Positions 1 through 64,000 of a stretch of DNA of 64,000 nt are shown here, piece by piece. How positions within the stretch are numbered: the stretch's first letter is position 1; every line of letters starts with the position of its first letter. The DNA is taken from positions 320,001 to 384,000 of the forward strand of contig JAMOPO010000015.1 in the NCBI GenBank assembly GCA_027064425.1, written 5' to 3'. A program made the translations under genes and the position numbers. The notes beneath the pieces are model-generated. The model was not told the DNA's origin. It did not search any database and worked only from the letters and a program-made list of their open reading frames with translations. This stretch comes from Methanobacteriota archaeon. Its GTDB lineage: Archaea > JAADCQ01 > Methanopyri > Methanopyrales > Methanopyraceae.

Positions 1-411
1 GAACGGGACCAGCGTGAGGATGCCGAACAGACCGTAAACGACCGAGGGGATGCCGGCCAGCATGTCGATGGCGGGTCGGAGCGTCCTGCGCAGGAACGTT
101 GGAGCGAACTCCGCCAGGTACGTGGCGCAGAGCAGCGAGACGGGGAAGGCGATCGCCACGGCGATCGCGGTGACGTACAGGGTCGAGATGATCATCGGCA
201 GTAGTCCGAGCTTGGGTGGCGTCGACTCCGGGTCCCAGCTCGTGCCGAGCAGGATCTGGCCCAGCGAGTTGAACTGCAGGGCCTTGACACCGTTGAGAGT
301 TAGGAAGAAGTAGATCCCGACCACCGCGGCGATGGACAGCGCCGCCGCGACCGTGAGCGAGGTGATCATCCGCCGCGTGGTCTGCGCCTGCTCCCGAACG
401 AGCTCCTTCAA
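1..411 (-). CDS. pstC: Phosphate ABC transporter permease PstC (5' part; runs off window edge)
   Basis: TTG at 411 after GGGAGGGGG. Hydrophobic reading frame containing '...IDMLAGIPSVVYGLFGILTLVPF', a PstC signature. Lies downstream of pstS. Confidence 0.9.
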   Translation of the reverse strand, partial: MKELVREQAQTTRRMITSLTVAAALSIAAVVGIYFFLTLNGVKALQFNSLGQILLGTSWDPESTPPKLGLLPMIISTLYVTAIAVAIAFPVSLLCATYLAEFAPTFLRRTLRPAIDMLAGIPSVVYGLFGILTLVPF

Positions 412-425
412 CCCCCTCCCCCCAA

Positions 426-444
426 CGTTAGCTGTCGTTTAACG
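426..444. repeat. Degenerate copy of the CGTT-N11-AACG palindrome
   Basis: CGTTAGCTGTCGTTTAACG followed by ATA. Same 19-bp spacing as the better copies. Confidence 0.45.
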
Positions 445-491
445 ATACCCGGGGTTGTAGAAATAATGCACGAGGGGGCGGGCCGGGGACC

Positions 492-1466
492 TTACACGAG
501 GGGCTTGATCTCCACGAACGGCTTCTTCGTGAACAGCGGCGCGTTCGGCGGCACCGGCACGTAGCCCAGCGCCTCGGCGATCTTCTTGTTCACGTCCGGC
601 TTCCGGACCCACTTGATCAGCGCGATCACCGTCTTCGGCGCGCTAGCCCGGTCGATGATCAGGTACTCGGCTCGCGTCAGCGGGTACTTCTTCGACTGGA
701 TCGTCTGCTTGTTCGCCTCGATGCCGTTCACCTTCAGCGGCTTGACCACGCTCGGCACCTTCTTCTCCTTCTTGGCCTTCACGACGTACACGTAGTCCAC
801 GTAGCCGATCGCGTACGGCGTCTTCTCCACCTTCTCTAGCACCTCCGAGTTGGAGCCGCACAGGATCGCGTCCTTCCGGTAGTCCTTGATGTTCAGGTAC
901 TTGTCGAACGTCGCCCGCGTGCCCGAGCCCTTCGCTCGACCGATCACGATGATCTTCTTGTGCGGTAGACCCGGCTTGACTTGGTCCCAGTACTGGATCT
1001 TACCCTCGTAGATGGCCTTGAGCGTCTTCAGGTCGATGTTGTCCAGCTGGCCCAGCGTCTTACCGTTCACGATCGGCACGATGCCGGACATCACCACCGG
1101 GCACATCACCGGGTCGCTCAGCTGCTGCGCCTCCTCCGGCTTGATCGGCCGCGACGCCATCGCAATGTCGAACGAGCCGTCGATCAGTCCCTTGATACCC
1201 GCACCCGATCCACCGTCCGTGACCATCAGCTGCACCGGCTCGTTCGGCAGACCGCGCACGCCCACCTGGTCACCCAGCTGCTTCCACGTCATGCGCTGCT
1301 CCTCACCGAGCTTGCTGGCCACCTTCATCATGAACGGCATCAGGCTCGTTGAACCGCCGATCTTCAGCTGCGTTTTCACCTGGGATGCCGAGTAATAGTA
1401 CGCGACGCCGCCACCGATCGCCGCCACGATCGCGACCGCGATCGCGGCCAGTACGGGCTTCTTCAT
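492..1466 (-). CDS. pstS: Phosphate ABC transporter substrate-binding protein PstS
   Basis: N-terminal membrane anchor; motifs GGSTS, GGSGAG, DIAMASR, GSGTR, YPLTR. Confidence 0.93.
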   Translation of the reverse strand: MKKPVLAAIAVAIVAAIGGGVAYYYSASQVKTQLKIGGSTSLMPFMMKVASKLGEEQRMTWKQLGDQVGVRGLPNEPVQLMVTDGGSGAGIKGLIDGSFDIAMASRPIKPEEAQQLSDPVMCPVVMSGIVPIVNGKTLGQLDNIDLKTLKAIYEGKIQYWDQVKPGLPHKKIIVIGRAKGSGTRATFDKYLNIKDYRKDAILCGSNSEVLEKVEKTPYAIGYVDYVYVVKAKKEKKVPSVVKPLKVNGIEANKQTIQSKKYPLTRAEYLIIDRASAPKTVIALIKWVRKPDVNKKIAEALGYVPVPPNAPLFTKKPFVEIKPLV

Positions 1467-1501
1467 GCCCTAGCGACCCCCTCCGCCGCCCTCGCATCAG
1501 G

Positions 1502-1509
1502 CTTTATAA
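1502..1509. promoter_or_regulatory. TATA-like box between divergent pstS and the PP-loop operon
   Basis: CTTTATAA in an otherwise GC-rich gap. Confidence 0.5.
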
Positions 1510-1560
1510 GAGTAGCGGAGCGGGACATCAGGTTCACAAAATGGGAAGTGGGGTTCCCGC

Positions 1561-2433
1561 TTGAAGCACTGCCGAGTCTGCGGGATCCCGGCCGACGTGG
1601 AGGGGGTGGAGCTCGACGAGGAGGGCGTCTGCCGGGCCTGCCGGAGCCAGCTGCCCCACCTGCCTGACCCGGGGGAGCTGCGCGAGCGCGTGATCGAGGA
1701 GCTGGAGTCCCACGACCGGGTCGCTGTGGCCGTCTCCGGCGGTCTCGACAGCCTGGCCGCGCTCGTCCTAGCCGCCCGCCACTGCCGCGAGGTGACGATG
1801 GTCACGGTCGACACCGGCGCCATCCACCCGGAGGCCTGGCGCCGCCTCCACCTCGCCCGCCGCCGGCTCGACGTGGAGTGGCGCGTGGTCGGGGACGTCG
1901 ACACCTTCCTCGAGCTCTTCGAGCGGCGGCTACCGAGGAATCAGTCGCCCTGCGGCCCCTGCTCTAAGATGATCGAGCGCCGGTGCGAGCGGGCCGCACG
2001 GGAGCTCGGCGTCGATGCCCTCGTGACCGGGCACGAGCTCCCGCACGGGACCGACCCGGTCGTCCCCAAGGACCCGCCCGTAATCCGCGCCATGTGCGGG
2101 CTGCCGGAGCGGGAGAGACGGGAGCTCGTCCGGGAGGAGCTCGGACTGAGCCCGAGGAAGCTGGCCGGCTACACGTCAAACTGCGTCGTGCTACCCTTCG
2201 CCCTCAAGCGCTTCCACGAGGAGCATGGGTACAGCTTCGAGGCGCCGCGGCTCGCCGCGATGGTGCGCATGGGCTACCTCAGCAAGCGGGAGATGTGGGA
2301 GCGGCTCGAGCCACCCGGAGAGGAGGAGCTAAGGGGACTGCTGGAGGAATGCCGGGGATGGATACCGAGGCGGTTGGAGCGGCTCCTGAGGGAGACGTTG
2401 AGTTCAGCGAGTGGGCCCGAAAGTGGGGAATGA
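1561..2433 (+). CDS. PP-loop (N-type ATP pyrophosphatase) protein with N-terminal CxxC...CxxC
   Basis: SGGLDS PP-loop, CRVC/CRAC, CGPC, TGHE, SNC, COG1365-like. Confidence 0.8.
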   Translation: MKHCRVCGIPADVEGVELDEEGVCRACRSQLPHLPDPGELRERVIEELESHDRVAVAVSGGLDSLAALVLAARHCREVTMVTVDTGAIHPEAWRRLHLARRRLDVEWRVVGDVDTFLELFERRLPRNQSPCGPCSKMIERRCERAARELGVDALVTGHELPHGTDPVVPKDPPVIRAMCGLPERERRELVREELGLSPRKLAGYTSNCVVLPFALKRFHEEHGYSFEAPRLAAMVRMGYLSKREMWERLEPPGEEELRGLLEECRGWIPRRLERLLRETLSSASGPESGE

Positions 2434-3260
2434 CCAGTCTAAGGCGGCTCCTGAACCTGCTCAGAGAGCGGCTGGAGGGCGAGCGCGTCCACCTGATGCT
2501 CTCCGGCGGCCAGGACAGCGCCGTTGCGGCCCGCGTCCTCCAGCTCGCCGGGCTCAGGGTCTCCGCCGTGCACGTGACTCACCGCTGGACGTGGCCCACA
2601 CCCGGCCTGGAGGCGCGCCGAGTGGCCCGCCGGCTCGGCCTCAGGCTGCACGTCATCGACATCACGGACCGGCTGCTCGAGCGCCTCCCCGGGGCCAAGG
2701 GGAAGTCGGTGTGCAAGATCTGCAAGCGCGTGATGCTCGAGGCGGTGCTCGAGGAGCTGGGGCCCGAGGTGCTGGCCACGGGCGAGTGCGGGCTCGACAC
2801 GATCGCCGGGGCGGTCCTGGACCTCGCCCGCAGGACCGGCGAGGAGCCGGAGTTCGTCCAGGTGCCGAAGCGGTTCTTCGGGAACGATACGCGGGTTGTT
2901 AGACCGCTCATCCGGCTGCACGAGCGGGACGTGCTCCGGCTGGCCGAGGAGCTGGGAGTCCGGGTGCGTCGGGTGGGGGAGACCGGAGACCTCAGGCGCG
3001 GGCGGCGCGAGGGGTGCCCGCTGCAGCACCTGGATCCCGAGGTGACGATCACGGAAGGGTTGCTGGAGGAGGTTTGGCGGGTCAACCTCGCGGCCCTGCG
3101 CGCCGCCCGCGAGCTCGACCGGACGTTCGCGGTCAAGTGGCCCTCGTTCAGGCTCCTTCTGCCCGAATCCGGGGAGTGTGAGCGGAGGCTGGTGGCGGAG
3201 CGCGCCTGGGAGGAGGCGGTTCGGGCCGGGTTCTCGAGCCGCCTCGAGAAAAGCACTTAA
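2430..3260 (+). CDS. Second PP-loop ATPase (TtcA/QueC-like superfamily)
   Basis: True start is the ATG at 2430 (ATGA overlap with the previous stop). SGGQDS, CKIC, REGCPL. Confidence 0.78.
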   Translation: MTSLRRLLNLLRERLEGERVHLMLSGGQDSAVAARVLQLAGLRVSAVHVTHRWTWPTPGLEARRVARRLGLRLHVIDITDRLLERLPGAKGKSVCKICKRVMLEAVLEELGPEVLATGECGLDTIAGAVLDLARRTGEEPEFVQVPKRFFGNDTRVVRPLIRLHERDVLRLAEELGVRVRRVGETGDLRRGRREGCPLQHLDPEVTITEGLLEEVWRVNLAALRAARELDRTFAVKWPSFRLLLPESGECERRLVAERAWEEAVRAGFSSRLEKST

Positions 3261-3264
3261 TAGA

Positions 3265-3280
3265 GTTAGGTCGTCCTAAC
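3265..3280. promoter_or_regulatory. DtxR-like operator GTTAGG-N4-CCTAAC
   Basis: GTTAGG TCGT CCTAAC directly downstream of TTAATA (3257-3262) and upstream of the RBS GGTGAGGAGG. Same arms as the feoA site. Confidence 0.7.
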
Positions 3281-3297
3281 GGCGGGGGTGAGGAGGA

Positions 3298-3702
3298 ATG
3301 GCCCGGTACCGGTACATCGGACCCTGTCGATGCGGGCTGGGTCCGCACGCGTTCTACGAGGACACGGAGACGGGAGAGATCAAGCACGCCTGGCAGATCC
3401 TGAGCGAGAGCGGGCTGCCGGTACCGGCGTGGCCCGGTGGTGGATGGGGACGTGGCTGGCGCGGAGGACCCGGCTGGGGAGGCGGCTGGTGGTGGGCGCT
3501 GGCCTCGGCGGACGAGGAGACGAGGAAGGAGATGATCGAGGCCATGCGGAAGGCCTTCGGCGAGGACCTCGCCAAGGCCATGGAGAGCTTCGTCGAGAGC
3601 TTGAAGTCATCGAGTGAAGTCTCGAAGGACGAGCTCAAGGAGCTGCGGGAGAAGCTCGAGGAGCTAGAGAAGAAGCTCAAGGAGCTGAGCGGGGAGGAGT
3701 AG
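3298..3702 (+). CDS. Small protein with CRC/His N-terminus, Gly/Trp-rich segment and C-terminal coiled coil
   Basis: Strong RBS, RYRYIGPCRCGLGPHAFY, GGGWGRGWRGG; first gene of the NifX/MinD operon. Confidence 0.75.
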   Translation: MARYRYIGPCRCGLGPHAFYEDTETGEIKHAWQILSESGLPVPAWPGGGWGRGWRGGPGWGGGWWWALASADEETRKEMIEAMRKAFGEDLAKAMESFVESLKSSSEVSKDELKELREKLEELEKKLKELSGEE

Positions 3703-3714
3703 GGGGAACCCGAC

Positions 3715-3960
3715 GTGCCCGCCGCCACCCGCAGCGGTGTGAAGGTCTTCCGGTGCTCGCGGTGCGGTGAGCTCATCGAGGTGCCCTACGGCGCCCCTAA
3801 GCCGACCAGCTGCCCCAACTGCGGCGCTCCGGCGGTCTTCATCCACCGCGTGAACCCGGGCCCGGGCACCTGGGGAGGTTACGCGGGCATCGGTCGCGGG
3901 ATGGGCCGCGGTGGACCGGGACGCGGTGGCCCCGGGCGCGGTCGCGGGGGTCCGCGGTAA
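3715..3960 (+). CDS. Zn-ribbon/rubredoxin-like small protein with Gly/Arg-rich tail
   Basis: CSRC...CPNC, GRGGPG repeats. Confidence 0.7.
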   Translation: MPAATRSGVKVFRCSRCGELIEVPYGAPKPTSCPNCGAPAVFIHRVNPGPGTWGGYAGIGRGMGRGGPGRGGPGRGRGGPR

Positions 3961-4290
3961 GTGCGCGTGGCGGTGATGGTCGAGGGCGACGGCGTCTCGG
4001 CCCGGTTCGCCCGCGCCCCCGAGATCCGGGTGTACGAGGTCGAGGACGACGAGGTCGAGCTCGTGGAGGCCAAGGAGAACCCGGCGGCCGGTCTGCCCCG
4101 TGGGGCCGGCCGGCAGATCGTCGGCGTGCTCACCCAGCTTGACGTGGACGCGACGGTCGCCGGCCGGTACGGTCCCAACGCCCTCCAGGGGCTGAAGGCG
4201 CAGGGCATCAAGGCCTACATCGCCGAGCCCGGGACGGACCCGGAGGAGGCCGCACGCAAGGCGGCCCGAGGCGAGCTGCCCGAGGGATGA
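3961..4290 (+). CDS. NifB/NifX-family (FeMo-cofactor-binding fold) protein
   Basis: MRVAV...SARFARAP...ENPA...GAG...GPNA..LKAQGI pattern (COG1433). Confidence 0.85.
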   Translation: MRVAVMVEGDGVSARFARAPEIRVYEVEDDEVELVEAKENPAAGLPRGAGRQIVGVLTQLDVDATVAGRYGPNALQGLKAQGIKAYIAEPGTDPEEAARKAARGELPEG

Positions 4291-4293
4291 TCG

Positions 4294-5073
4294 TTGAGGC
4301 TGGCCGTGACCGGCGGCAAGGGCGGCGTGGGTAAAACCACGGTCGCCGCTCACGCGCACCGGATCCTGGGCTGGGACGCGGTGGACCTGGACGTCACCGC
4401 CCCAAACCTGCACCTGTACCTCGACTGCGAGGAGGTCGAGCGCCGCCGCGTCCACCTATTGGGTCCCAAGGTCGACCCGGACTCGTGCACGCTCTGCGGC
4501 GAGTGCGCCCGGGCCTGTCCCGCCGGCGCCCTGATCGTCGGCCGGTCCTGGGACTTCGACCCCGACCTGTGCCACGGGTGTGGCCTGTGCGTGAGGGTGT
4601 GTCCTCGCGGGGCTTTAGATTACGTGGAAATTGAAATCGGCGAGGTCAGGGAGTACCGGGTCCGAGACACCGGGTCCCGGCTCCGCTCCGGTCGACTGAA
4701 CGTAGGGGATCGCCGCTCCCGGCACCTGGTGAACCACCTGCTGGACCGGCTTGAAGGAGACGAGATACTCCTCGACACGCCCGCCGGAGCCGGTAAGGAG
4801 GTCTACGACGCCCTCCGAGCGGCCGACGCCGCGCTCGTCGTCACCCAGCCCACCCCGGCCGCGTACCGCGACCTCCGCCGCCTCCTCCGGGTCGTGCGGG
4901 CCGCGGACCTGCCGCACGTGGTCCTGATCAACATGGCCGACGTCTCCGAGCGTTGGACCGAGAGGATCGAGCGGGAGGTCGACGCTCCCACGCTGAGGGC
5001 GCCCCGCGTGGACGACCCGCTGGAGTCCGACGAGCTCCGAGACGCCGTCCGGGCCGCGCTCGACGAGCTGTGA
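4294..5073 (+). CDS. MinD-superfamily P-loop ATPase with inserted 2x[4Fe-4S] ferredoxin domain
   Basis: [18 protein letters not shown], two CxxCxxCxxxCP, DTPAG (COG1149). Confidence 0.9.
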
Positions 5074-5086
5074 GGGCGGGGCCGAG

Positions 5087-5845
5087 TTGAGGGTCGCCGT
5101 CCTGGGCGGGAAGGGTGGCGTCGGGAAGACGGTGATCTCCATCGCGCTCGCGCACGAGCTCGGTGCCGTCCTCGTGGACGCCGACGTCACCGAGCCCGAC
5201 ACGCCCGCCTACCTGGACCTTGAGCGGGAGCGGACCGTCACCGAGGTGAGGGCCCGGTACGCGGTCCGGACCGAGGACTGCGTCGGCTGCGAGCGGTGCC
5301 TGGAAGTTTGCCCGTGGAGGGCCCTCGACGATCCGGTCGCCTGCGACGGGTGCGGGGCGTGCGCGACCGCCTGCCCCGAGGACGCGATCGAGCTCCGCGA
5401 GACCGAGCTGGGTCGCGTCGTCGAGTCCCGGGAGCCTGAGTTGAACCTCCGCGTCGTGCACCCCGAAGTCGAGCCCTGGGCCCCGGAGCTCGCCAACATC
5501 GTCCACCAGATGATCCCGGAGGACGGGGACTGCGTGATCGACTGTCCGGCCGGCCTGGGGTGTCCCGTGATCGCGGCGCTCACTTCCGCCGACGCGGCGG
5601 TGCTCGTAACCACGCCTGAACCCGCCGCCCTTCACGATTACCGCCGCGCCCAGGCACTGGCCCGTAAGCTCGACCTGCCCACCGTCAGGGTGCTGAACAG
5701 GGCCGACTCCGACGACCGCGGCGGGTTCGACGTGGTCATCCCGGAGGACGAGCGGGTGCTGCGGGCGGTGCTGGACCGGGATCCTCGGGGGCTGGTCTCC
5801 GCGCTTCGAGAGCGCGTGCGTCGGATTGCAGCGCTGCTGCCTTGA
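5087..5845 (+). CDS. Second MinD/ferredoxin ATPase paralogue
   Basis: GGKGGVGKT, two CxxCxxCxxxCP, [10 protein letters not shown]. Confidence 0.9.
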
Positions 5846-5887
5846 CCCTCCCCCGTTTTCCACCGGATAAGCCGGCGGGTGAGCGCG

Positions 5888-5998
5888 ATGTCATCCTCCC
5901 GGCGCCGGAGTGAGCGGAGGCGGCGGCAGAGGCGGCGCCACCGCCCCTACGAGCCCTTCGAGGACGTCAAACACTACGACATCGCCGGCTGCAGCTAG
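5888..5998 (+). CDS. 36-aa arginine-rich small protein (not in ORF track)
   Basis: GGGTGAG RBS then ATG; translation MSSSRRRSERRRRQRRRHRPYEPFEDVKHYDIAGCS*. Confidence 0.45.
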   Translation: MSSSRRRSERRRRQRRRHRPYEPFEDVKHYDIAGCS

Positions 5999-6013
5999 GC
6001 CCCTCTTCGCGGT

Positions 6014-7066
6014 CTAATCCCCCTCGACCTCCTGGATCACGCCCACCGCCGCCGGTTCGGTTCCCACGGTCAGCAGAAACCTATCTCCCGGCTCCGCCAC
6101 GACCTCCCGGTCCAGCCGGAGCCTCACCCGGGCCACGTTGTGCCCTTCCGCGTAGGGTCGGAGCGTGCCCGTGCCCGCGTCCGTCTCGATCTCTACGAAC
6201 CGCGCGTTCACGGCGGCCGAGAACACGTGCGCCTTCACCATACTCCCCGGTCGGAGCTTCGCCCCGATGGATAGGACCTCCGCCTCCAGCTCCTCGGTCG
6301 TCGTCAGGTCCTCGCCCAGGTGCATGCCCCGGGTCACCGAGACGTCCTCGTCCACTCTCAGTCTGGCCCGGAAGGGCACACCCGGCCGGGGCCTCGGATC
6401 GAGCTCCACTACCTCGGCCTCCTCACCGCCCGGATATACTCGCACGGTTTCGCCGAGGCGACCGCGGTCCAGCACGCAGAACGCGTCCACGAGCTCGTCC
6501 TCCACCCGCCGAGTCGACTCGATGGGGGCCCGGGGCGGGCCCTCAGGCTCGGGCCGCGGCGGCTCCTCGAGCCCGGCCAGCGCGTCCAGGAGCTCCTCCG
6601 CGCCCTCGCCCGTCTTCGCCGAGACGAGGATCGGTTCACACACGGCTTCCACGCCCAGTAGGTCGAGCAGCTCCGTAACCTCCTCGGCCACCTCCCGCGC
6701 ACGCTCACCGCTCACCAGGTCGATCTTGTTCACGACCGGGACGATCTCGGCCCCGTAAAACGAGACGATGAGCGCGTGGTCGATGGTGCCCGGGCACGGG
6801 CCCTCGTCGGCCGCCACCACCAGGATCGCGTAGTCCGCGCTCCAGGCGGAGGCCAGCATGTTACGGATGTAGTCCCGGTGCCCCGGCACGTCCACCAGCG
6901 AGACCGTCGTCCCCTCCAGCTCCAGGAAAGCCCGCGCCGGCTCGATGGTTACGCCCATCTCCCGCTCGTGCGGCAGCCGGTCCAGCCACTCCCCCGTGAG
7001 GGCCTTGATCAGCGTCGTCTTGCCGTGGTTGAAGTGCCCGCAGACGACCACGTTGACGACCGTCAT
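6014..7066 (-). CDS. Short EF-Tu/SelB-like translational GTPase (~350 aa)
   Basis: ATG 7066. G1 GHFNHGKT, G2 GVTI, G3 DVPGH, G4 NKID, G5 SAK, followed by two beta-barrel-like domains. No SelB domain IV. Confidence 0.85.
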   Translation of the reverse strand: MTVVNVVVCGHFNHGKTTLIKALTGEWLDRLPHEREMGVTIEPARAFLELEGTTVSLVDVPGHRDYIRNMLASAWSADYAILVVAADEGPCPGTIDHALIVSFYGAEIVPVVNKIDLVSGERAREVAEEVTELLDLLGVEAVCEPILVSAKTGEGAEELLDALAGLEEPPRPEPEGPPRAPIESTRRVEDELVDAFCVLDRGRLGETVRVYPGGEEAEVVELDPRPRPGVPFRARLRVDEDVSVTRGMHLGEDLTTTEELEAEVLSIGAKLRPGSMVKAHVFSAAVNARFVEIETDAGTGTLRPYAEGHNVARVRLRLDREVVAEPGDRFLLTVGTEPAAVGVIQEVEGD

Positions 7067-7106
7067 GATCCCGAGCCCGGACTCGGGACTCGGTCGGGGC
7101 GTATTG

Positions 7107-10100
7107 TTACCACCGGGGCCGCCCACCGACCGGCCCGGCGCGCCTCAGCCCCTGGGTGAAGAGCGCCGCGGTCCCGACCGCCGCGAGCAGGACCAGAACC
7201 AGCAGCCACCGCGGGAAGTAGGGGGCCGCCCCCGACGGGTGCTCCCTCGCGAGAACACGGGTGGCCCTGACACCGCGGTGGGCAGCCACACCCGCCCCCT
7301 TGGCACCCGTGGTTGCCGCGGCCGGGCCCCTAGCCGGAACCCCGGTCAGTGAGAGGCCGCCGGTCGCCCCTCGGGACTGTGCTTCGCGGGTCCAGGGCCG
7401 GGAGATCATGGCAGTCAGCCCGCTCGGTGGCCCTGAGAGTCCTCGGGCCGGACGGAGGAGGGTTGAGGTGACGGCGGGGGTCGCCGGCGCAGCCGTGGCG
7501 ACTTCGGTGACTTCCGGGGCGGCCCTCGGGGTGGCCACGGGGCCCGTCGTCGCGCTTGCGGTGACGTGGGTGAGAACCGCCGGGGTGACTGCCGGGCCGG
7601 CGACCGGAACTTCGAGTGCGGCATGGGTGCCGACGGTCGGGCCGAGAGTCGCTGGGGCGGGCGCGGGACCCGGTGCCCTGGCGGGCCCGGTGATGGTCGC
7701 TGGAGTCGCGGTTGCGAGGCTCACAGGCGTCGGGGCTCCGATCATCGGAACGGTCGCGAGGAGCTCGGCGGCGAGCCGTGCCACCGCTTGAACCTGGAAG
7801 GCGCAGAGCTCCGGGCAGCAGCAGGACGTAGCTAGGACCCAGGAGAGGACCTCTCGCGGGTACGTCACGCCGAGGTCCCGGGAGATCCTCACCAGGAAGA
7901 AGGCGGCCGAGGCCAAGGCGGCGGGTACGCTTCGGAGCCAGCCCGCGTGCTCCCTGACGACGGACCACACGGTCGGCAGGACGGCCCGGTAGGGCTCTCG
8001 TCCCGCGGCCACGTAGCCGAGGGTGGCGAACCGCTTGAGGGATCGGAGCAGGTAGAGCGCGCCCGAGACCCCGAACCGCCGGAGTCCCTCGATGAATCGC
8101 CGGTTGAGGAGGGTCCGCAGCAGGCTCTCGACGAGGTACGTCCGGGTGGCGACTAGCGGCCCGGTGACGCCGCGCTCGACCTGGGCGTGGAGTGTCCGGA
8201 GCTCGGTCGTGGCGCGCAGGAGGGCCCTCCTCCAGCCGACGAGGCGCGCGAGGCCGCCGGCGCTCTTGGCCAGGTTCCACCCGGGCTTGAAGGCGCCCAG
8301 GTCGAGCCTCGAGACGTCCAGGGTGAGCCGTCGGAGGGTCTCCGGTTTGAGCAGGTAGTCGAGGAGCGCGGCGATCGTGGCCTCTAGACCCACCGTGCAG
8401 CCGCAGCAGAACAAGTTCGAGTAATCGTCGTAGGAGTCGTAGACCTGCAGGGTTGTGTCCGAAGTGATCACGGCAAGAGCGAGCGCGAGCGGGCAGTGGA
8501 GGAAGGGTTGCCGGGTCCCGGTGAGTTCGGAGCGGGTGTACGGAAGGATGACGTAGGACAGGCTGGCGAGCGCGCGTAGCCCCAGCCACTCGAGACTCTC
8601 CCGGTCGTACAGCCCCGCCTCAAGCATGGGGAGAATGGGGGCCGTGAGGTCCCCCGGGCACTGGGTGAAGGCACCGACCGCGGCGAGCACCGGGGCGTTC
8701 TCGCCCGTGAGCTCGCCCAGGAGCCAGCGCGGGAGGCCGGCCCGCAGGGCCTCGCGTAGGGCCAGGTACGACACGGCCCAGTTCAGGAACGGGGCGTTGC
8801 GGGAGGGCGGGATCCAGAGGCCGGTTCCCAGTGCTACGGACCAGAGGAGCTCGGCCAGGTTCCAGCCGACGAGGTCTCGCAGCCCCACGACCACGTAGTC
8901 GTTCAGCCGCTTGAGACCCTCCCACAGCTCCCGCAGCGTGCCCACCGGGTCGGCCCGCAGCCGCTCCCGGACCCGGGTGAGCAGGGCTCGGAGGAGCTGC
9001 GGAACCAGCCCGCGCTCGCGGAGGCGGGAGAGCGCTCGGTTGATCCACTCCTCGAGCGTCCGAAGCAGGTCCTGGAGCGCCGTGGACCGGTCGGTCCCGT
9101 GCGGGCGGGCGGTGGGCAGCAGGTACGACCGCTCACCCAGGGCGTAGGCGATCCACGGCTCCGCCGAGATCACGTCGAGCATTCGGCACAGGTTGATCAG
9201 CGATAGCGCGGATGGACTGATCCCCTGGAACGTGGCCCCGGAGACGACGAGGAGCACGTCGCACCTGACCCGGGGCTCGCGGAGCACGGTCACGGCCAGC
9301 ACCCTGGCGACCTTGACGTCGAAGGCCAGCTCGCCGACGACCACGGCGCGCCGACCCGGAGTCAGCCGGATGGGGTACCGGAACCGAACCGTGACTCGGG
9401 CCCTCGGGTCGCGCTCGGAGCGGAGCACGACGGTCCGGTCGTCCACCACGCGGTCCACGACGCCGGCGACGCAGGCGCTGGTGCCGCCGCACACGGTCGG
9501 CATCGCGACGAGGTCGGCCACGTCCACCACGTCCTCCTCACTGTAGTAAACGACCAGGTCAGCGCACAGCAGGCGCACGTTCTCCACCCGGATGGCTGGA
9601 ACTCCGAGCACCGTGACCTCGCTCCCGAGCGGGACGGAGACCCCCTCGGGGAGGATCACCTCCACCCGGGCCGTCCCGTCGTCCAGGATGGCCACGGTGC
9701 CCTCCGGTCCCGGGCGCAGCTCGGTGACCCGGCCGCGCAGCAGGAGGACCTGCACCGGGACGTTGATGTGCCGAACGTGGATCAGCGGTAGCTCCCAGGG
9801 CAGCACGCCGATGACCTCGCCGGTGAGGTTGGTCCCGTAGGAGGCCCGGCCCGTGGTGGTCGGCACGTAGCTGCGGAACGAGGTCTTGACCGGGATGTAC
9901 CCGAGCAGCTCCAGCGCCAGCGCGTACTGCAGACCTCCCGTCGCCAGGTCCGTCGGGCCCATGACCGTGACCACCCGCTTTGACGTCCGGCGGAGCTCCA
10001 GGGCCAGCGTGGCCGCGGCCGAGACCGCCAGCTCGTCCGGAAACCGGCGCACGTCGTATCCGCACGCGTTCCGGCCGGTCGGGGCGACGTCCAGGTACCG

Positions 10101-13100
10101 GAAGGGGGAGCCGGAGAACCCCGGGCGCACGTACTCGCCTCGCAGCGCCCGAAGCAGGTTCTCGACCTCCAGTCGAGCGCTGAGGAGGAAGCGCTGGAGT
10201 ACCCGCAGGGCCAGCCGAGAGACCTCGTCGACCGCCCGCCCGGCCCACACGGCCGCCCAGTCCACCCTCGGACTGGACCACAGCGCCCGCCGCAACGCGA
10301 GCTCGACCATGCACTCCAGCGAGCCGAGCGGGTCCTCCGGATCGATCGACGGCAGCCCGTACACGTGCAGCCCGCACATCCCCGACTCCTCCACAGTCTC
10401 GCGCAGGAGCTCGTAGAGCGCCTCCGCGCAGCGATCGAAGTCGCGCTCGAGGTCCCGGAGGTCGCGCGCCACCGCGACGTACAGCCCGGTCTCCCGGAGG
10501 AGCCCCTGAATCGCCTCCCTCAGGGCGTCGGCCCGGGTCGTCAGGTACCGCTCCAGCAGGTCCAGTAGCCTCGCGACCCGCGGGTCGAGCTCCACCCGGT
10601 TCCTCGGGGCGGGAAAGTGACCGAGGACGATCGCGCCCAGCCGGCGTCGCGCCGTCGCGCAGCCCACCACATCTCCCACGTGGTACAGGCAGACGATCGG
10701 CGTGCCGGCCGGTAGGATGATCGGGAACTCCCACCCCACGGGCAGGACGGGCTTCATCGGAGCCCACTCTAGGTTCCCGCGACCGCCCACCCGGACGACG
10801 GCGTCCACGTCCAGCCTCCGGGTCAGGTAATACCAGAACGCCAGGTTGCGTGGGCGGCAGGAGCATCGCCCAGAGCTCGGCGCGGGTCTTCATCCGAAAC
10901 AGTGGCGGTTCTGGCAGAATGTATACGTTTCCGAATCTTACTCCAGGTATTGGGAAGGCGCGCACGCCGTCGGTGATCCTCAGGAACGGGGACTCCTCGG
11001 GCGGGCCCCACCCGAACAGCCCGCCCAGCTCGTCCAGCCGATCACGCCACTCCTTCCACAGCTCGTCCAGCTCCCGCAGCACCGATTCCCTATCCACCGA
11101 CCGTCCGAGGGCGGCCTCCACCAGCACTCGCTCCACGCCCTCCAGCACCCGCGCGAGCCGGCGGGCGAGCTCCCGGCGCTCGTCCTCCGGGAGGTCCAGT
11201 CGGTCGAGGGCAGCGAGCACGGTGTCGCGGAGGGACCGGAGTCTCATCCGGAGGAACTCGAGGTAGCGTCGGTCCGGCGGCAGCTCCTCGGGACGGGCCC
11301 GTTCGACGAGGTAGCGGAGGTAGCCGAGGATGCCGCGCTCCACGTACAGCCGGGTGGGCTCGGGGAGGGAGCGGTACCACCGCAGGTACTCGTCGAGCGT
11401 GACCTTGTCCAGGAGCAGCAGCTCGACCCGGTGCGATCGGCCGGCGACTCGCTCGGTGATCCGGTTCAGGCCCGTGCGTAGGGGCGGCGTCCTCACGTAG
11501 GGGCCCAGGTGATAAGCTCTCGACAGGTACTCACGCCAGAACCCGTCCGAGAGCTCGAGGAGTATGTTCAGGGCTTCGCGGAAGGCCTCGACCGCCCCTC
11601 GCAGGTCACCCCGCTGGAGGAGCTCCCAGGCCTGACGATCGAGCTCGATAACGCGCCGGAGCCGGTCGTCCCACGGCGTCCGGACGGCGTACCCTTCAGC
11701 CTCGAGCCAGGCGAGGACGTGCAGGATGCTCGCGGGCACGTCCAACTGATCCGCCACGGCCACGAAGTCACGGCCGTAAGTATCCACGCCGTAAACCAGC
11801 GCGACTCGCTTCTCGTGGTTCGGCTTCTCTCGGAGCCGGCGCAGGTGGTCGACCAGGCGCACGACCGCATCGATCGTCTCGGAGACCGCGGCACCGCTGG
11901 CTAGGAGGACGCCGCCGGGCACGTGCCGGGCGAGCTCGGGCGAGAGCCGGACGACGCGGGAGGTACCGACGAGGAAGGGGCCGAGGAAGCCGAGGTTCTC
12001 GGGCACGATCACGTTGAAAATCATGTAATGGTCCGCGGCGCGCTCAGACATGTAGAGGCACTCCCACTGGAGCCGGGTCATGCCCATGTGGTTGGCGTCG
12101 AGGGCGACGACGGGGACGTCCAGCCGCTCGAGGAGGCGAACGAGCCGGCTGTCGGGACCGTAATACCGCATCATGCTGTGGTTCACGGCCCAGAGAACGC
12201 AGACGGTGCGCTCCGAGCGCACGGCGGCCTCGAGCGCGCGGAGGAAGTCCTCGGGAAGCATGTACAGGACGTCGTAGTGCAGGGCGACGCCGATCACGTT
12301 GTAACCGCGCTCGCGGAGCCGGAGGGCGAGGGCGCGCAGCCAGTCCAGGTAGCCGAGGTGTCGGCCGAGCAGGTTCACGGAGTCGAAGACGACGAACACC
12401 GTCGGCGCGCCGGGCCGGTACGTGCCTCGGGCTCGGGCGAGCTCGCGGTAGCGGGCGAGGAGCTCGGACAGCCTCGGGAGGACCGCGGCCCGGATCAGCT
12501 CGACGAACCAGCGCGGGTACACGGTGACGCCGTGGTAGCTGGAGAGGACCTCGCCGTGCGGGTACCTCCGCTGGTAGGATCGTATCAGCCCGGGGCTGGC
12601 GGGCTCCTCAGGGGCCACGACGGTGTCCGAGACGGGGTCGTACAGGGACAGCAGGCCGTCGAGATAGAACGCCTTGGGCGGCTCGCCCGTAGCTACGTAC
12701 CGGAAGAACTGGATCACGTTCCGCTCGGAGAGCGTGGCCAGGAACAGGTACAGCGGAATCTCGGCGCCGCCCACGTCGACGGTGCGGTCGGCGAGGGGGA
12801 TCATGCGGGCGCGGGCGGACCCGGTCGGGAGGTTGATCCGGTTCTGGTACACGTAGAACGGGACGCCGCGGGCGAGGGCCTCGGCCAGGGCCACGTACTC
12901 GGGGGCGGAGTAGGGCTCGAGCGCCGTCAGCCCGGAGGAGCGGTAGAGAACGACCGCGGAGGCCTCGCGGATGCGTTGGCAGACCTCCTCTCGGACGTCC
13001 GTCCGCTCGGCGCCGACGATGAGCGCATCGTAGGAGCGGGGGTCAATGGCCAGGAACTCGAGGCCGGCCTTATGCAGTGGTTCGAGGAACTGGCCGGCGT

Positions 13101-13188
13101 AGCGGGAGATGATCACGATCTCGCCGGCGTGGGTGGGGGTGGGGAGCAGAAGCAGCGGGAGCAGAAGGAGGAGGGTGGGCCGGGTCAT
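7107..13188 (-). pseudogene. Secreted, membrane-anchored CobN/Mg-chelatase-like protein (~2,030 aa) split by a frameshift at ~10848
   Basis: Signal peptide at 13188. CobN motifs KPNHEKRVALVY, LDVPAS, GWGPP, IPGVRFGNVYILPEP in frame 1, continuing as NLAFWYYL...DAVVRVGGRGNLEW, PTGRN, R.DV..VSG in the next frame. C-terminal T/A/P linker, TM helix and Arg tail. Confidence 0.8.
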
Positions 13189-13204
13189 CGGGGGCGTTAC
13201 CCCC

Positions 13205-14581
13205 CTACCGGCGCCGGGCGAGGAGGAGGGCGATCAGGGCCGGTAGTGTGACGACCGGGTGGACGGGCAGCTTCCACCTCCTGACCTTCTTGCCGATTCC
13301 GAGCTTCTTGGCGAGGGCGAACGCGGCCAGCGCGTAGGAGGTGGCCAGCGTCTGGCTCCGGAACCGCAGCTCGGGGCTCCAGACGCTGCGGATGAAGTAC
13401 CAGTAGAACGGCAGCCGGAGGCGCTTGGCCTCCTGGTACTGCCGGTACAGCACGTCCAGCGCCTGCACGATGGCCGGGTGGTTCGGGTCGATGAGGCCCA
13501 GCTCGGCGCAGCGCAGCAGCGCGACGAGGGCGGAGGCGGTGCTACCGTAGTCCGGCGGGTACTCGGTCAGCGGCCCGCGGCCCCACATACCGGTCTTCGG
13601 GTCCCGGAGGGAGAGCAGGTAGTCGATCGCCCGCTTGAGGGCCTTCTTCACGCGCTCAACGAGGTCCTTCAGCTCCCGCTCCTTCCCGGCCTCGCGCACG
13701 GCCTTGAGCCAGTCGCAGAGGGCGATCATCGCCCGGGCGTGGCCCGTGGTGTACAGCGGGTACGGGCAGCCCGTGTCCCGCGGGTCGGTGTAGAAGTTGC
13801 CCTTCTCGTCCTGGTGGTTGAGGAACCACTCGACCACCTTAAGAACCAGGCCGTCGTCCGGCGGCGCGCCCGCCGCCAGCAGCGTTCGGAGGCAGTAGGA
13901 GGTCACGTCCGTGATCCCGTGCGCCCCGCCCGGCCGATCCGGGTAGTCGATCCAGAAGTAGCCCTCGTCCTCCTTTTGCAGGTTCGGACCCTCGCGGAGC
14001 CAGGCGACCACCTTCTTGAGGAACGGTTCGTACTCCCTCCACAGGTCGTCCGGGATGATCCCCGCCTTACGGGCCCGGAAGAACGGGAGCGCGAACTTCG
14101 CCGTCAGGCCGGCGCTGGCGACCTCCTTGCCCTGCCGGATCCGCACCCAGTAGGCCCACTTGCCGTTCGGGTCCTCCTTCCGCTGGTACTTGCCCTTGAC
14201 GTTCCACATGAACTGGAGCGCCTTCAGGATCATCTCTCGGACCGTGTCGTCCCGCACGCCCGCCTCGTAGGCCGTCAGGAGTGTGTCCATGACCACGTAC
14301 GTGTGCAGGTTCGGCAGGCAGTAGTACGTCACGTCCCGCTTGTACGTCATCGGGAACGCGCCGACGTCCTCGGGCTTGACCTCGTACTCCGCCCACTGGC
14401 CCTGCCGGTTCTTGTACCGGATCTTTTTGCCCACGTCCTTCTCCGTGTACTGCTGCTCCTTGAGCCAGGACTTCGCCGCCTGCAGGGCCTCGTCGATCTG
14501 CGCCGGGGTGATAGCGTGGGTCGGCGCGGCGGCGGTAGCGGCCGCCAGCAGGAGTACGATCAAGGCTCTCGTTGGCGGCAT
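13205..14581 (-). CDS. Secreted prenyltransferase/terpene-cyclase-repeat (alpha/alpha barrel) protein with C-terminal anchor
   Basis: Signal peptide; repeated 'A..WL...Q...G.W/F...T..al.aL' units; ends LPVHPVVTLPALIALLLARRR. Confidence 0.75.
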   Translation of the reverse strand: MPPTRALIVLLLAAATAAAPTHAITPAQIDEALQAAKSWLKEQQYTEKDVGKKIRYKNRQGQWAEYEVKPEDVGAFPMTYKRDVTYYCLPNLHTYVVMDTLLTAYEAGVRDDTVREMILKALQFMWNVKGKYQRKEDPNGKWAYWVRIRQGKEVASAGLTAKFALPFFRARKAGIIPDDLWREYEPFLKKVVAWLREGPNLQKEDEGYFWIDYPDRPGGAHGITDVTSYCLRTLLAAGAPPDDGLVLKVVEWFLNHQDEKGNFYTDPRDTGCPYPLYTTGHARAMIALCDWLKAVREAGKERELKDLVERVKKALKRAIDYLLSLRDPKTGMWGRGPLTEYPPDYGSTASALVALLRCAELGLIDPNHPAIVQALDVLYRQYQEAKRLRLPFYWYFIRSVWSPELRFRSQTLATSYALAAFALAKKLGIGKKVRRWKLPVHPVVTLPALIALLLARRR

Positions 14582-14617
14582 TATCCTCGCACCCCTGCGG
14601 GCGCCAGTATTACCGAC

Positions 14618-14623
14618 TTATAA
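14618..14623 (-). promoter_or_regulatory. TATA box of the secreted-protein/CobN-like operon
   Basis: TTATAA about 37 nt upstream of the ATG at 14581. Confidence 0.55.
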
Positions 14624-14845
14624 TCAGACCGCCGCTCAGTGTTCGTTCACCCTAAGAGAACGCGGCTTCGTCACACCGGCGCCGGGTCCCGGGGTCGCCC
14701 TGTCGGGGCGCGGGTACAGCGGCGGTCCGAGCTCAGGGCTAGGCGTGAGAGCCCAGTCAGCTCCCGGGCGAGGGCTGGACCTGGGGGCGGCGGGCGGGGC
14801 GAGTCCCGAAACGTCTGGAGGTGAGTCGAGGGCGGGTGGCTCCTT

Positions 14846-14867
14846 CGTTAAGATAATCGTAACGATT
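14846..14867. repeat. Dispersed palindrome copy
   Basis: CGTTAAGA TAA TCGTAACG ATT, about 35 nt past the aroB' stop. Confidence 0.75.
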
Positions 14868-14898
14868 CGTGGGGGGCGTGGGAGGGTGGGACCTGGGC

Positions 14899-16110
14899 CT
14901 ACTTCTCGATGATGCTCTCCTCGACCTCCATGCCGAAGTGGCGGCCCTTGCGCTCCTCGGTCTCGACGAAGGCGAGCACCTTGTCACCGGGCTTGAGGTC
15001 GACGACGGAGACGGGCTCGCCGTCCTCGCGGACGAGGTGGATGGTCTCGGCGTTCTGGACGATGGTTTGGATTTCGATGCCCTCGTACTCGGCCTTGATC
15101 AGGAGGAGCGGTCGCTTCTCGATCTTGAGGCGGCCGACGACGGCGGTGCGGGTGTTGCCGTCCTTGTCGACGATGAGGACCTCGTCGCCGGGCTCGAGCT
15201 CGGAGAGGTACTTGGTCTTGCCGCCGGGCACGCGGATGTACGCGTGGACGGGCCCGGCGTTGACGCGGAAGGGCCGCGGTTCGACGTAGGGGTTGTCGAG
15301 GCTCTCGCTGTGGATCAGGAACATGCCGCGGGCGGTGGAGCCGACGAGCATGCCCTCTCCTTCCTCCATGAGGGTGCAGGTGTCGACGCAGACGCGGTCT
15401 CCCTTGCCGATGGGCTCGATCTCCTTGATCTCGACGGGGACGAGCTCGAACTTCTCGGCGGTGACCTCCTCGGCCACCTCGGCCGTCTTCTTGATCTCGC
15501 CCGGCTCGATGCGCTGGGCGTCGAGCAGCACGCCGTCGGAGCCGACCTCGAGGGTCTCGAAGGCGATCTTGGCCTCCTCCGCGTCCCGGGCGCCGGCGAT
15601 GATCTTGGTGGGCTCGTCCTGGAGCTCGGCGATCAGGTTCTCGAGTGGGATGATCTTCCAGTCGCGGCCGATGGCGATCAGGTAGTCGGGCTCGAGCTCC
15701 TTGGAGATGTCGGCGGCGAAGCGCTCGTAGGGCTTGTCCTCGATCTCGACGTACTCGGCGACCTCGTAGCCCGCCTCCTTAACCCGACGGATGAGCTCTC
15801 CGTCGATGGACTCGCTCACGTCGTCGGGCAGGTCGATCGTGCCGTCGCCCTCGCCTCGGATGCCGACGATGACGAGGTCGGCGTCGACGTTCTCCAGCTC
15901 GTCGAGGGCCAGGTCGGGCGAGCCGCCCTCGGCCGCGAGCGGGACGGCGACCTTGACGTTGCCCAGCTCCTTGACCTTCTCCACCTCCTCCGGTAGGCAG
16001 ACGATCACGTCCGCGCCGGCCTCGATGGCCTCGGTGACGAAGGGCTTCTTCTCCTCCCACGAGCCCTCAAAGGCGATCGAGACCCAAACCTCCTTCTTCT
16101 CGTCGCTCAT
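14899..16110 (-). CDS. aroB': 3-dehydroquinate synthase II
   Basis: DWKIIPLENLIA, GDRVCVDTC, RPFRVNAGPVHAY, QNAETI, GRHFG. Confidence 0.95.
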   Translation of the reverse strand: MSDEKKEVWVSIAFEGSWEEKKPFVTEAIEAGADVIVCLPEEVEKVKELGNVKVAVPLAAEGGSPDLALDELENVDADLVIVGIRGEGDGTIDLPDDVSESIDGELIRRVKEAGYEVAEYVEIEDKPYERFAADISKELEPDYLIAIGRDWKIIPLENLIAELQDEPTKIIAGARDAEEAKIAFETLEVGSDGVLLDAQRIEPGEIKKTAEVAEEVTAEKFELVPVEIKEIEPIGKGDRVCVDTCTLMEEGEGMLVGSTARGMFLIHSESLDNPYVEPRPFRVNAGPVHAYIRVPGGKTKYLSELEPGDEVLIVDKDGNTRTAVVGRLKIEKRPLLLIKAEYEGIEIQTIVQNAETIHLVREDGEPVSVVDLKPGDKVLAFVETEERKGRHFGMEVEESIIEK

Positions 16111-16117
16111 GGCGCGT

Positions 16118-16942
16118 CTACACCCGCTCGAGCTCCCTCATGGCCTCCTCTACGTCGGCCTCCTCGTGGATGATCTTCGCGATGGCCCGGGCCATCGCCT
16201 CGCGCATGCGCGGGGACTTGTGCGCGAAGATGTTCCGGCCGATGGCCGCGCCCGCCGCGCCCGCCTCGATCGCGCCCTTGACCATCTCGAGAACCTCCTC
16301 CGGCGTCTCGGCCTTCGGCCCGCCCGCGATGACCACCGGGACCGGGCAGCCCTTCACCACCTCCTTGAAGGAGTCCGGGTCGCCCGTGTAGTTCGTCTTG
16401 ACGATGTCCGCGCCCAGCTCCGCGCCCACGCGGGCCGCGTGCTTCACGTACTCCACGTCGAACTCGTCCTCCACCTGCGGGCCCCGCGGGTACATCATCG
16501 CGACCAGCGGCATGCCCCACTCCTCGCACTTCCGCGCGACCTCACCCAGCTTTTTCAGCATCTCCGGCTCCTCCTCGGCGCCCACGTTCACGTGCACGCT
16601 GACCGCGTCCGCGCCGAGCCGGATCGCCTCCTCGACGTCCGCCACCTGCACCTTGTAGTTCGGGTCCGGGCCCAGGTCCGTGCTCGCCGACAGGTGCACG
16701 ATCAGTCCCACGTCGCGCCCGTACCCGCGGTGACCCGCGCGCACCATCCCCTTGTGCATCAGGACCGCGTTGGCGCCGCCCCGGGCCACCGCGTCCACCG
16801 TCTCCTCCAGGTCCTTCAGGCCCGTGATCGGACCCATCGTCACGCCGTGGTCCATCGGCACGATCAGCGTCCGGCCCGTCTCACGGTCCATGATCCGCTC
16901 CATCCGGATCTTCTTACCGATGTGGCCCACCTCGACGTCCAA
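16118..16942 (-). CDS. aroA': 2-amino-3,7-dideoxy-D-threo-hept-6-ulosonate synthase (class I aldolase)
   Basis: [30 protein letters not shown]; adjacent to aroB'. Confidence 0.9.
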
Positions 16943-16944
16943 GC

Positions 16945-17277
16945 CTACCCTTCCCCCTCCTCACGCCCTTCCAGGCGCTCGGCGAGGCGTTCGTAACGCT
17001 CCAGGAGGAGCTCGAAATCCTCCTTGAGGGAGCGAAGCTCCTCGAGCACGCGCCTCAGCCGCTCCGGAGCCTCCTCGGTGAGCACGGCCCCGCGCGGGGA
17101 GGGGCGGATGATGCCCTCCCGCTCGAGCGCGCGGAGGGAGTAGCGAACCTTGTGCCACTCCATCCCGGAGAGCTCGGAGAGGCGCTCGATCCCGACCGGC
17201 TCGTTGTCCGACACGAGCTCGAGTATCCGGGCGTGACGCTCCAGGACCCTCAGCGCCTCCTTGAGCGACCCGAGCAC
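16945..17277 (-). CDS. Small winged-HTH transcriptional regulator (COG3388-like)
   Basis: [41 protein letters not shown] 17277 follows GGGGAG; start uncertain (alternative 17319). Confidence 0.75.
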
Positions 17278-17330
17278 CGCCGCGCTCCCCGCGCCATGCT
17301 CCGTGCTAGCAGGTAGCACGTCACCTGTAC

Positions 17331-17337
17331 AAAAAGA
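17331..17337 (-). terminator. Oligo-T tract after feoB
   Basis: TAA then TCTTTTT on the minus strand. Confidence 0.4.
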
Positions 17338-19296
17338 TTACGGGCCCGCGAGCGCGAGTAGCCGGTGGGCCAGCGCGCCCATCACCGTGGCCACGGCCAG
17401 GTTCGTCAGGAGCGCGAGCGCCGTGAGTCGCGCCGACTCCGTCTCCGTGTAGATCGCGCCCAGGGTGGACGCGCACGGCAGGTACAACGTGCTCACCAGG
17501 GCCAGGACGTACGCCTGGTCCGGGCTAAGGCGCATGTGGAGGGTGGAGATCGTGGAGATCACGGTCTCCTTCGCGAGCACCCCGGTGAGCAGCGCCACCG
17601 CGCCGCCCCAGTCCAGCCCGAGGAGCGGTTCGATCAGCGGCTCCAGCGCCTTGCCGACGAGCTCCGCCGCGCTCCCGTGACCGAGCGGCGCCGGGTACCG
17701 GGTGAGGGCCCAGATCGCGATGGAGGCGGCGAGGATCACCGTCCCGGCCTTCTTGAGGAACTCGTTCGAGCGCAGCCAGGCCACCCGAAGCACGGTCCCG
17801 GGGTGGGGCCGCCGGAGCCGAGGGAGCTCGATCACCGTGCCCAGGCCGGGCTCGGCCGGTCCGTAGAGCAGGCGGTTGAGCAGGGCGGCGGTCCCGAGGA
17901 AGGTGAGGACGGCGATCGCGTAGATGGAGGCGGCCGCGGGCACCCGCCATGGATCGGGCAGCTGGGCGGTCAGGTAGGCGATCACGGAGAGCCTGGCGCT
18001 GCACGGGATGGCGGGGAGGGCGAGGACGGTGACCACCAGCGCCCGAGGGTCCTCGATGATGCGGGAGCCCGTGATCCCCGGCACGTTGCACGCCAGGGAG
18101 AGCATCGCCGGGAAGACGGACTTGCCGTGCAGACCGAACCGCGAGAGCAGGCCGGCGAGGAGGGCGGCGACCCGGGCGGTGTAGCCGGAGTCCTCGAGCG
18201 CGGTGAGGAGCAGGAGCATGACCAGGATGTACGGGTACATGGCCAGCACGGTGCCCACGCCGCGGAGGATCCCGTCGCCGAGGAGGCCGCCCCAGGGCTC
18301 GGGCAGCGCCGCGCTCACGCGGTCCGCCAGGGACTCGAGCGCGTCCTCCAGGGGCTCGGACAGGAGGTCGCCCAGGTAGAAGGCGGCGGCGAAGACGGCC
18401 GTGATGGTCGCGCCAGCTAGGAGTCCGCCCCAGAGCGGGTGGGTGAGTACGCGGTCGAGCCGGGCCTGCCGGTCGAGCGCGGGGCGGCCGGAGATGGCTG
18501 CACGCACGATCTCCGAGGCGAGCTCGTCCCGGGCCCGCTTGATCGCGGCCCGGGGGTCCTGGTCCAGCGTCTCGATCAGGTCGCGGTGGATCCGCTCGAC
18601 GAGCTCGGGCAGGTCCTCGAGGTCCCGGCTCAGTCGCTCCAGCAGGTCCTCGTCGCCTTCAAGGAGCTTGATCGCGAGCCACTCGGCCCGGTGGCGGGGC
18701 TCGCTCAGCTCCCGCTCGATCCGCTCGCGGAGCTCTCGAACGGCGGCCCGAATGGGGCGCGGGTAGTCGACCCGGGGTGGCCTCGGCTCGACCCGTCCCT
18801 CCACGACGTCGGAGATGGCCCGTTTGAGTCGGTCGATCCCCGTACCGCGCTTGGCGGAGAGGGGTACGACCGGCACGCGGAGCCGGCGCTCGAGGGTGCG
18901 GACGTCCACGTCCAGGTCCATGCGCTCGGCCTCGTCCATCATGTTGACCGCGAGGACGAGTCGGGTGCGCCCGAGCTCGGCGATCTCGAGGAGCAGCGAG
19001 ACGCCGCGGACGAGGTTCAGCGCGTCGGCCACGACCACGATCACGTCCGCGCGCTCGTCGAGGCGGTCGAGGAGGAAGTCGCGGGTGATGCGCTGGTCCT
19101 CCGAGGTGGCGACGAGGCTGTACGTGCCGGGCAGGTCGATCACGCGGTAGCGGTGGCCTCGGAACTCGTACGTGCAGGTCCTCCGCTCGACGGTGACCCC
19201 GGGCCAGTTCCCGACTTCAAGGGAGGCGCGGCAGAGGCGGGACATGAGCGTGGTCTTGCCCACGTTCGGCGGACCCGCGAGCGCGACGGTTCTCAT
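17338..19296 (-). CDS. feoB: Ferrous iron transporter FeoB
   Basis: GPPNVGKT, GNWPGVTVE, DLPGTYSL, NMMD, ACNVP, PCSARL, LYLPC. Confidence 0.95.
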   Translation of the reverse strand: MRTVALAGPPNVGKTTLMSRLCRASLEVGNWPGVTVERRTCTYEFRGHRYRVIDLPGTYSLVATSEDQRITRDFLLDRLDERADVIVVVADALNLVRGVSLLLEIAELGRTRLVLAVNMMDEAERMDLDVDVRTLERRLRVPVVPLSAKRGTGIDRLKRAISDVVEGRVEPRPPRVDYPRPIRAAVRELRERIERELSEPRHRAEWLAIKLLEGDEDLLERLSRDLEDLPELVERIHRDLIETLDQDPRAAIKRARDELASEIVRAAISGRPALDRQARLDRVLTHPLWGGLLAGATITAVFAAAFYLGDLLSEPLEDALESLADRVSAALPEPWGGLLGDGILRGVGTVLAMYPYILVMLLLLTALEDSGYTARVAALLAGLLSRFGLHGKSVFPAMLSLACNVPGITGSRIIEDPRALVVTVLALPAIPCSARLSVIAYLTAQLPDPWRVPAAASIYAIAVLTFLGTAALLNRLLYGPAEPGLGTVIELPRLRRPHPGTVLRVAWLRSNEFLKKAGTVILAASIAIWALTRYPAPLGHGSAAELVGKALEPLIEPLLGLDWGGAVALLTGVLAKETVISTISTLHMRLSPDQAYVLALVSTLYLPCASTLGAIYTETESARLTALALLTNLAVATVMGALAHRLLALAGP

Positions 19297-19307
19297 GCAC
19301 CGCCCCC

Positions 19308-19532
19308 TCACTCCTCCTCCACGATCACCTTGGACGCGAGGCCGCGGCCGATCGAGAACGTGCTACCTTCCGCCCGGACAACGATCGGGCCGGGGCCCGA
19401 CTTGACGACCTCCACCCGGGCACCCGGCCGCAGCCCGAGGTTGTACAGCATGGCCGCGGCGCCTCGACCCGCCACCACATCCACGATCCGTACCACGCGG
19501 CCCTCCTCCACCTCAGCGAGGGTCTTGGGCAA
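19308..19532 (-). CDS. feoA: FeoA
   Basis: TTG 19532; L..LGLRPG..VEVV...GPIVV...IGRGLASKVIVE. Confidence 0.88.
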   Translation of the reverse strand: MPKTLAEVEEGRVVRIVDVVAGRGAAAMLYNLGLRPGARVEVVKSGPGPIVVRAEGSTFSIGRGLASKVIVEEE

Positions 19533-19561
19533 GCCCCGGCCCCGCCGAGCCGTCGGGTCAA

Positions 19562-19595
19562 CGTTAGGCCGGCCTAACGACACCCATCTATATAA
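19562..19595 (-). promoter_or_regulatory. feoAB promoter: TATA box plus perfect 18-bp DtxR-like operator
   Basis: CGTTAGGCCGGCCTAACG (19562-19579) downstream of TTATATA (19595-19589). Confidence 0.75.
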
Positions 19596-20928
19596 CTTTT
19601 GCCCAAAGCGCCGCGTTCCGCAGCGCCCGCGCCGCCCGCTCCGGCGAGGGGAACGTCGGTACCCCGGCCTCCTCGAGCGTCCTGACACCCACAGCCACCG
19701 AGTGCCGGCCCATCCACACGCCGAGCACCGGTCCGGGGAACTCCTCCGCGAACTCCGCCACGACCCGCGCCGTCTGCACGGGCTCGGTCACGCTCTGCGG
19801 GGTGAGGATCACGAGCACCGCCCCGTACCGGTCCGGGTCCGCGAACTCCTCCAGCGCTACCCGGTAGCGGTCCGCGTCCGCGTCCCCCAGCACGTCCACC
19901 GGGTTCCCCGTCGCCGCCTCCTCCGGCAGGACCGACGGGTCGCCCCCTGGCTCCGGGAGCTCGAACCCCGCCTCGTGCAGCGCGTCCGCCGCGAGGATCC
20001 CGCCACCCCCCGCGTTCGTGACGATGAGCACCCGGTTCGAGCGCGGCGGACCCGCCTTCGCCAGGAGCTTCGCCGTGTCGAACGCCTCCTCGAACCCCTC
20101 CACGAAGACCCCGCCGAACTGCTCGACCACCCCCCGGTACACCTCGCCCGAGCCCGCCAGCGAGCCCGTGTGCGTGCTCACCGCCTCCGCGCCCGCCTCC
20201 GTCCGCCCACCCTTCAGCACGATCACCGGCTTCTCCTCCGCGCACGAGGACAGCGCCTCCACGAACGCCCTCCCGTCCTTCACTCCCTCCAGGTAGAGGA
20301 CGACTACCTTCGTCTCGTCGTCCTCGGCCAGGTACTCCAGGAAGTCCGGGAAGTCTAGGTCCGCCGCGTTGCCCAGGCTCACGAACTTGCTGAAGCCCAC
20401 CCCGACCGTGCCCACGTCCCCCGAGGAGAACCAGTCGATGACCGAGGTCGCCAGCGCCCCGCTCTGCGACACGAACGCGATGTCACCCTCCGGCGGCATC
20501 TCCGCCGCGAACGAGGCGTTCAGCCCGGCCCGCGCGTTGATGATCCCCAGGCAGTTCGGCCCCACGATCCGCACGCCCGCCTCCCGCGCCGCCTGCACCA
20601 GCTCCCGCTCCAGCTCCTCGTTCCCCGCCTCCGAGAAGCCCGCTGAGATGACCACGCAGTACCTCGCGCCGACCTCGCCCGCCTCTCGCACGACCTCCGG
20701 CACGACCGGCGCGGGCACGGCGATCACGACCAGGTCGACCGGGGCCGGCACCTCCGAGAGCGAGGGGTAGCACCGCACGCCCAGGATCTCGTCCGCGTGC
20801 GGGTTGACCGGGTACACGTCCCCCTCGAACTCCGCGAGCAGGTTCCGGAGCACGCTGTGACCCACCTTGCTCGGGTCCCGGGAGGCGCCCACGACCGCGA
20901 CCGAGCGCGGCTCGAAGAGGCGGTCCAT
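19588..20928 (-). CDS. acdA: ADP-forming acyl-CoA synthetase alpha subunit
   Basis: VAVVGAS, GPNCLG, SQSGAL, LGNAAD, STHTGSLAG (phospho-His), TNAGGGG, NPVD. Confidence 0.88.
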   Translation of the reverse strand: MDRLFEPRSVAVVGASRDPSKVGHSVLRNLLAEFEGDVYPVNPHADEILGVRCYPSLSEVPAPVDLVVIAVPAPVVPEVVREAGEVGARYCVVISAGFSEAGNEELERELVQAAREAGVRIVGPNCLGIINARAGLNASFAAEMPPEGDIAFVSQSGALATSVIDWFSSGDVGTVGVGFSKFVSLGNAADLDFPDFLEYLAEDDETKVVVLYLEGVKDGRAFVEALSSCAEEKPVIVLKGGRTEAGAEAVSTHTGSLAGSGEVYRGVVEQFGGVFVEGFEEAFDTAKLLAKAGPPRSNRVLIVTNAGGGGILAADALHEAGFELPEPGGDPSVLPEEAATGNPVDVLGDADADRYRVALEEFADPDRYGAVLVILTPQSVTEPVQTARVVAEFAEEFPGPVLGVWMGRHSVAVGVRTLEEAGVPTFPSPERAARALRNAALWAKVI

Positions 20929-21297
20929 CTACTCCTCCCCCAGCAGCGCTCTGACCGCGTCCAGGACGGTCAGCACGCCCACCACGCGCCCCTCCTCCAC
21001 GACCACCGCCCGGTCCTGCCCGGCCGCCGCCATCCGGTCGAGCGCCAGCTCGAGCGGGTCGTCCGGGCGCACCTTCACCGCCTCCCGGGCGACCTCGCCC
21101 GCCCGCAGCTCCCGCCACTCGCCCGTGGCGAGCGCCCAGGCCACGTCCACCGACGTCACGATTCCGACCAGCCGCCCGTCGTCCACCACCGGCACCCCGT
21201 GGATCGACTCCTCCGAGAGCGCCCGCAGGACCCGCTCCAGCGGCTCGTCGGGGCCCACGGAGATCACGTCCTCAACCATCACGTCCCGGACGCGCAC
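20929..21297 (-). CDS. Tandem CBS-domain protein
   Basis: VRVRDVM...GVPVVDDGRLVGIVT..D...AVVVEEGRVVGVLT..D. Confidence 0.88.
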   Translation of the reverse strand: MRVRDVMVEDVISVGPDEPLERVLRALSEESIHGVPVVDDGRLVGIVTSVDVAWALATGEWRELRAGEVAREAVKVRPDDPLELALDRMAAAGQDRAVVVEEGRVVGVLTVLDAVRALLGEE

Positions 21298-21340
21298 GCC
21301 GCAGCCCCGGCGGACCGGGTACCGAGGCGGGTCATATAAG

Positions 21341-21356
21341 GTTAGGCTCGTCGAAC
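21341..21356. promoter_or_regulatory. Weak DtxR-like operator next to a TATA box
   Basis: ATATAAG followed by GTTAGG CTCG TCGAAC (right arm 4/6), upstream of the ferredoxin. Confidence 0.35.
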
Positions 21357-21401
21357 TCGCAACGGTGATCAAGGCCGGTCTCGACCCGAAGGGTGGGGCT
21401 C

Positions 21402-21617
21402 GTGAGCGAGATCGTCGAGGTCGAAACGCGGCAGGCCCGCTTCGTGCTGGATTCGAGCGAGTGCGACGGGTGCGGTGAGTGCATGCGCGCCTGCCCGACC
21501 CGGGCCATCATCGTCGGGGAGGAGTACCTGGAGATCGATGAGGAGCGGTGCCGGGCGTGCGGTAGCTGCGCCCGGGCCTGCCCCACGGGCGCGCTCCGGA
21601 TGGAGCCCCGCGCTTGA
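21402..21617 (+). CDS. 2x[4Fe-4S] ferredoxin
   Basis: CDGCGECMRACP and CRACGSCARACP. Confidence 0.92.
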   Translation: MSEIVEVETRQARFVLDSSECDGCGECMRACPTRAIIVGEEYLEIDEERCRACGSCARACPTGALRMEPRA

Positions 21618-21661
21618 TTATTTATCCCGGGACCGGCCGGCGCGGGCCGGGGTGACCGGCC

Positions 21662-22363
21662 CTGGCGGTCCGGGAGCCAACGGAGGGGGAGCTGAAGGAG
21701 CTGCGGGAGGTCCTCGAAGAGCTCACGGGTTCGGACCTCGGCATCGAGGACCGCGAGGTCACGATCGAGCGCATCCGTGGCCCCGTCCGGGCCGAGCGCG
21801 TGTTCCTGGACGGCCGGCCGATACTCACGATCACCTTCGACCCCTGGACCGCCTCCTGCGTGTACACCCTCACCCCGCACGGGGCCCGCGAGGCGGAGGA
21901 GATCACGGGCGAGCGGCCCGAGCGCCGGAGGATCGTGCGCAAGGACCCGTACGACCTGATCGACTTCGAGCCGACCGGGACCAAGCGCGACCTCGAGCGG
22001 GCCATCCGGCGCGCCCTCGAGGAGTGCGACGTGGACGTGCTCGAGCTCGAGACCGCGACCGAGATCGTCGAGGACGTCGAGCTCACCGGCGTGGCCATCT
22101 ACACCGCTCGCGAGTTCCTCTACGTCGACGTCATCCCGCCCGACCCCGCCGGCCGGCCCAACCCCATCAACGCGATCGCCCGCATCATCCACGCGTTCAC
22201 CGGCGAGGAGACCGAGCCCTGGTTGCACCCTGATTACCGCTTCCTCGGCGTCCGGCACACCCACGCGGGCAAGGAGGTCACCGTCGCCATCGGGGACACC
22301 ACCGTCACCTTCGAGGCCGTCCTAACCCGCCACGGACTCCGCATCCGCTCCCGCCGGGGGTAA
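21662..22363 (+). CDS. Hypothetical protein, probably starting at CTG 21662
   Basis: Protein-like frame open 46 codons upstream of the listed GTG 21800; GGGGTGA RBS 6 nt before CTG. Confidence 0.6.
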   Translation: MAVREPTEGELKELREVLEELTGSDLGIEDREVTIERIRGPVRAERVFLDGRPILTITFDPWTASCVYTLTPHGAREAEEITGERPERRRIVRKDPYDLIDFEPTGTKRDLERAIRRALEECDVDVLELETATEIVEDVELTGVAIYTAREFLYVDVIPPDPAGRPNPINAIARIIHAFTGEETEPWLHPDYRFLGVRHTHAGKEVTVAIGDTTVTFEAVLTRHGLRIRSRRG

Positions 22364-22368
22364 CCCCC

Positions 22369-23049
22369 GTGTACAAGCAGCGCTTCGTCCTCGACACCAC
22401 CGCCTTCACCCACCAGGACGTCGTCGACCGCCTCGGCGACGGCGACCTCTGCCGCGCCGTCTCCGAGCTCCTCGACCTCATCGCCCGCGCCCGCATGGAG
22501 CTTCACATCAGCTGCTACCTCCCGTACCCCACCGTCTACCGCGAGCTCAAGGGCTTCCTCGAGCGCAACGACTGCCCGGCCGAGCTCGTCTCCCGCCTCG
22601 ACACCTGGATCGTCAAGAAAACCCCCAACCGATACGAGGTCAAGGTCCCCGCCCGACTCTTCATGGCCTACGTCAAGGACATGCGCGGCCGCCTCGACCG
22701 CGGCCGTAAACACGCCGAGAAGGCCATCTGGAACGCCGCCCTAGAGACCTACGAGATCATGCTCCGAGAGGAGGCCGACGTGCCCAAGGAGAAGATCATT
22801 CGCGAGATCATCGGCGAGACCGTCCGCCGCTTCCGCCGCAAGTACCGCCGCACCGTCCGCCACGGTACCCTCGACAGCGCCCCCGACCTCGACGTTCTCC
22901 TCCTCGCCAAGGAGCTCGACGCCGCCGTCGTCGCCCAGGACGAGGGCATCGAGCGCTGGGCCCGCGAGCTCGGCCTCCGCTACATGCCCGCCACCTCCTT
23001 TCCCGACATGATCCAGGAGTACCTAGAGCTCGCCAAGGAGGTGGAGTGA
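22369..23049 (+). CDS. RNA-free RNase P homologue HARP (PIN domain)
   Basis: KQRFVLDTTAF, LDTWIVKKTPNRYEV, G.LDSAPDLDVLLLAKELDAAVV..DEGI. Confidence 0.88.
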   Translation: MYKQRFVLDTTAFTHQDVVDRLGDGDLCRAVSELLDLIARARMELHISCYLPYPTVYRELKGFLERNDCPAELVSRLDTWIVKKTPNRYEVKVPARLFMAYVKDMRGRLDRGRKHAEKAIWNAALETYEIMLREEADVPKEKIIREIIGETVRRFRRKYRRTVRHGTLDSAPDLDVLLLAKELDAAVVAQDEGIERWARELGLRYMPATSFPDMIQEYLELAKEVE

Positions 23050-24491
23050 TGCGGCTCGCGCACCACCTTAAGCCCGTCTTCGCCGTCCCCGGGGACGACA
23101 TCCACGAGCCCTACCTCGAGCTCGCCGAGCGCGACGAGCTCATCCGCACCAACCGCGAGGACACCGCCGCCTACGCCGCCATCGGCGCCGCCGAGGTCTC
23201 CAACGAGCCCGCCGCACTCCTCGCCACCCGCGGCCCCGGCCTCGCCCACGCCCTACCCGGCCTCGCCTGCGCCCTCGCCGACCACGTCCCCATCCTCTGC
23301 ATCACCGGAGCGCCCGTCGACCAGGGCTTCCAGTCCCTCCTACCCAGCCTCGAGTCCAACCGGCTCCGACTCACCGTCACCGACGACCCGAAAGAGGCCG
23401 CACGGTCCCTCGCCCGCTCCCGGCCCGCCGTCCTAACCCGGCCCCAGGCTCCCGACGAGCTCGAACCGCACCTCCGCGAAGCCCAGCCACCCCAGCCCAC
23501 CGACGATGAAATCGACGAGGTCCGCCGCCGCCTCGAGGGCAAGAAGGTCACCATCCTCGTCGGCCGCGGCTGCTACCGCTCCCTCGCCGGCGAACACATC
23601 GAGCGCCTCGCCGAGCTCCTGAACGCCCCCATCGTCCAGACCATGCGCGGCCGCGGCATCGTCCCCGAGTACCACCCTCGCAACTACGGCGTCGTCGGCC
23701 TCCGCGGCTGGGCCAACCACGTCCTGCAGGAGGCGGACGTCATCCTCGCCCTCGGCGCCCGCCTCACCGAGCGCACCCTACCCGAGGAACCCGACGCCGA
23801 GATCATCGCCGTCACCCTCCACCTCAACGGTCCCGCCGACCTACACCTCGAGTGCGATCCCGTGCCACTCCTGCAGGCCCTCGTCAAAGACCCGCCCGAA
23901 ACGCAGCCCTGGGAGCCCGAGCGCCGCGAGCCCGACGAACCCGACACCCACGCCTACCGCGTCGTCAAGACCGCCCTCCGCGCCTGGATCGGCCCCGTCA
24001 CCCTCGACTCCGGCCAGCACACGCCCCTCACCCTCCTCGCCGCCCACCTCTCCTCCCCCAACGAGCTCATCCACTCCGGCGCCTTCTGCCCCATGGGTTT
24101 CGCCCTCCCCGCCGCCCTCGGTGCCGCCACCCGTACCCCCGAGCCCGTCCTCGCCATCACCGGCGACGGCGGCTTCCTCGCCACGCATCACGAGCTCGAG
24201 ACCGCCGTCCGAGAGGACCTCCCCATCACCGTTCTCGTCCTCCGCAACCGAGAGCTCGGCTTCACCCGACAGACCGCCGACCTGGACGACCCCGAGCCCG
24301 CCAAGATGGACCTGCCCACCGACCCCGCCGACCTCGCCGAGGCCTACGGCATCGAGGTCCACCGTCTCGAGCACGACCAGACCGACGAGCTCCACCGCAC
24401 CCTCCGCGACGCCGAGATGCAGCGCGAGCCCACCGTCGTCATCGTCGAGCTGCCCCGAGAGGACATCCCGCTCCCCGGCCGGTCCGACTGA
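23046..24491 (+). CDS. Thiamine-diphosphate-dependent enzyme (acetolactate-synthase-like, divergent)
   Basis: VFAVPG, TRGPG, MGFALPAALGA, GDGG...N. Confidence 0.85.
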   Translation: MMRLAHHLKPVFAVPGDDIHEPYLELAERDELIRTNREDTAAYAAIGAAEVSNEPAALLATRGPGLAHALPGLACALADHVPILCITGAPVDQGFQSLLPSLESNRLRLTVTDDPKEAARSLARSRPAVLTRPQAPDELEPHLREAQPPQPTDDEIDEVRRRLEGKKVTILVGRGCYRSLAGEHIERLAELLNAPIVQTMRGRGIVPEYHPRNYGVVGLRGWANHVLQEADVILALGARLTERTLPEEPDAEIIAVTLHLNGPADLHLECDPVPLLQALVKDPPETQPWEPERREPDEPDTHAYRVVKTALRAWIGPVTLDSGQHTPLTLLAAHLSSPNELIHSGAFCPMGFALPAALGAATRTPEPVLAITGDGGFLATHHELETAVREDLPITVLVLRNRELGFTRQTADLDDPEPAKMDLPTDPADLAEAYGIEVHRLEHDQTDELHRTLRDAEMQREPTVVIVELPREDIPLPGRSD

Positions 24492-24701
24492 GCCACCCCG
24501 ACCCTTCGCCCCCTCTCCCACCCTTACCATTGTAACCGTGGGCCAGCGGGCCTCAGCAAGCGACGACCCGCGACTCCAGCCCCGGCCTACAACCCGGGCG
24601 GGTCCGGCCGAGGGGCGAGCGCGCCCATCGGTCCCGGCCTGTACGCTGCGGTGGGGTCGGCCCGCCCTCGCAACCGTTTTATCCTCCAGCCTGATTACAA
24701 A

Positions 24702-25349
24702 ATGACGGCACGCCCGGAACCCGGGGTGGCGCGAGTGACCTGGCAGGGCGCCCCATTGCCTTCGGATCCCGTGGAGCGGATTCGGTGCCTGCGCGTGCTC
24801 CGGGAGGCGTATCGGCGGCAGGTCAAGCCCGAGCTGCGAGAGACGTACCGGCGGGTTGGCGGGAAGACGTACGGGCCTTATTACGTCGCGTACTTTAAGC
24901 GGACTCCGGGGCGCCGGCACCCCAGGCTGATCTACCTGGGCAAGTCGGGCCCGAGCGTCGAGTTCGTCGAGTGGCTCGCCGAGCAGTCGAGGAGAACCGT
25001 GCTTGACCTTGCTCGACTCGCGGTGCGGCACCTTCGAGCCGCGCTCGAGCGGATCGTTGAGGAGGCTCGCGGGTCGGGGGACTCGCGCCGGCTAATCGCC
25101 CGCACCCTCGCCCTCGCCTTCGACCTCGAGCCCGCAGGACTCCCCCAGCTCCGCGACCTCCTCGACCGAGCACCCAGGTTCGCGAGGACCGTGCTCGGCC
25201 CCTGGAAAGCCTGGTTCACCGAGCGGGTGCTCAGAAAGCTCCTCTACCGCCGGTCTCGGGATGGTAAGCGCTGGGTGCCCGACGTTCAGCTCGAGCTTGA
25301 GCGGTGGCGGTCCGGGCGCGGGGCGCGGTGCGACCGGACGCGACCGTGA
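24702..25349 (+). CDS. Basic, putative DNA-binding protein (GPYY...YLGK motif; Methanopyrus DUF1678-like)
   Basis: YRRVGGKTYGPYYVAYFK...RLIYLGKS; very Arg-rich; AT-rich promoter-like sequence upstream. Confidence 0.6.
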   Translation: MTARPEPGVARVTWQGAPLPSDPVERIRCLRVLREAYRRQVKPELRETYRRVGGKTYGPYYVAYFKRTPGRRHPRLIYLGKSGPSVEFVEWLAEQSRRTVLDLARLAVRHLRAALERIVEEARGSGDSRRLIARTLALAFDLEPAGLPQLRDLLDRAPRFARTVLGPWKAWFTERVLRKLLYRRSRDGKRWVPDVQLELERWRSGRGARCDRTRP

Positions 25350-25501
25350 TCTCCGCGGGACACTCGGCGTGAGCGTCGGCTCGGGTCGGTCGGGCTCGCT
25401 CCGGGTCGCGAGCGTTTTCCGGGGGTCATGTCCTCCATCGTGTTGGCACCCTCGGCTCGGGGCGGCCCCGAAGCCTGCGCCCCCACCGCTCGGAAACGGG
25501 T

Positions 25502-25520
25502 CGTTATGGGGCTTGTAACG
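25502..25520. repeat. Degenerate CGTT-N11-AACG copy
   Basis: CGTTATGG GGC TTGTAACG. Confidence 0.5.
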
Positions 25521-25529
25521 TTCCGTGGG

Positions 25530-25595
25530 CGGCCTCGGGGCCCGCGACTCCGATCATCCCCGGCGGTCGCCGTGGGTCCACCTCATCATCGGCCG
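25530..25595 (-). ncRNA. Box C/D guide sRNA candidate
   Basis: CGGCC-G-ATGATGA-GGTGGACCCACG-GCGA...GGATGA-TCGGAGTCGCGGGCC-CCGA-GGCCG, with terminal stem. Confidence 0.6.
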
Positions 25596-25598
25596 GTT

Positions 25599-25620
25599 CG
25601 TTCCGGTGGTCGTAACGATT
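25599..25620. repeat. Dispersed palindrome copy
   Basis: CGTTCCGG TGG TCGTAACG ATT. Confidence 0.65.
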
Positions 25621-25653
25621 GGGTTTTTCGGTCGTGGGTGCGCGTGGGGCGCC

Positions 25654-25711
25654 GCGGGATGAGGAGAACCCCGGTCTCTGAGGTGTGATGAGGGATAGGC
25701 GTGCCGACCGC
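25654..25711 (+). ncRNA. Box C/D guide sRNA candidate
   Basis: GCGG-G-ATGAGGA-GAACCCCGGTCT-CTGA-GGT-GTGATGA-GGGATAGGCGTG-CCGA-CCGC; two 12-nt guides. Confidence 0.7.
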
Positions 25712-25743
25712 AAGGGTCTTGTCGTGGGAGGGGACCGGTGCGG

Positions 25744-25803
25744 ATGGATGATGAGGGGCTGATGTGCCGAGCTCGATGAGGTGAAGGGCGGGTGTGCTGA
25801 CTC
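25744..25803 (+). ncRNA. Box C/D guide sRNA candidate
   Basis: ATGATGA(25748)-GGGGCTGATGTG-CCGA-GCTC-GATGAG...GAAGGGCGGGTGTG-CTGA(25800). Confidence 0.65.
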
Positions 25804-26809
25804 AGAGCGTGATGGTGCCGAGCTGTCGGGCGCGCTTGAGGAGGCTCTGGAGTGGTGGGTCCTCGGGCTCGAGCTGGAGTGGGTCGCCGAGCTCCCACTC
25901 CTCTTTGAGCCACTCGAGGGCGCGCTGGGCGGCCTGGTGGGCCTCGTGGTCCCAGCCCCAGGGTAGCGGGACGAGGACGGGGTAGGCGGTCTCGCCGTCG
26001 TAGAGGACGACGGCGGTGTCGTAGTGGTGGCCGCAGTGGACGCCCTCCTCGGTGAGGGCGCGGTGGAGCTCATCGTTGAGCTGGGCGGTGGTGAGGACGC
26101 CGTCGGGGTCGGGGGACTTGCGGAGGTAGTCGCGGACGCCGCAGCCGCTCTCGTTCTTCCACCACTCGAAGCGTGGGAAGTGGAGGTCGGCCTCGCGCAG
26201 GGCGGCGACGACGTGACCCTTGTCGAGCTTGAGGTCAAGGAGTGGGCGGTACTCGAGGGCGTTGGGGTGCTCGGTGGTGGGTGGCATCTGGGCGCGGTGT
26301 GGGGCCTCGCCGTAGTTGGCGCCGCCGAGGATGAGGGAGCCGGGGAAGGCGTGAGCGGCGGCCTCGAAGCGGAGCTTGCCGCACTGCTGGCAGAGGTCGC
26401 GCTTGGCGTTGTATGGGGGTGGCGGAACCTGGAGGTGGTAGAAGCTGACGGGGGTCTCGTAGTGCTGGTCGAGGTGCTGGGCGACTAGGTGGGCGCGGGC
26501 GTGGACGAGGGCGCGGGGCATGCCGGGGAAGAAGCCGATGGTGTAGAGGATGAGCTCGACGCCGTACTCCTCGCAGGCGCGGGCGGCGGCGACGGCCAGG
26601 ACGGCGCTGTCCATGCCCTCGAGGGCGACGCAGACCTGGGCGGGCTCGGTGCGGTGCATGGTGTCCTGGATGGCCTGGGTGATGCGGTCGAGGACGCCCT
26701 CCTCGTGGCGGTGGTACGGGTAGACGGCGTCCCAGATGGGCGCCTCGTGGGCGGACGGGGCGCTCTCAACGGTCTCGAGGTCGCGCTTGCGGGGCTGGAT
26801 CTCGTGCAC
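25802..26809 (-). CDS. Divergent PP-loop-superfamily protein
   Basis: ALEGMDSAV (variant of SGGxDS), CQQC, ESGC, with spacing like the 2430 paralogue. Confidence 0.65.
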   Translation of the reverse strand: MHEIQPRKRDLETVESAPSAHEAPIWDAVYPYHRHEEGVLDRITQAIQDTMHRTEPAQVCVALEGMDSAVLAVAAARACEEYGVELILYTIGFFPGMPRALVHARAHLVAQHLDQHYETPVSFYHLQVPPPPYNAKRDLCQQCGKLRFEAAAHAFPGSLILGGANYGEAPHRAQMPPTTEHPNALEYRPLLDLKLDKGHVVAALREADLHFPRFEWWKNESGCGVRDYLRKSPDPDGVLTTAQLNDELHRALTEEGVHCGHHYDTAVVLYDGETAYPVLVPLPWGWDHEAHQAAQRALEWLKEEWELGDPLQLEPEDPPLQSLLKRARQLGTITL

Positions 26810-26866
26810 CTCGATGCGGGCCAGCGGTGTCTCACCCCCTCGCGCGGAGGTTATTTTGGGGGTGGG

Positions 26867-26933
26867 CCCTGTGCCCGGGTGTCGGCGCGCGCGTCATCCC
26901 TCCTGATCGGTCGGCTAGGACGCTGTCCCGGGC
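26867..26933 (-). ncRNA. H/ACA-like hairpin candidate
   Basis: GCCCGGG...CCCGGGC stem followed by ACA; internal CCGA/GGATGA K-turn-like pair. Confidence 0.35.
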
Positions 26934-27008
26934 TCTGGGCCGGGCCCTCATCGGCGGCCCGTCGGGCTTCCGTCGGGCCCGGGTCGCGGGCGTTGGGGGC
27001 CCGTGCGC

Positions 27009-27716
27009 ATGGCCCTGCTGGAGGTTAAAGACCTGAGGGTGCGCGCGGGCGGCAGGGAGATCGTCAAGAGGGCGTCGCTGCGGGTGGACGAGGGAGAGAT
27101 CGTGAACCTGATCGGGCCGAACGGGTCGGGTAAGAGCACGCTGGCGCGGGCGATCATGGGGAGTGAAGGCTACGAGGTGGAGGGGGAGATTCGGTTCAAG
27201 GGCGAGGACATCTCGGACCTCCCGATGCACGAGCGGGCGCGGCGCGGGCTGACGCTGTGCTGGCAGGAGCCGGCGCGGTTCGAGGGGCTGACGGTGGGCG
27301 AGTACCTGATGGCGGGGTGCGACGACGAGGAGTGGGCGCGCCGGTGCCTACGGATGGTGGGGCTGGACCCGGACGAGTACTGGGAGCGGGAGTGTGGTGA
27401 GGGCCTGAGCGGTGGCGAGCGGAAGCGGGTGGAGCTGGCGTCGGTGATGGTGATGCGACCGGACCTGGTGATCCTGGACGAGCCGGACGCTGGGCTGGAC
27501 ATGACGTCGTCGGAGGACCTGGCAAAGCTGATCGAGTGGATGCGGAGGGAGGGCTCGTCGGTCCTGCTGATCACGCACAGCCGGGATCTGGCGGAGCGTG
27601 TGGGTGACCGGGCGTACCTGATGATGGACGGGGAGATCGTGGAGGAGGGCGACCCGGAGGAGATCGTGTACAAGTGCCGGATGTGCGGGGGAGACCTGGT
27701 GTGCGAGGCGGAGTGA
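27009..27716 (+). CDS. sufC: SufC-like ABC ATPase (Fe-S scaffold system)
   Basis: GPNGSGKS, WQEPARFEG, LSGGERKR, LDEPD, C-terminal CRMC...C; precedes a SufB/D-like gene. Confidence 0.88.
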   Translation: MALLEVKDLRVRAGGREIVKRASLRVDEGEIVNLIGPNGSGKSTLARAIMGSEGYEVEGEIRFKGEDISDLPMHERARRGLTLCWQEPARFEGLTVGEYLMAGCDDEEWARRCLRMVGLDPDEYWERECGEGLSGGERKRVELASVMVMRPDLVILDEPDAGLDMTSSEDLAKLIEWMRREGSSVLLITHSRDLAERVGDRAYLMMDGEIVEEGDPEEIVYKCRMCGGDLVCEAE

Positions 27717-28624
27717 GCGAGGAGGAGGTGTTCGGTCCGGCGGAGTACCACGCGGATCCCGACGCTCCCCGGGTGGTGATCCTGGAGAACAAGGTGGTGA
27801 ACGTGCAGGATCGGGAGGGGCTGGAGCTGGAGGCGGAGGAGCTGGACGACGGCGTGCGGGCGGAGCTGGTGGTGAAGGAGGGGTTCGAGCTGGACGAGCC
27901 GGTGCACTTCTGCGTCGGGATCCCGTGGGAGGAGGGCGTGCAGCGGATCGAGACCCGGGTGGTGGTGGAGCCCGAGGCTCGGATCAGGCTGCTGTCGCAC
28001 TGCTCGTTCCCGCGGGCGGAGGACGTGCTGCACGAGATGAAGGCGGAGTTCGTGGTGAAGGACGGCGCGGAGCTGGAGGTGCAGGACATTCACTACCACG
28101 GTGAGGGTGGCGTGCGGCTGCGGGCGGAGTACGATGTGGAGGTGGGCGAGGGAGCCCGGCTCTCGAGCGAGTTCCGGCTGACGAAGGGTCGGGTGGGCGA
28201 GCTGTGGTGGGTGTCTCGGGGCGTGGTGCGTAGGGAAGGCTCGCTGGAGGGTGTGGTCCGGATCATGGCGCGGGAGGACGACAAGGTGGACATCGAGGAG
28301 AGCGTGCGGCTGGTGGGTGAGGACTCGCGGGCGGTGCTGGACTCGCGCGCGGCGGCGATCGACGGGGCTCGGGTGCGGTTCGTGGGCGAGCTGTCTGGTG
28401 AGGCCCCGGGCGCTAAGGGCCACGTGGAGTGCTCCGAGATCATCCGCGGCGACGGTCGGGTGGAGAGCGTGCCGAAGCTAAAGGTGGTGGATCCCGACGC
28501 TCGCCTGACGCACGAGGCGGCGCTGGGAACGCTCGAGCGCCGCGAGATCGAGGCGCTTATGTCCCGGGGCCTGTCGGAGGAGGAGGCCGTCGAAATGCTC
28601 GTGGAAGCGATGCTGAGGGGGTAG
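27713..28624 (+). CDS. sufB: SufB/SufD-family Fe-S assembly protein
   Basis: GTG 27713; PVHFC, HCSFP, GHVECSEI, RLTHEAALG, LMSRGLSEEEA. Confidence 0.85.
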   Translation: MSEEEVFGPAEYHADPDAPRVVILENKVVNVQDREGLELEAEELDDGVRAELVVKEGFELDEPVHFCVGIPWEEGVQRIETRVVVEPEARIRLLSHCSFPRAEDVLHEMKAEFVVKDGAELEVQDIHYHGEGGVRLRAEYDVEVGEGARLSSEFRLTKGRVGELWWVSRGVVRREGSLEGVVRIMAREDDKVDIEESVRLVGEDSRAVLDSRAAAIDGARVRFVGELSGEAPGAKGHVECSEIIRGDGRVESVPKLKVVDPDARLTHEAALGTLERREIEALMSRGLSEEEAVEMLVEAMLRG

Positions 28625-28629
28625 TCCGC

Positions 28630-29292
28630 TTGGCCGTGGAGGAGGGTGACTTCGTGAAAATCCACTACACGGGCCGCGTGAAGGAGACCGACGAGGTGAT
28701 CGACACGACGCGGGAGGAGGTGGCGGAGGAGCACGACCTGGACGTGCGGACGGGTCCGGTCGTGGTCGTGGTGGGGGCAGGGATGGTCTGGGAACCGGTG
28801 GAGGAGGAGCTGAAGGGCAGGAAGCCGGGCGATGAGTTCGAGGTGGAGGTGCCTCCGGAGAAGGCGTTCGGTGAGCGGGACGCGTCGCTGGTGCGGACGT
28901 ACCGGCGGTCGGAGGTGCGAGGGGATGTGCGGCCGGGTGGCACGGTGGTGACGCCGGAGGGTCGCCGGGGCCGAGTGGTCAGCGTGGACGGTGGCCGGGT
29001 GCGGGTGGACATGAACCATCCGTTGGCGGGAAAGACGCTGGTGTACGAGGTGGAGGTGCTGGAGGTGCTTGAGGGCGTGGAGGAGCGGGCGGAGGGGTTG
29101 CTGGACACGCTGGCGCCGGGGATCGACGTGGAGCTGGAGTGGGAGGACGAGGACGGGACGCTGCGGCTGCGGGTGGAGGGTGAGGACGCGGTGAAGACGG
29201 GATGGTTCGGGGCGAAGCGGCGGTTCGTGGAGCTGATGCGAGAGCACGACGATCGGGTGGAGAAGGTGGTCGTCGAGGAGGTGTTCAAATAA
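28630..29292 (+). CDS. slyD: Long-type FKBP peptidyl-prolyl isomerase
   Basis: TTG 28630; [31 protein letters not shown]. Confidence 0.9.
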
Positions 29293-30343
29293 CGCCGGTC
29301 TCGCGGGCGGCGCGCTCGGCGGCCTCGCGGGTGAGGCCGCGGTCGCCGAGGATGGTGTAGCGTTCGGGCCGGATCTCGTGGGCGGTGCAGAGGGCCTCGA
29401 TCAGCTCCTCCTCGCTGATCCCCAGCTCCTCCGCGGTGGTGGGAGCGCCGGCGCGCTTCAGGGTGTCTCGGATGCGACGCCAGTCGCCGCCGTGGAGGTA
29501 CTCCATGATAATGGTGCCGACGCCGCACTGCTCGCCGTGGAGGGCGGGGCGGTCGGCGATGACGTCGAGGGCGTGACTGAAGAGATGCTCGGAGCCGCTG
29601 CAGGGGCGGGAGGAGCCGGCGATGCTCATGGCGACGCCGCCGCTGATGAGGGCCTGAACGAGCTTCTTGATGCCCTCGGGCAGGAGCTGGCCGATGGGCT
29701 TGGCGTTCTTGATGACGATCTTGGCGGCCATGAGGGAGAGGCTGGCGGCGTACTCGCTGTAGGGCTCGTTGCGGAGCCGGTGGGCGAGTCGCCAGTCCTT
29801 GACGGCGGTGATGTTGGACACGACGTCGCCCACGCCGGCGCGGATGAGCCGCTCGGGGGCCTCCCGGATCACGTTTATATCAGCGAGCACGGCGAGCGGT
29901 GCGTGGGCGGGCTCGGAGTAGGGCCGGTCCTCCCTGCGGATGGAGGCGAAGGGTGAGGCGATGCCGTCGTGCGAGGCGGAGGTGGGCACGCTGACGAAGG
30001 GGATACGCTCGCGATAGGAGGCGACCTTGGCCACGTCGATGACCTTCCCGCCGCCCACGGCGACCGCGACGTCGGCTCCCGCGGCCTTGAGCTCTTCCAA
30101 AGCCTTTTTCACGTCCTCCTCGGTGGACCCCCGGACGATCACCGTCGTGGTCTCGTACCCGGCCTCCTCAAGGTACTCCTCCACGTCCCGGCCCGCGACC
30201 TTCTTCGTGGTGGGACCCGTGAAGATCGCGACCGTGCCCTCCGGGATGCCGACGCTCCGCAGGAGGCTCGGGGCGTCGGGCAGCACGTCGGTCCCGACGA
30301 GGACCTCGCGCGGGAGCTGCATTCTCTTCTTCGAGATCTCCAC
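29285..30343 (-). CDS. egsA: sn-glycerol-1-phosphate dehydrogenase
   Basis: [48 protein letters not shown]. Start GTG 30343 or ATG 30322. Confidence 0.95.
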
Positions 30344-30370
30344 GGTAACCAGCCCCGGCGGGGTGATCGT

Positions 30371-31774
30371 TTGGAGTTCTCGGAGTGGTACGCGGAGGTG
30401 TTGAGGGACGCGGAGGTCATGGACGTGCGGTACCCGGTTAAAGGCCTGTACGTGTGGCTGCCCTACGGGTTCGAGATCCGGCAGCGGGTGATCGAGAAGC
30501 TGCGGAAGCGGCTGCGGGAGACGGGGCACAAGGAGGTCCTGTTCCCAACGCTGATCCCGGAGACGCAGCTGGAGAAGGAGGCGGAGCACATCGCGGGCTT
30601 CGAGGACGAGGTGTTCTGGGTGACGCACGGTGGCCTGAAGGAGATGGACGAGAAGCTGGCGCTGCGACCGACGAGCGAGACTGCGATCTACCCGATGTTC
30701 GCCCTGTGGATACGATCGCACGCGGACCTGCCGCTGAAGGTCTTCCAGATCGTGAACACGTTCCGGTACGAGACGAAGCACACGCGGCCGCTGATCCGGA
30801 TGCGGGAGATCACGACGTTCAAGGAGGCGCACACGGCGCACGCAACGCGGGAGGAGGCGGAGGAGCAGGTGCGGGAGGCCTTCGAGATCTACTCGTCGTT
30901 CTTCGAGGACCTGGGCATCCCGTACGTGGCCTCGGTGCGGCCGGAGTGGGACAAGTTCCCGGGCGCGGAGTACACGGTGGCGTTCGACACGGTGATGCCG
31001 GACGGGCGGGCGCTGCAGATCGGAACCATTCACATGCTGGGTCAGAACTTCTCGAAGACGTTCGACGTAACCTTTGAAACGGAGGAGGGGGACCAGGAGT
31101 ACGCCCACATGACCTGCTACGGAGTCTCGGACCGCGTCGTGGCCTCGGTGATCGCGATCCACGGGGACGAGCACGGGCTCGTTCTGCCGCCGGACGTGGC
31201 CCCGTACCAGGTCGTGATCGTGCCGATCCTGAAGAAGGGCATGCGAGAGGAGATCCTGCAGCGGGCTCGGGAGGTGAAGGAGGAGCTATCTGAGGTGGCG
31301 CGGGTCAAGCTCGACGACCGGGACATGAGCCCGGGACGAAAGTTCCATTACTGGGAGCTGAAGGGTGTGCCGCTGCGCGTGGAGATCGGCGCCCGTGAGG
31401 TGGAGGAGGACACGGCGGTCGTCTTCCGGCGGGACGAGATGGAGCGAGAGACGTACTCCGCCTCGGAGCTGCCGGACGTGGTCCCGGAGCTGCTGGACGA
31501 GATGAAGAAGAACCTGCGGGAGCGGGCCTGGGAGAGGTTCGAAAAGTTCATGCACCGGGCCGAGTCGCTGGAGGAGGTGCGCGAGTTCGTCGGCGACGGC
31601 ATCGTGGAGACCGGTTGGTGCGGGTCGGAGGAGTGCGGTCGGAAGCTGGAGGAGGAGGTCGAGGGCGACGTTCTCGGCACTCCTTACCCGGAGGAGAAGG
31701 GGCCCGAGTTCGACCGGTGCCCCGTGTGCGGGGAGCCCGCCGAGCACACGATCCGCGTGGCCAAAACTTACTGA
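30371..31774 (+). CDS. proS: Prolyl-tRNA synthetase (archaeal type)
   Basis: TTG 30371; [31 protein letters not shown]-terminal AKTY. Confidence 0.96.
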
Positions 31775-31792
31775 AGATCAGGGGTGTGAGCG

Positions 31793-32443
31793 TTGCAGAT
31801 AACGGATGTCATGAAGGAGTTGGATCAGCTGACTAAGGGCACGACCACGGTTGGTATCAAGGCGAAAGACGCGGTGGTCCTCGCCGCGGATCGGCGGGCG
31901 GTCATGGGCAACCTGATCGCGGGCAAGGAGGTCAAGAAGATTTTCAAGGTGCACGACTACGTGGGCGTCACCACGGCGGGCTCCGTTGCGGACGCGCAGA
32001 AGATCGTGGAGCTGATGAAGGCGGAGGCGCGGCTGTACCAGCTGCGGCACGGGCGGCGCATCAGCGCCCGGGCGATCGCGAACGTGACCTCCCACGTCCT
32101 GCACTCCAGCCTCAAGGCCTTCCGACCGTACCTTGTGCAGCTGATCATCGGCGGGTTCAATCAGGACGAGCCCTCCCTGTACAACCTCGACCCCAGCGGC
32201 TCGATCATCGAGGAGGACTACACGGCCACCGGCTCGGGCTCGCCCACGGCCTACGGTGTCCTGGAGGCCGAGTACGAGGAGGACATGTCCCTGGACGACG
32301 CGATCGAGGTGGCCGTTCGCGCCGTTCACTCCGCCCTGGAGCGGGACACGGGCACGGGTGAGGGGGTGACCGTGGTCACGATCACGCGGGAGGAGGGGTA
32401 CCGGGAGCTGCCGGAGGAGGACGTGGAGGAGTACCTCCCGTAG
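31793..32443 (+). CDS. psmB: Proteasome beta subunit
   Basis: Propeptide then KG|TTTVG, AADRRA, GSVADAQ, ATGSGS. Confidence 0.95.
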   Translation: MQITDVMKELDQLTKGTTTVGIKAKDAVVLAADRRAVMGNLIAGKEVKKIFKVHDYVGVTTAGSVADAQKIVELMKAEARLYQLRHGRRISARAIANVTSHVLHSSLKAFRPYLVQLIIGGFNQDEPSLYNLDPSGSIIEEDYTATGSGSPTAYGVLEAEYEEDMSLDDAIEVAVRAVHSALERDTGTGEGVTVVTITREEGYRELPEEDVEEYLP

Positions 32444-32513
32444 GCGTAAGCGGGCGCTCTCCGACCCCCGACGATCCCCGGATGCCAACACCGGTGACGC
32501 AGGGGCGGCGAGG

Positions 32514-34469
32514 TTGAGCGAAGGAGGTGGCAGGAAATCGCTGAGCGAGGTGAAGAAGGAGATCAAAGAGAAGGTGGAGGAGGTCCTCCCCTCAGACATC
32601 GTCGTAACCGACGTGGACTTCGAGGGTCCCGAGGTCGTCATCTACACCAACTCGCCCCACTCCTTCGTCAAGGACGACTCCGACCTCATCACCCGGCTAG
32701 CCAAGGCCCTGCGCAAGCGCGTCAAGATCCGACCCAACCCCAGCGCCCTCTCCCCCGCCAAGGACGCGAAGAAGGTCATCCTGGACATCATCCCGGAGGA
32801 CGCCGGCGTCGACGAGCGGGACCTGCTCTTCCTGGAGACCGGTGAGGTCGTCATCTTCGCCAAGAAGCCGGGCCTCGTCATCGGTAAGCGCGGCAAGAAC
32901 GTGCACAAGATCTCCCGGGACACCGGCTGGGTCCCGAAGATATACCGGAAACCGCCCATCCCCTCCAAGACCGTCAACACGACCCGCCGGCTCATCCTCT
33001 CCGACGACTCCCGCCGCGAGTTCCTCAAGAACGTCAGCGAGCGCATCTTCTGCGGCCGCACGCGCAGCCGCGGCAGCGAGTCCCGCTGGGCCCGCGTCAG
33101 CGCGCTCGGCGGGTTTCAGGAGGTCGGCCGCTCCGCTCTCTTCCTGCACACCGAGGAGAGCCGCGTGCTCCTTGACTGCGGCGTGAACGTCGCCGCCAAC
33201 GGCCGGGACGCGTACCCGCACTTCAACGTGCCCGAGTTCCGGATGGACGACCTGGACGCCGTCGTCATCACCCACGCGCACCTCGACCACTGCGGCTTCC
33301 TGCCCTACTTCTACCGGCACGAGGTCATCGAGAGCCGCGTGCCCGTGTACTGCACGCCGCCCACCCGCGACCTGATGTACCTCCTCCTCATTGACTACAT
33401 CAAGGTCATGGAGAAGCGCGGTCAGGAGCCCCCGTACACCGAGAAGGACGTCAAGAAGGTAATCAAGCGCACGATCACCCTCAACTACCGCGAGCCCACC
33501 GACATCACCCCGGACATCAGCATCACCTTCTACAACGCCGGCCACATCCTCGGCTCCGCCTCCGTGCACGTGTTCCTTCAGGACAAGGGCTACAACTTCG
33601 TGTACACGGGAGACATCAACCCGACCCCGTCCCGCCTCCTCGAGGGCGCGGACAATCAGTTCAAGCGCGTGGACTGCATGGTCATCGAGGCCACCTACGG
33701 CGACTCCCGGCACGGCAGCCGGCGCAAGGAGGAGGCCCGCTTCCGGAAGATCGTCCAGGAGACCATCCGGAAGGGTGGAAAGGTCCTCATCCCCTCCTTC
33801 GCCGTCGGGCGCGCCCAGGAGGTCATGCTCGTCCTCGAAGACATGTACCGCAAGGGCGAGCTCGAGTGCCCCGTGTACCTCGACGGCATGATCTACGAGG
33901 CGACCGCCATCCACTCCACCTACCCCGAGTACCTCAACAAGCGCCTCCAGCACCGGATCCTCCACGAGGACGACGACCCGTTCACCTCCGAGGTGTTCGA
34001 GCCCGTCGAGGGCTCCGACCACCGGCGCGCGATCATCGAGGACGATGACCCGGCCGTGATCCTCTCCACCTCCGGCATGCTCGAGGGCGGACCCATCCTC
34101 GAGTACCTCAAGGAGCTCTCCGAGGACCCTAAGAACACGCTCGTGTTCGTGGGCTACCAGGCCGAGGGCACGCTGGGTCGGCAGATTCAGGAGGGTGCCA
34201 AGGAGGTCCCGCTCCCCACCCCGGAGGGCAAAACCGAGACGCTCCGGATCAAGCTCCGCGTCGAGACCGTGAGCGGGTTCAGCGGCCACGGCGACAAGAT
34301 CGAGCTGACCAAGTACGTCCGGACGGTCAAGCCCTCCCCGCCACCGAAGATCTTCACCAACCACGGCGAACCCAAGGCCTGCAAGCACCTGTCGAACCAC
34401 TTAAGGCGGACGTTCAGGAAGGTTTTCTCCATGGCCCCTGAGAACCTCGAGTGCTTCCGGCTGACGTGA
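32514..34469 (+). CDS. aCPSF1/FttA KH + beta-CASP ribonuclease
   Basis: EGPEVVIYT, KPGLVIGK, HAHLDH, AGHILGS, GFSGH, NHGE. Confidence 0.95.
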   Translation: MSEGGGRKSLSEVKKEIKEKVEEVLPSDIVVTDVDFEGPEVVIYTNSPHSFVKDDSDLITRLAKALRKRVKIRPNPSALSPAKDAKKVILDIIPEDAGVDERDLLFLETGEVVIFAKKPGLVIGKRGKNVHKISRDTGWVPKIYRKPPIPSKTVNTTRRLILSDDSRREFLKNVSERIFCGRTRSRGSESRWARVSALGGFQEVGRSALFLHTEESRVLLDCGVNVAANGRDAYPHFNVPEFRMDDLDAVVITHAHLDHCGFLPYFYRHEVIESRVPVYCTPPTRDLMYLLLIDYIKVMEKRGQEPPYTEKDVKKVIKRTITLNYREPTDITPDISITFYNAGHILGSASVHVFLQDKGYNFVYTGDINPTPSRLLEGADNQFKRVDCMVIEATYGDSRHGSRRKEEARFRKIVQETIRKGGKVLIPSFAVGRAQEVMLVLEDMYRKGELECPVYLDGMIYEATAIHSTYPEYLNKRLQHRILHEDDDPFTSEVFEPVEGSDHRRAIIEDDDPAVILSTSGMLEGGPILEYLKELSEDPKNTLVFVGYQAEGTLGRQIQEGAKEVPLPTPEGKTETLRIKLRVETVSGFSGHGDKIELTKYVRTVKPSPPPKIFTNHGEPKACKHLSNHLRRTFRKVFSMAPENLECFRLT

Positions 34470-34487
34470 CCCCAACCGTGGCCGAGG

Positions 34488-35537
34488 GTGGTGCCCGTGA
34501 GCGAGCAGATGACGTACAAGGACGCGGGCGTGGACATCGACAAGGAGGCCCTCGCCGTCAGGGCGATCCGGGAGGTCCTCGAGCGGCACCGGATCGAGCC
34601 CGAGGAGTGCGAGGAGGTCGAGGGGATCGGCCACTACGCCGCGGTCCTGCGCGTGCGCGACCAGCTCATGACGCTCAACGTGGACGGGGTCGGCTCGAAG
34701 GTCCTCGTCGCCCAGCTCGTGGACCGGTACGACACCGTGGGCATCGACGCGATCGCGATGAACGCGAACGACGCGATCTGCCTGGGCGCACGGCCCGTCG
34801 CCTTCCTCGATTACTTGGCCATGGAAGACCCGGACCCGGACGTGTGTCGGGAGATCGCTAAGGGGCTGGCCGAGGGGGCCAAGGAGGCCGGTGCGCCGGT
34901 CGTGGGCGGCGAGCTCGCCACCCTGCCCGAGATCGTGCGGGGCGAGCGGGAGGGTCGCGGCTTCGACCTGGTCGTGGCCTGCCTAGGGCTCCTGGACGGG
35001 GAGCCCGTGACGGGTGAGGAGATCGAGCCGGGTGACGCGATCGTCGGGCTCCGCAGCTCGGGGATCCACAGCAACGGGCTCACCCTGGCTCGGAAGGTCC
35101 TGCTCCGGGAGTACGATCCGGACGACGAGCTGCCGCACGGTCGAACGGTGGCGGAGGAGCTGCTCGAGCCGACGCGAATCTACGTGCGCCCGGTCCTGAG
35201 GGTGCTGGAGGAGTTCGAGGTGCACGGGATCGCGCACATTACCGGGGGCGGGTTCGAGAACCTGAAGCGGCTGCGGGAGGACGTGCGCTACGTCATCGAC
35301 GACCCGCTGAAGCCCCAGCCGATCTTCGAGATCATCCGGGAGCTGGGCAACGTCCCGCTGGACGAAATGTACCGGACGTTCAACATGGGGATGGGAATGG
35401 CGCTCGTGGTTCCGGAGGAGGAGGCGGAGGACGTGGTGGACGCGGTCTCGGGCGAGGTGGAGGCGAAGGTGGTGGGTCGAGTCGAGGAGGGCGAGGGCGT
35501 GGTGATTGAGGCGGAGGAGGGGAAGGTCCGGCTCTGA
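34488..35537 (+). CDS. purM: Phosphoribosylaminoimidazole synthetase
   Basis: TYKDAGVDI, DGVGSK, SSGIHSNG, HITGGG, TFNMG. Confidence 0.95.
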   Translation: MVPVSEQMTYKDAGVDIDKEALAVRAIREVLERHRIEPEECEEVEGIGHYAAVLRVRDQLMTLNVDGVGSKVLVAQLVDRYDTVGIDAIAMNANDAICLGARPVAFLDYLAMEDPDPDVCREIAKGLAEGAKEAGAPVVGGELATLPEIVRGEREGRGFDLVVACLGLLDGEPVTGEEIEPGDAIVGLRSSGIHSNGLTLARKVLLREYDPDDELPHGRTVAEELLEPTRIYVRPVLRVLEEFEVHGIAHITGGGFENLKRLREDVRYVIDDPLKPQPIFEIIRELGNVPLDEMYRTFNMGMGMALVVPEEEAEDVVDAVSGEVEAKVVGRVEEGEGVVIEAEEGKVRL

Positions 35538-35553
35538 TCGCCCCCGGTGGAAA

Positions 35554-35575
35554 CGTTACGAATCTCGTAACGATT
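35554..35575. repeat. Dispersed palindrome, perfect copy
   Basis: CGTTACGA ATC TCGTAACG ATT between convergent purM and rpl32e. Confidence 0.8.
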
Positions 35576-35615
35576 GGGAGGAACAAGGACAGGGCGTCCG
35601 ATCCGGGCGTCCGGC

Positions 35616-36020
35616 TCAGGCGTTCAGGACCACGATGCCCAGCTCCTCCGCCTTCTTGAGGATCTCGCGCCGCTTGCGCTTACCGACGCGGGAGGCGATC
35701 CGCGCCGCCTGGCGCTCCGGGTCGATCTTCTCCAGGTCCTTCGGGTTGTAAACGAGCACCTCCTCGTACCCGGACGGGTGCAGGCCGCGCACCTTCTTCG
35801 GTGACCGGTAGCCCGGGTTGGGCATCTTGGGCTTGCCCTTCAGCTTGCGGCGCATCTTGCTGTGCCGACCCTTGGGCCGGCGCCACTTCTCGCCCAGGCG
35901 CTTGTACCGGTGCCACTCCTGGCGCCGGAACTTGGGCTTCTTGCGCTTAAGCTCCTCCCGGAGCTTGAGCAGGCGCTCCTCCTCCTTGGACAGGTTCGGG
36001 TTGCGGACCAAGGGCGCCAC
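35616..36020 (-). CDS. rpl32e: 50S ribosomal protein L32e
   Basis: [22 protein letters not shown]. Confidence 0.96.
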
Positions 36021-36023
36021 CCC

Positions 36024-36647
36024 TTAGACGCGTGGCTCGATCTTCTTGCCGTCCTTCTCGACGATGTAGATACCGTCCTGGAACACCCGCGGGTCGCGAT
36101 CCTTGATCTCGGTCGCCTGCTCCAGGTTGGCCGCGGTCTGACCCACGGCCTCCTTGTCGATGCCTCGAACGATGATGTCCTGACCCTTGACGATGACCTC
36201 GGTGTTCTCCGGGTCCACGATCTCGGCGACCCGCGGCACGTTCTCACCCATGAAGTTCTCGATGTACACCTTGCCCTTCTCCTGGTCCACCTTGACCTCC
36301 GGCGGGAAGTGCGAGTACACCAGCTTGAGCTTGTACTCGTGGCCCTCGGTGACACCCTTCTGCATGTTCTTGATGTAGGACTTGATCATGCCGAGGATGG
36401 CCTTGGTCCGCCGGTTGTGCTTCGTGGCGGCGATGACGACCTCGTCGTCCTCGAGCCACATGTAAACGTCCGGGTAGTAGAACTCCTTCGTGACCTCACC
36501 CTTGGGACCCTTGACCGTGACCTCGTAGCGCCGGTCGTGCCGCTGCTCGATCTCGACCTCCACCTCGTCCTTGATCTTAACCCGCTCCTCCATCACGATA
36601 ACGCCGGGGATGGCGTCCTCGGCCGGCTCGAGCCGGGCCTCGGACAT
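36024..36647 (-). CDS. rpl6: 50S ribosomal protein L6
   Basis: [27 protein letters not shown]. Confidence 0.96.
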
Positions 36648-36659
36648 GGCCGGCTCCCC

Positions 36660-37052
36660 CTAGTACACGTAGGCCAGCAGTCGGCCGCCGATGCCGCGCT
36701 CCTTCGCCTCGTAGTGAGACATCACGCCCTCGGGCGTGGTCACGATCAGGATGCCGAAGTCACGGGCCGGCAGGTACCGCTGCTCCCAGTACTCCCACTC
36801 GTCCTTCTTCACCGGGTGCCGGGGCTTGATCACGCCGCAGTCGTTGATCCTGCCCACCAGCCGGACCAGGAACTTGCCGGAACGTCCGTCGTCGATGAAC
36901 TCGAAGCTGCCGATGTATCCGTGCTCCTGCATGACCTTCAGCACGCGGCCGATGAGCTTGGAGGCGGGCTCGATGACGCACTCCTTGTTGCCGACCATCT
37001 CGTTGTTCTTGATCGTGGCCATCGCGTCGGCCAGCGGGTCCATCAGGGTCAT
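36660..37052 (-). CDS. rps8: 30S ribosomal protein S8
   Basis: [28 protein letters not shown]. Confidence 0.97.
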
Positions 37053-37091
37053 GAGGGCGTCACCCCCCAGGGACCGCGGGTGGGTGCGGGC

Positions 37092-37238
37092 CTAGTGGTA
37101 CTTCTTGAAACCCATCTTCTCCGCCACCTCTCGGAAGCACTGCCGACAGAGCATGATCCCGTACTTCTGAATGACTCCGTGCGTGTCGCCACAGCGCCGG
37201 CACCTGCGAGCGCCCTTACCAAACTCCCGCTTGGCCAT
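37092..37238 (-). CDS. rps14: 30S ribosomal protein S14 (48 aa, missing from ORF track)
   Basis: [48 protein letters not shown]; expected position between L5 and S8. Confidence 0.95.
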
Positions 37239-37244
37239 GGCTCG

Positions 37245-37808
37245 TCACCCCGGCACGACCTCCACGTCGAACTCCTCCTCCATGAAGACGATTCCCTCCT
37301 CCTTCGTCAGGCGGTGTCGACGCGGGATGGGCCGGCGGCAGCGGCGGCGACGCATCACGCGGAACCCGGGTCGTTCCAGTACCACGGCGATGTCCATTCC
37401 GAAAATACCGATTTCGGGGTCGTACTCGACGCCCTCGATGGCGATGTGCTCTTCCAGGCCGAACGAGACGTTGCCGAACTCATCGAACTGGCTCTCCTTC
37501 AGCTCGCGACCGATAGCGTCCAGGGCCTTGTCCAGGAACTCCCGGGCCCGCTCGCGGCGCAGGTCCACCTTGACGCCGATGGGCTGGCCGCGGCGGATAC
37601 CGAAGCTCGGGTTCGTCTCCTTGGCGACCGTGTACACGGGCTTCTGGCCGGTGAGATCGTGGAGGAGCTGGTAGGCCTTCTCCAGCCGCTCGCCCGACTC
37701 GCCGACGCCGATGTTGACCGTGACCTTACCGATCCGCGGCCGGCGCATCGGGTTGCTCTCCCAGTCCTCGAGGATCTTGCGACGGGTCTCCTCGTCCACG
37801 ACGGACAA
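37245..37808 (-). CDS. rpl5: 50S ribosomal protein L5
   Basis: [31 protein letters not shown]. Confidence 0.96.
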
Positions 37809-37814
37809 GGGTGG

Positions 37815-38603
37815 CTAGGCCCCCTCCTCGGGCTGGACGGTGACCAGTGGCTCGTCCTTGCCGATCACGATGAGCCGGTCCTTCGTCGTCTGGAACTGGT
37901 CGCCCTCCTCGTTTTCGATGGTCACGAGGTCCTCCTGCGGGCCCTGGATCTTCTTGATCTCGACGATGCGGCCGACCTCGCCCGCGTGCCGGCCCATCAT
38001 GACGTAGACGTATACGCCCTCCTCCATCGGGATGTGGTCCTCCACCTCCCACCGCTCGTCGCTGTCCGGCTCCGGCAGCCGCAGGACCAGGCTGTCGCCG
38101 ACGCTGTACACGTCCTCCTTCGGGTCCGTCGGGTCCTCGATCTCCACGAGCCAGTTCTTGCCGTCGTGCATGGTGATCTGCAGGTCGCCGCCCTTGACGT
38201 ACGTCTTGTTCTTGATCCGGCAGACCTTGATCCGGGCCTCCTCCTCGTCGATGGGCACCACGTCGATCCGGTGGTGACGGTTCATGATCACCCGGTAGCA
38301 CTCGCCCGTTCGCGGGATCTCCACGACGTCCATGATGCCGACCGGGTACTTCGGCTCCTTCCGCGGCACGCCGTCGACGTAGATCTCACCGCGCGTGATG
38401 ATCTTCCGCGCCTCTCGGGCGTAGTCCGCGTAGCCCAGGATGTCTCGGACCAAGATCAGCATTGGCACGCTCGTATCCATCGTGTGCGGGCCGGGGTACG
38501 GGCGCGGGGCGAACTTACCGCCTTCCTTCCGCGGGATCGGCCAGGAGTACGGCGCGGCCAGGCGCTTGATGTGGCGCTTGGGACCGCTCCGCGCGCGACC
38601 CAT
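37815..38603 (-). CDS. rps4e: 30S ribosomal protein S4e
   Basis: HIKRLAAP.SW, PGPH, HDGKN. Confidence 0.96.
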   Translation of the reverse strand: MGRARSGPKRHIKRLAAPYSWPIPRKEGGKFAPRPYPGPHTMDTSVPMLILVRDILGYADYAREARKIITRGEIYVDGVPRKEPKYPVGIMDVVEIPRTGECYRVIMNRHHRIDVVPIDEEEARIKVCRIKNKTYVKGGDLQITMHDGKNWLVEIEDPTDPKEDVYSVGDSLVLRLPEPDSDERWEVEDHIPMEEGVYVYVMMGRHAGEVGRIVEIKKIQGPQEDLVTIENEEGDQFQTTKDRLIVIGKDEPLVTVQPEEGA

Positions 38604-38615
38604 TCAGAGCACCCC

Positions 38616-39107
38616 CTACTCCTCTCCCTCAGATTCCTCTTCGGACTCGGACTCCTCCTCGGCCTTCTCTTCGCGCTCCTCCTTCTCTTCTTCTTCCTTA
38701 CCCTCCTTCTCCAGCTCCCGAGCGTCCAGCTCCTCGGGGGTTCCACCGGAGCGCTCGATGATCTTGCGGCGCATCGGGTCGTCGAGCTTGGGCTTGAGGA
38801 TCATGACGTTGGACGGGTGGATCGGGTAGTACACCTCCTCACCGTCCGAGCGCTCGATCGTGGCACCCTCGACGTAGATACGCATGCGTTTCAGGTCCAC
38901 CTTGACGACCTCGCCCTCGTGCCCCTTGAAGTCACCGCGCATGATCCGGACGATGTCGCCCTTCCGGATGGGCAGGCTGCGCCGGTTGTACCGCTTCCGG
39001 AGCTCCGGGTGCAGGGTCGCGCTCATCAGCTTCTGCCGCTTGTGGAGGGGGGCGTTGAAGAAGGCCTTGCGCTGCTTGCGCGGCTGTCTGGACTTGGTCC
39101 AGCGCAC
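38616..39107 (-). CDS. rpl24: 50S ribosomal protein L24 with acidic tail
   Basis: [27 protein letters not shown]. Confidence 0.96.
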
Positions 39108-39119
39108 GGTCGGGACCCC

Positions 39120-39521
39120 CTATACGATGATGCTCGCCAGGCTGCCGATGCGCGGCCAGCGCTCGGCCGCCTCCTTGGCCACGGGTCCTCGGATCTCGGA
39201 GCCTCGCGGGGCACCGTCCGGGGTCGTGATCACGGCCGCGTTGTCCTCGAACTTAACCCGGGTTCCGTCGGGCCGGCGGTACTCCTTCTTCTGCCGGATG
39301 ATCACCGCGTTCACAACCTCCTTCTTCATGTCCGGCGTACCCTCCTTCACCGAGCAGACGACCATGTCACCGATCCCGGCGTTCGGCAGCCGGCGCCGGA
39401 CGCCCTTGTAGCCCTTGACCGCGATGATCTGCAGCTCCCGGGCTCCGGTGTTGTCCGCGCAGACGAGCCGGGCGCCCACCGGCAGCGCGGCGCGCGGGGA
39501 CTTGGCCTTGATCGGGCGCAT
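39120..39521 (-). CDS. rpl14: 50S ribosomal protein L14
   Basis: CADNTGA, FEDNAAV, GPVAKEA. Confidence 0.97.
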
Positions 39522-39865
39522 CAGCGCTCACCCGCCCGCTCCAGGACTTCGATGACGACGAAGCTCTTCGTCTTGCTCAGGGGCCGGCACTCCGCGATCT
39601 TGACCCGGTCACCCTCGCGGGCGTCGATGCACGGCGGGTTGTGCGCGGGAATCCGGGACCGCCGGCGCTCCCAGCGCTCGTACTTGTGGTCGTACTTGTA
39701 GTACTCGCGCTCCACGATCACGGTCTTGTCCATCCGGTCGCTGACCACCACGCCCTCCAGGATCATCCCGCGGACCCTCAGGTTGCCGTGGAACGGGCAG
39801 TTCGGGTCGTCACACTCCCGCTTGGGCGGCGTGACTCCGAGCCCGATGTCCTTCGCCTTCGCCAA
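39521..39865 (-). CDS. rps17: 30S ribosomal protein S17
   Basis: [24 protein letters not shown]. Confidence 0.96.
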
Positions 39866-39879
39866 GGACCTGCACCCCC

Positions 39880-40203
39880 TCAGTCCAGGTAGTCCTCCGG
39901 GTCGAAGCGGCCACGGACGGTCTCCGCGTACTTGAACCGCTTAGTTAGCCTTTCCTCCGGACGACCCACGAGCAGGGCGCCGTCAACGCGCACGCGCTCG
40001 CCGGAGGGCAGCTTGAGCTCGAGCAGCACCTGATCTTTTACTATAACCTTTTCACCGGAGTCCGTCTCGAGCACGAGCGTGTTCTTCGTCTCGTCCACGA
40101 TCACGCCCTCCAGACCCTCGTACGGCGGCCCGAGCGACTTGATCACCCGGCACTCCAGTCCTATGAGCTCGTGCCGCAGAAGGTTCCTGGGGGTGATGGG
40201 CAC
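39880..40203 (-). CDS. rnp1: RNase P protein component 1 (Rpp29)
   Basis: [31 protein letters not shown]. Confidence 0.93.
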
Positions 40204-40632
40204 GTGTCTTCCCCCACCGTCAAGGTCTTCCGCTCGGAGACCTGCCGGCGGCTGCTCTCCCTGGCCCTCGAGGAGGCGAGGGACATCGAGCGCGGCTCGG
40301 ACGACGTCCGGTACGACGCGGACGAGCGCGTCCTGCGGCTCTCGGACGACCCGGCCCGACTCACGATCACCTCGGAGCGGGCGGCGGAGCTGCTCGGGGG
40401 CGACGACCGCGTCGAGCTGACGTTCAACGACCCGGCCGTGGCCGAGACGGAGCGGTGCTGCTTCCTGGACAAGATCCGGCTGGCCGAGGAGCTCGGACGC
40501 CTCCTGGTGCAGCGCAAATTCGAGGAGTTTGCGGAGCGCGTGCGCGGCCTGTCCGAGACCGCCCGAGTCGAGCTGTCCGGCGACCCGGAGTACGAGCCCG
40601 TCGCCCTCCGGTCACCCCTCACCCAGCCGTGA
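40204..40632 (+). CDS. Hypothetical protein antisense to the flanking operon
   Basis: GGGGGTGA RBS then GTG 40204; typical codon and amino-acid composition. Confidence 0.6.
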
Positions 40633-41619
40633 GACGATCTCCTCCGTCACCTCCTCCGTGCTCGCCTTCCCACCGATGTCCGGCGTCCGCACGCCCTCTC
40701 GCAGCGTCTCTTCCACCGCGCGCTCGACCGCCCTCGCCTCCTCCTCGTATCCCAGCCACTCGAGCATCATGGCGGCGGAGAGGATGGCGGCGATGGGGTT
40801 GGCGATGCCCTTGCCGGCGATGTCGGGCGCGGACCCGTGCACCGGCTCGAACAGCGCGTGCTCCTCACCCAGGTTCGCGCTCGGCGCCAGGCCGAGACTG
40901 CCCATCAGCCCGGCGGCCAGGTCGGAGAGGACGTCCCCGAAGAGGTTGGAGGTTAGGATTACGTCGAAGCGGTCGGGCTCGAGCACGAGCTTGTAGGCGG
41001 CCGCGTCCACGTACTCCTCCTCCCACTCCAGGCCCCGGGACTCGATCACCTCGGCCGCCTCGCGCTTGAACGTCCCGCAGGTGAGCTTCAGCACGTTCGC
41101 CTTGTGGACGATCGTGACCCTCCCGTCCCGATCCTCGGCCAGGTCGCAGGCGACCTCCGCGACCCTGCGGGCGCCCTTCCGGGAGATCTTCCGGAGGGCG
41201 ATGGTGACCCCGTCGTGCACCTCGCACTCGCAGCCGACGTAGAGCCCCTCCGTGTTCTCGCGCACGATCACAAAGTCAAACTCGGTCTCGGTGGGCCGGG
41301 GGACGGGCCAGGACCGGGCGGGTCGGACGTTCGCGTACAGGTCCAGCTCCCGCCGCAGGCGGACGATGGGGCTCTCCGCCTCGGGGTCCTCGGGCGTCGT
41401 GCAGGCGCCGAAGAGCACGGCATCCGCCTCGCGGCACGCCTCGATGGTGTCCTCCTCGATGGTCACGCCCTTCTCCTTCCAGAGCCGGTAGCCGGCCCTC
41501 CGCTCCTCGAGCTCCAGCTCGCCGCCGAGAACCTCACGGAGGACGCGGACGGCGGCGTCGATCACCTCGGGACCGATGCCGTCGCCGGGGATCACGACGA
41601 CGGTGGGCGACGCGTCCAC
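40612..41619 (-). CDS. Isocitrate/isopropylmalate dehydrogenase family (homoisocitrate dehydrogenase AksF or LeuB)
   Basis: IPGDGIGPEV, YANVRP, RENTEGLY, HKANVL, NLFGDVLSD, EPVHGSAPDIAG. Start GTG 41619 preferred over 41697. Confidence 0.9.
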   Translation of the reverse strand: MDASPTVVVIPGDGIGPEVIDAAVRVLREVLGGELELEERRAGYRLWKEKGVTIEEDTIEACREADAVLFGACTTPEDPEAESPIVRLRRELDLYANVRPARSWPVPRPTETEFDFVIVRENTEGLYVGCECEVHDGVTIALRKISRKGARRVAEVACDLAEDRDGRVTIVHKANVLKLTCGTFKREAAEVIESRGLEWEEEYVDAAAYKLVLEPDRFDVILTSNLFGDVLSDLAAGLMGSLGLAPSANLGEEHALFEPVHGSAPDIAGKGIANPIAAILSAAMMLEWLGYEEEARAVERAVEETLREGVRTPDIGGKASTEEVTEEIVSRLGEG

Positions 41620-41641
41620 CCCCGCGGTCGGTCGGGGAGGA

Positions 41642-41701
41642 CCCTCCGCAAGGCCAATCCTCTTCATCCCGGCGTCCAGCCGGGGCAGGCTCTTCATCGG
41701 G
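41642..41701 (-). ncRNA. Possible degenerate box C/D sRNA
   Basis: CCC-G-ATGAAGA-12nt-TGGA-CGCCGGG-ATGAAGA-12nt-CGGA-GGG. Confidence 0.4.
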
Positions 41702-43046
41702 GGAACTTGGGTGGGATGCGCCCCCGGCGCTCGAACATGGTGGGTCGGTAGTCGGAGACGTCCATAACGGGCGCCTTGCCCAGCAGGCCGCCCATCTCGA
41801 ACTCGTCGCTCGGCTCCTTGCCCGGGGCGGGAATGATGCGCACGGCCGTGGGCTTGCCCGTGGCCACGCCGATGGCGGCCTCGTCCGCGATGATGCCGGC
41901 GATCGTCTCGACGGGCGTGTCACCCGGGATCACGACCATGTCGATGCCGACGGAGCAGACGGCGGTCATCGCCTCGAGCTTCTCCAGGGTCAGCGCCCTC
42001 TTCGCCGCCCGAGCCATCCCGGCGTCCTCGCTCACGGGGATGAAGGCCTCGCTGTAGCCGCCGTGCCGGGAGGTCGCGGCCGCGCCGCCCTTCTTGACCG
42101 CGTCCATCAGGAGGTGCAGGGCGGCCGTGCTGCCGGGGCAGCCGCAGGACTCGAGCCCGATCCCTTCGAGGATCTCGGCCACGCTGTCCCCCTCCTCCGG
42201 CGTGGGGGCGAGGGAGAGGTCCACGGCCCCGAACTCGACGCCGAGGCGCTCGGCGACGCGTCGCCCGACGAGCTCACCGACCCGGGTGATCTTGAACGCG
42301 GTGCGCTTGATCTCGTCGTGCAGGGTGCGGAAGTCGGCGTCACCCAGCTCCTCGATCACGGCGCGAACGACGCCGGGCCCGGAGATCCCGACGTTCACGC
42401 ACGCGTCGGGCTGGCCGACCCCGTGGAACGCGCCGGCCATGAACGGGGTGTTCTCGGGCGCGTTGGTGAGTGCCACGAGCCGGGCGCACCCGTGCCCGTC
42501 CGTCCGCTCGGCCGTCTCCTTCACCGCCTCGGCCGTGCGCTTGATCGCCTCCATGTTGATCCCGTAGCGCTCGTCGGCCACCACGACCGAGGCGCACAGC
42601 CGCTCCGTCCGCTCGATCGCCTCCGGGATCGTGTCCAGTACGACCTCGTCCCCCTCGGCGAACCCGTCGTAGACGAGCGCGGTGTAGCCGCCGATGAAGT
42701 CCACGCCGACCTCCTCGGCGGCCTCGTCCAGAGCGTCCGCGAGCTGCAGCGCGGCCTCCTCCCCGAGCTCCCGGGCGGCCGGGGCGACGATGAGGCAGCA
42801 GGGCGTCACCGCGATCCGCTTGTGAACGATCGGGACCCCCAGCTCCTCCTCCACCTCCTCGACGACTTCGACCAGATCGCCGGCCACGTCGAGCAGCTTC
42901 CGCTTGACGCGCTCGCACAGCTCGCTCGGGTCCGGGCTCGCGCAGTCCAGGAGGCTGACGCCCAGCGTGACCGCCCGCACGTCCAGGTTCATCCGGCGGA
43001 CCATCTCCACGGCCTCGAGCGCCTCCTCCACGTCCAACCGACCCAA
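41694..43046 (-). CDS. DUF711/UPF0210 protein
   Basis: LDVRAVTLGVSL, HKRIAVTP, PFMAGAFHG, DLSLAPTP, AFIPVSED. Confidence 0.9.
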   Translation of the reverse strand: MGRLDVEEALEAVEMVRRMNLDVRAVTLGVSLLDCASPDPSELCERVKRKLLDVAGDLVEVVEEVEEELGVPIVHKRIAVTPCCLIVAPAARELGEEAALQLADALDEAAEEVGVDFIGGYTALVYDGFAEGDEVVLDTIPEAIERTERLCASVVVADERYGINMEAIKRTAEAVKETAERTDGHGCARLVALTNAPENTPFMAGAFHGVGQPDACVNVGISGPGVVRAVIEELGDADFRTLHDEIKRTAFKITRVGELVGRRVAERLGVEFGAVDLSLAPTPEEGDSVAEILEGIGLESCGCPGSTAALHLLMDAVKKGGAAATSRHGGYSEAFIPVSEDAGMARAAKRALTLEKLEAMTAVCSVGIDMVVIPGDTPVETIAGIIADEAAIGVATGKPTAVRIIPAPGKEPSDEFEMGGLLGKAPVMDVSDYRPTMFERRGRIPPKFPR

Positions 43047-43062
43047 CGCGGGAGCCCCCGGC

Positions 43063-43335
43063 CTAGACCCGGTGCATCGCCCGGTACACGTCCTCGTGCT
43101 GCACGACGACCTCCACGCCGAGCTCCTTACCGACCCTCTCCAGCTCCCGGCGCAGCTCCTTCAGGCTCACGTCCGCCTCGGAGAGGTCCACGAGCATGAC
43201 CATCGCGAAGATGTCCCGGAGCACGGTCTGCGAGATGTCCTCAATGTTCACGTTGTGGTCCGCTAGGACGCGCGACACGCCCGCCACGATACCGGGCCGG
43301 TCCACCCCGATGACCGTCACCACGGCCCGGGTCAA
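43063..43335 (-). CDS. ACT-domain protein (UPF0237)
   Basis: TTG 43335; AVVTVIGVDRPGIVA, NIEDISQT, MHRV; classic partner of DUF711. Confidence 0.9.
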   Translation of the reverse strand: MTRAVVTVIGVDRPGIVAGVSRVLADHNVNIEDISQTVLRDIFAMVMLVDLSEADVSLKELRRELERVGKELGVEVVVQHEDVYRAMHRV

Positions 43336-43417
43336 CCCGGTACCCCCGACGTGGTTTCCAAACCCACGCCGAATATGCCCATTAGAACCCCGGTCGGGAC
43401 CGCGGACGGGGCGGATC

Positions 43418-44221
43418 GTGCCCGAGCTGTGGACCTCGATCCTGGCGGGGGTGGTACAGGGCACCCTCGAGTGGTTACCGGTCAGCAGCGAGGGCCAGGC
43501 CGCAATGGCCCTGATGCGAGTTATAGGAGTGCCCCCCAAGGTCGCGCTCGACCTCGCCCTGTGGCTGCACGCCGGGACCCTGCTGGCCGTGCTCGCCCGC
43601 TTCGCGGGACCGTACCTCCGCACGGTCGTCGGGCTGCTCCGGGGCGGTGAGTGGCGCCGGCTCGCGGCCTTCCTGATCGTGGCGACCCTCGCCACGGGCG
43701 CGGTGGGGTTCCCCGTGTACAAGGTGCTCAAGCGCGCGATCTCGGCGGCCACGGGCGACGCCGTCCAGATGCTCATCGGCCTCGCGCTGGTCGTCACCGG
43801 ACTGCTCCTCAGGGTCTCCCCGGCCGGGCTCCGAGACCGGTGGGACGTGGGGCTCGCGGACGCCCTGATCGTGGGGATCGGGCAGGGGTTCGCCGTCATA
43901 CCGGGCATCAGCCGCTCGGGAACGACCATGGCGCTGCTCCTCTGGCGGCGGTTCGAGTCGGAGGACGCGGTCTGGCTCTCCTTCTACCTCGCGGGTCCGG
44001 CGATGCTCGGGGCCACCCTCCTCGAGCTGAAGGAGGGGATGGAGGCGGTACGGGCCGTGGGCGCGGGGTGGATGGTGGGCGCGCTGACCACCTCCTTCAT
44101 CGTCAGCCTGGTCTGCATGGAGGCGCTCCTCCGGGTGGCCCGGCGGCTGGACTTCTCCAAAATCTGCATCCTGCTCGGAGCGATCTCGCTGCTGGTACCG
44201 CTGGTCGGGAAGGTGGCTTAG
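43418..44221 (+). CDS. uppP: Undecaprenyl-diphosphate phosphatase
   Basis: GVVQGTLEWLPVSSEG, PGISRSG. Confidence 0.9.
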   Translation: MPELWTSILAGVVQGTLEWLPVSSEGQAAMALMRVIGVPPKVALDLALWLHAGTLLAVLARFAGPYLRTVVGLLRGGEWRRLAAFLIVATLATGAVGFPVYKVLKRAISAATGDAVQMLIGLALVVTGLLLRVSPAGLRDRWDVGLADALIVGIGQGFAVIPGISRSGTTMALLLWRRFESEDAVWLSFYLAGPAMLGATLLELKEGMEAVRAVGAGWMVGALTTSFIVSLVCMEALLRVARRLDFSKICILLGAISLLVPLVGKVA

Positions 44222-44233
44222 GGGGCGGGGACG

Positions 44234-44626
44234 ATCCCGCCCTCGCTCAAGGAGCTCGCGGCGGTGGCGGCGGGCGGCGCCCTGGGGGCGGTGACGCGCT
44301 ACCTGGTCTCGGGCGCGGTCCCGGAGGTGCGAGGGATCCCGATGGGGACGGTGGTGGTCAACGGGCTCGGGTCGTTCATCCTGGGGTTCGCGATGTGGGC
44401 GGTGAGCCTGGGGATGCGGCTCTCGCCCGAGGCGCGGGCGCTGCTGACCGTGGGGTTCTGCGGTAGCTTGACGACGCTCAGCACGGTGGCGTACGAGTTC
44501 GTCGAGTTGTGGGCGACCTCACCGGTCCTCGCTGTTACCTACTTAACCGTTAACGTGGCCACGGGGGTCCTCGGCGTCCTCGGCGGTGTGGCGCTGGCGC
44601 ACTGGGTCATGGTGGGGAGGGCGTAG
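44234..44626 (+). CDS. crcB: Fluoride channel CrcB/Fluc (start uncertain: 44234 ATC or 44264 GTG)
   Basis: GGALGAVTRY, GTVVVN..GSF, GFCGSLTTLS. Confidence 0.88.
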   Translation: MPPSLKELAAVAAGGALGAVTRYLVSGAVPEVRGIPMGTVVVNGLGSFILGFAMWAVSLGMRLSPEARALLTVGFCGSLTTLSTVAYEFVELWATSPVLAVTYLTVNVATGVLGVLGGVALAHWVMVGRA

Positions 44627-44628
44627 GG

Positions 44629-44961
44629 TTGGCGAGGGAGCTCCAAGAGCCGGTCAAGATGAAGATGTACCTGCTCGAAGGGGATCGGATCGAAGGCGTG
44701 CCCGCCGTGGACTGGGTGCTGAAGAAGGTGAAGGAGCTCGGGCTGCGTGGGGCTACGGTGCACCGCTGCTTCGCCGGGTGCGGGCGACGGGGCCGCTCGG
44801 AGGCCCGGATCCTGAGGCACTCGACCAACCTTCCCATCGTGATCGAGGTCGTGGACGAGAGGGAGCGGGTCGAGCGCCTGGTGAATCTCCTGAAGCGTAA
44901 GGTGGACGTGGGCGTGATCACGGTCGAACGGCTCGAGAAGGCGTACGATCTGGAGGGGTGA
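44629..44961 (+). CDS. DUF190 (PII-like) protein
   Basis: GATVHRC.AG.G, LPIVIEVVD; usual crcB neighbour. Confidence 0.88.
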   Translation: MARELQEPVKMKMYLLEGDRIEGVPAVDWVLKKVKELGLRGATVHRCFAGCGRRGRSEARILRHSTNLPIVIEVVDERERVERLVNLLKRKVDVGVITVERLEKAYDLEG

Positions 44962-44965
44962 ACCC

Positions 44966-46147
44966 GTGCAGAGCCCCTACGTGCGCGAGGCGGTGAAGGA
45001 CCTGGACCTGCCGGACGAGGTGGTCATCTACGACACGACGCTGAGGGACGGCGAGCAGACGCCTGGAGTCAGCTTCACCCCGGAGCAGAAGCTGGAGATC
45101 GCGCACCTCCTGGACGAGCTGGGCGTGCACCAGATCGAGGCCGGATTCCCGGTGGTCTCCGAGGGCGAGAGGGAGGCGGTTCGGAGGATCGCCAGGGAGG
45201 ACCTGGACGCGGATATCCTGTGCCTGGCGAGAACGCTGCGCGGGGACGTGGACGCGGCGGTGGAGTGCGAGGTGGACGGGGTCATCACCTTCATCGCGAC
45301 CTCGGACCTGCACCTGAAGCACAAGCTGAAGATGAGCCGCGAGGAGGTGCTCGAGCGGATCGCGGACACCGTGGAGTACGCGAAGGACCACGGGCTGTGG
45401 GTCGCGTTCTCCGCCGAGGACGGGACACGAACGGAGTTCGAATTCTTGGAAAAGGTGTACCGGACCGCGGAGGAGTGCGGGGCGGACCGCGTGCACGCCA
45501 CGGACACGGTGGGGGTCATGATCCCGGAGGCCATGCGCCGGTTCGTGAGGAAGATCCGCAGGGTCGTGGACCTACCCATCGGGGTGCACTGCCACGACGA
45601 CTTCGGGATGGCCGTGGCGAACTCCCTGGCCGCGGTGGAGGCGGGCGCTCAGGCCATCTCAACCACCGTGAACGGGATCGGCGAGCGCGCGGGCAACGCC
45701 GCGCTCGAAGAGGTGGTAATGGCGCTGGAGAAGCTCTACGGGCTCGACCTCGGCCTCAACACGGAGGTGCTCGCGGAGCTGTCCCGGAAGGTCGCCGAGT
45801 ACTCCGGGATCGACGTGCCCCCGAACAAGGCGGTCGTGGGTGAGAACGCGTTCCGGCACGAGTCCGGAATCCACGTGGCTGCCGTGCTCGAGGAACCCAG
45901 GACGTACGAGCCCATGGACCCGCGCGAGGTGGGGATGGAGCGGAAGATCGTGCTCGGTAAGCACACCGGACGCAAGGCGGTGATCGCCAAGCTGAAGGAG
46001 CTGGGCGTGGAGCCGGAGGAGGAGATAGTCGAAGAGGTCCTGCGCGAGATCAAGGCGCTCGGCGACCGGAAGGTGAGGATCACCGACTCGAAGCTCCGGA
46101 AGATCGTGAAGCGCGCGGTGGAATCGCGAGGAGATCGTGGCTCATGA
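44966..46147 (+). CDS. aksA: Homocitrate synthase-type DRE-TIM enzyme (no regulatory domain)
   Basis: DTTLRDGEQ, HCHDDFG, GERAGNA, HESGIH, LGKHTG; 393 aa. Confidence 0.8.
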   Translation: MQSPYVREAVKDLDLPDEVVIYDTTLRDGEQTPGVSFTPEQKLEIAHLLDELGVHQIEAGFPVVSEGEREAVRRIAREDLDADILCLARTLRGDVDAAVECEVDGVITFIATSDLHLKHKLKMSREEVLERIADTVEYAKDHGLWVAFSAEDGTRTEFEFLEKVYRTAEECGADRVHATDTVGVMIPEAMRRFVRKIRRVVDLPIGVHCHDDFGMAVANSLAAVEAGAQAISTTVNGIGERAGNAALEEVVMALEKLYGLDLGLNTEVLAELSRKVAEYSGIDVPPNKAVVGENAFRHESGIHVAAVLEEPRTYEPMDPREVGMERKIVLGKHTGRKAVIAKLKELGVEPEEEIVEEVLREIKALGDRKVRITDSKLRKIVKRAVESRGDRGS

Positions 46148-46649
46148 GGAACTCGACCAGGTCGCTCGCCCTCCGAGAGAACTCGCGGAAGGCCTCTTCC
46201 TCGCCCCACCACTCACCCTCCACGCTCGCAAGGCCCTTGGAGACGAGCCTCCGGAGCGCCAGCTCCACCAGCCCGTCCCGACGGGGATCGCCCGTCCGGC
46301 CCAGCCGCACCGTCACCGCCCGCCTCCCCCGCCACTTCACCACCCTGAGAGGTAGCGAGCGGCCCCCGACCGGGCCCAACAGGTCACACACGAGGCAGGT
46401 CACGTACAGGTCCTCGTCCTTGAGGTACCTACGCCCGGACTCCAGCACCCTGCCCGCGGCCTCCAGCTCCCACATCGGCACGAACCCGCGCGGCCGGTAC
46501 CGGCCCACGTCCCGCGGGTGACAGTACGGTGGACCGCCCACCGGGCAGGCGAACGCCCGGTGCTCGATCTCGCCCAGGACCACCTCGCACAGGCTCCTCT
46601 TGAGCAGCTTCCGACAGTCTTCGCCCGAGAGCGACCGGACCAGGACCAA
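46080..46649 (-). CDS. Cys-containing hypothetical protein with RAMP (Csm3/Cas7)-like N-terminal pattern
   Basis: GGGGTG RBS and TTG; SLSGEDCRKLLKRSLCE...C..C...CLVCDLLG. Confidence 0.5.
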   Translation of the reverse strand: MVLVRSLSGEDCRKLLKRSLCEVVLGEIEHRAFACPVGGPPYCHPRDVGRYRPRGFVPMWELEAAGRVLESGRRYLKDEDLYVTCLVCDLLGPVGGRSLPLRVVKWRGRRAVTVRLGRTGDPRRDGLVELALRRLVSKGLASVEGEWWGEEEAFREFSRRASDLVEFLMSHDLLAIPPRASRSSGASSR

Positions 46650-46675
46650 CCGGGAGACACCCCGGGGGGCCCGGG

Positions 46676-47908
46676 TTGGCCAGCGTAGCCGAGCGTATCC
46701 TGTCTGAAAAATGTGGCGAGCGCGTCGAGGCCGGAGACGTCGTGGCCATCGAGCCGGACGTGATCATGCTGCACGACGGGTCCGGGGCCACGGCCCTCCG
46801 GACCCTCCGGGAGCTAGGGACGGAGCGCGTGAGGCGGCCGGAGAAGGTCGTCCTAATCTTCGACCACTCCGTCCCACCCAGCTCGGTGGAGGCGGCCAAC
46901 CGGCAGAACGAGCTCCTCGAGTTCGCCCGGCGGCACGGGATCGAGCGCGTCCACGTGGACGAGGGAATCTGCCACCAAATCCTCGTGGAGGAGGGGTACG
47001 CCCAACCGGGCCGCGTCGTCTTCGGCGGGGACTCGCACACCCCGACCGTTGGAGCCGTTTCCGCCCTCGGGTTCGGCTTCGGCGGCACCGACATGGCCTT
47101 CACGCTGCTGTACGGTGAGCTCTGGATCCGCGTACCCCGGACCATCCGAGTACACGTGACCGGGGAGCTCGAGGCGGGGGTCACGGCGAAGGACCTGGCC
47201 CTAACCATCGTCGGCGAGCTGGGGGCCGGGTACGCGGACTACGCCGTTCTCGAGTACACCGGCCTGCCGGAGCGCCTGCCCACGGGCGACCGAATGTGCC
47301 TGTGTAACCTGGCCACGGAGGCGGGGGCCAAGTCCGCCTACGTACCGCCCAAGGACGGTCCCGAGGACCTGCGGCCCGGGGACGCCGACGAGGTCGTCGA
47401 GGTCGACGCCTCAGAGGTCGAGCCGGTCGTCTCCGTCCCGGACGCCGTGGACGACGTGAGGCCGGTCGGAGACGTGCAGGGCACCGAGATCACCCGGGTG
47501 TTCGTCGGCTCGTGCACCAACGGTCGGTACCGGGACGTTAGGGCGTTCACGGAGGCGCTGGACGCGCTCGGCGGCCCCGACTCGGACGTCCGAGTCGTGG
47601 TCGTGCCGGCCTCCCGACGCGTTCTGCTCAAGCTGACCCGGGACGGGACCCTGGAGCGCCTCCTCGAGCTCGATGTGACCGTGGCCCCGCCCGGGTGCGG
47701 TCCCTGTCTGGGCGAGCACATGGGCGTGCTGGGCGACGACGACGTGTGCGTCTCCACCGCCAACCGCAACTTCCCGGGCCGAATGGGGTCGACCGAGGCC
47801 GACATCTACCTGGCCAGCCCGCTCACCGCGGCCGTGGCCGCCGCCCTGGGGGAGCTCGCGGACCCGCGCGAGGAGCTCCCCGACAGCGTGCTGGAACGGG
47901 TGGGATGA
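46676..47908 (+). CDS. aksD: Homoaconitase / isopropylmalate isomerase large subunit
   Basis: FDH, GICHQ, GDSHT, GSCTNGR, CGPCLG, NRNFPGRMG. Confidence 0.82.
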   Translation: MASVAERILSEKCGERVEAGDVVAIEPDVIMLHDGSGATALRTLRELGTERVRRPEKVVLIFDHSVPPSSVEAANRQNELLEFARRHGIERVHVDEGICHQILVEEGYAQPGRVVFGGDSHTPTVGAVSALGFGFGGTDMAFTLLYGELWIRVPRTIRVHVTGELEAGVTAKDLALTIVGELGAGYADYAVLEYTGLPERLPTGDRMCLCNLATEAGAKSAYVPPKDGPEDLRPGDADEVVEVDASEVEPVVSVPDAVDDVRPVGDVQGTEITRVFVGSCTNGRYRDVRAFTEALDALGGPDSDVRVVVVPASRRVLLKLTRDGTLERLLELDVTVAPPGCGPCLGEHMGVLGDDDVCVSTANRNFPGRMGSTEADIYLASPLTAAVAAALGELADPREELPDSVLERVG

Positions 47909-47911
47909 GCC

Positions 47912-48415
47912 GTGAGGTGGGAGGGACGCGCCTGGGTGTTCGGCGACGACGTTGACACGGACCAGATCATCCCGGGCCGCTACCTCCGGCGGGTCTCCTA
48001 CGACGAGCTGGGCAGGTACGCGATGACGGGGGCGGACCCGGAGTTCCCGGAGAAGGTCCGGGAGGGTGACATCATCGTCGCGGGCCGGAACTTCGGGTGC
48101 GGCTCCTCCCGGGAGCAGGCGGTCATGGCGCTGCAGCAGGCCGGGGTCGCGTGCGTCGTCGCACGCTCCTTCGCTCGGATCTTTTACCGGAACGCTCTGA
48201 ACCGGGGTCTGCCGACGATCGAGGCGCGCGGGGATCCCACGGAGGTCGTTGAGGACCGTGAGAGGGTCGTCGTCGACCTGGACGAGCTCGTTCTGAGGAC
48301 AGGGTCGGGCGAGGTGCCCCTCCGCGAGCCACCCGAGTTCGCCCTGAGGGCCTGGCGAGAGGGCGGTCTGCTGGAGCTTGCCAGGGAGGACCCGGAGCGG
48401 CCGCCGTGGCGATGA
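47912..48415 (+). CDS. aksE: Homoaconitase small subunit
   Basis: DVDTDQIIPGRYLR (YLR loop typical of homoaconitase), NFGCGSSRE. Confidence 0.8.
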   Translation: MRWEGRAWVFGDDVDTDQIIPGRYLRRVSYDELGRYAMTGADPEFPEKVREGDIIVAGRNFGCGSSREQAVMALQQAGVACVVARSFARIFYRNALNRGLPTIEARGDPTEVVEDRERVVVDLDELVLRTGSGEVPLREPPEFALRAWREGGLLELAREDPERPPWR

Positions 48416-48800
48416 CGCCGAGCTGCGCCTCCTCCTGCGGGCCGTCAGGGAGTTGGGCGCGAGCCGGGTCGTGGAGGTGGGCCACGGGAGGAACCTACGG
48501 TACCTCTCGTTCCTGCGAGAGCACGGGGTGGACGCGGTCGGGGTCGAGACGCGAACCGAGCACGTCCGGAGGGCGCTGGCTCGGGGCCTACCCTCGGTGA
48601 ACGTGGACGCGGTCGGGGAATCGGGCTGGGTCAGGCGGGTGCTGAGGCCCGACCTGGTCTACTCGGCGCGGCCCCCGGTGGAGCTGGCTCTGGGCCTCTT
48701 GAGGGAGTATTCCCCGGTGCTGCTGAGAATGAGGGAGGAAGAGCGGTGGGAGCTGCCGGAGCCGACCCGCCGGTTGGGACCCTGGGACCTCTACGCCTAG
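48378..48800 (+). CDS. UPF0146-like small Rossmann-fold protein
   Basis: VVEVGHG, DLVYSARPPVEL. Confidence 0.65.
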   Translation: MPGRTRSGRRGDDAELRLLLRAVRELGASRVVEVGHGRNLRYLSFLREHGVDAVGVETRTEHVRRALARGLPSVNVDAVGESGWVRRVLRPDLVYSARPPVELALGLLREYSPVLLRMREEERWELPEPTRRLGPWDLYA

Positions 48801-49909
48801 AGGTACTCCCGGACACGGTCGTACAGGACCGAGCCCGCGGCCAGGAAGCCCAGCGTAAAGCCCAGCAGGATGAGCAGGTCCACGGGGTCCAGGTAGCCCA
48901 GCAGCGCGGCCTTCCGGGCCGCGTCACCCATGTAGTACATCGGGTTGATGAGGGCGAACGCCCGGGCCCAGCCCGGCATGACGCTGATCGGCATGAAAAT
49001 GCCGGAGAGGAACATCATCGGGATGGTCACCGCGCCCGTGGCCATCTCCGCGACCTCGGAGCGGCCGGCGAGCGACGCCATGAGGAGGCCGAGCCCGACC
49101 ATCGTGGCGGCGGATAGCGCCCCCACCAGGAACAGCAGGACGGGGTGGAGGATCTTCGCGCCCAGGGCCAGCGCGACGAGCACGACGATCGCGCACCTGA
49201 CGCATCCCCAGATGGTCATGTTCACGAACCGGCCGATGACGACGTCCCGCGCCCGGATGGGGGCCGCGAAGAGGGCGTAGGCCACGCCCAGCTCGATCTC
49301 CTCCATCATGAGGCGCCCGAGCCCGAAGATGGAGCCCATCGCCGCGGTCATGACGGCCAGTCCCGGGACCAGGTAGTCGAAGTACTTCATTCCCTTCACC
49401 GGCGTTTGCACGCGAAACGGGTTGAACTGCGGCACGTGGACGGGCCGCTCGGGCGCCGCTTTCAGCACCGGGGCCAGCCGCCTCACGGAGGACTTGACGG
49501 TGCCCGCCACGTGCCTCGCCCAGGACCGCTGGATCTTGTTCAGGACGTACCGGGAGCCCATCGGATCGGTTGGATCGTAATAGACCGTGGCCTTGCGGTC
49601 CGGGAACCCGGACGGCAGGTACAGAAAGACCGAGGCCGAGCCCCGCCGAACCAGGTCGCGTCCCTCTCGAACGCTCTTCACGTGGATCAGGTGGATCCGA
49701 TGATCGCACCTCAGCTGGTCAACGATCGGGTCCCCGGCGCCCGAGTCGTGCCGGAGGATCGCGACGTTGACGCTGGTTGGCTTCACGTCGTGGAAGGCCC
49801 CGTACATCACGATCATCATGACGATGGGCGTGACGATGGTGACCGTCACCCGCCTCCGGTCCTTCACCCAGGCCTTGAAGTCCCGGGCGGCGATCGTGCG
49901 CCAGCTCAC
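48797..49909 (-). CDS. ABC-2 type exporter permease
   Basis: Multiple TM helices, YLVPGL, FLSGIFMP..MPGW, INPMYY. Confidence 0.9.
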   Translation of the reverse strand: MSWRTIAARDFKAWVKDRRRVTVTIVTPIVMMIVMYGAFHDVKPTSVNVAILRHDSGAGDPIVDQLRCDHRIHLIHVKSVREGRDLVRRGSASVFLYLPSGFPDRKATVYYDPTDPMGSRYVLNKIQRSWARHVAGTVKSSVRRLAPVLKAAPERPVHVPQFNPFRVQTPVKGMKYFDYLVPGLAVMTAAMGSIFGLGRLMMEEIELGVAYALFAAPIRARDVVIGRFVNMTIWGCVRCAIVVLVALALGAKILHPVLLFLVGALSAATMVGLGLLMASLAGRSEVAEMATGAVTIPMMFLSGIFMPISVMPGWARAFALINPMYYMGDAARKAALLGYLDPVDLLILLGFTLGFLAAGSVLYDRVREYL

Positions 49910-49913
49910 GCCC

Positions 49914-50621
49914 TCACTCCCCCGCCACCTGCGCCGCGACGGACCGGTACGCGTCCAGCACGGACCCGTGCTCGCTCATCAGCCGGTCGAACGGCTCGTC
50001 CAGGGCCTTGCGGCCCTCCAGGAAGATCAGGACGCGGTCCGGCTCCAGCTGCTCCACCTCGTGAACGTCGTGGGAGACGTAGAGGACCGTCGTCCCCGAC
50101 TCGTTGTACTCGCGCACGGCCTCTATCACGTCCTGCCGGGCCGTCGGGTCCAGCTCGTTGGTCGGTTCGTCGAGCACCAGGATCTCGGGCCGGAGGGCGA
50201 GGGCCAGGGCGACGGCGGCGCGCTTCCGCATGCCGCCGGAGAGGTGCTCCACGCGCCGGTCCATGTACTCGTGCACCTCCAGGAGCTCGAACGGCTCCTC
50301 GTCCGGCTCGACACCGTACAGCTCGGCGTAGAACCGGACGTTCTCCCGAACGGTCTGCTCGAGGTACAGCCCTCCCTGCTGAGGCACGATGGAGACGCGG
50401 CGCTTGATGTCCGGGTCGGACGGGTCGCCCCCCAGGACGCGGATCTCGCCCCTGGTGGGCCTGGTGACGCCGCACACGATCTTGATGAACGTGGACTTGC
50501 CGGCACCGTTGGGGCCGAGGATGGCCACGAGCTCTCCCCGGTCTATGTCGACGTTCACGGAGCGGAGGGCGACGACCCGCCCGTACTCCTTCCACAGGTT
50601 CGTGGCCTGGACGGCGGACAA
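49914..50621 (-). CDS. ABC exporter ATP-binding subunit
   Basis: GPNGAGKS, LSGGM, LDEPT, SH. Confidence 0.92.
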   Translation of the reverse strand: MSAVQATNLWKEYGRVVALRSVNVDIDRGELVAILGPNGAGKSTFIKIVCGVTRPTRGEIRVLGGDPSDPDIKRRVSIVPQQGGLYLEQTVRENVRFYAELYGVEPDEEPFELLEVHEYMDRRVEHLSGGMRKRAAVALALALRPEILVLDEPTNELDPTARQDVIEAVREYNESGTTVLYVSHDVHEVEQLEPDRVLIFLEGRKALDEPFDRLMSEHGSVLDAYRSVAAQVAGE

Positions 50622-50695
50622 GGTGACCCCCCGCGGCGTCGCCCGGCCGCCCACGCCTTTGGTCATTCACCCGGGGACCGCGGTTGGAGGAGGGT

Positions 50696-50717
50696 CGTTT
50701 CGAACATCGTAACGATT
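50696..50717. repeat. Dispersed palindrome copy
   Basis: CGTTTCGA ACA TCGTAACG ATT, about 20 nt past the macro-domain stop. Confidence 0.78.
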
Positions 50718-50733
50718 CGTCCGGCGGGAGGGC

Positions 50734-51273
50734 TCAGCGCAGGGCCTCAGCGAACGCCTCCGCCAGCTCCTCCTCGTACCCCACCAGGAAGACCCTGCGA
50801 ACCCGCTCGAGCTCCGGAGCCAGCTCCCGGATAACGCCGACCATGGTCTCCGCGGCGTCCTCGTAGGGGACGCCGCCGACCCCGGTTCCCATCCCCGGGA
50901 ACGCGACGGACTCCACGCCCAGCTCCTCCGCCTTTTCCAGCGCCGCCCGGGTGGCCTTCTCGACGTTCTCCACGCCGATCCGCTGGGCCGGCCGCTCCAT
51001 GGTGGGTGCGTGGATGACGTACTCCGCGCTCAGCCGGCCCGCGGTCGTGGCGACGGCTTCACCCACGGGGATCGGCGCCTTCTCGCGCGCCTCGCGCTCG
51101 ATCTCCTCCCCTCCCTTCTCCTTGATCGCGGCCGCCACGCCGCCTCCCATCACGCCCTGGCTGTTGGCCGGGTTCACGATCGCGTCCGCGTCCTCCAGCT
51201 CGGTGATGTCGCCCTGGAGGACGATCACCTCAACCCCTTCCACTTCGGTGCGGAACACCTCCTTCAGGGGCAA
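50734..51273 (-). CDS. Macro-domain (ADP-ribose binding/hydrolase) protein
   Basis: TTG 51273 after GGGGGTG; GDIT, AIVNPAN, GGGVA, VIHA, PGMGTGVG. Confidence 0.92.
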   Translation of the reverse strand: MPLKEVFRTEVEGVEVIVLQGDITELEDADAIVNPANSQGVMGGGVAAAIKEKGGEEIEREAREKAPIPVGEAVATTAGRLSAEYVIHAPTMERPAQRIGVENVEKATRAALEKAEELGVESVAFPGMGTGVGGVPYEDAAETMVGVIRELAPELERVRRVFLVGYEEELAEAFAEALR

Positions 51274-51287
51274 GCGCCGGCACCCCC

Positions 51288-51358
51288 AGCCTCGGGAACC
51301 CCGTCGTATCTTCATCACTACGCCCGGGACTCCGCTGGCGCGGTGCTCCTCATCGGCC
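51288..51358 (-). ncRNA. Box C/D guide sRNA candidate
   Basis: GGCC-G-ATGAGGA-GCACCGCGCCAG-CGGA...GTGATGA-AGATACGACGGGGTTC-CCGA-GGCT. Confidence 0.55.
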
Positions 51359-51378
51359 TACGGGGGCGCCGGGCGGGC

Positions 51379-51439
51379 CGGTTTCGGCCCCCGTCATACT
51401 CATCACCGCTCAGAGGGGACAATGGTTCCTCATCAACCA
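51379..51439 (-). ncRNA. Box C/D guide sRNA candidate
   Basis: GG-TTGATGA-GGAACCATTGTCCCCT-CTGA-GCG-GTGATGA-GTATGACGGGGG-CCGA-AACC. Confidence 0.72.
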
Positions 51440-51460
51440 GCGTGATCGGGGTCAGCGTGA

Positions 51461-51541
51461 GCGTGTGCCCGGCGGCTTGCCCGCCCCCTCATCCCGACCC
51501 GCGAAGGGAGCGTCAGGGACGGCCTCCGGGCTTTACCGGGC
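51461..51541 (-). ncRNA. H/ACA-like hairpin candidate
   Basis: GCCCGG...CCGGGC-ACA, inner GCCC/GGGC stem, CTGA/GGATGA K-turn pair. Confidence 0.42.
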
Positions 51542-51669
51542 TGCCGACCGGTCGGGGCATCCCCGGCGGTCGGGGAGACCGCCCGGTTCCCGACCGGGCG
51601 CCCTCGGACTGCCAGGATCTATAATCGTTTCCGCCAAGAACCAGCGCGGTCGGCGGGGCGTGGGGAGGC

Positions 51670-52428
51670 GTGACGCTTGAGGACTACCTGGCCCGACTGA
51701 AGGAGTCCAGCGCCGTCCACGAGCCGGACCTGAGGATCCCCGTGAAGCGGGCCCTACTGCCCTGGGTGCTGACCTACGCGTCGTGGGTCGGGATGGCGCT
51801 GCTACCGGGGCCCGAGCGACTCCACGCGCCGCACCCGGGACACTTTGCGCTGCTGGGAGCGGCCGCGCTCGCGGTCCTGGGCACGCTGCTGGTGGGCGAG
51901 GCCCTCTACCTGTATTACCTTTACCTGCTGATCCGGCGCCGCAACGAGCACTTCGAGCGCTCGCACCGGTTCTTCCTGGCCCTGGTAAGGCTGCTCCGAG
52001 AGGCCGGGTACGAGGACGTATCGGCGCTCGAGCTGAAGGTGGAGGAGCTGAGGAGGGAGCCCAAGAACCCGGTCCTCTGGGTGATCCTCTCGCTGGTCCC
52101 GGTGCTGGGGCTCCTGGCCGTCCTTTACGTGTACCACTCGCTGAATCGAGACTTCCACGAGCACTCCGTCGTGGAACGCAGCCTGGTGGAGGGCGTGGCC
52201 CGGGCCCTGGGAATGAGCCCGTACGAGCCCCCGTTCGAGGTGGAGGAGCTGGAACCGGTGCCGCGGCGGAGCACCGGCCTGTACCTGCTGCTGACGCTGC
52301 TAACGCTCGGGGTCTTCTCCGCGTACTGGTGGTACACCCTGGTACGGGACCCGAACGGGCACTTCCGGGCACACGAGCGGTTCGAACGGCGGCTGATTAG
52401 GGCGATAGAGGAGGGGATGGGAGGGTGA
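51670..52428 (+). CDS. Membrane protein with duplicated TM-'Y..Y...D.N.HF..H' unit (DUF4234-like)
   Basis: Repeats LYVYHSLNRDFHEH / AYWWYTLVRDPNGHFRAH; TATA-like TCTATAA at ~51618. Confidence 0.75.
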   Translation: MTLEDYLARLKESSAVHEPDLRIPVKRALLPWVLTYASWVGMALLPGPERLHAPHPGHFALLGAAALAVLGTLLVGEALYLYYLYLLIRRRNEHFERSHRFFLALVRLLREAGYEDVSALELKVEELRREPKNPVLWVILSLVPVLGLLAVLYVYHSLNRDFHEHSVVERSLVEGVARALGMSPYEPPFEVEELEPVPRRSTGLYLLLTLLTLGVFSAYWWYTLVRDPNGHFRAHERFERRLIRAIEEGMGG

Positions 52429-52429
52429 C

Positions 52430-55400
52430 TCAGCCCCCTACCTCCTTCAGCAGCTCGGCCAGCAGGCCGATGAGGCCGCGCTCGTTGAGCAGCTCCCGCG
52501 CGCGGTCCGAGAGTCGGTACGCGTCTCCAACGGGTTCGAACAGGTCCGTCTGGGCCAGTCGTCCAAGCTCCTTCTCGGAGAAGGTCGCGTCCGCGCCCTC
52601 CCGGGCCACTCGCCGCAGCACGTCGATGGCGGCGTCGCTTAGCCGCTCCGCCAGCTCGGGCGGTAGGCGCAGCTCCTCGATGAGGGCGGTCGTCTCCTCC
52701 TCGCCATCGCCGGGCAGCTGGGCCCGGCAGGCGTAGAACTCGGTTTCCTCGTACTCCCGGGCCCTGTCGATGACCCAGCCGAGCACGGGCGTCTGGACGC
52801 GGCCGGCGCTGAGCCAGGTCATGGCCTCCAGCTCGACGTCCGGCTCGACCTCCTCGCCGTTGACCACCGCCCGGACCTCCACGGCGTCCTCCCGGACCGA
52901 CTCGGCGTCGCCGAGCTCCCGGTTCTCGTCCATGAGGGTGGCGACATAGGTGACCTGGCCACCCCGGGAGATGCGCGTCCGAACGACGTACTCATCGCCC
53001 TCTCGGCGCACGCGGACGGGCCGGGACGGGACGTCCTCGTCCTCGAACCGGCGGCGGAAGTCAATGATCTTCACGCCCTCGGGCAGGCGGATACGGAGCT
53101 CGATGAACGTGCCGCGGTCACGCTCGCCCAGGTCGATGGTGAGGAGCTTGAACACCTCCCACAGGTCCTGGGACAGTGCGAAGCCGATCCACCGGTCGGC
53201 GACCCGGCGGAGGATCTGGGCGGACACGCGCCCGGCGTCCACGTCCTTCCAGTTCTCCTCCTCCAGCGCCTCGGAGATGCCGCGCCGGGTGACCTCGTGG
53301 AACTCGGTCCGGTGAACCTCCGCGGTGACCCAGCCGAGGTAGTTGAACACGTCCCACCCGATCTTCTCTCCCTCGGTGTCCGGGTCCGTGCCGATCAGGA
53401 TGACGTCGGCCTCGGCGGCGAGGTCCCGGATGGATTCCAGGAGTGGCGTCTTCAGCTCAACCTCGCCACCGCAGTTCGGGCACTCCTCGCGGCCCACGAC
53501 CTGCTCACCGCACTCCCGGCACCGGCCCAGCACGTCGTACACCGGCACCCACCGATCACCCACCTGCTCCACACCGAAGACGCCCTCGTCCTCCACGAGG
53601 TCCGCGACGTGGCCCTGCGTGGCGACAACGGTCAGGTGCAGGCCCTCGGCCGCGGCCTCGTAGGCCACGCCACCGTCCAGCCGGCGCCGGGAGGGCCGGC
53701 GCGAGAACAGGGAGGCGATCATCCGGGCCTTGTTCGGCGATTCGACGATCATCAGGGCCGAGCGGGCGAGCTTGCCGGCCTCCTCCGGCTCGAGCTCGCC
53801 CCGGAGGATCTTGCGCACGCGCTCCCGGTCGTCGTCCACCTTCTCCACCAGCTCGTCCAGCTCCTCCTCGGACACGCCCTCCAGGTTCAGGCCGATGTCG
53901 TCCGCCGTGAGCTCCTCCGGGTAGGACTTCCACTCGAACTCGGTCCCGTACGTGTACGACATTCGCCGGATCAGGCCGTTGAGCAGCCGGAGCTCCCGGT
54001 CGTCGTCCGGATCGCAGAGGACGAAGGACAGGCCGAAGGTCACGCCGCCGGCGAAGAGCCGGCTCACGCGCCCGCTGGCCTGTACGTACGTTCTCAGGTC
54101 CGGCACCTCGAGGAACGAGTCACCATCCTCCTCTCGCACGGCCACCGTGGTCGCCTCGCGCGCGAGCCGCTCCACCCGCTCCCGATCACCGAGCAGGTTC
54201 AGCAGCTCCCTCACGCCCTCGGCCAGCGTGCGGACGTTCCGGGCCAGCCAGGGCTCCACGTCCAGCTCGTCGGCGATCTCGTCCGCGTTCCGGTCGGCCA
54301 GGTCCTGGAGCTCCTCGATGGAGAGGTCCTCCACGGCCTCCTCGACCCGCTCCCGGTACCAGGCGCCGCGCCGGACGATCCGCCAGAGCCGGCCGGCGAC
54401 GCCCTCGAGCCGGCTCCGCAGCTGGGTGTCGTCGATTAGGCGCGCAAGGTTGGACAGGGCGGAGGCGACGTAGGTCACGTCCTTCAGATCCTCCTCCTCG
54501 GGCGTCAGCCGGATGCGCTGGCGCGGGACCCCGTAGAAGACGGCGTACCGGGCCGCCTGGGGTAAGTCGAGCCCGCGCACGATAACGCCGTACGGGCTGG
54601 CGACGGCGACGAGGACGTCCACCTCACCCTCCGCGAACGCGTCGATGGCCTCCTCGCGCTCCTCGGCCGACGTGCCGGCGTGGACCGCCCGCGCCTCTAT
54701 CCCGTGCTCTCGCAGGTGCTCGGCGATCTCCTCCGCCACCTCGCGCGCCCGCTCACCGCCGGGCAGACGCTGCGGTACGAAGACGAGGCCGCCCTCCGGA
54801 CCCACGCGCTCGACGACCTCGCGCACGGCCTCCGGGGACGGCTCTTTCGGCACGACCAGGTCCTGGATGTTCCGGAGCCCCTCGCCGCCGGCGCCCACCT
54901 CGAAGTCGAAGAGCTCCCGAACGACCGCGAGCCTCCGGGATGGAGCGGCGGCTCCGGTCGCGCTCATGAAGACGATCTGAGCGAGATCCCGCCCTTTAGC
55001 CTCCTCAACCTCCTCCTCCAGCTCCTCGAGCTCCTTCTCGAGCTCCTCCAGGTCGCGCCGGACGCGCTCGGCCCGCTCCTCTTCGCCGCGCTCCTCCAGT
55101 GACTCGAGCCAGTCGCGCAGCGAGTAGTACCGGCGCCGGAGGTTCGCGAGACGGTACGCGGCGTCGATCTCGTCCTGCTCCAGGCCCGCCACCCGGAGGA
55201 CGCGGTCGACGTTCCGGCCGGTACCGCGGATGATCGCGTCCACGTCGTCGACGAAGATCACGTCGAAGTCGAGCCGCTCGAGCTCCTCCACGCGGTGGAC
55301 CAGGAACTGGGCGGTGGTGATCAGGACGTCGAAGTCGCCCTCGCGGATGCGCTCCTGGGCCCTTCGCCGGCGCTCGTCGGGCATGGCCGCGTGGTAGCTG

Positions 55401-56116
55401 ACGACCTCGACGTCGAGGCCGGCCCGCTCGGCGAGATCGCGGATGCGCTCCTCGACCTGGCGGACGAGGGTGGTCGTGGGCACGATATAGTACACGCGCC
55501 GGCCCGCGTGGGCCAGGAGGGCGCTCATCAGCGAGGCCCAGGAGGTCTTACCCGTGCCGGTCGGGGCCAGGATCGAGAAGCTGCAGCCACGGATCAGGCG
55601 CCGCGTCCACACGGCTTGGGCGGAGTACAGCCGGAACCCGGTCGCCTCCTCGAACGCGCGGTTCGCGATCTCGGTGAAGAGCTCGGGCCAAACGTGCTCG
55701 CGGAAGAACTCCTCGACGCGCTCGCGGTCGACCTCGCCCCGCTCGGCCCGGTCGCGGAGGAGCTTGAGCACCAGGAGAACCTCGCCCACGGTCCCGTGCT
55801 CCTTCCGGGCGGTCTTGAGCGCGTCCAGGAGCCGATCCGTCTCGTAGGGGAGGCAGCGCTCGCAGATGCCGATGCGAGAGGTGAGCCGGATCGAGGAGCA
55901 GTCGCCACCGCAGATCACGCACGCGGAGCCGAAGATGGCGACGGGCTCGTTCGGGTCCGTCCCGGAGATGTCCTTCTCGCGGACCCGGTCCGGGTCCTCC
56001 AGGTGCTCCTCCAGCCGCTCGGACAGCCGCTCGATGGTCTCAGAACACTCCTGAAGGATCGGCTCGGCGAGGTCCTGGAAGCCCTCTGGGACGAGCTCCA
56101 GCACGTCATCCAGCAT
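52430..56116 (-). CDS. rgyB: Reverse gyrase subunit B (SF2 helicase + TOPRIM half)
   Basis: CVICGG...CERC, APTGTGKT, DDVD, YVQASGRVSRL, IVESPNKA, TDPDTEGE, SAGRVQTP. Ends before the catalytic GxITYxRTD region. Confidence 0.93.
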   Translation of the reverse strand: MLDDVLELVPEGFQDLAEPILQECSETIERLSERLEEHLEDPDRVREKDISGTDPNEPVAIFGSACVICGGDCSSIRLTSRIGICERCLPYETDRLLDALKTARKEHGTVGEVLLVLKLLRDRAERGEVDRERVEEFFREHVWPELFTEIANRAFEEATGFRLYSAQAVWTRRLIRGCSFSILAPTGTGKTSWASLMSALLAHAGRRVYYIVPTTTLVRQVEERIRDLAERAGLDVEVVSYHAAMPDERRRRAQERIREGDFDVLITTAQFLVHRVEELERLDFDVIFVDDVDAIIRGTGRNVDRVLRVAGLEQDEIDAAYRLANLRRRYYSLRDWLESLEERGEEERAERVRRDLEELEKELEELEEEVEEAKGRDLAQIVFMSATGAAAPSRRLAVVRELFDFEVGAGGEGLRNIQDLVVPKEPSPEAVREVVERVGPEGGLVFVPQRLPGGERAREVAEEIAEHLREHGIEARAVHAGTSAEEREEAIDAFAEGEVDVLVAVASPYGVIVRGLDLPQAARYAVFYGVPRQRIRLTPEEEDLKDVTYVASALSNLARLIDDTQLRSRLEGVAGRLWRIVRRGAWYRERVEEAVEDLSIEELQDLADRNADEIADELDVEPWLARNVRTLAEGVRELLNLLGDRERVERLAREATTVAVREEDGDSFLEVPDLRTYVQASGRVSRLFAGGVTFGLSFVLCDPDDDRELRLLNGLIRRMSYTYGTEFEWKSYPEELTADDIGLNLEGVSEEELDELVEKVDDDRERVRKILRGELEPEEAGKLARSALMIVESPNKARMIASLFSRRPSRRRLDGGVAYEAAAEGLHLTVVATQGHVADLVEDEGVFGVEQVGDRWVPVYDVLGRCRECGEQVVGREECPNCGGEVELKTPLLESIRDLAAEADVILIGTDPDTEGEKIGWDVFNYLGWVTAEVHRTEFHEVTRRGISEALEEENWKDVDAGRVSAQILRRVADRWIGFALSQDLWEVFKLLTIDLGERDRGTFIELRIRLPEGVKIIDFRRRFEDEDVPSRPVRVRREGDEYVVRTRISRGGQVTYVATLMDENRELGDAESVREDAVEVRAVVNGEEVEPDVELEAMTWLSAGRVQTPVLGWVIDRAREYEETEFYACRAQLPGDGEEETTALIEELRLPPELAERLSDAAIDVLRRVAREGADATFSEKELGRLAQTDLFEPVGDAYRLSDRARELLNERGLIGLLAELLKEVGG

Positions 56117-56696
56117 CGTCTTTCAGCCCCTCGACGGCGCGAACGAGTCGTTCTAGTCGGGCGTGGCCCCTGGCCAGCAGCCGGTTGCACATCTCGACCA
56201 GGTGAGGCCAGGCCTCCCTCCTGATCGTCTCGCGCCCGTCGATCTTGACGGGCACTTCCATGCGCTCGGAGCCGAGGATCTCCACCACCACTTTTGAATC
56301 TTTGATCGAGCGGATGGAGGAGGCCTTGAACCCGGCCTCGGAGGCGGCGGAGCGCAGGCGCCGGGCCGCCTCCAGGTCGCGGCACAGGACGTGGAAGAGC
56401 GGCGGCTGGGCCTTCAGCCACGTGAGACCCTCGTCCGGGGCGCGCCGGACGGCCTCGCGCACCTCCTCCACCTCGACCGGCTCGTGCCACTTCGCGACGA
56501 ACTCGGAGCCGCGCTTGTCCCCCACCTCGGGCTCGTGGAGCACGATGATGCGGCCCGAGCAGCTGCTCGTCGTGCAGTAGTCCGGGAGCGAGTTGATCGC
56601 CTCGAGGACGGGGATCGCCGGCTCGTCCACCTCGCCCCGCTCGATCGCCTCCTCGAGCTGGCGGAGGCGGCGCCGCTTCTCGCCCTCCCAGTGCAA
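56106..56696 (-). CDS. taw3: tRNA wyosine methyltransferase Taw3/TYW3
   Basis: G.VD, TTSSCSGRI, KWH, QPPLFHV, GFK.S. Confidence 0.9.
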   Translation of the reverse strand: MHWEGEKRRRLRQLEEAIERGEVDEPAIPVLEAINSLPDYCTTSSCSGRIIVLHEPEVGDKRGSEFVAKWHEPVEVEEVREAVRRAPDEGLTWLKAQPPLFHVLCRDLEAARRLRSAASEAGFKASSIRSIKDSKVVVEILGSERMEVPVKIDGRETIRREAWPHLVEMCNRLLARGHARLERLVRAVEGLKDDAG

Positions 56697-56755
56697 GGTC
56701 AGTGCCGCCTGAGCTCCTCATTTATCCTCGGCGTTCGGTCGCCTCATCATCCGGG
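56695..56755 (-). ncRNA. Box C/D guide sRNA
   Basis: ATGATGA-GGCGACCGAACG-CCGA-GGATAA-ATGAGGA-GCTCAGGCGGCA-CTGA; two 12-nt guides. Confidence 0.78.
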
Positions 56756-56764
56756 GGCTCGGGG

Positions 56765-57784
56765 TTGAAGGATCTCCGGAACTGTAAACTCTGCGCCTGG
56801 GAGTGCGGAGTAGACCGGCTCGAAGGCGAGCGCGGGGTCTGCCGGGTTACGGAGCCCGTCGTGGCCTCGAAACAGCTGCACCCGGCCCCGCCCGCGAGCT
56901 ACACGGTGTTTATGGCCGGGTGCAACTACCGCTGCCTGAACTGCCAGAACTGGGACATCGCGCACTTCCCGGACAACCCGGAGGGGCGCGTGCTCGGGTA
57001 CCAGGACCCGAAGGAGCTGGCCGTCGAGGCCGTGAACATGATCGAAACGCCGCAGGGTCGCGCGATCGGCGCCGACCGAATCTTCTTCTCCGGGGGCGAG
57101 CCGACCGTTCACCTCCCCTACGTTGAGAAAGTCGTCGAGCACTTCCGCGAGACGACGGACATCTGGAAGGTCAACTTCGACACGAACGGGTTCGCCACGC
57201 GGAAGAGCATGCGGCGGATCATCCGGCTCGCGGACTCGATCACGTTCGACTTCAAGGCGTACTCGGACGAGCTGCACCGCGCGATCACCGGCGCGCCCGT
57301 GGAACCCGTTCTCCGGAACCTGGAGCTGCTGATCCCCTCCCACCTGGACCTGATCTGGGAGGTCCGGATCCTGCTGATCCCGGAGGCGCACGACGAGGAG
57401 GAGATCCGGAGTATGTGCGAGTTCCTGGCGGACCTGGACGAGTCCGTTCCCGTCTGCTTCCTGGCCTTCCGGCCGAACTTCGTCCTGGAGCGGCACCCGG
57501 GCGCGCCGCGGAAGCTCATGCAGCGGGCCGTGGAGATCGCGCGGGAGTGCGGGCTGGAGAACGCCTCCTGGTCGGGGCTGCCGGACCTCGAGGGCGAGGT
57601 CCCGCCCAGGGTCCGGGAGCGTCGGGAGAGGCTGCGGGAGCGGTACGACGGGCACGAGGGCGCCGCCCTGATGGCCGGTTACGCCCGCGAGGCTGGGTGC
57701 CCGTGCCACCCGCGGGACTGCCTGAGCTGCTCGAAGATGAGCGAGTGCCCGGTGAAGCGGTACCGGGCGGCGCGCCGGACGTAG
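56765..57784 (+). CDS. Radical SAM protein (PFL-activase/PflX-like) with extra Cys clusters
   Basis: TTG 56765; CKLCAWEC...C, CNYRCLNC, SGGEP, DTNG, C-terminal CPC...CLSC...C. Confidence 0.85.
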   Translation: MKDLRNCKLCAWECGVDRLEGERGVCRVTEPVVASKQLHPAPPASYTVFMAGCNYRCLNCQNWDIAHFPDNPEGRVLGYQDPKELAVEAVNMIETPQGRAIGADRIFFSGGEPTVHLPYVEKVVEHFRETTDIWKVNFDTNGFATRKSMRRIIRLADSITFDFKAYSDELHRAITGAPVEPVLRNLELLIPSHLDLIWEVRILLIPEAHDEEEIRSMCEFLADLDESVPVCFLAFRPNFVLERHPGAPRKLMQRAVEIARECGLENASWSGLPDLEGEVPPRVRERRERLRERYDGHEGAALMAGYAREAGCPCHPRDCLSCSKMSECPVKRYRAARRT

Positions 57785-58333
57785 CTACTCACGCCAGCGC
57801 TGGAACTCCTTGAACCGGCGCTTGATTCGGCCCGGGACGCCGGGAGGGCTGAGCTCGCCCAGGTACCCGCGACCGTCCTCCTCCGAGATCCTGACCTCCT
57901 CCCGCAGCTCGGCCCGAAGGAGGAACTCGCACAGGCCCGCGTTCCGGATCACCGCGTCCCGTGGACGGAGCGTGACGGACCAGACGTAGTACACCTTGAA
58001 GGCCGTGTCCGGGAACATCCCGCCCCCGAGGTCGACCGCGAGCACGTCGCACGAGGGCTCGCCGAGGGCCTCAAGCACCCGCTCGAGCGTCTCATACTCC
58101 CGGGCGTCGCCCGGGACGAACGTCAGCTCCTCATGCTCCCGCTCCAGCTCGGCCATGGCCTCGCGCGCCTCCTCCCCGTAGTCCACGGCCACGACTCGCT
58201 CCGGACCGCGGCTTAGGATCCTCCGCGTGGCCGCGCCCTTGTGGCAGCCGAGCTCCACGACGGTGTCGCCCTCCCGCACGACTTCCCCGAGAAGCTCCCG
58301 GTAGCGGTCCACGGATCGCACGAGCGCGATCAA
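57785..58333 (-). CDS. Class I SAM-dependent methyltransferase
   Basis: VVELGCHKG, VVAVD, GDA. Confidence 0.75.
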   Translation of the reverse strand: MIALVRSVDRYRELLGEVVREGDTVVELGCHKGAATRRILSRGPERVVAVDYGEEAREAMAELEREHEELTFVPGDAREYETLERVLEALGEPSCDVLAVDLGGGMFPDTAFKVYYVWSVTLRPRDAVIRNAGLCEFLLRAELREEVRISEEDGRGYLGELSPPGVPGRIKRRFKEFQRWRE

Positions 58334-58378
58334 GCTCGGGCCCCGCTAGGCTTTTGTTCGGGCGGTGCGCGGATCCCG

Positions 58379-58446
58379 CCGGATGATGACGGTTTCAGGC
58401 GCCGAGTTCGGCCGGGGATGCGGATATCTCCCCGCACTGACCCCGG
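58379..58446 (+). ncRNA. Box C/D guide sRNA
   Basis: CCGG-ATGATGA-CGGTTTCAGGCG-CCGA...ATGCGGA-TATCTCCCCGCA-CTGA-CC-CCGG. Confidence 0.75.
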
Positions 58447-58509
58447 AGGGTGACGAGGGCCTTCCGGGGACCGAAGGGGGTGACGAGACCGGCCCGCGCT
58501 ACCGACTCC
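58445..58509 (+). ncRNA. Second tandem box C/D sRNA candidate
   Basis: GGAG-G-GTGACGA-GGGCCTTCCGGGGA-CCGA-AGGGG-GTGACGA-GACCGGCCCGCGCTA-CCGA-CTCC. Confidence 0.6.
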
Positions 58510-59602
58510 GGGTGACCACCACCACCGCCTTCCTGTTGTTCACCCCCACCCGGAACCGCTCCTCCGCGATCACCTCGCCGCCCAGCTCCCTCCTCAAGCG
58601 CCGGATCATCCGACCATAGTAACGGTCGCCGATGGACAGGCCGACCCCGTACTCGCCGAGGTCCAGGGTGGCGTGGCCGGCCCCGTCGATGTTCTTCCCG
58701 TGCGCCAGCCGGGTTAGGATGCTCCTGATCATGGCCGCGCTCGGCGGCGCGTCACCCGTCACGATCTCCCTGACCTCCTCCAGCGCCTCCTCCACCAGCT
58801 CCTGCGCCATCCCGCCGATCTCGAGGCCCCGAAGCTCCGTCAGGTCCGCCCGCGTGGTGCGGTGGCCCTCGATCAACGAGCCGTCGACCCACTCCCGCAG
58901 CACCAGCTTGGCCGCCCCCTCCAGGTCCCGGCCGAGCCGGTCGGCGATGTCCCGGAGGACCTCCTCCGGATCGTCCCTCTCCTCGACGTCGAAGCGCTCC
59001 TCGATCGCGCCGGGGTACTCGCGCAGCACCCGGTCGATCACGCGGGTCGCCGGGGTGACCGGGTCCTCAAGCACGTCCGGGTCGAGGGCACCGGCCTCCT
59101 CCCCGACCTCCTCCGTCGGCACGACTCCCGGCGAGTCGATGACGAGGAGCTTCCGGCTCCCGCGCACCCACATCTTGCCCCTCGTGTAGCCGGCCTCCCG
59201 TGACGTCTCGGTGGCCGACCGCCGGACGAGCGCGTTGATGAGCATGGACTTGCCGACGTTCTGCACGCCCACGACGCCCACGCGCACGGTCTCCACGTCC
59301 TCCGGCGCAACCTCGAAGATCGCGCGCCGCAGGTAGCGGATGCCCATACGCTCTCGGGCACTCACGTAAACCGTGGGCACTCCCTCCTCCGCCTCGATGC
59401 GCTCCTTGATCTCCTCCGCCCGGACCCGCGGGACCAGGTCCGCCTTGTTGAGCACGACCACCCGGGTGTAGTCGAACACGTCCTCGAGCCGCTCGAGCCG
59501 GTCCCACCGGGTCTCCTCCGGGTACCGGATGTCCCGGACGTCGAGGACCACGTGCGCCTCGGAGAGGACGCGCATCACGTGCCGGTACCAGCGCGGCGGC
59601 AG
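58499..59602 (-). CDS. Circularly permuted GTPase (RbgA/YlqF-like) with C-terminal extension; probable CTG start
   Basis: Motif order NKAD, SAR, GVQNVGKS, T, DSPG. Confidence 0.85.
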   Translation of the reverse strand: MPPRWYRHVMRVLSEAHVVLDVRDIRYPEETRWDRLERLEDVFDYTRVVVLNKADLVPRVRAEEIKERIEAEEGVPTVYVSARERMGIRYLRRAIFEVAPEDVETVRVGVVGVQNVGKSMLINALVRRSATETSREAGYTRGKMWVRGSRKLLVIDSPGVVPTEEVGEEAGALDPDVLEDPVTPATRVIDRVLREYPGAIEERFDVEERDDPEEVLRDIADRLGRDLEGAAKLVLREWVDGSLIEGHRTTRADLTELRGLEIGGMAQELVEEALEEVREIVTGDAPPSAAMIRSILTRLAHGKNIDGAGHATLDLGEYGVGLSIGDRYYGRMIRRLRRELGGEVIAEERFRVGVNNRKAVVVVTRSR

Positions 59603-59658
59603 GGTCGCGCCCCCCTTAGCCTTTTTATCCCGGTGTTAACTCTCGGTCGGCACCGGGG

Positions 59659-60777
59659 GTGGTCGGCATTAAATCTGACCTCGAGGTTCTGGAGACGCTG
59701 CAGCGGGACGTAGAGCCGGCCCAGGACGGAGCACTCCCGCGGCTGGTCGACGAGAAGATCGTCAAGGAGCTGTACGAGCAGGGTGAGCTGTTCGCCTCCT
59801 TCGGCGCCTACTACCGGCGGGAGAAGGGCTGCAAGGTGATGAAGGCGGCCGTGGACGGGGGCTTCGTTTGCCCGAACAAGGACGGTAGGATCTCGAAGGT
59901 GGGGTGCCTGTTCTGCCCGAAGATGGGCCGTACGATCATCACGCCCAACGTGGACCCGAAGAAGAAGATCGAGGAGCAGGCTAAGAAGCAGATGGAGGTC
60001 TTCCGGGAGCGGTACGGGGCGGAGAAGTTCCTCGTCTACTTCTACCCGGCGACGAACACGTACGCGCCGCCGGACGTGCTGGAGGAGCTGTACAACCGGG
60101 CGCTGGAGATGGAGGACGTGGTCGGCCTGTCCATCGGCACGCGGCCCGACTGCCTGCCGGACGAGGTCCTGGACCTGCTGGAGGATTACGTGAAGGAGGG
60201 CTACGACGTCTGGCTGGAGATCGGCGTTCAGTCGTACCACCACCGGACGCTGATGCGGGTGCGCCGGGGTCACGGCCTGGCCGAGGTCGTGGACGCGATC
60301 ATCCGGGCCAAGGAGCGGGGCATTCGGGTGGTCAACCACATCATCTTCGGCCTGCCGGGCGAGACGCGGGCTGAGATGCTGGAGACCGTGCGGATGCTCT
60401 CGGTGCTGGGCGTTGAGGCGGTGAAGCTGTACCCGCTGGTCGTCCTGGAGCGGACGGACCTGGAGTGCCTGTACAAGAAGCGGCGGTACAAGCCGCTGAG
60501 CTACCGGGAGTACATCCGGCTGCTCGCGGACGCGCTGGAACGGATGGCGCCGACCGTGCTCATCCAGCGGCTGTCGAAGGACCGGGCGCCGGACGAGGAG
60601 GTGATCGAGCCGGAGTGGGACCTGTACCGGATGAGGGTGATCTCCGACGTGCGGAAGGAGCTGGCGCGGCGCGAGTCGCGGCAGGGTGCCAAGTACAAGG
60701 TGGGGCTGGACGCGGACGAGCTGGTGCCGCTGGTCAAGGGGGCCACGGGCGCGGAGGGCTCGGAGGTCCCGACCTAG
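59659..60777 (+). CDS. Radical SAM protein, YhcC/TIGR01212-like
   Basis: GFVCPNKDG...GCLFC, TNTYA, IGTRPDC, RGH, IFGLPGE. Confidence 0.88.
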   Translation: MVGIKSDLEVLETLQRDVEPAQDGALPRLVDEKIVKELYEQGELFASFGAYYRREKGCKVMKAAVDGGFVCPNKDGRISKVGCLFCPKMGRTIITPNVDPKKKIEEQAKKQMEVFRERYGAEKFLVYFYPATNTYAPPDVLEELYNRALEMEDVVGLSIGTRPDCLPDEVLDLLEDYVKEGYDVWLEIGVQSYHHRTLMRVRRGHGLAEVVDAIIRAKERGIRVVNHIIFGLPGETRAEMLETVRMLSVLGVEAVKLYPLVVLERTDLECLYKKRRYKPLSYREYIRLLADALERMAPTVLIQRLSKDRAPDEEVIEPEWDLYRMRVISDVRKELARRESRQGAKYKVGLDADELVPLVKGATGAEGSEVPT

Positions 60778-60799
60778 CCTCCCCACGCCCGGACGCGTT

Positions 60800-60821
60800 C
60801 GTTACGAACCTCGAAACGATT
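60800..60821. repeat. Dispersed palindrome copy
   Basis: CGTTACGA ACC TCGAAACG ATT, immediately 3' of RNase P RNA. Confidence 0.78.
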
Positions 60822-60826
60822 CGGCG

Positions 60827-61289
60827 CGGCGGCGGCCGTGGGTGGGCTATAGCCCGCCTTCTGTAGTCTTAGCTGGCGGCATTCACCTCAGCGGCCCACC
60901 ATCCCCCTCCGGCCCGGTGTTCATCGGGGGCATCACCCTCGTATCATCGGGCTCATTCGGCCTCGCCCGCCGCCGGGCGGCCCGTTTCACCGATCCCGTC
61001 GGCGTCCTCTGCGGGTTAGCTCGGGCCCCGTCGCCGGGGCCCTTCTCGGCCCGCCGACGGCGGGCCTCAGCCGCGTCATCGCCATCCGCCGACGGACGTG
61101 TCGTTTCTGTGGCCGGACCCCGGCCTCTCGGCCGGCCCCGTCTCGGGGCGGCGGCCCGGGCCCGGGGGCGGAGCTTCCTCCCCTTAGCGGCCTTCCGGCC
61201 GCACCCCGACGGGCCCGCCCTCATTGCCGTGCTCCGGCGGGCCCTTCCTCGGGGCGGGGGAGCCGCCAGCCCACCCACGGCCGCCGCCG
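60827..61289 (-). ncRNA. rnpB: RNase P RNA (archaeal, type A-like)
   Basis: Minus strand has GAGGAAGCTCCGCC (P4), ACAGAAA, GGTGAAACGG, ACAGAAGGCGGGCTAT. Perfect 22-bp P1 (61289-61268 with 60848-60827); P8- and P9-like hairpins. Confidence 0.93.
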
Positions 61290-61378
61290 AGCGCCCCGGG
61301 ACGCCGGCGGCTAATAGCCGTTTCCCCGCCCGGCTCCTAAACCTTATTTTACCCTCAGCGAGGCTCGCCCGCCGAGGG

Positions 61379-62722
61379 ATGCCCATGAAGGTCCGAGAGG
61401 TAGTCTCCTTACTCACGGACGTGCTCACGGAGCACTACCGCTCCGGAGTCTCACTGAAAGAGTCATTCTACCGAGTGTTCGACGACCCAATGTCCGTTCC
61501 CAGCTCCAAGGCGCGCATGATACACCGCCGACTGATGGAGCTGGGCAAGCGGATCGGCCTCTGCGAGGAGGTCATCGACGACATCATCGAGTCCTCCAGC
61601 TTCGAGGACCTACGACCCGAGCTCAAGGGCGTCCTCGTCGCGGCCGCCGACGAGATCCTCTTCGAGGGCACCAACCCCGCCCTCGTCACCGACGCGGCCA
61701 CCCGGAAGGCCCGAAAAATGCTCCACGAGCGCGCCGCCGACTTCGTCCACGCCATCTGCTTCGACCTCGAGGAGTACGACCTGAGCCGGCTCAAGGAGCG
61801 CGGCTACGACGAGCTGTCCCTGGAGTACCACTTCCCGCCCGAGTTCATCGAGCACGCCCGGCGCGTGCTCCCGGAGGACGAGGTCGAGGAGTTCCTCAAG
61901 GCCTGCAACCGGCCGGCCACCAAGTACGTTCGGGTGAACACGCTCCACGCCGACTTGGAGGAAGTGGCCCAGCGCCTCAACGACGAGGGGGTGAAGGTCG
62001 AGCCCGATCCGCACGTGCCCGACCTGCTCAGGGTGGTCGAGGAGCAGGTACCCATCGTGCGCACCGAAGCGTGGCGGGAGGGCCTCGTGTTCACCCAGGA
62101 CAAGGCCTCCGCCCTCGTCGGTCACGTGCTCAACCCGCAGCCCGGTGAGTTCGTGGTCGACCTGTGCGCGGCCCCCGGCGGCAAGACGCTCCACGCCCTG
62201 TGCCTCATGGAGGGTGAGGGCGAGATCCTCGCCGTGGACAAGTCGGACTGGCGCCTGGAGGCGATGAAGGAGAAGCTCGAGTGGCAGCGGGTTCCGGACG
62301 GCGTGATCGAGCTGAAGCACGCGGACGCGCGCGACCTGCCGGAGGAGCTCGAGGACGAGGCGGACCGGGTCATCGTCGACCCACCGTGCTCCGGCATGGG
62401 TTCGGTGCAGAAGCGGCCGGAGACGCGGTGGAACCTCAGTCGGAAGAGGGTCCGGCGGTACGCCAAGCTGCAGGCGGAGCTCCTGGAGGCGGGCGTCCGG
62501 GTGGCGCGGCCCGGCGGGGTGATCGTGTACTCCACCTGCACGCTCACGCTGGACGAGAACGAGGGCGTCGTCCGACGGGTGATGCGCCGGCACGACGTGG
62601 AGCTGGAGGAGGTCAAGGCGGGCTTCGGCAGGGAGGGTCAGCTGAAGGGGACGCGGCGCTTCTACCCGCACTCCGACGACTGCCAGGGCTTTTTCATTGC
62701 CCGGCTAAGAAAACGCTCGTAG
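61379..62722 (+). CDS. RsmB/NOL1/NOP2 RNA m5C methyltransferase
   Basis: RVNT, QDKAS, DLCAAPGGKT, DPPCSG, YSTCT, ENE. The ORF-track upstream extension is antisense RNase P RNA. Confidence 0.92.
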   Translation: MPMKVREVVSLLTDVLTEHYRSGVSLKESFYRVFDDPMSVPSSKARMIHRRLMELGKRIGLCEEVIDDIIESSSFEDLRPELKGVLVAAADEILFEGTNPALVTDAATRKARKMLHERAADFVHAICFDLEEYDLSRLKERGYDELSLEYHFPPEFIEHARRVLPEDEVEEFLKACNRPATKYVRVNTLHADLEEVAQRLNDEGVKVEPDPHVPDLLRVVEEQVPIVRTEAWREGLVFTQDKASALVGHVLNPQPGEFVVDLCAAPGGKTLHALCLMEGEGEILAVDKSDWRLEAMKEKLEWQRVPDGVIELKHADARDLPEELEDEADRVIVDPPCSGMGSVQKRPETRWNLSRKRVRRYAKLQAELLEAGVRVARPGGVIVYSTCTLTLDENEGVVRRVMRRHDVELEEVKAGFGREGQLKGTRRFYPHSDDCQGFFIARLRKRS

Positions 62723-62795
62723 GGTTCCGGAAACGTCGAAAAGAAAAACTCAAAGCCGACCACCCGATTCGGTCCGCCTGGGGGTGCCGGGGCGC

Positions 62796-63953
62796 ATGCG
62801 AGCGCTGCCGGTCGTCGTGCTGGCCCTGCTGGCGACGCTGAGCGGGGCGGCGGTGGCGGAGGAGTCTCCCCTGGCCGGAGTGATGGTCCACCCATGGTCG
62901 CTGCAGCTGAGCGCCAGCCGACCAAAGGAGGTCCCGAAGGAGTACCTGGTGATCGTAGAGGCGCCGGCGGGCGCGAACCTGCCGCTGGGTAAGGCGTACT
63001 ACGGCGTGTTCGTGTCGGACCCGAGGCACGCGGCGCTGATCGTGGACCTGACGCCAGCGGTGGTCGTTGAGTCCGATGACAAGGTGATCATCGACCCGAA
63101 CGCGATCCCGGGCCGGAGGTACGCCAAGGTTCGGTTCAAGAAAGTGAAGCCGGGCAAGTTCGCGCTGCTGGCGCTGTCGCTGGAGACGAAGCCGCTGCCA
63201 CTCAGCCTGCCGGTGAAGATGGTCAAGCCGGAGGGGCTGGAGCTGAAGGTTGGCCGAGTGAACGTCAAGCTGACGCGAGAGGTCGCTGAGGACCTGGCGC
63301 GGGTGCTGGCCACCTACGAGTACGGACTGCACCGGCGAGTGGACGTCGGCTACCTACAGGCGCTGGTGTTCAAGGTGCTGATCCGAGAGCAGCTGGTCAG
63401 CAGCGTCCCGTCGGAGCCGGAGAAGCTTGAGACCCGGCCGGGGACGAAGGAAACGGAGCGGAAGGAAACGGAGCAGAAGGAGGCGAAGCGGACGGAGACA
63501 GCCGAGACAGCCACGTCGACGACAGCCGAGGCGACAGCCGAGGCCACGACGAGGAAGGCCACGACGAAGACGACGAGGACAGAGGCCAAGAAGACTGAGA
63601 CCGAGACTGCTACGACCGAAAAGACTGCTACTACGGCCAAGACCGCTGCCGAAACCAAGGCTGAAACCGAGGAGAAGAAGGTGAACGAGGAGACGGGCTA
63701 CGCGCTGCGGGCCTTCCTGGAGGTCAACGGCGGTCGGAGCACCGACGTCCGAGCGGAATTCGAGGCGACCAACCTGGAGCGGTTGATCGGTGAGGCCGCC
63801 AGCCTGGTCGAGGACTTCCTGAAGTCGCCAGAGGGCCAGAAGCTCGTGGGCGCCGCTGAGCGGACGGCGCGGGCAGGGGCCGCCGCCGCGCCGGTGGCCG
63901 CGGCAGCGGTCCTAGCGGGCCTGCTGGCGCCGGCGCGGGTCCGCCGGCACTAA
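62796..63953 (+). CDS. Secreted surface protein with Thr/Ala/Lys/Glu-rich linker and C-terminal anchor
   Basis: Signal peptide MRALPVVVLALLA...AVA; low-complexity linker; ends PVAAAAVLAGLLAPARVRRH. Confidence 0.8.
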   Translation: MRALPVVVLALLATLSGAAVAEESPLAGVMVHPWSLQLSASRPKEVPKEYLVIVEAPAGANLPLGKAYYGVFVSDPRHAALIVDLTPAVVVESDDKVIIDPNAIPGRRYAKVRFKKVKPGKFALLALSLETKPLPLSLPVKMVKPEGLELKVGRVNVKLTREVAEDLARVLATYEYGLHRRVDVGYLQALVFKVLIREQLVSSVPSEPEKLETRPGTKETERKETEQKEAKRTETAETATSTTAEATAEATTRKATTKTTRTEAKKTETETATTEKTATTAKTAAETKAETEEKKVNEETGYALRAFLEVNGGRSTDVRAEFEATNLERLIGEAASLVEDFLKSPEGQKLVGAAERTARAGAAAAPVAAAAVLAGLLAPARVRRH

Positions 63954-64000
63954 CCTCCGCCGGCCCCCACAACGTTTTTATAGCGGCTGTGGGTCGGATC

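Follow-up and report, generated by a model that had tools for sequence, protein, structure and literature searches.

The question raised by this locus is whether three closely spaced minus-strand genes of a heat-loving methanogen of the Methanopyrus type constitute a single apparatus that captures and de-metallates tetrapyrroles outside the cell, as the first-pass annotation had proposed, or whether the neighbourhood has to be read differently. The window, i.e. the whole stretch of DNA that was analysed, is 64,000 nucleotides long, and the features of the locus are collected in Table 1. The earlier observations are partly confirmed and the interpretation built on them is partly supported, as detailed below.

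Table 1. Coordinates of the features of the locus (positions in the window).
Feature	Position	Strand	Basis or remark
TATA-like element ATTATAAG	14617..14624	-	35-43 nt 5' of barrel ATG
Gene for 458-aa (alpha/alpha)6 toroid (barrel) surface protein	13205..14581	-	ORF
Signal-peptide-like start of toroid	14513-14563	-	
C-terminal tail of toroid (LPVHPVV, hydrophobic stretch, RRR)	13208-13270	-	
CobN/HmuS-like, N-terminal part, frame A, about 780 aa	10846..13188	-	PF02514 E 2.9e-30, profile positions 52-350
Signal-peptide-like start of CobN-like protein	13123-13188	-	basic then hydrophobic stretch, ends THA
5-bp deletion site, at about 10846	10841..10850	-	frame shifted +1; three-frame translation and five-column alignment gap versus G005, G002, G001
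CobN/HmuS-like, C-terminal part, frame B, about 1245 aa	7107..10845	-	PF02514 E 5.6e-39, profile positions 412-789
RVGGRG (replaces HxGxHG)	10776-10793	-	motif alignment
Gly replacing dyad Glu	within 10641-10676	-	motif alignment
Insert, two OB-like beta-barrels, loop of CobN domain V	9201..9818	-	insert map versus canonical CobN
FCCGC	8397-8411	-	
SCCCPELC	7803-7826	-	
Pro/Thr/Ala-rich linker of CobN-like protein	from about 7715 down	-	
TM anchor of CobN-like protein	7158-7208	-	hydropathy
350-aa SelB-like translational-type GTPase	6014..7066	-	GTP_EFTU E 2.6e-38
GTPase G motifs GHFNHGKT; DVPGH; NKID	7016-7039; 6878-6892; 6719-6730	-	intact

With the GTPase gene counted from its ATG, the barrel gene, the CobN-like gene (7107-13188) and the GTPase gene are separated by gaps of 16 and 40 nt respectively, which bears out the close spacing described earlier; convergent MinD-like genes follow downstream of the GTPase gene. 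The element ATTATAAG occurs once in the 64-kb window, none of 100 shuffles contained a copy, and it may act as a promoter. It had been taken as the one TATA box preceding all three genes. The element is indeed present, but the single unit does not hold: in two close relatives (G003 and contig C115 of G005) the ADH synthase gene is followed by the DHQ synthase gene and, after some 80-110 nt, by the GTPase gene, and the barrel and CobN-like genes, which here sit as a cassette of about 7.5 kb between the DHQ synthase and GTPase genes, are missing at the site. In other words, we are dealing with a surface cassette of two genes and not with a three-gene operon. Since the cassette is absent from the site in these two relatives, the Methanopyrus-only SelB-like GTPase lies outside it, and this gene, at first listed as the third component of the system with its functional link left open, is an independent backbone gene.

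The best family for the GTPase is selB (TIGR00475), with a score of 142.3 bits that is under the cut-off of 242.25 and covers residues 4-168 only, whereas the genome's own SelB (464 aa) reaches 335.7 bits, above the cut-off; the assignment as SelB proper was rejected on the basis of score, coverage and length. Identity to the GTPase is 49-100% in the six best clusters, three of which are named Methanopyrus, and then drops to 35% in SelB-like proteins; among the clusters listed, the named records at 49-100% identity are all Methanopyrus. The archaeal protein aSelBL is described in PMC3037878 as absent from Methanopyrus and as having degenerate G motifs, whereas the G motifs of the present GTPase are intact.

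The CobN-like protein amounts to about 2030 aa in total. PF02514 matches both of its halves above the Pfam cut-off of 24.5 bits, and the alignment with the canonical cytoplasmic CobN that is also encoded in this genome (1180 aa) extends to residue 1179 of the latter, i.e. the CobN/ChlH motifs that had been noticed along the protein reflect homology over the whole length. The NCBIfam equivalog scores for CobN and BchH are all far below their cut-offs. The barrel and CobN-like proteins are alike at their ends: both start with a basic and then hydrophobic stretch ending in THA, and both finish with a hydrophobic stretch and a basic tail. The Kyte-Doolittle maxima over 15 residues are 1.8-2.8 for these termini, as compared to 1.1 and 0.1 in the cytoplasmic CobN of the same genome. 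The signal-peptide-like starts and C-terminal anchors recognised at first reading are thus seen in hydropathy as well, and there is support at the sequence level for placing the second protein in the CobN/ChlH/HmuS superfamily, in an exported or anchored form. The Cys clusters, the RVGGRG variant and the lack of AAA+ partners were likewise correctly described; no ChlI/ChlD or CobS/CobT-type gene was found within the window, and PF01078 (ChlI-type AAA+) gave 0 matches there and 7 elsewhere in the genome. The OB-like insert is common to the orthologs and one paralog (L014). Its model (pLDDT 67.7) contains two groups of 4-5 strands, and its Foldseek matches, which include OB and TOBE/Mop domains, are weak (best E 3.4e-3, 0 at <=0.001).

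It is conspicuous that the residues associated with catalysis are missing from this protein. The motif HFG(T/A)HG is reported to be strictly conserved across the superfamily, and the catalytic dyad of HmuS consists of His-538 and of Glu-577, 39 residues past it; the H538A variant retains heme binding yet yields no PPIX (PMC12583661). Here both His of the motif are gone (RVGGRG in this protein and in G002, RIGSRG in G001), and the position of the dyad Glu is occupied by Gly in this protein and both orthologs. These forms are restricted to the three proteins, the second His and the Glu being kept in the other 9 aligned homologs. As for the paralogs in this genome, 3 out of 4 have H/YVGTHG, the fourth has the second His, and all 4 keep the Glu. 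The domain-V motif, LSLDHxxEFMGG in HmuS and DLDHYYEFLGG in the canonical CobN of this genome, corresponds to a region that reads DSYDDYSNLFCCGCTVGL with an insertion; the alignment is uncertain and the GG is not evident. As the HmuS-type His and the partner Glu are both missing, a de-chelatase working by the known mechanism is unlikely and this paralog is probably non-catalytic, to judge from its motifs, though Arg or Cys substitutions might support some other chemistry. In the comparison of G001 with G002, dN/dS is 0.16 in either half of the CobN-like gene, 0.10 in the barrel gene and 0.03-0.04 in the two neighbouring aro genes, and this purifying selection indicates that the His-less protein does something.

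The CobN-like gene had been taken as one continuous gene, and a 5-bp deletion that splits it in this genome was overlooked. Three-frame translation resolves the gene into two overlapping ORFs in different frames (9559-13188 and 7107-10808). The orthologs in G001 and G002 are single ORFs (of 1951 and 2032 aa, in either order), with which the N-terminal part shares 74-75% identity, and three relatives (G005, G002 and G001) read PTHLYLAFW without interruption across the site. Moreover, contigs from runs X2, X3 and X5, which come from another study and represent near-identical strains, have 5 extra bases behind 10846. The relatives and the near-identical strains alike have 5 more bases and a continuous frame, which makes the shifted form a derived lesion; that the wrong frame runs on for about 420 codons without a stop is due only to the high G+C content. 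Most likely, then, the deletion is a recent inactivation of the gene in this genome.

That the frameshift arose in sequencing or assembly, the gene being whole in the organism, appears very unlikely. The genome is a metagenome-type assembly of 57 contigs, rare variants get lost from contigs, and the deletion is seen in one run only, probably that of the source sample; but a clean 5-bp loss away from any homopolymer is atypical of read errors, and the probable source run (X1), assembled separately, carries the same deletion, with 0 differences over 1101 bases at a word depth of 67.5, although X1, being probably the window's own sample, is no independent confirmation. It is also hardly credible that programmed +1 frameshifting or phase variation still yields a whole protein. 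Phase variation is frequent among surface proteins and the frame is regained if a +1 shift occurs at 10846, but there is neither a simple repeat nor a homopolymer at the site, and the protein lies in one frame with 5 more bases in the three relatives and the three near-identical strains.

The AlphaFold model of the barrel protein (pLDDT 83.2, pTM 0.84) has 12 barrel helices, and the (alpha/alpha)6 fold is a confident prediction of this model. The best structural matches are GH105, GH88 and GH76 hydrolases and sugar epimerases (Z 23-28), terpene cyclases scoring equally well and the top rows being tied; by VIA-align, the GH105 structure 4xuv gives Z 28.4 (rmsd 3.0, 307 aligned) and the squalene cyclase 1gsz gives Z 27.5 (rmsd 3.0, 297 aligned). 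We note that a role in the cell wall would also be compatible with these nearest folds (glycan-active enzymes and terpene cyclases), and this was counted against the explanation preferred below. Class II terpene cyclases are defined by their DxDD motif; no D.DD motif was found in the 458 residues of the toroid, and SQHop_cyclase_C scores 22.1 bits, under the Pfam cut-off of 26.1. The proposed link to the alpha-domain of transcobalamin probably reduces to the shared, generic (alpha/alpha)6 fold, as far as the best 50 matches of Foldseek and of the wide VIA-align search show: no cobalamin binder, transcobalamin or intrinsic factor chain was found among either set.

In this genome, all five large CobN-like genes with a C-terminal anchor have a match to the toroid HMM as a neighbour, and synteny of the pair is kept in two complete relatives. 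The pairing across paralogous loci that had been anticipated is thus found within this lineage, but elsewhere it is nearly absent: a toroid neighbour occurs at 1 out of 78 related loci outside Methanopyrus, so the role of the toroid may be lineage-specific. The 78 loci, which have a C-terminal motif of the CCHHTCGN type, belong mostly to Methanobacteriales, Methanothrix and its kin, and Methanosarcinales-type records. The cassette itself is dispensable, being absent at the site in two close relatives and broken here.

The genes downstream of the related loci were compared for the 56 cases with at least 2.5 kb of downstream DNA. A full triplet of DUF2162, ExbB and DUF2149 is located within 4 kb at 11 loci, a partial one at 2 and none at 43 (the family names were checked by Pfam on two loci). 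The 43 loci without the triplet were counted against the explanation that we prefer. The order CobN-like, DUF2162, MotA/ExbB, DUF2149 resembles hmuS-T-U-V of Bacteroidota, DUF2162 occupying the T position in archaea; as DUF2162 has no match in the control genome of Bacteroides thetaiotaomicron, the archaeal and Bacteroidota T genes may be non-homologous. The present genome has one such triplet, on contig C27, unlinked to the locus. In Methanothermobacter marburgensis a CobN homolog (CobN1) is up about 300-fold under nickel limitation (PMC12350162).

The explanation we prefer, to which we give a little better than an even chance, is that of a two-gene surface cassette in which the His/Glu-less paralog binds or scaffolds rather than catalyses, next to an independent GTPase. 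The locus encodes a toroid and a CobN/HmuS-like protein, both predicted to be anchored in the membrane, and is one of five such pairs in the genome. The exported CobN-like family, which is common in methanogens, may by analogy with HmuS act on metal ions or on metal-tetrapyrroles beyond the cytoplasm, with no AAA+ ATPase involved; a motor module driven by the proton-motive force, of which the genome has the single unlinked copy on C27, may assist, and the toroids could be helpers or cargo-binding partners. The present paralog, with its dyad lost and its domain-V motif apparently altered, would most likely be a binder or scaffold without catalysis; it is under purifying selection in two relatives, deleted at the site in two others and inactivated here.

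It is quite improbable that the pair is instead an active extracellular machine for tetrapyrrole capture and de-chelation or chelation, in which Arg and the Cys clusters (FCCGC, CCCPELC) replace His and Glu and the toroid binds corrinoid, F430 or heme. Whole-length CobN homology and purifying selection on both genes (dN/dS 0.10-0.16) would suit such a machine, but H538A by itself abolishes turnover in HmuS (PMC12583661), and the present protein has changes at both His, at the partner Glu and apparently at the domain-V GG. Similarly, the pairing kept in five paralogous loci and the CCCPELC motif, which aligns with the family-wide CCHHTCGN motif and could bind metal, have to be set against a gene that is broken here, a cassette that is missing in G003 and G005 C115, and a toroid for which neither list of the best 50 structural matches shows a specific likeness to cobalamin binders. 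With the residues lost, the gene frameshifted and the cassette missing in close relatives, the active de-chelation apparatus of the first-pass annotation is not maintained. A purely structural or cell-envelope function without any tetrapyrrole role, the toroid binding or trimming glycans and the CobN-like giant serving as a catalysis-free scaffold, is doubtful as well. The hydrolases and epimerases among the toroid's best matches agree with it, though terpene cyclases score equally in the tied top rows. The loss of catalytic residues agrees with it in this copy, but the motif (or its second His) and the Glu kept in the other paralogs argue for retained chemistry in the family. Finally, a long Pro/Thr/Ala linker with an anchor is typical of wall-spanning proteins, and in G007, a Methanobacteriales-type genome, exported CobN-likes carry fused CARDB and DUF3344 domains and have a neighbour with pseudomurein-binding repeats; the recurrent hmuSTUV-like order and the nickel-limitation response of the CobN homolog point, on the other hand, to metal handling.

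Beyond the cassette of binder or scaffold type that we prefer, one may speculate, with little confidence, that methanogens possess an Hmu-like, extracytoplasmic and proton-motive-force-driven machine for salvaging metal-tetrapyrroles or nickel/cobalt. Its components would be the exported CobN-like protein carrying the CCHHTCGN tail, together with DUF2162, a channel of the ExbB type and DUF2149. The Methanopyrus lineage would then have expanded it to five CobN-likes, each with its own toroid as cargo carrier, that share one motor, and the His-less pair would be a non-catalytic receptor or decoy gained and lost by strains.

Among known systems, the class I ATP-dependent cobalt/magnesium chelatases CobN/ChlH are homologous to the protein along the whole canonical CobN. 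Unlike these, it is predicted to be exported and anchored, lacks the His/Glu dyad and has no ChlI/ChlD/CobS/CobT-type gene in the window. GUN4 is the helical porphyrin-binding helper of Mg-chelatase, and the toroid may be likened to it, by analogy alone, as a separate helical carrier of substrate or product for the large chelatase subunit ChlH; the toroid is, however, an (alpha/alpha)6 barrel of the kind seen in terpene cyclases, prenyltransferases and six-hairpin hydrolases. The exported CobN-likes of methanogens, which are annotated as CobN, have a signal-peptide-like start, a CobN body, a C-terminal extension with a CCHHTCGN-type Cys motif and several paralogs per genome, all of which are matched here, the Cys motif also by its position in the alignment. 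The present protein departs from them in the CCCPELC form of the motif, the lost dyad, the OB insert and the toroid gene alongside.

The closest working analogue that the comparison supports is HmuS, the membrane-anchored, ATP-independent heme de-chelatase of the hmuYRSTUV operon of Bacteroidota (PDB 9d26). Both belong to the same superfamily (phmmer E 1.6e-8 to 9d26_A), the match covering residues 898-1042 only, with the head/neck heme site of HmuS (Met-79, His-254) outside it. HmuS has membrane helices at the N- and C-terminus and does not need ATP (PMC12583661). De-metallation by the Bacteroidetes BtuS/HmuS proteins, which had been cited as a precedent for both heme and B12, stands for heme and not for B12, BtuS1 and BtuS2 being reported for iron from heme in PMC6460266. 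The CobN-like protein differs from HmuS in having Arg and Gly as the equivalents of His-538 and Glu-577, in exceeding the 9d26 chain (1463 residues) by about 570 aa (the inserts include the two OB-like barrels and the Cys-motif tail) and in its pairing with a toroid; HmuY, a TonB-dependent receptor and T-U-V genes were not found at this locus. Neither has an AAA+ partner, here as judged within the window. Both termini of the CobN-like protein are hydrophobic according to sequence and hydropathy and may be membrane segments like those of HmuS, and the bulk of the protein would then lie outside the cytoplasm, as that of HmuS does. In these terms the cassette, dispensable and probably devoid of catalysis, represents an uncharacterised archaeal family of HmuS-like surface proteins.

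The genome under study measures 1.54 Mb in 57 contigs with 67.8% G+C; the window corresponds to C15:320001-384000, and the proteins of the window have their nearest named relatives in Methanopyrus. The three minus-strand genes described by the first-pass annotation were recovered as open reading frames, the middle one split (see table). They encode an (alpha/alpha)6 toroid protein (the barrel), a giant, putatively exported protein of the CobN/HmuS type and a GTPase, and the spacers between them are 16 nt and 40 nt. A promoter-like element, ATTATAAG, lies 35-43 nt upstream of the ATG of the barrel gene, i.e. of the first gene; it occurs once in the 64-kb window and in 0 of 100 shuffles. A second AT-rich element, ACGATTATCTTAACG, is found within the approximately 60 nt past the DHQ synthase stop that the window shares with relatives lacking the cassette (the barrel and CobN-like genes together); in these relatives the matching stretch sits directly upstream of the GTPase gene. 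Convergent to the GTPase is a small ORF, together with two ORFs of MinD/ParA-like type whose Cys-rich inserts resemble ferredoxin (names read off the translations); this order is also kept in the close relative G003.

Features of the locus and of related loci. C-numbers are contigs of the genome under study (G000), L-numbers are fetched loci.
Feature	Location	Strand	Remark
458-aa barrel gene	window 13205-14581	-	ORF
CobN-like gene	window 7107-13188	-	read in two ORFs
CobN-like, first ORF	window 9559-13188	-	genuine coding only to about 10846, wrong frame beyond
CobN-like, remaining part	window 7107-10808	-	ORF
350-aa GTPase gene	window, ATG 7066, stop 6014	-	ORF
Second AT-rich element	window 14845-14870		past DHQ synthase stop
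Small ORF, two MinD/ParA-like ORFs	window 3961-5845	+	convergent to GTPase
GTPase 3' end and MinD-like gene end	window 5551-6191; C23:1-2349		87-88% identity
Toroid genes beside CobN-likes	C15:333208, C15:214995, C15:84024, C3:59845, C57:153632		barrel-family profile
Tail (I/V)PVxP...RRR	window 13208-13270; L014:4700-4783; L015:4022-4100; C57:74083-74445		L014, L015: paralogous pairs in G000
Divergent CobN halves	C26:28882-32260	+/-	N-terminal half plus, C-terminal half minus
DUF2162, MotA/ExbB, DUF2149	C27:24372-26548 (L110:5373-7549)		triplet
Toroid neighbourhood, Methanothrix-type	L088:1-4943 (DAOG01000122.1)		upstream of exported CobN-like gene
Fused exported CobN-likes of G007	L023:8277-19999, L025:7694-12226		Methanobacteriales-type

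The CobN-like gene had been taken for one open gene, and a frameshift in it was overlooked. In the DNA alignment a gap of 5 bases separates the genome under study from three relatives that read PTHLYLAFW at this place, and the orthologs in two complete relatives are single ORFs of 1951 and 2032 aa. Contigs from public sequencing runs were compared with window 10300-11400. The contig from run X1 showed 0 differences at a word depth of 67.5; this run is the probable source of the assembly and hence not independent of it. The contigs of X2, X3 and X5, runs that belong to a different study, each carry 5 additional bases behind 10846; the two of them that cover most or all of the stretch also differ in 7-10 other letters over approximately 1.1 kb. 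Since X1 is identical to the window and the other runs keep the 5 bases, the deletion is very probably genuine, of recent origin and limited to this strain.

The GTPase had been listed as a candidate member of a three-gene unit, which the gene order in relatives does not bear out. G003 and contig C115 of another close relative, G005, encode proteins with about 90-92% identity to those of the window. Both show ADH synthase, DHQ synthase and GTPase in this order; the gap from DHQ synthase to GTPase is approximately 80-110 nt, and neither a barrel nor a CobN-like gene is present there. No GTPase follows L014, the other paralogous pair whose downstream side was examined. The best six GTPase clusters (49-100% identity, three of them named Methanopyrus) are followed by SelB-like proteins at about 35%; the true SelB of the genome is a separate gene of 464 aa, and aSelBL is reported to be lacking in Methanopyrus (PMC3037878). 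The cassette is present, at about 75% identity, in the more distant G001 and G002. The simplest history would be that the cassette is ancestral, that some strains have lost it and that it is now in decay in the genome under study.

Contigs C115, C80, C94 and C149 of G005 hold two GTPase alleles, 90% and 94% identical to that of the window and one of them without the cassette, as well as fragments of the CobN-like and barrel genes, which suggests that this assembly mixes strains with and without the cassette. The 2.3-kb contig C23 of our own genome, with approximately 1.7 kb extra between its two matches to the window, is probably a second strain's allele.

HmuS provides the reference for the catalytic residues. 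The motif HFG(T/A)HG is reported to be invariant throughout the superfamily; His-538 of HmuS lies in the central cleft and forms a dyad with Glu-577, and the H538A protein still binds heme and makes no protoporphyrin (PMC12583661). The substitution of this motif noticed earlier holds up: RVGGRG is read in the genome under study and in G002, and RIGSRG in G001. The position of the dyad Glu, 39 residues on, is Gly in all three, and the second His and the Glu are both retained in the other 9 aligned homologs. The domain-V motif is DLDHYYEFLGG in canonical CobN and DSYDDYSNLFCCGCTVGL in the CobN-like protein, aligned across an insertion. The dN/dS between G001 and G002 is 0.16 in both halves of the gene (0.03-0.04 in the neighbouring aro genes), so the His-less protein is maintained in these strains. 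Its role is probably in binding or scaffolding, and it is probably not an enzyme of the known kind.

The alignment, comprising the canonical 1180-aa CobN of the genome, the orthologs, four paralogs and four proteins of two other archaea, shows that the CobN-like protein covers canonical CobN up to residue 1179; PF02514 matches its N-terminal piece (E 2.9e-30, profile 52-350) and its C-terminal piece (E 5.6e-39, profile 412-789). Added to the canonical frame are about 107 aa past position 498, about 270 aa in total past positions 888-927, and a tail of 240 aa. In the model of the middle insert there are two beta-barrels (pLDDT 67.7); Foldseek returned no match for it at E <= 0.001, and OB and TOBE/Mop domains are among its weak rows (best E 3.4e-3), so that an OB assignment, drawn from these rows and the strand pattern of the model, can be only tentatively suggested. 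The SCCCPELC cluster and the putative C-terminal membrane anchor, as described before, are both present in the tail. SCCCPELC lines up with the CCHHTCGN-type motif that is found in exported CobN-likes of other archaea and is absent from cytoplasmic CobNs. Distal to it the tail continues as a linker rich in Pro, Thr and Ala and closes with the anchor, a hydrophobic segment whose end is basic.

The model of the barrel protein is confident (pLDDT 83.2, pTM 0.84) and contains 12 barrel helices. In an all-against-representatives structure search, with which Foldseek agreed, the top rows were tied: GH105 4xuv (Z 28.4, rmsd 3.0, 307 aligned), squalene cyclase 1gsz (Z 27.5, rmsd 3.0, 297 aligned), sugar epimerases, GH76 and GH88 hydrolases, other class II terpene cyclases and a complement TED domain. 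A likeness to transcobalamin had been suggested; the barrel-type fold is indeed modelled. No transcobalamin or other cobalamin binder is among the matches listed by either search, though one may lie beyond them. Pfam SQHop_cyclase_C scores 22.1 bits, below the cut-off of 26.1, and the D.DD motif was not found in the barrel sequence. A word-based search gave only 4 homologs, of which the three with a name are Methanopyrus. An exhaustive profile search gave 9 clusters at <= 1e-30, followed by weak multi-stretch matches to proteins named squalene-hopene cyclases by Pfam; the family is thus narrow. Complex prediction of barrel 24-430 with CobN-like 22-600 gave a score of 0.00, which counts neither for nor against binding.

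Barrel paralogs and some adjoining secreted proteins share a C-terminal tail in which a basic residue precedes (I/V)PVxP, followed by a hydrophobic segment and RRR. This tail resembles a sorting signal, and the exosortase/archaeosortase family is represented in the genome by one match (PF09721, 29.4 bits, cut-off 25.7).

The 14 PF02514 matches of the genome belong to a canonical cytoplasmic CobN, a CobN split in two and five large CobN-likes with a C-terminal anchor. In four of these five a signal-like start was also read, the exception being the C3 copy, whose true start could not be placed. The expected co-occurrence of barrel and CobN-like genes across paralogous loci is borne out: the barrel-family profile finds a toroid gene adjoining all five, and fragments on five small contigs as well. 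Identity to the query barrel is only 29-33% in two of the paralogs, and the remaining two are picked up only weakly by the profile, so the pairing outlived old duplications. The halves of the two-piece CobN are divergently oriented (profile 2-660 and 676-1086), and the C-terminal match contains one TAG.

Among 78 loci from outside Methanopyrus, all holding the C-terminal motif, a toroid-domain gene was nearby in only one, the Methanothrix-type L088 (1 ORF by the barrel HMM), where a DUF11 plus prenyltransferase/SQHop-type toroid protein and a PQQ-like beta-propeller protein are encoded. A second sweep of these loci, by phmmer with 149 toroid-type proteins, gave weak matches in L046, L055 and L056 (E 8e-6 to 6e-5); L035 and L036 were discarded as toroid neighbours, their matches being due to shared CARDB domains (Pfam check for L035 only). 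No barrel match lies beside the exported CobN-likes of two other archaeal genomes, G007 and G016. In G007 such proteins are fused to DUF3344, CARDB or CarboxypepD_reg domains, and one adjoins a protein of 1757 aa that contains NosD, PKD and pseudomurein-binding repeats.

For the locus itself the outcome is sobering. It had been proposed as a candidate three-gene surface apparatus for scavenging tetrapyrroles or metals, and as a unit this does not hold; the CobN-like copy is broken, probably non-catalytic and dispensable, the GTPase is unlinked to it, and the cassette is absent at this site from G003 and from G005 C115. Exported archaeal CobN homologs are already known, as annotations, and the 2025 HmuS paper describes the role of the many archaeal CobN/HmuS homologs as open (PMC12583661). 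The main text of a comparative genomics study of Methanopyrus (PMC5504354) contains no CobN, chelatase, prenyltransferase or squalene, none of the papers listed for DUF2162, DUF2149 and CobN contains DUF2162, and none of those listed for CobN and ExbB in methanogens describes the archaeal cluster, to judge by title and abstract opening. In these sources we did not find in print the strict toroid pairing in Methanopyrus, a C-terminal Cys/His motif that marks the family, an STUV-like order in methanogens, or a naturally occurring variant that lacks the catalytic dyad and that some strains retain by selection and others have lost. Each offers a testable handle on the family.

Exported CobN-like genes are followed by DUF2162 and MotA/ExbB in L103 (Methanothermobacter) and in L088, which also has DUF2149. 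Using small profiles of these three families on the 56 loci with at least 2.5 kb of downstream DNA, the full triplet was detected within 4 kb in 11, part of it in 2 and none in 43. The genome under study has one such triplet, unlinked to any CobN-like gene. HmuS is membrane-anchored and does not need ATP (PMC12583661), and a CobN homolog of M. marburgensis (CobN1, D9PVN3), exported or not, is about 300-fold up under nickel limitation (PMC12350162). Together with the gene order, this leads us to infer that the exported family would act on metal-tetrapyrroles or metals outside the cytoplasm. It may be coupled to a proton-driven module, and the Methanopyrus toroids would be helper proteins. If what the family does at the cell surface is to scavenge nickel, cobalt or tetrapyrroles of these metals, it would be relevant to the trace-metal limitation of methanogenesis. 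The closest known system is that of HmuS: the succession of DUF2162, MotA/ExbB and DUF2149 after the methanogen CobN-likes resembles the hmuS-T-U-V order.
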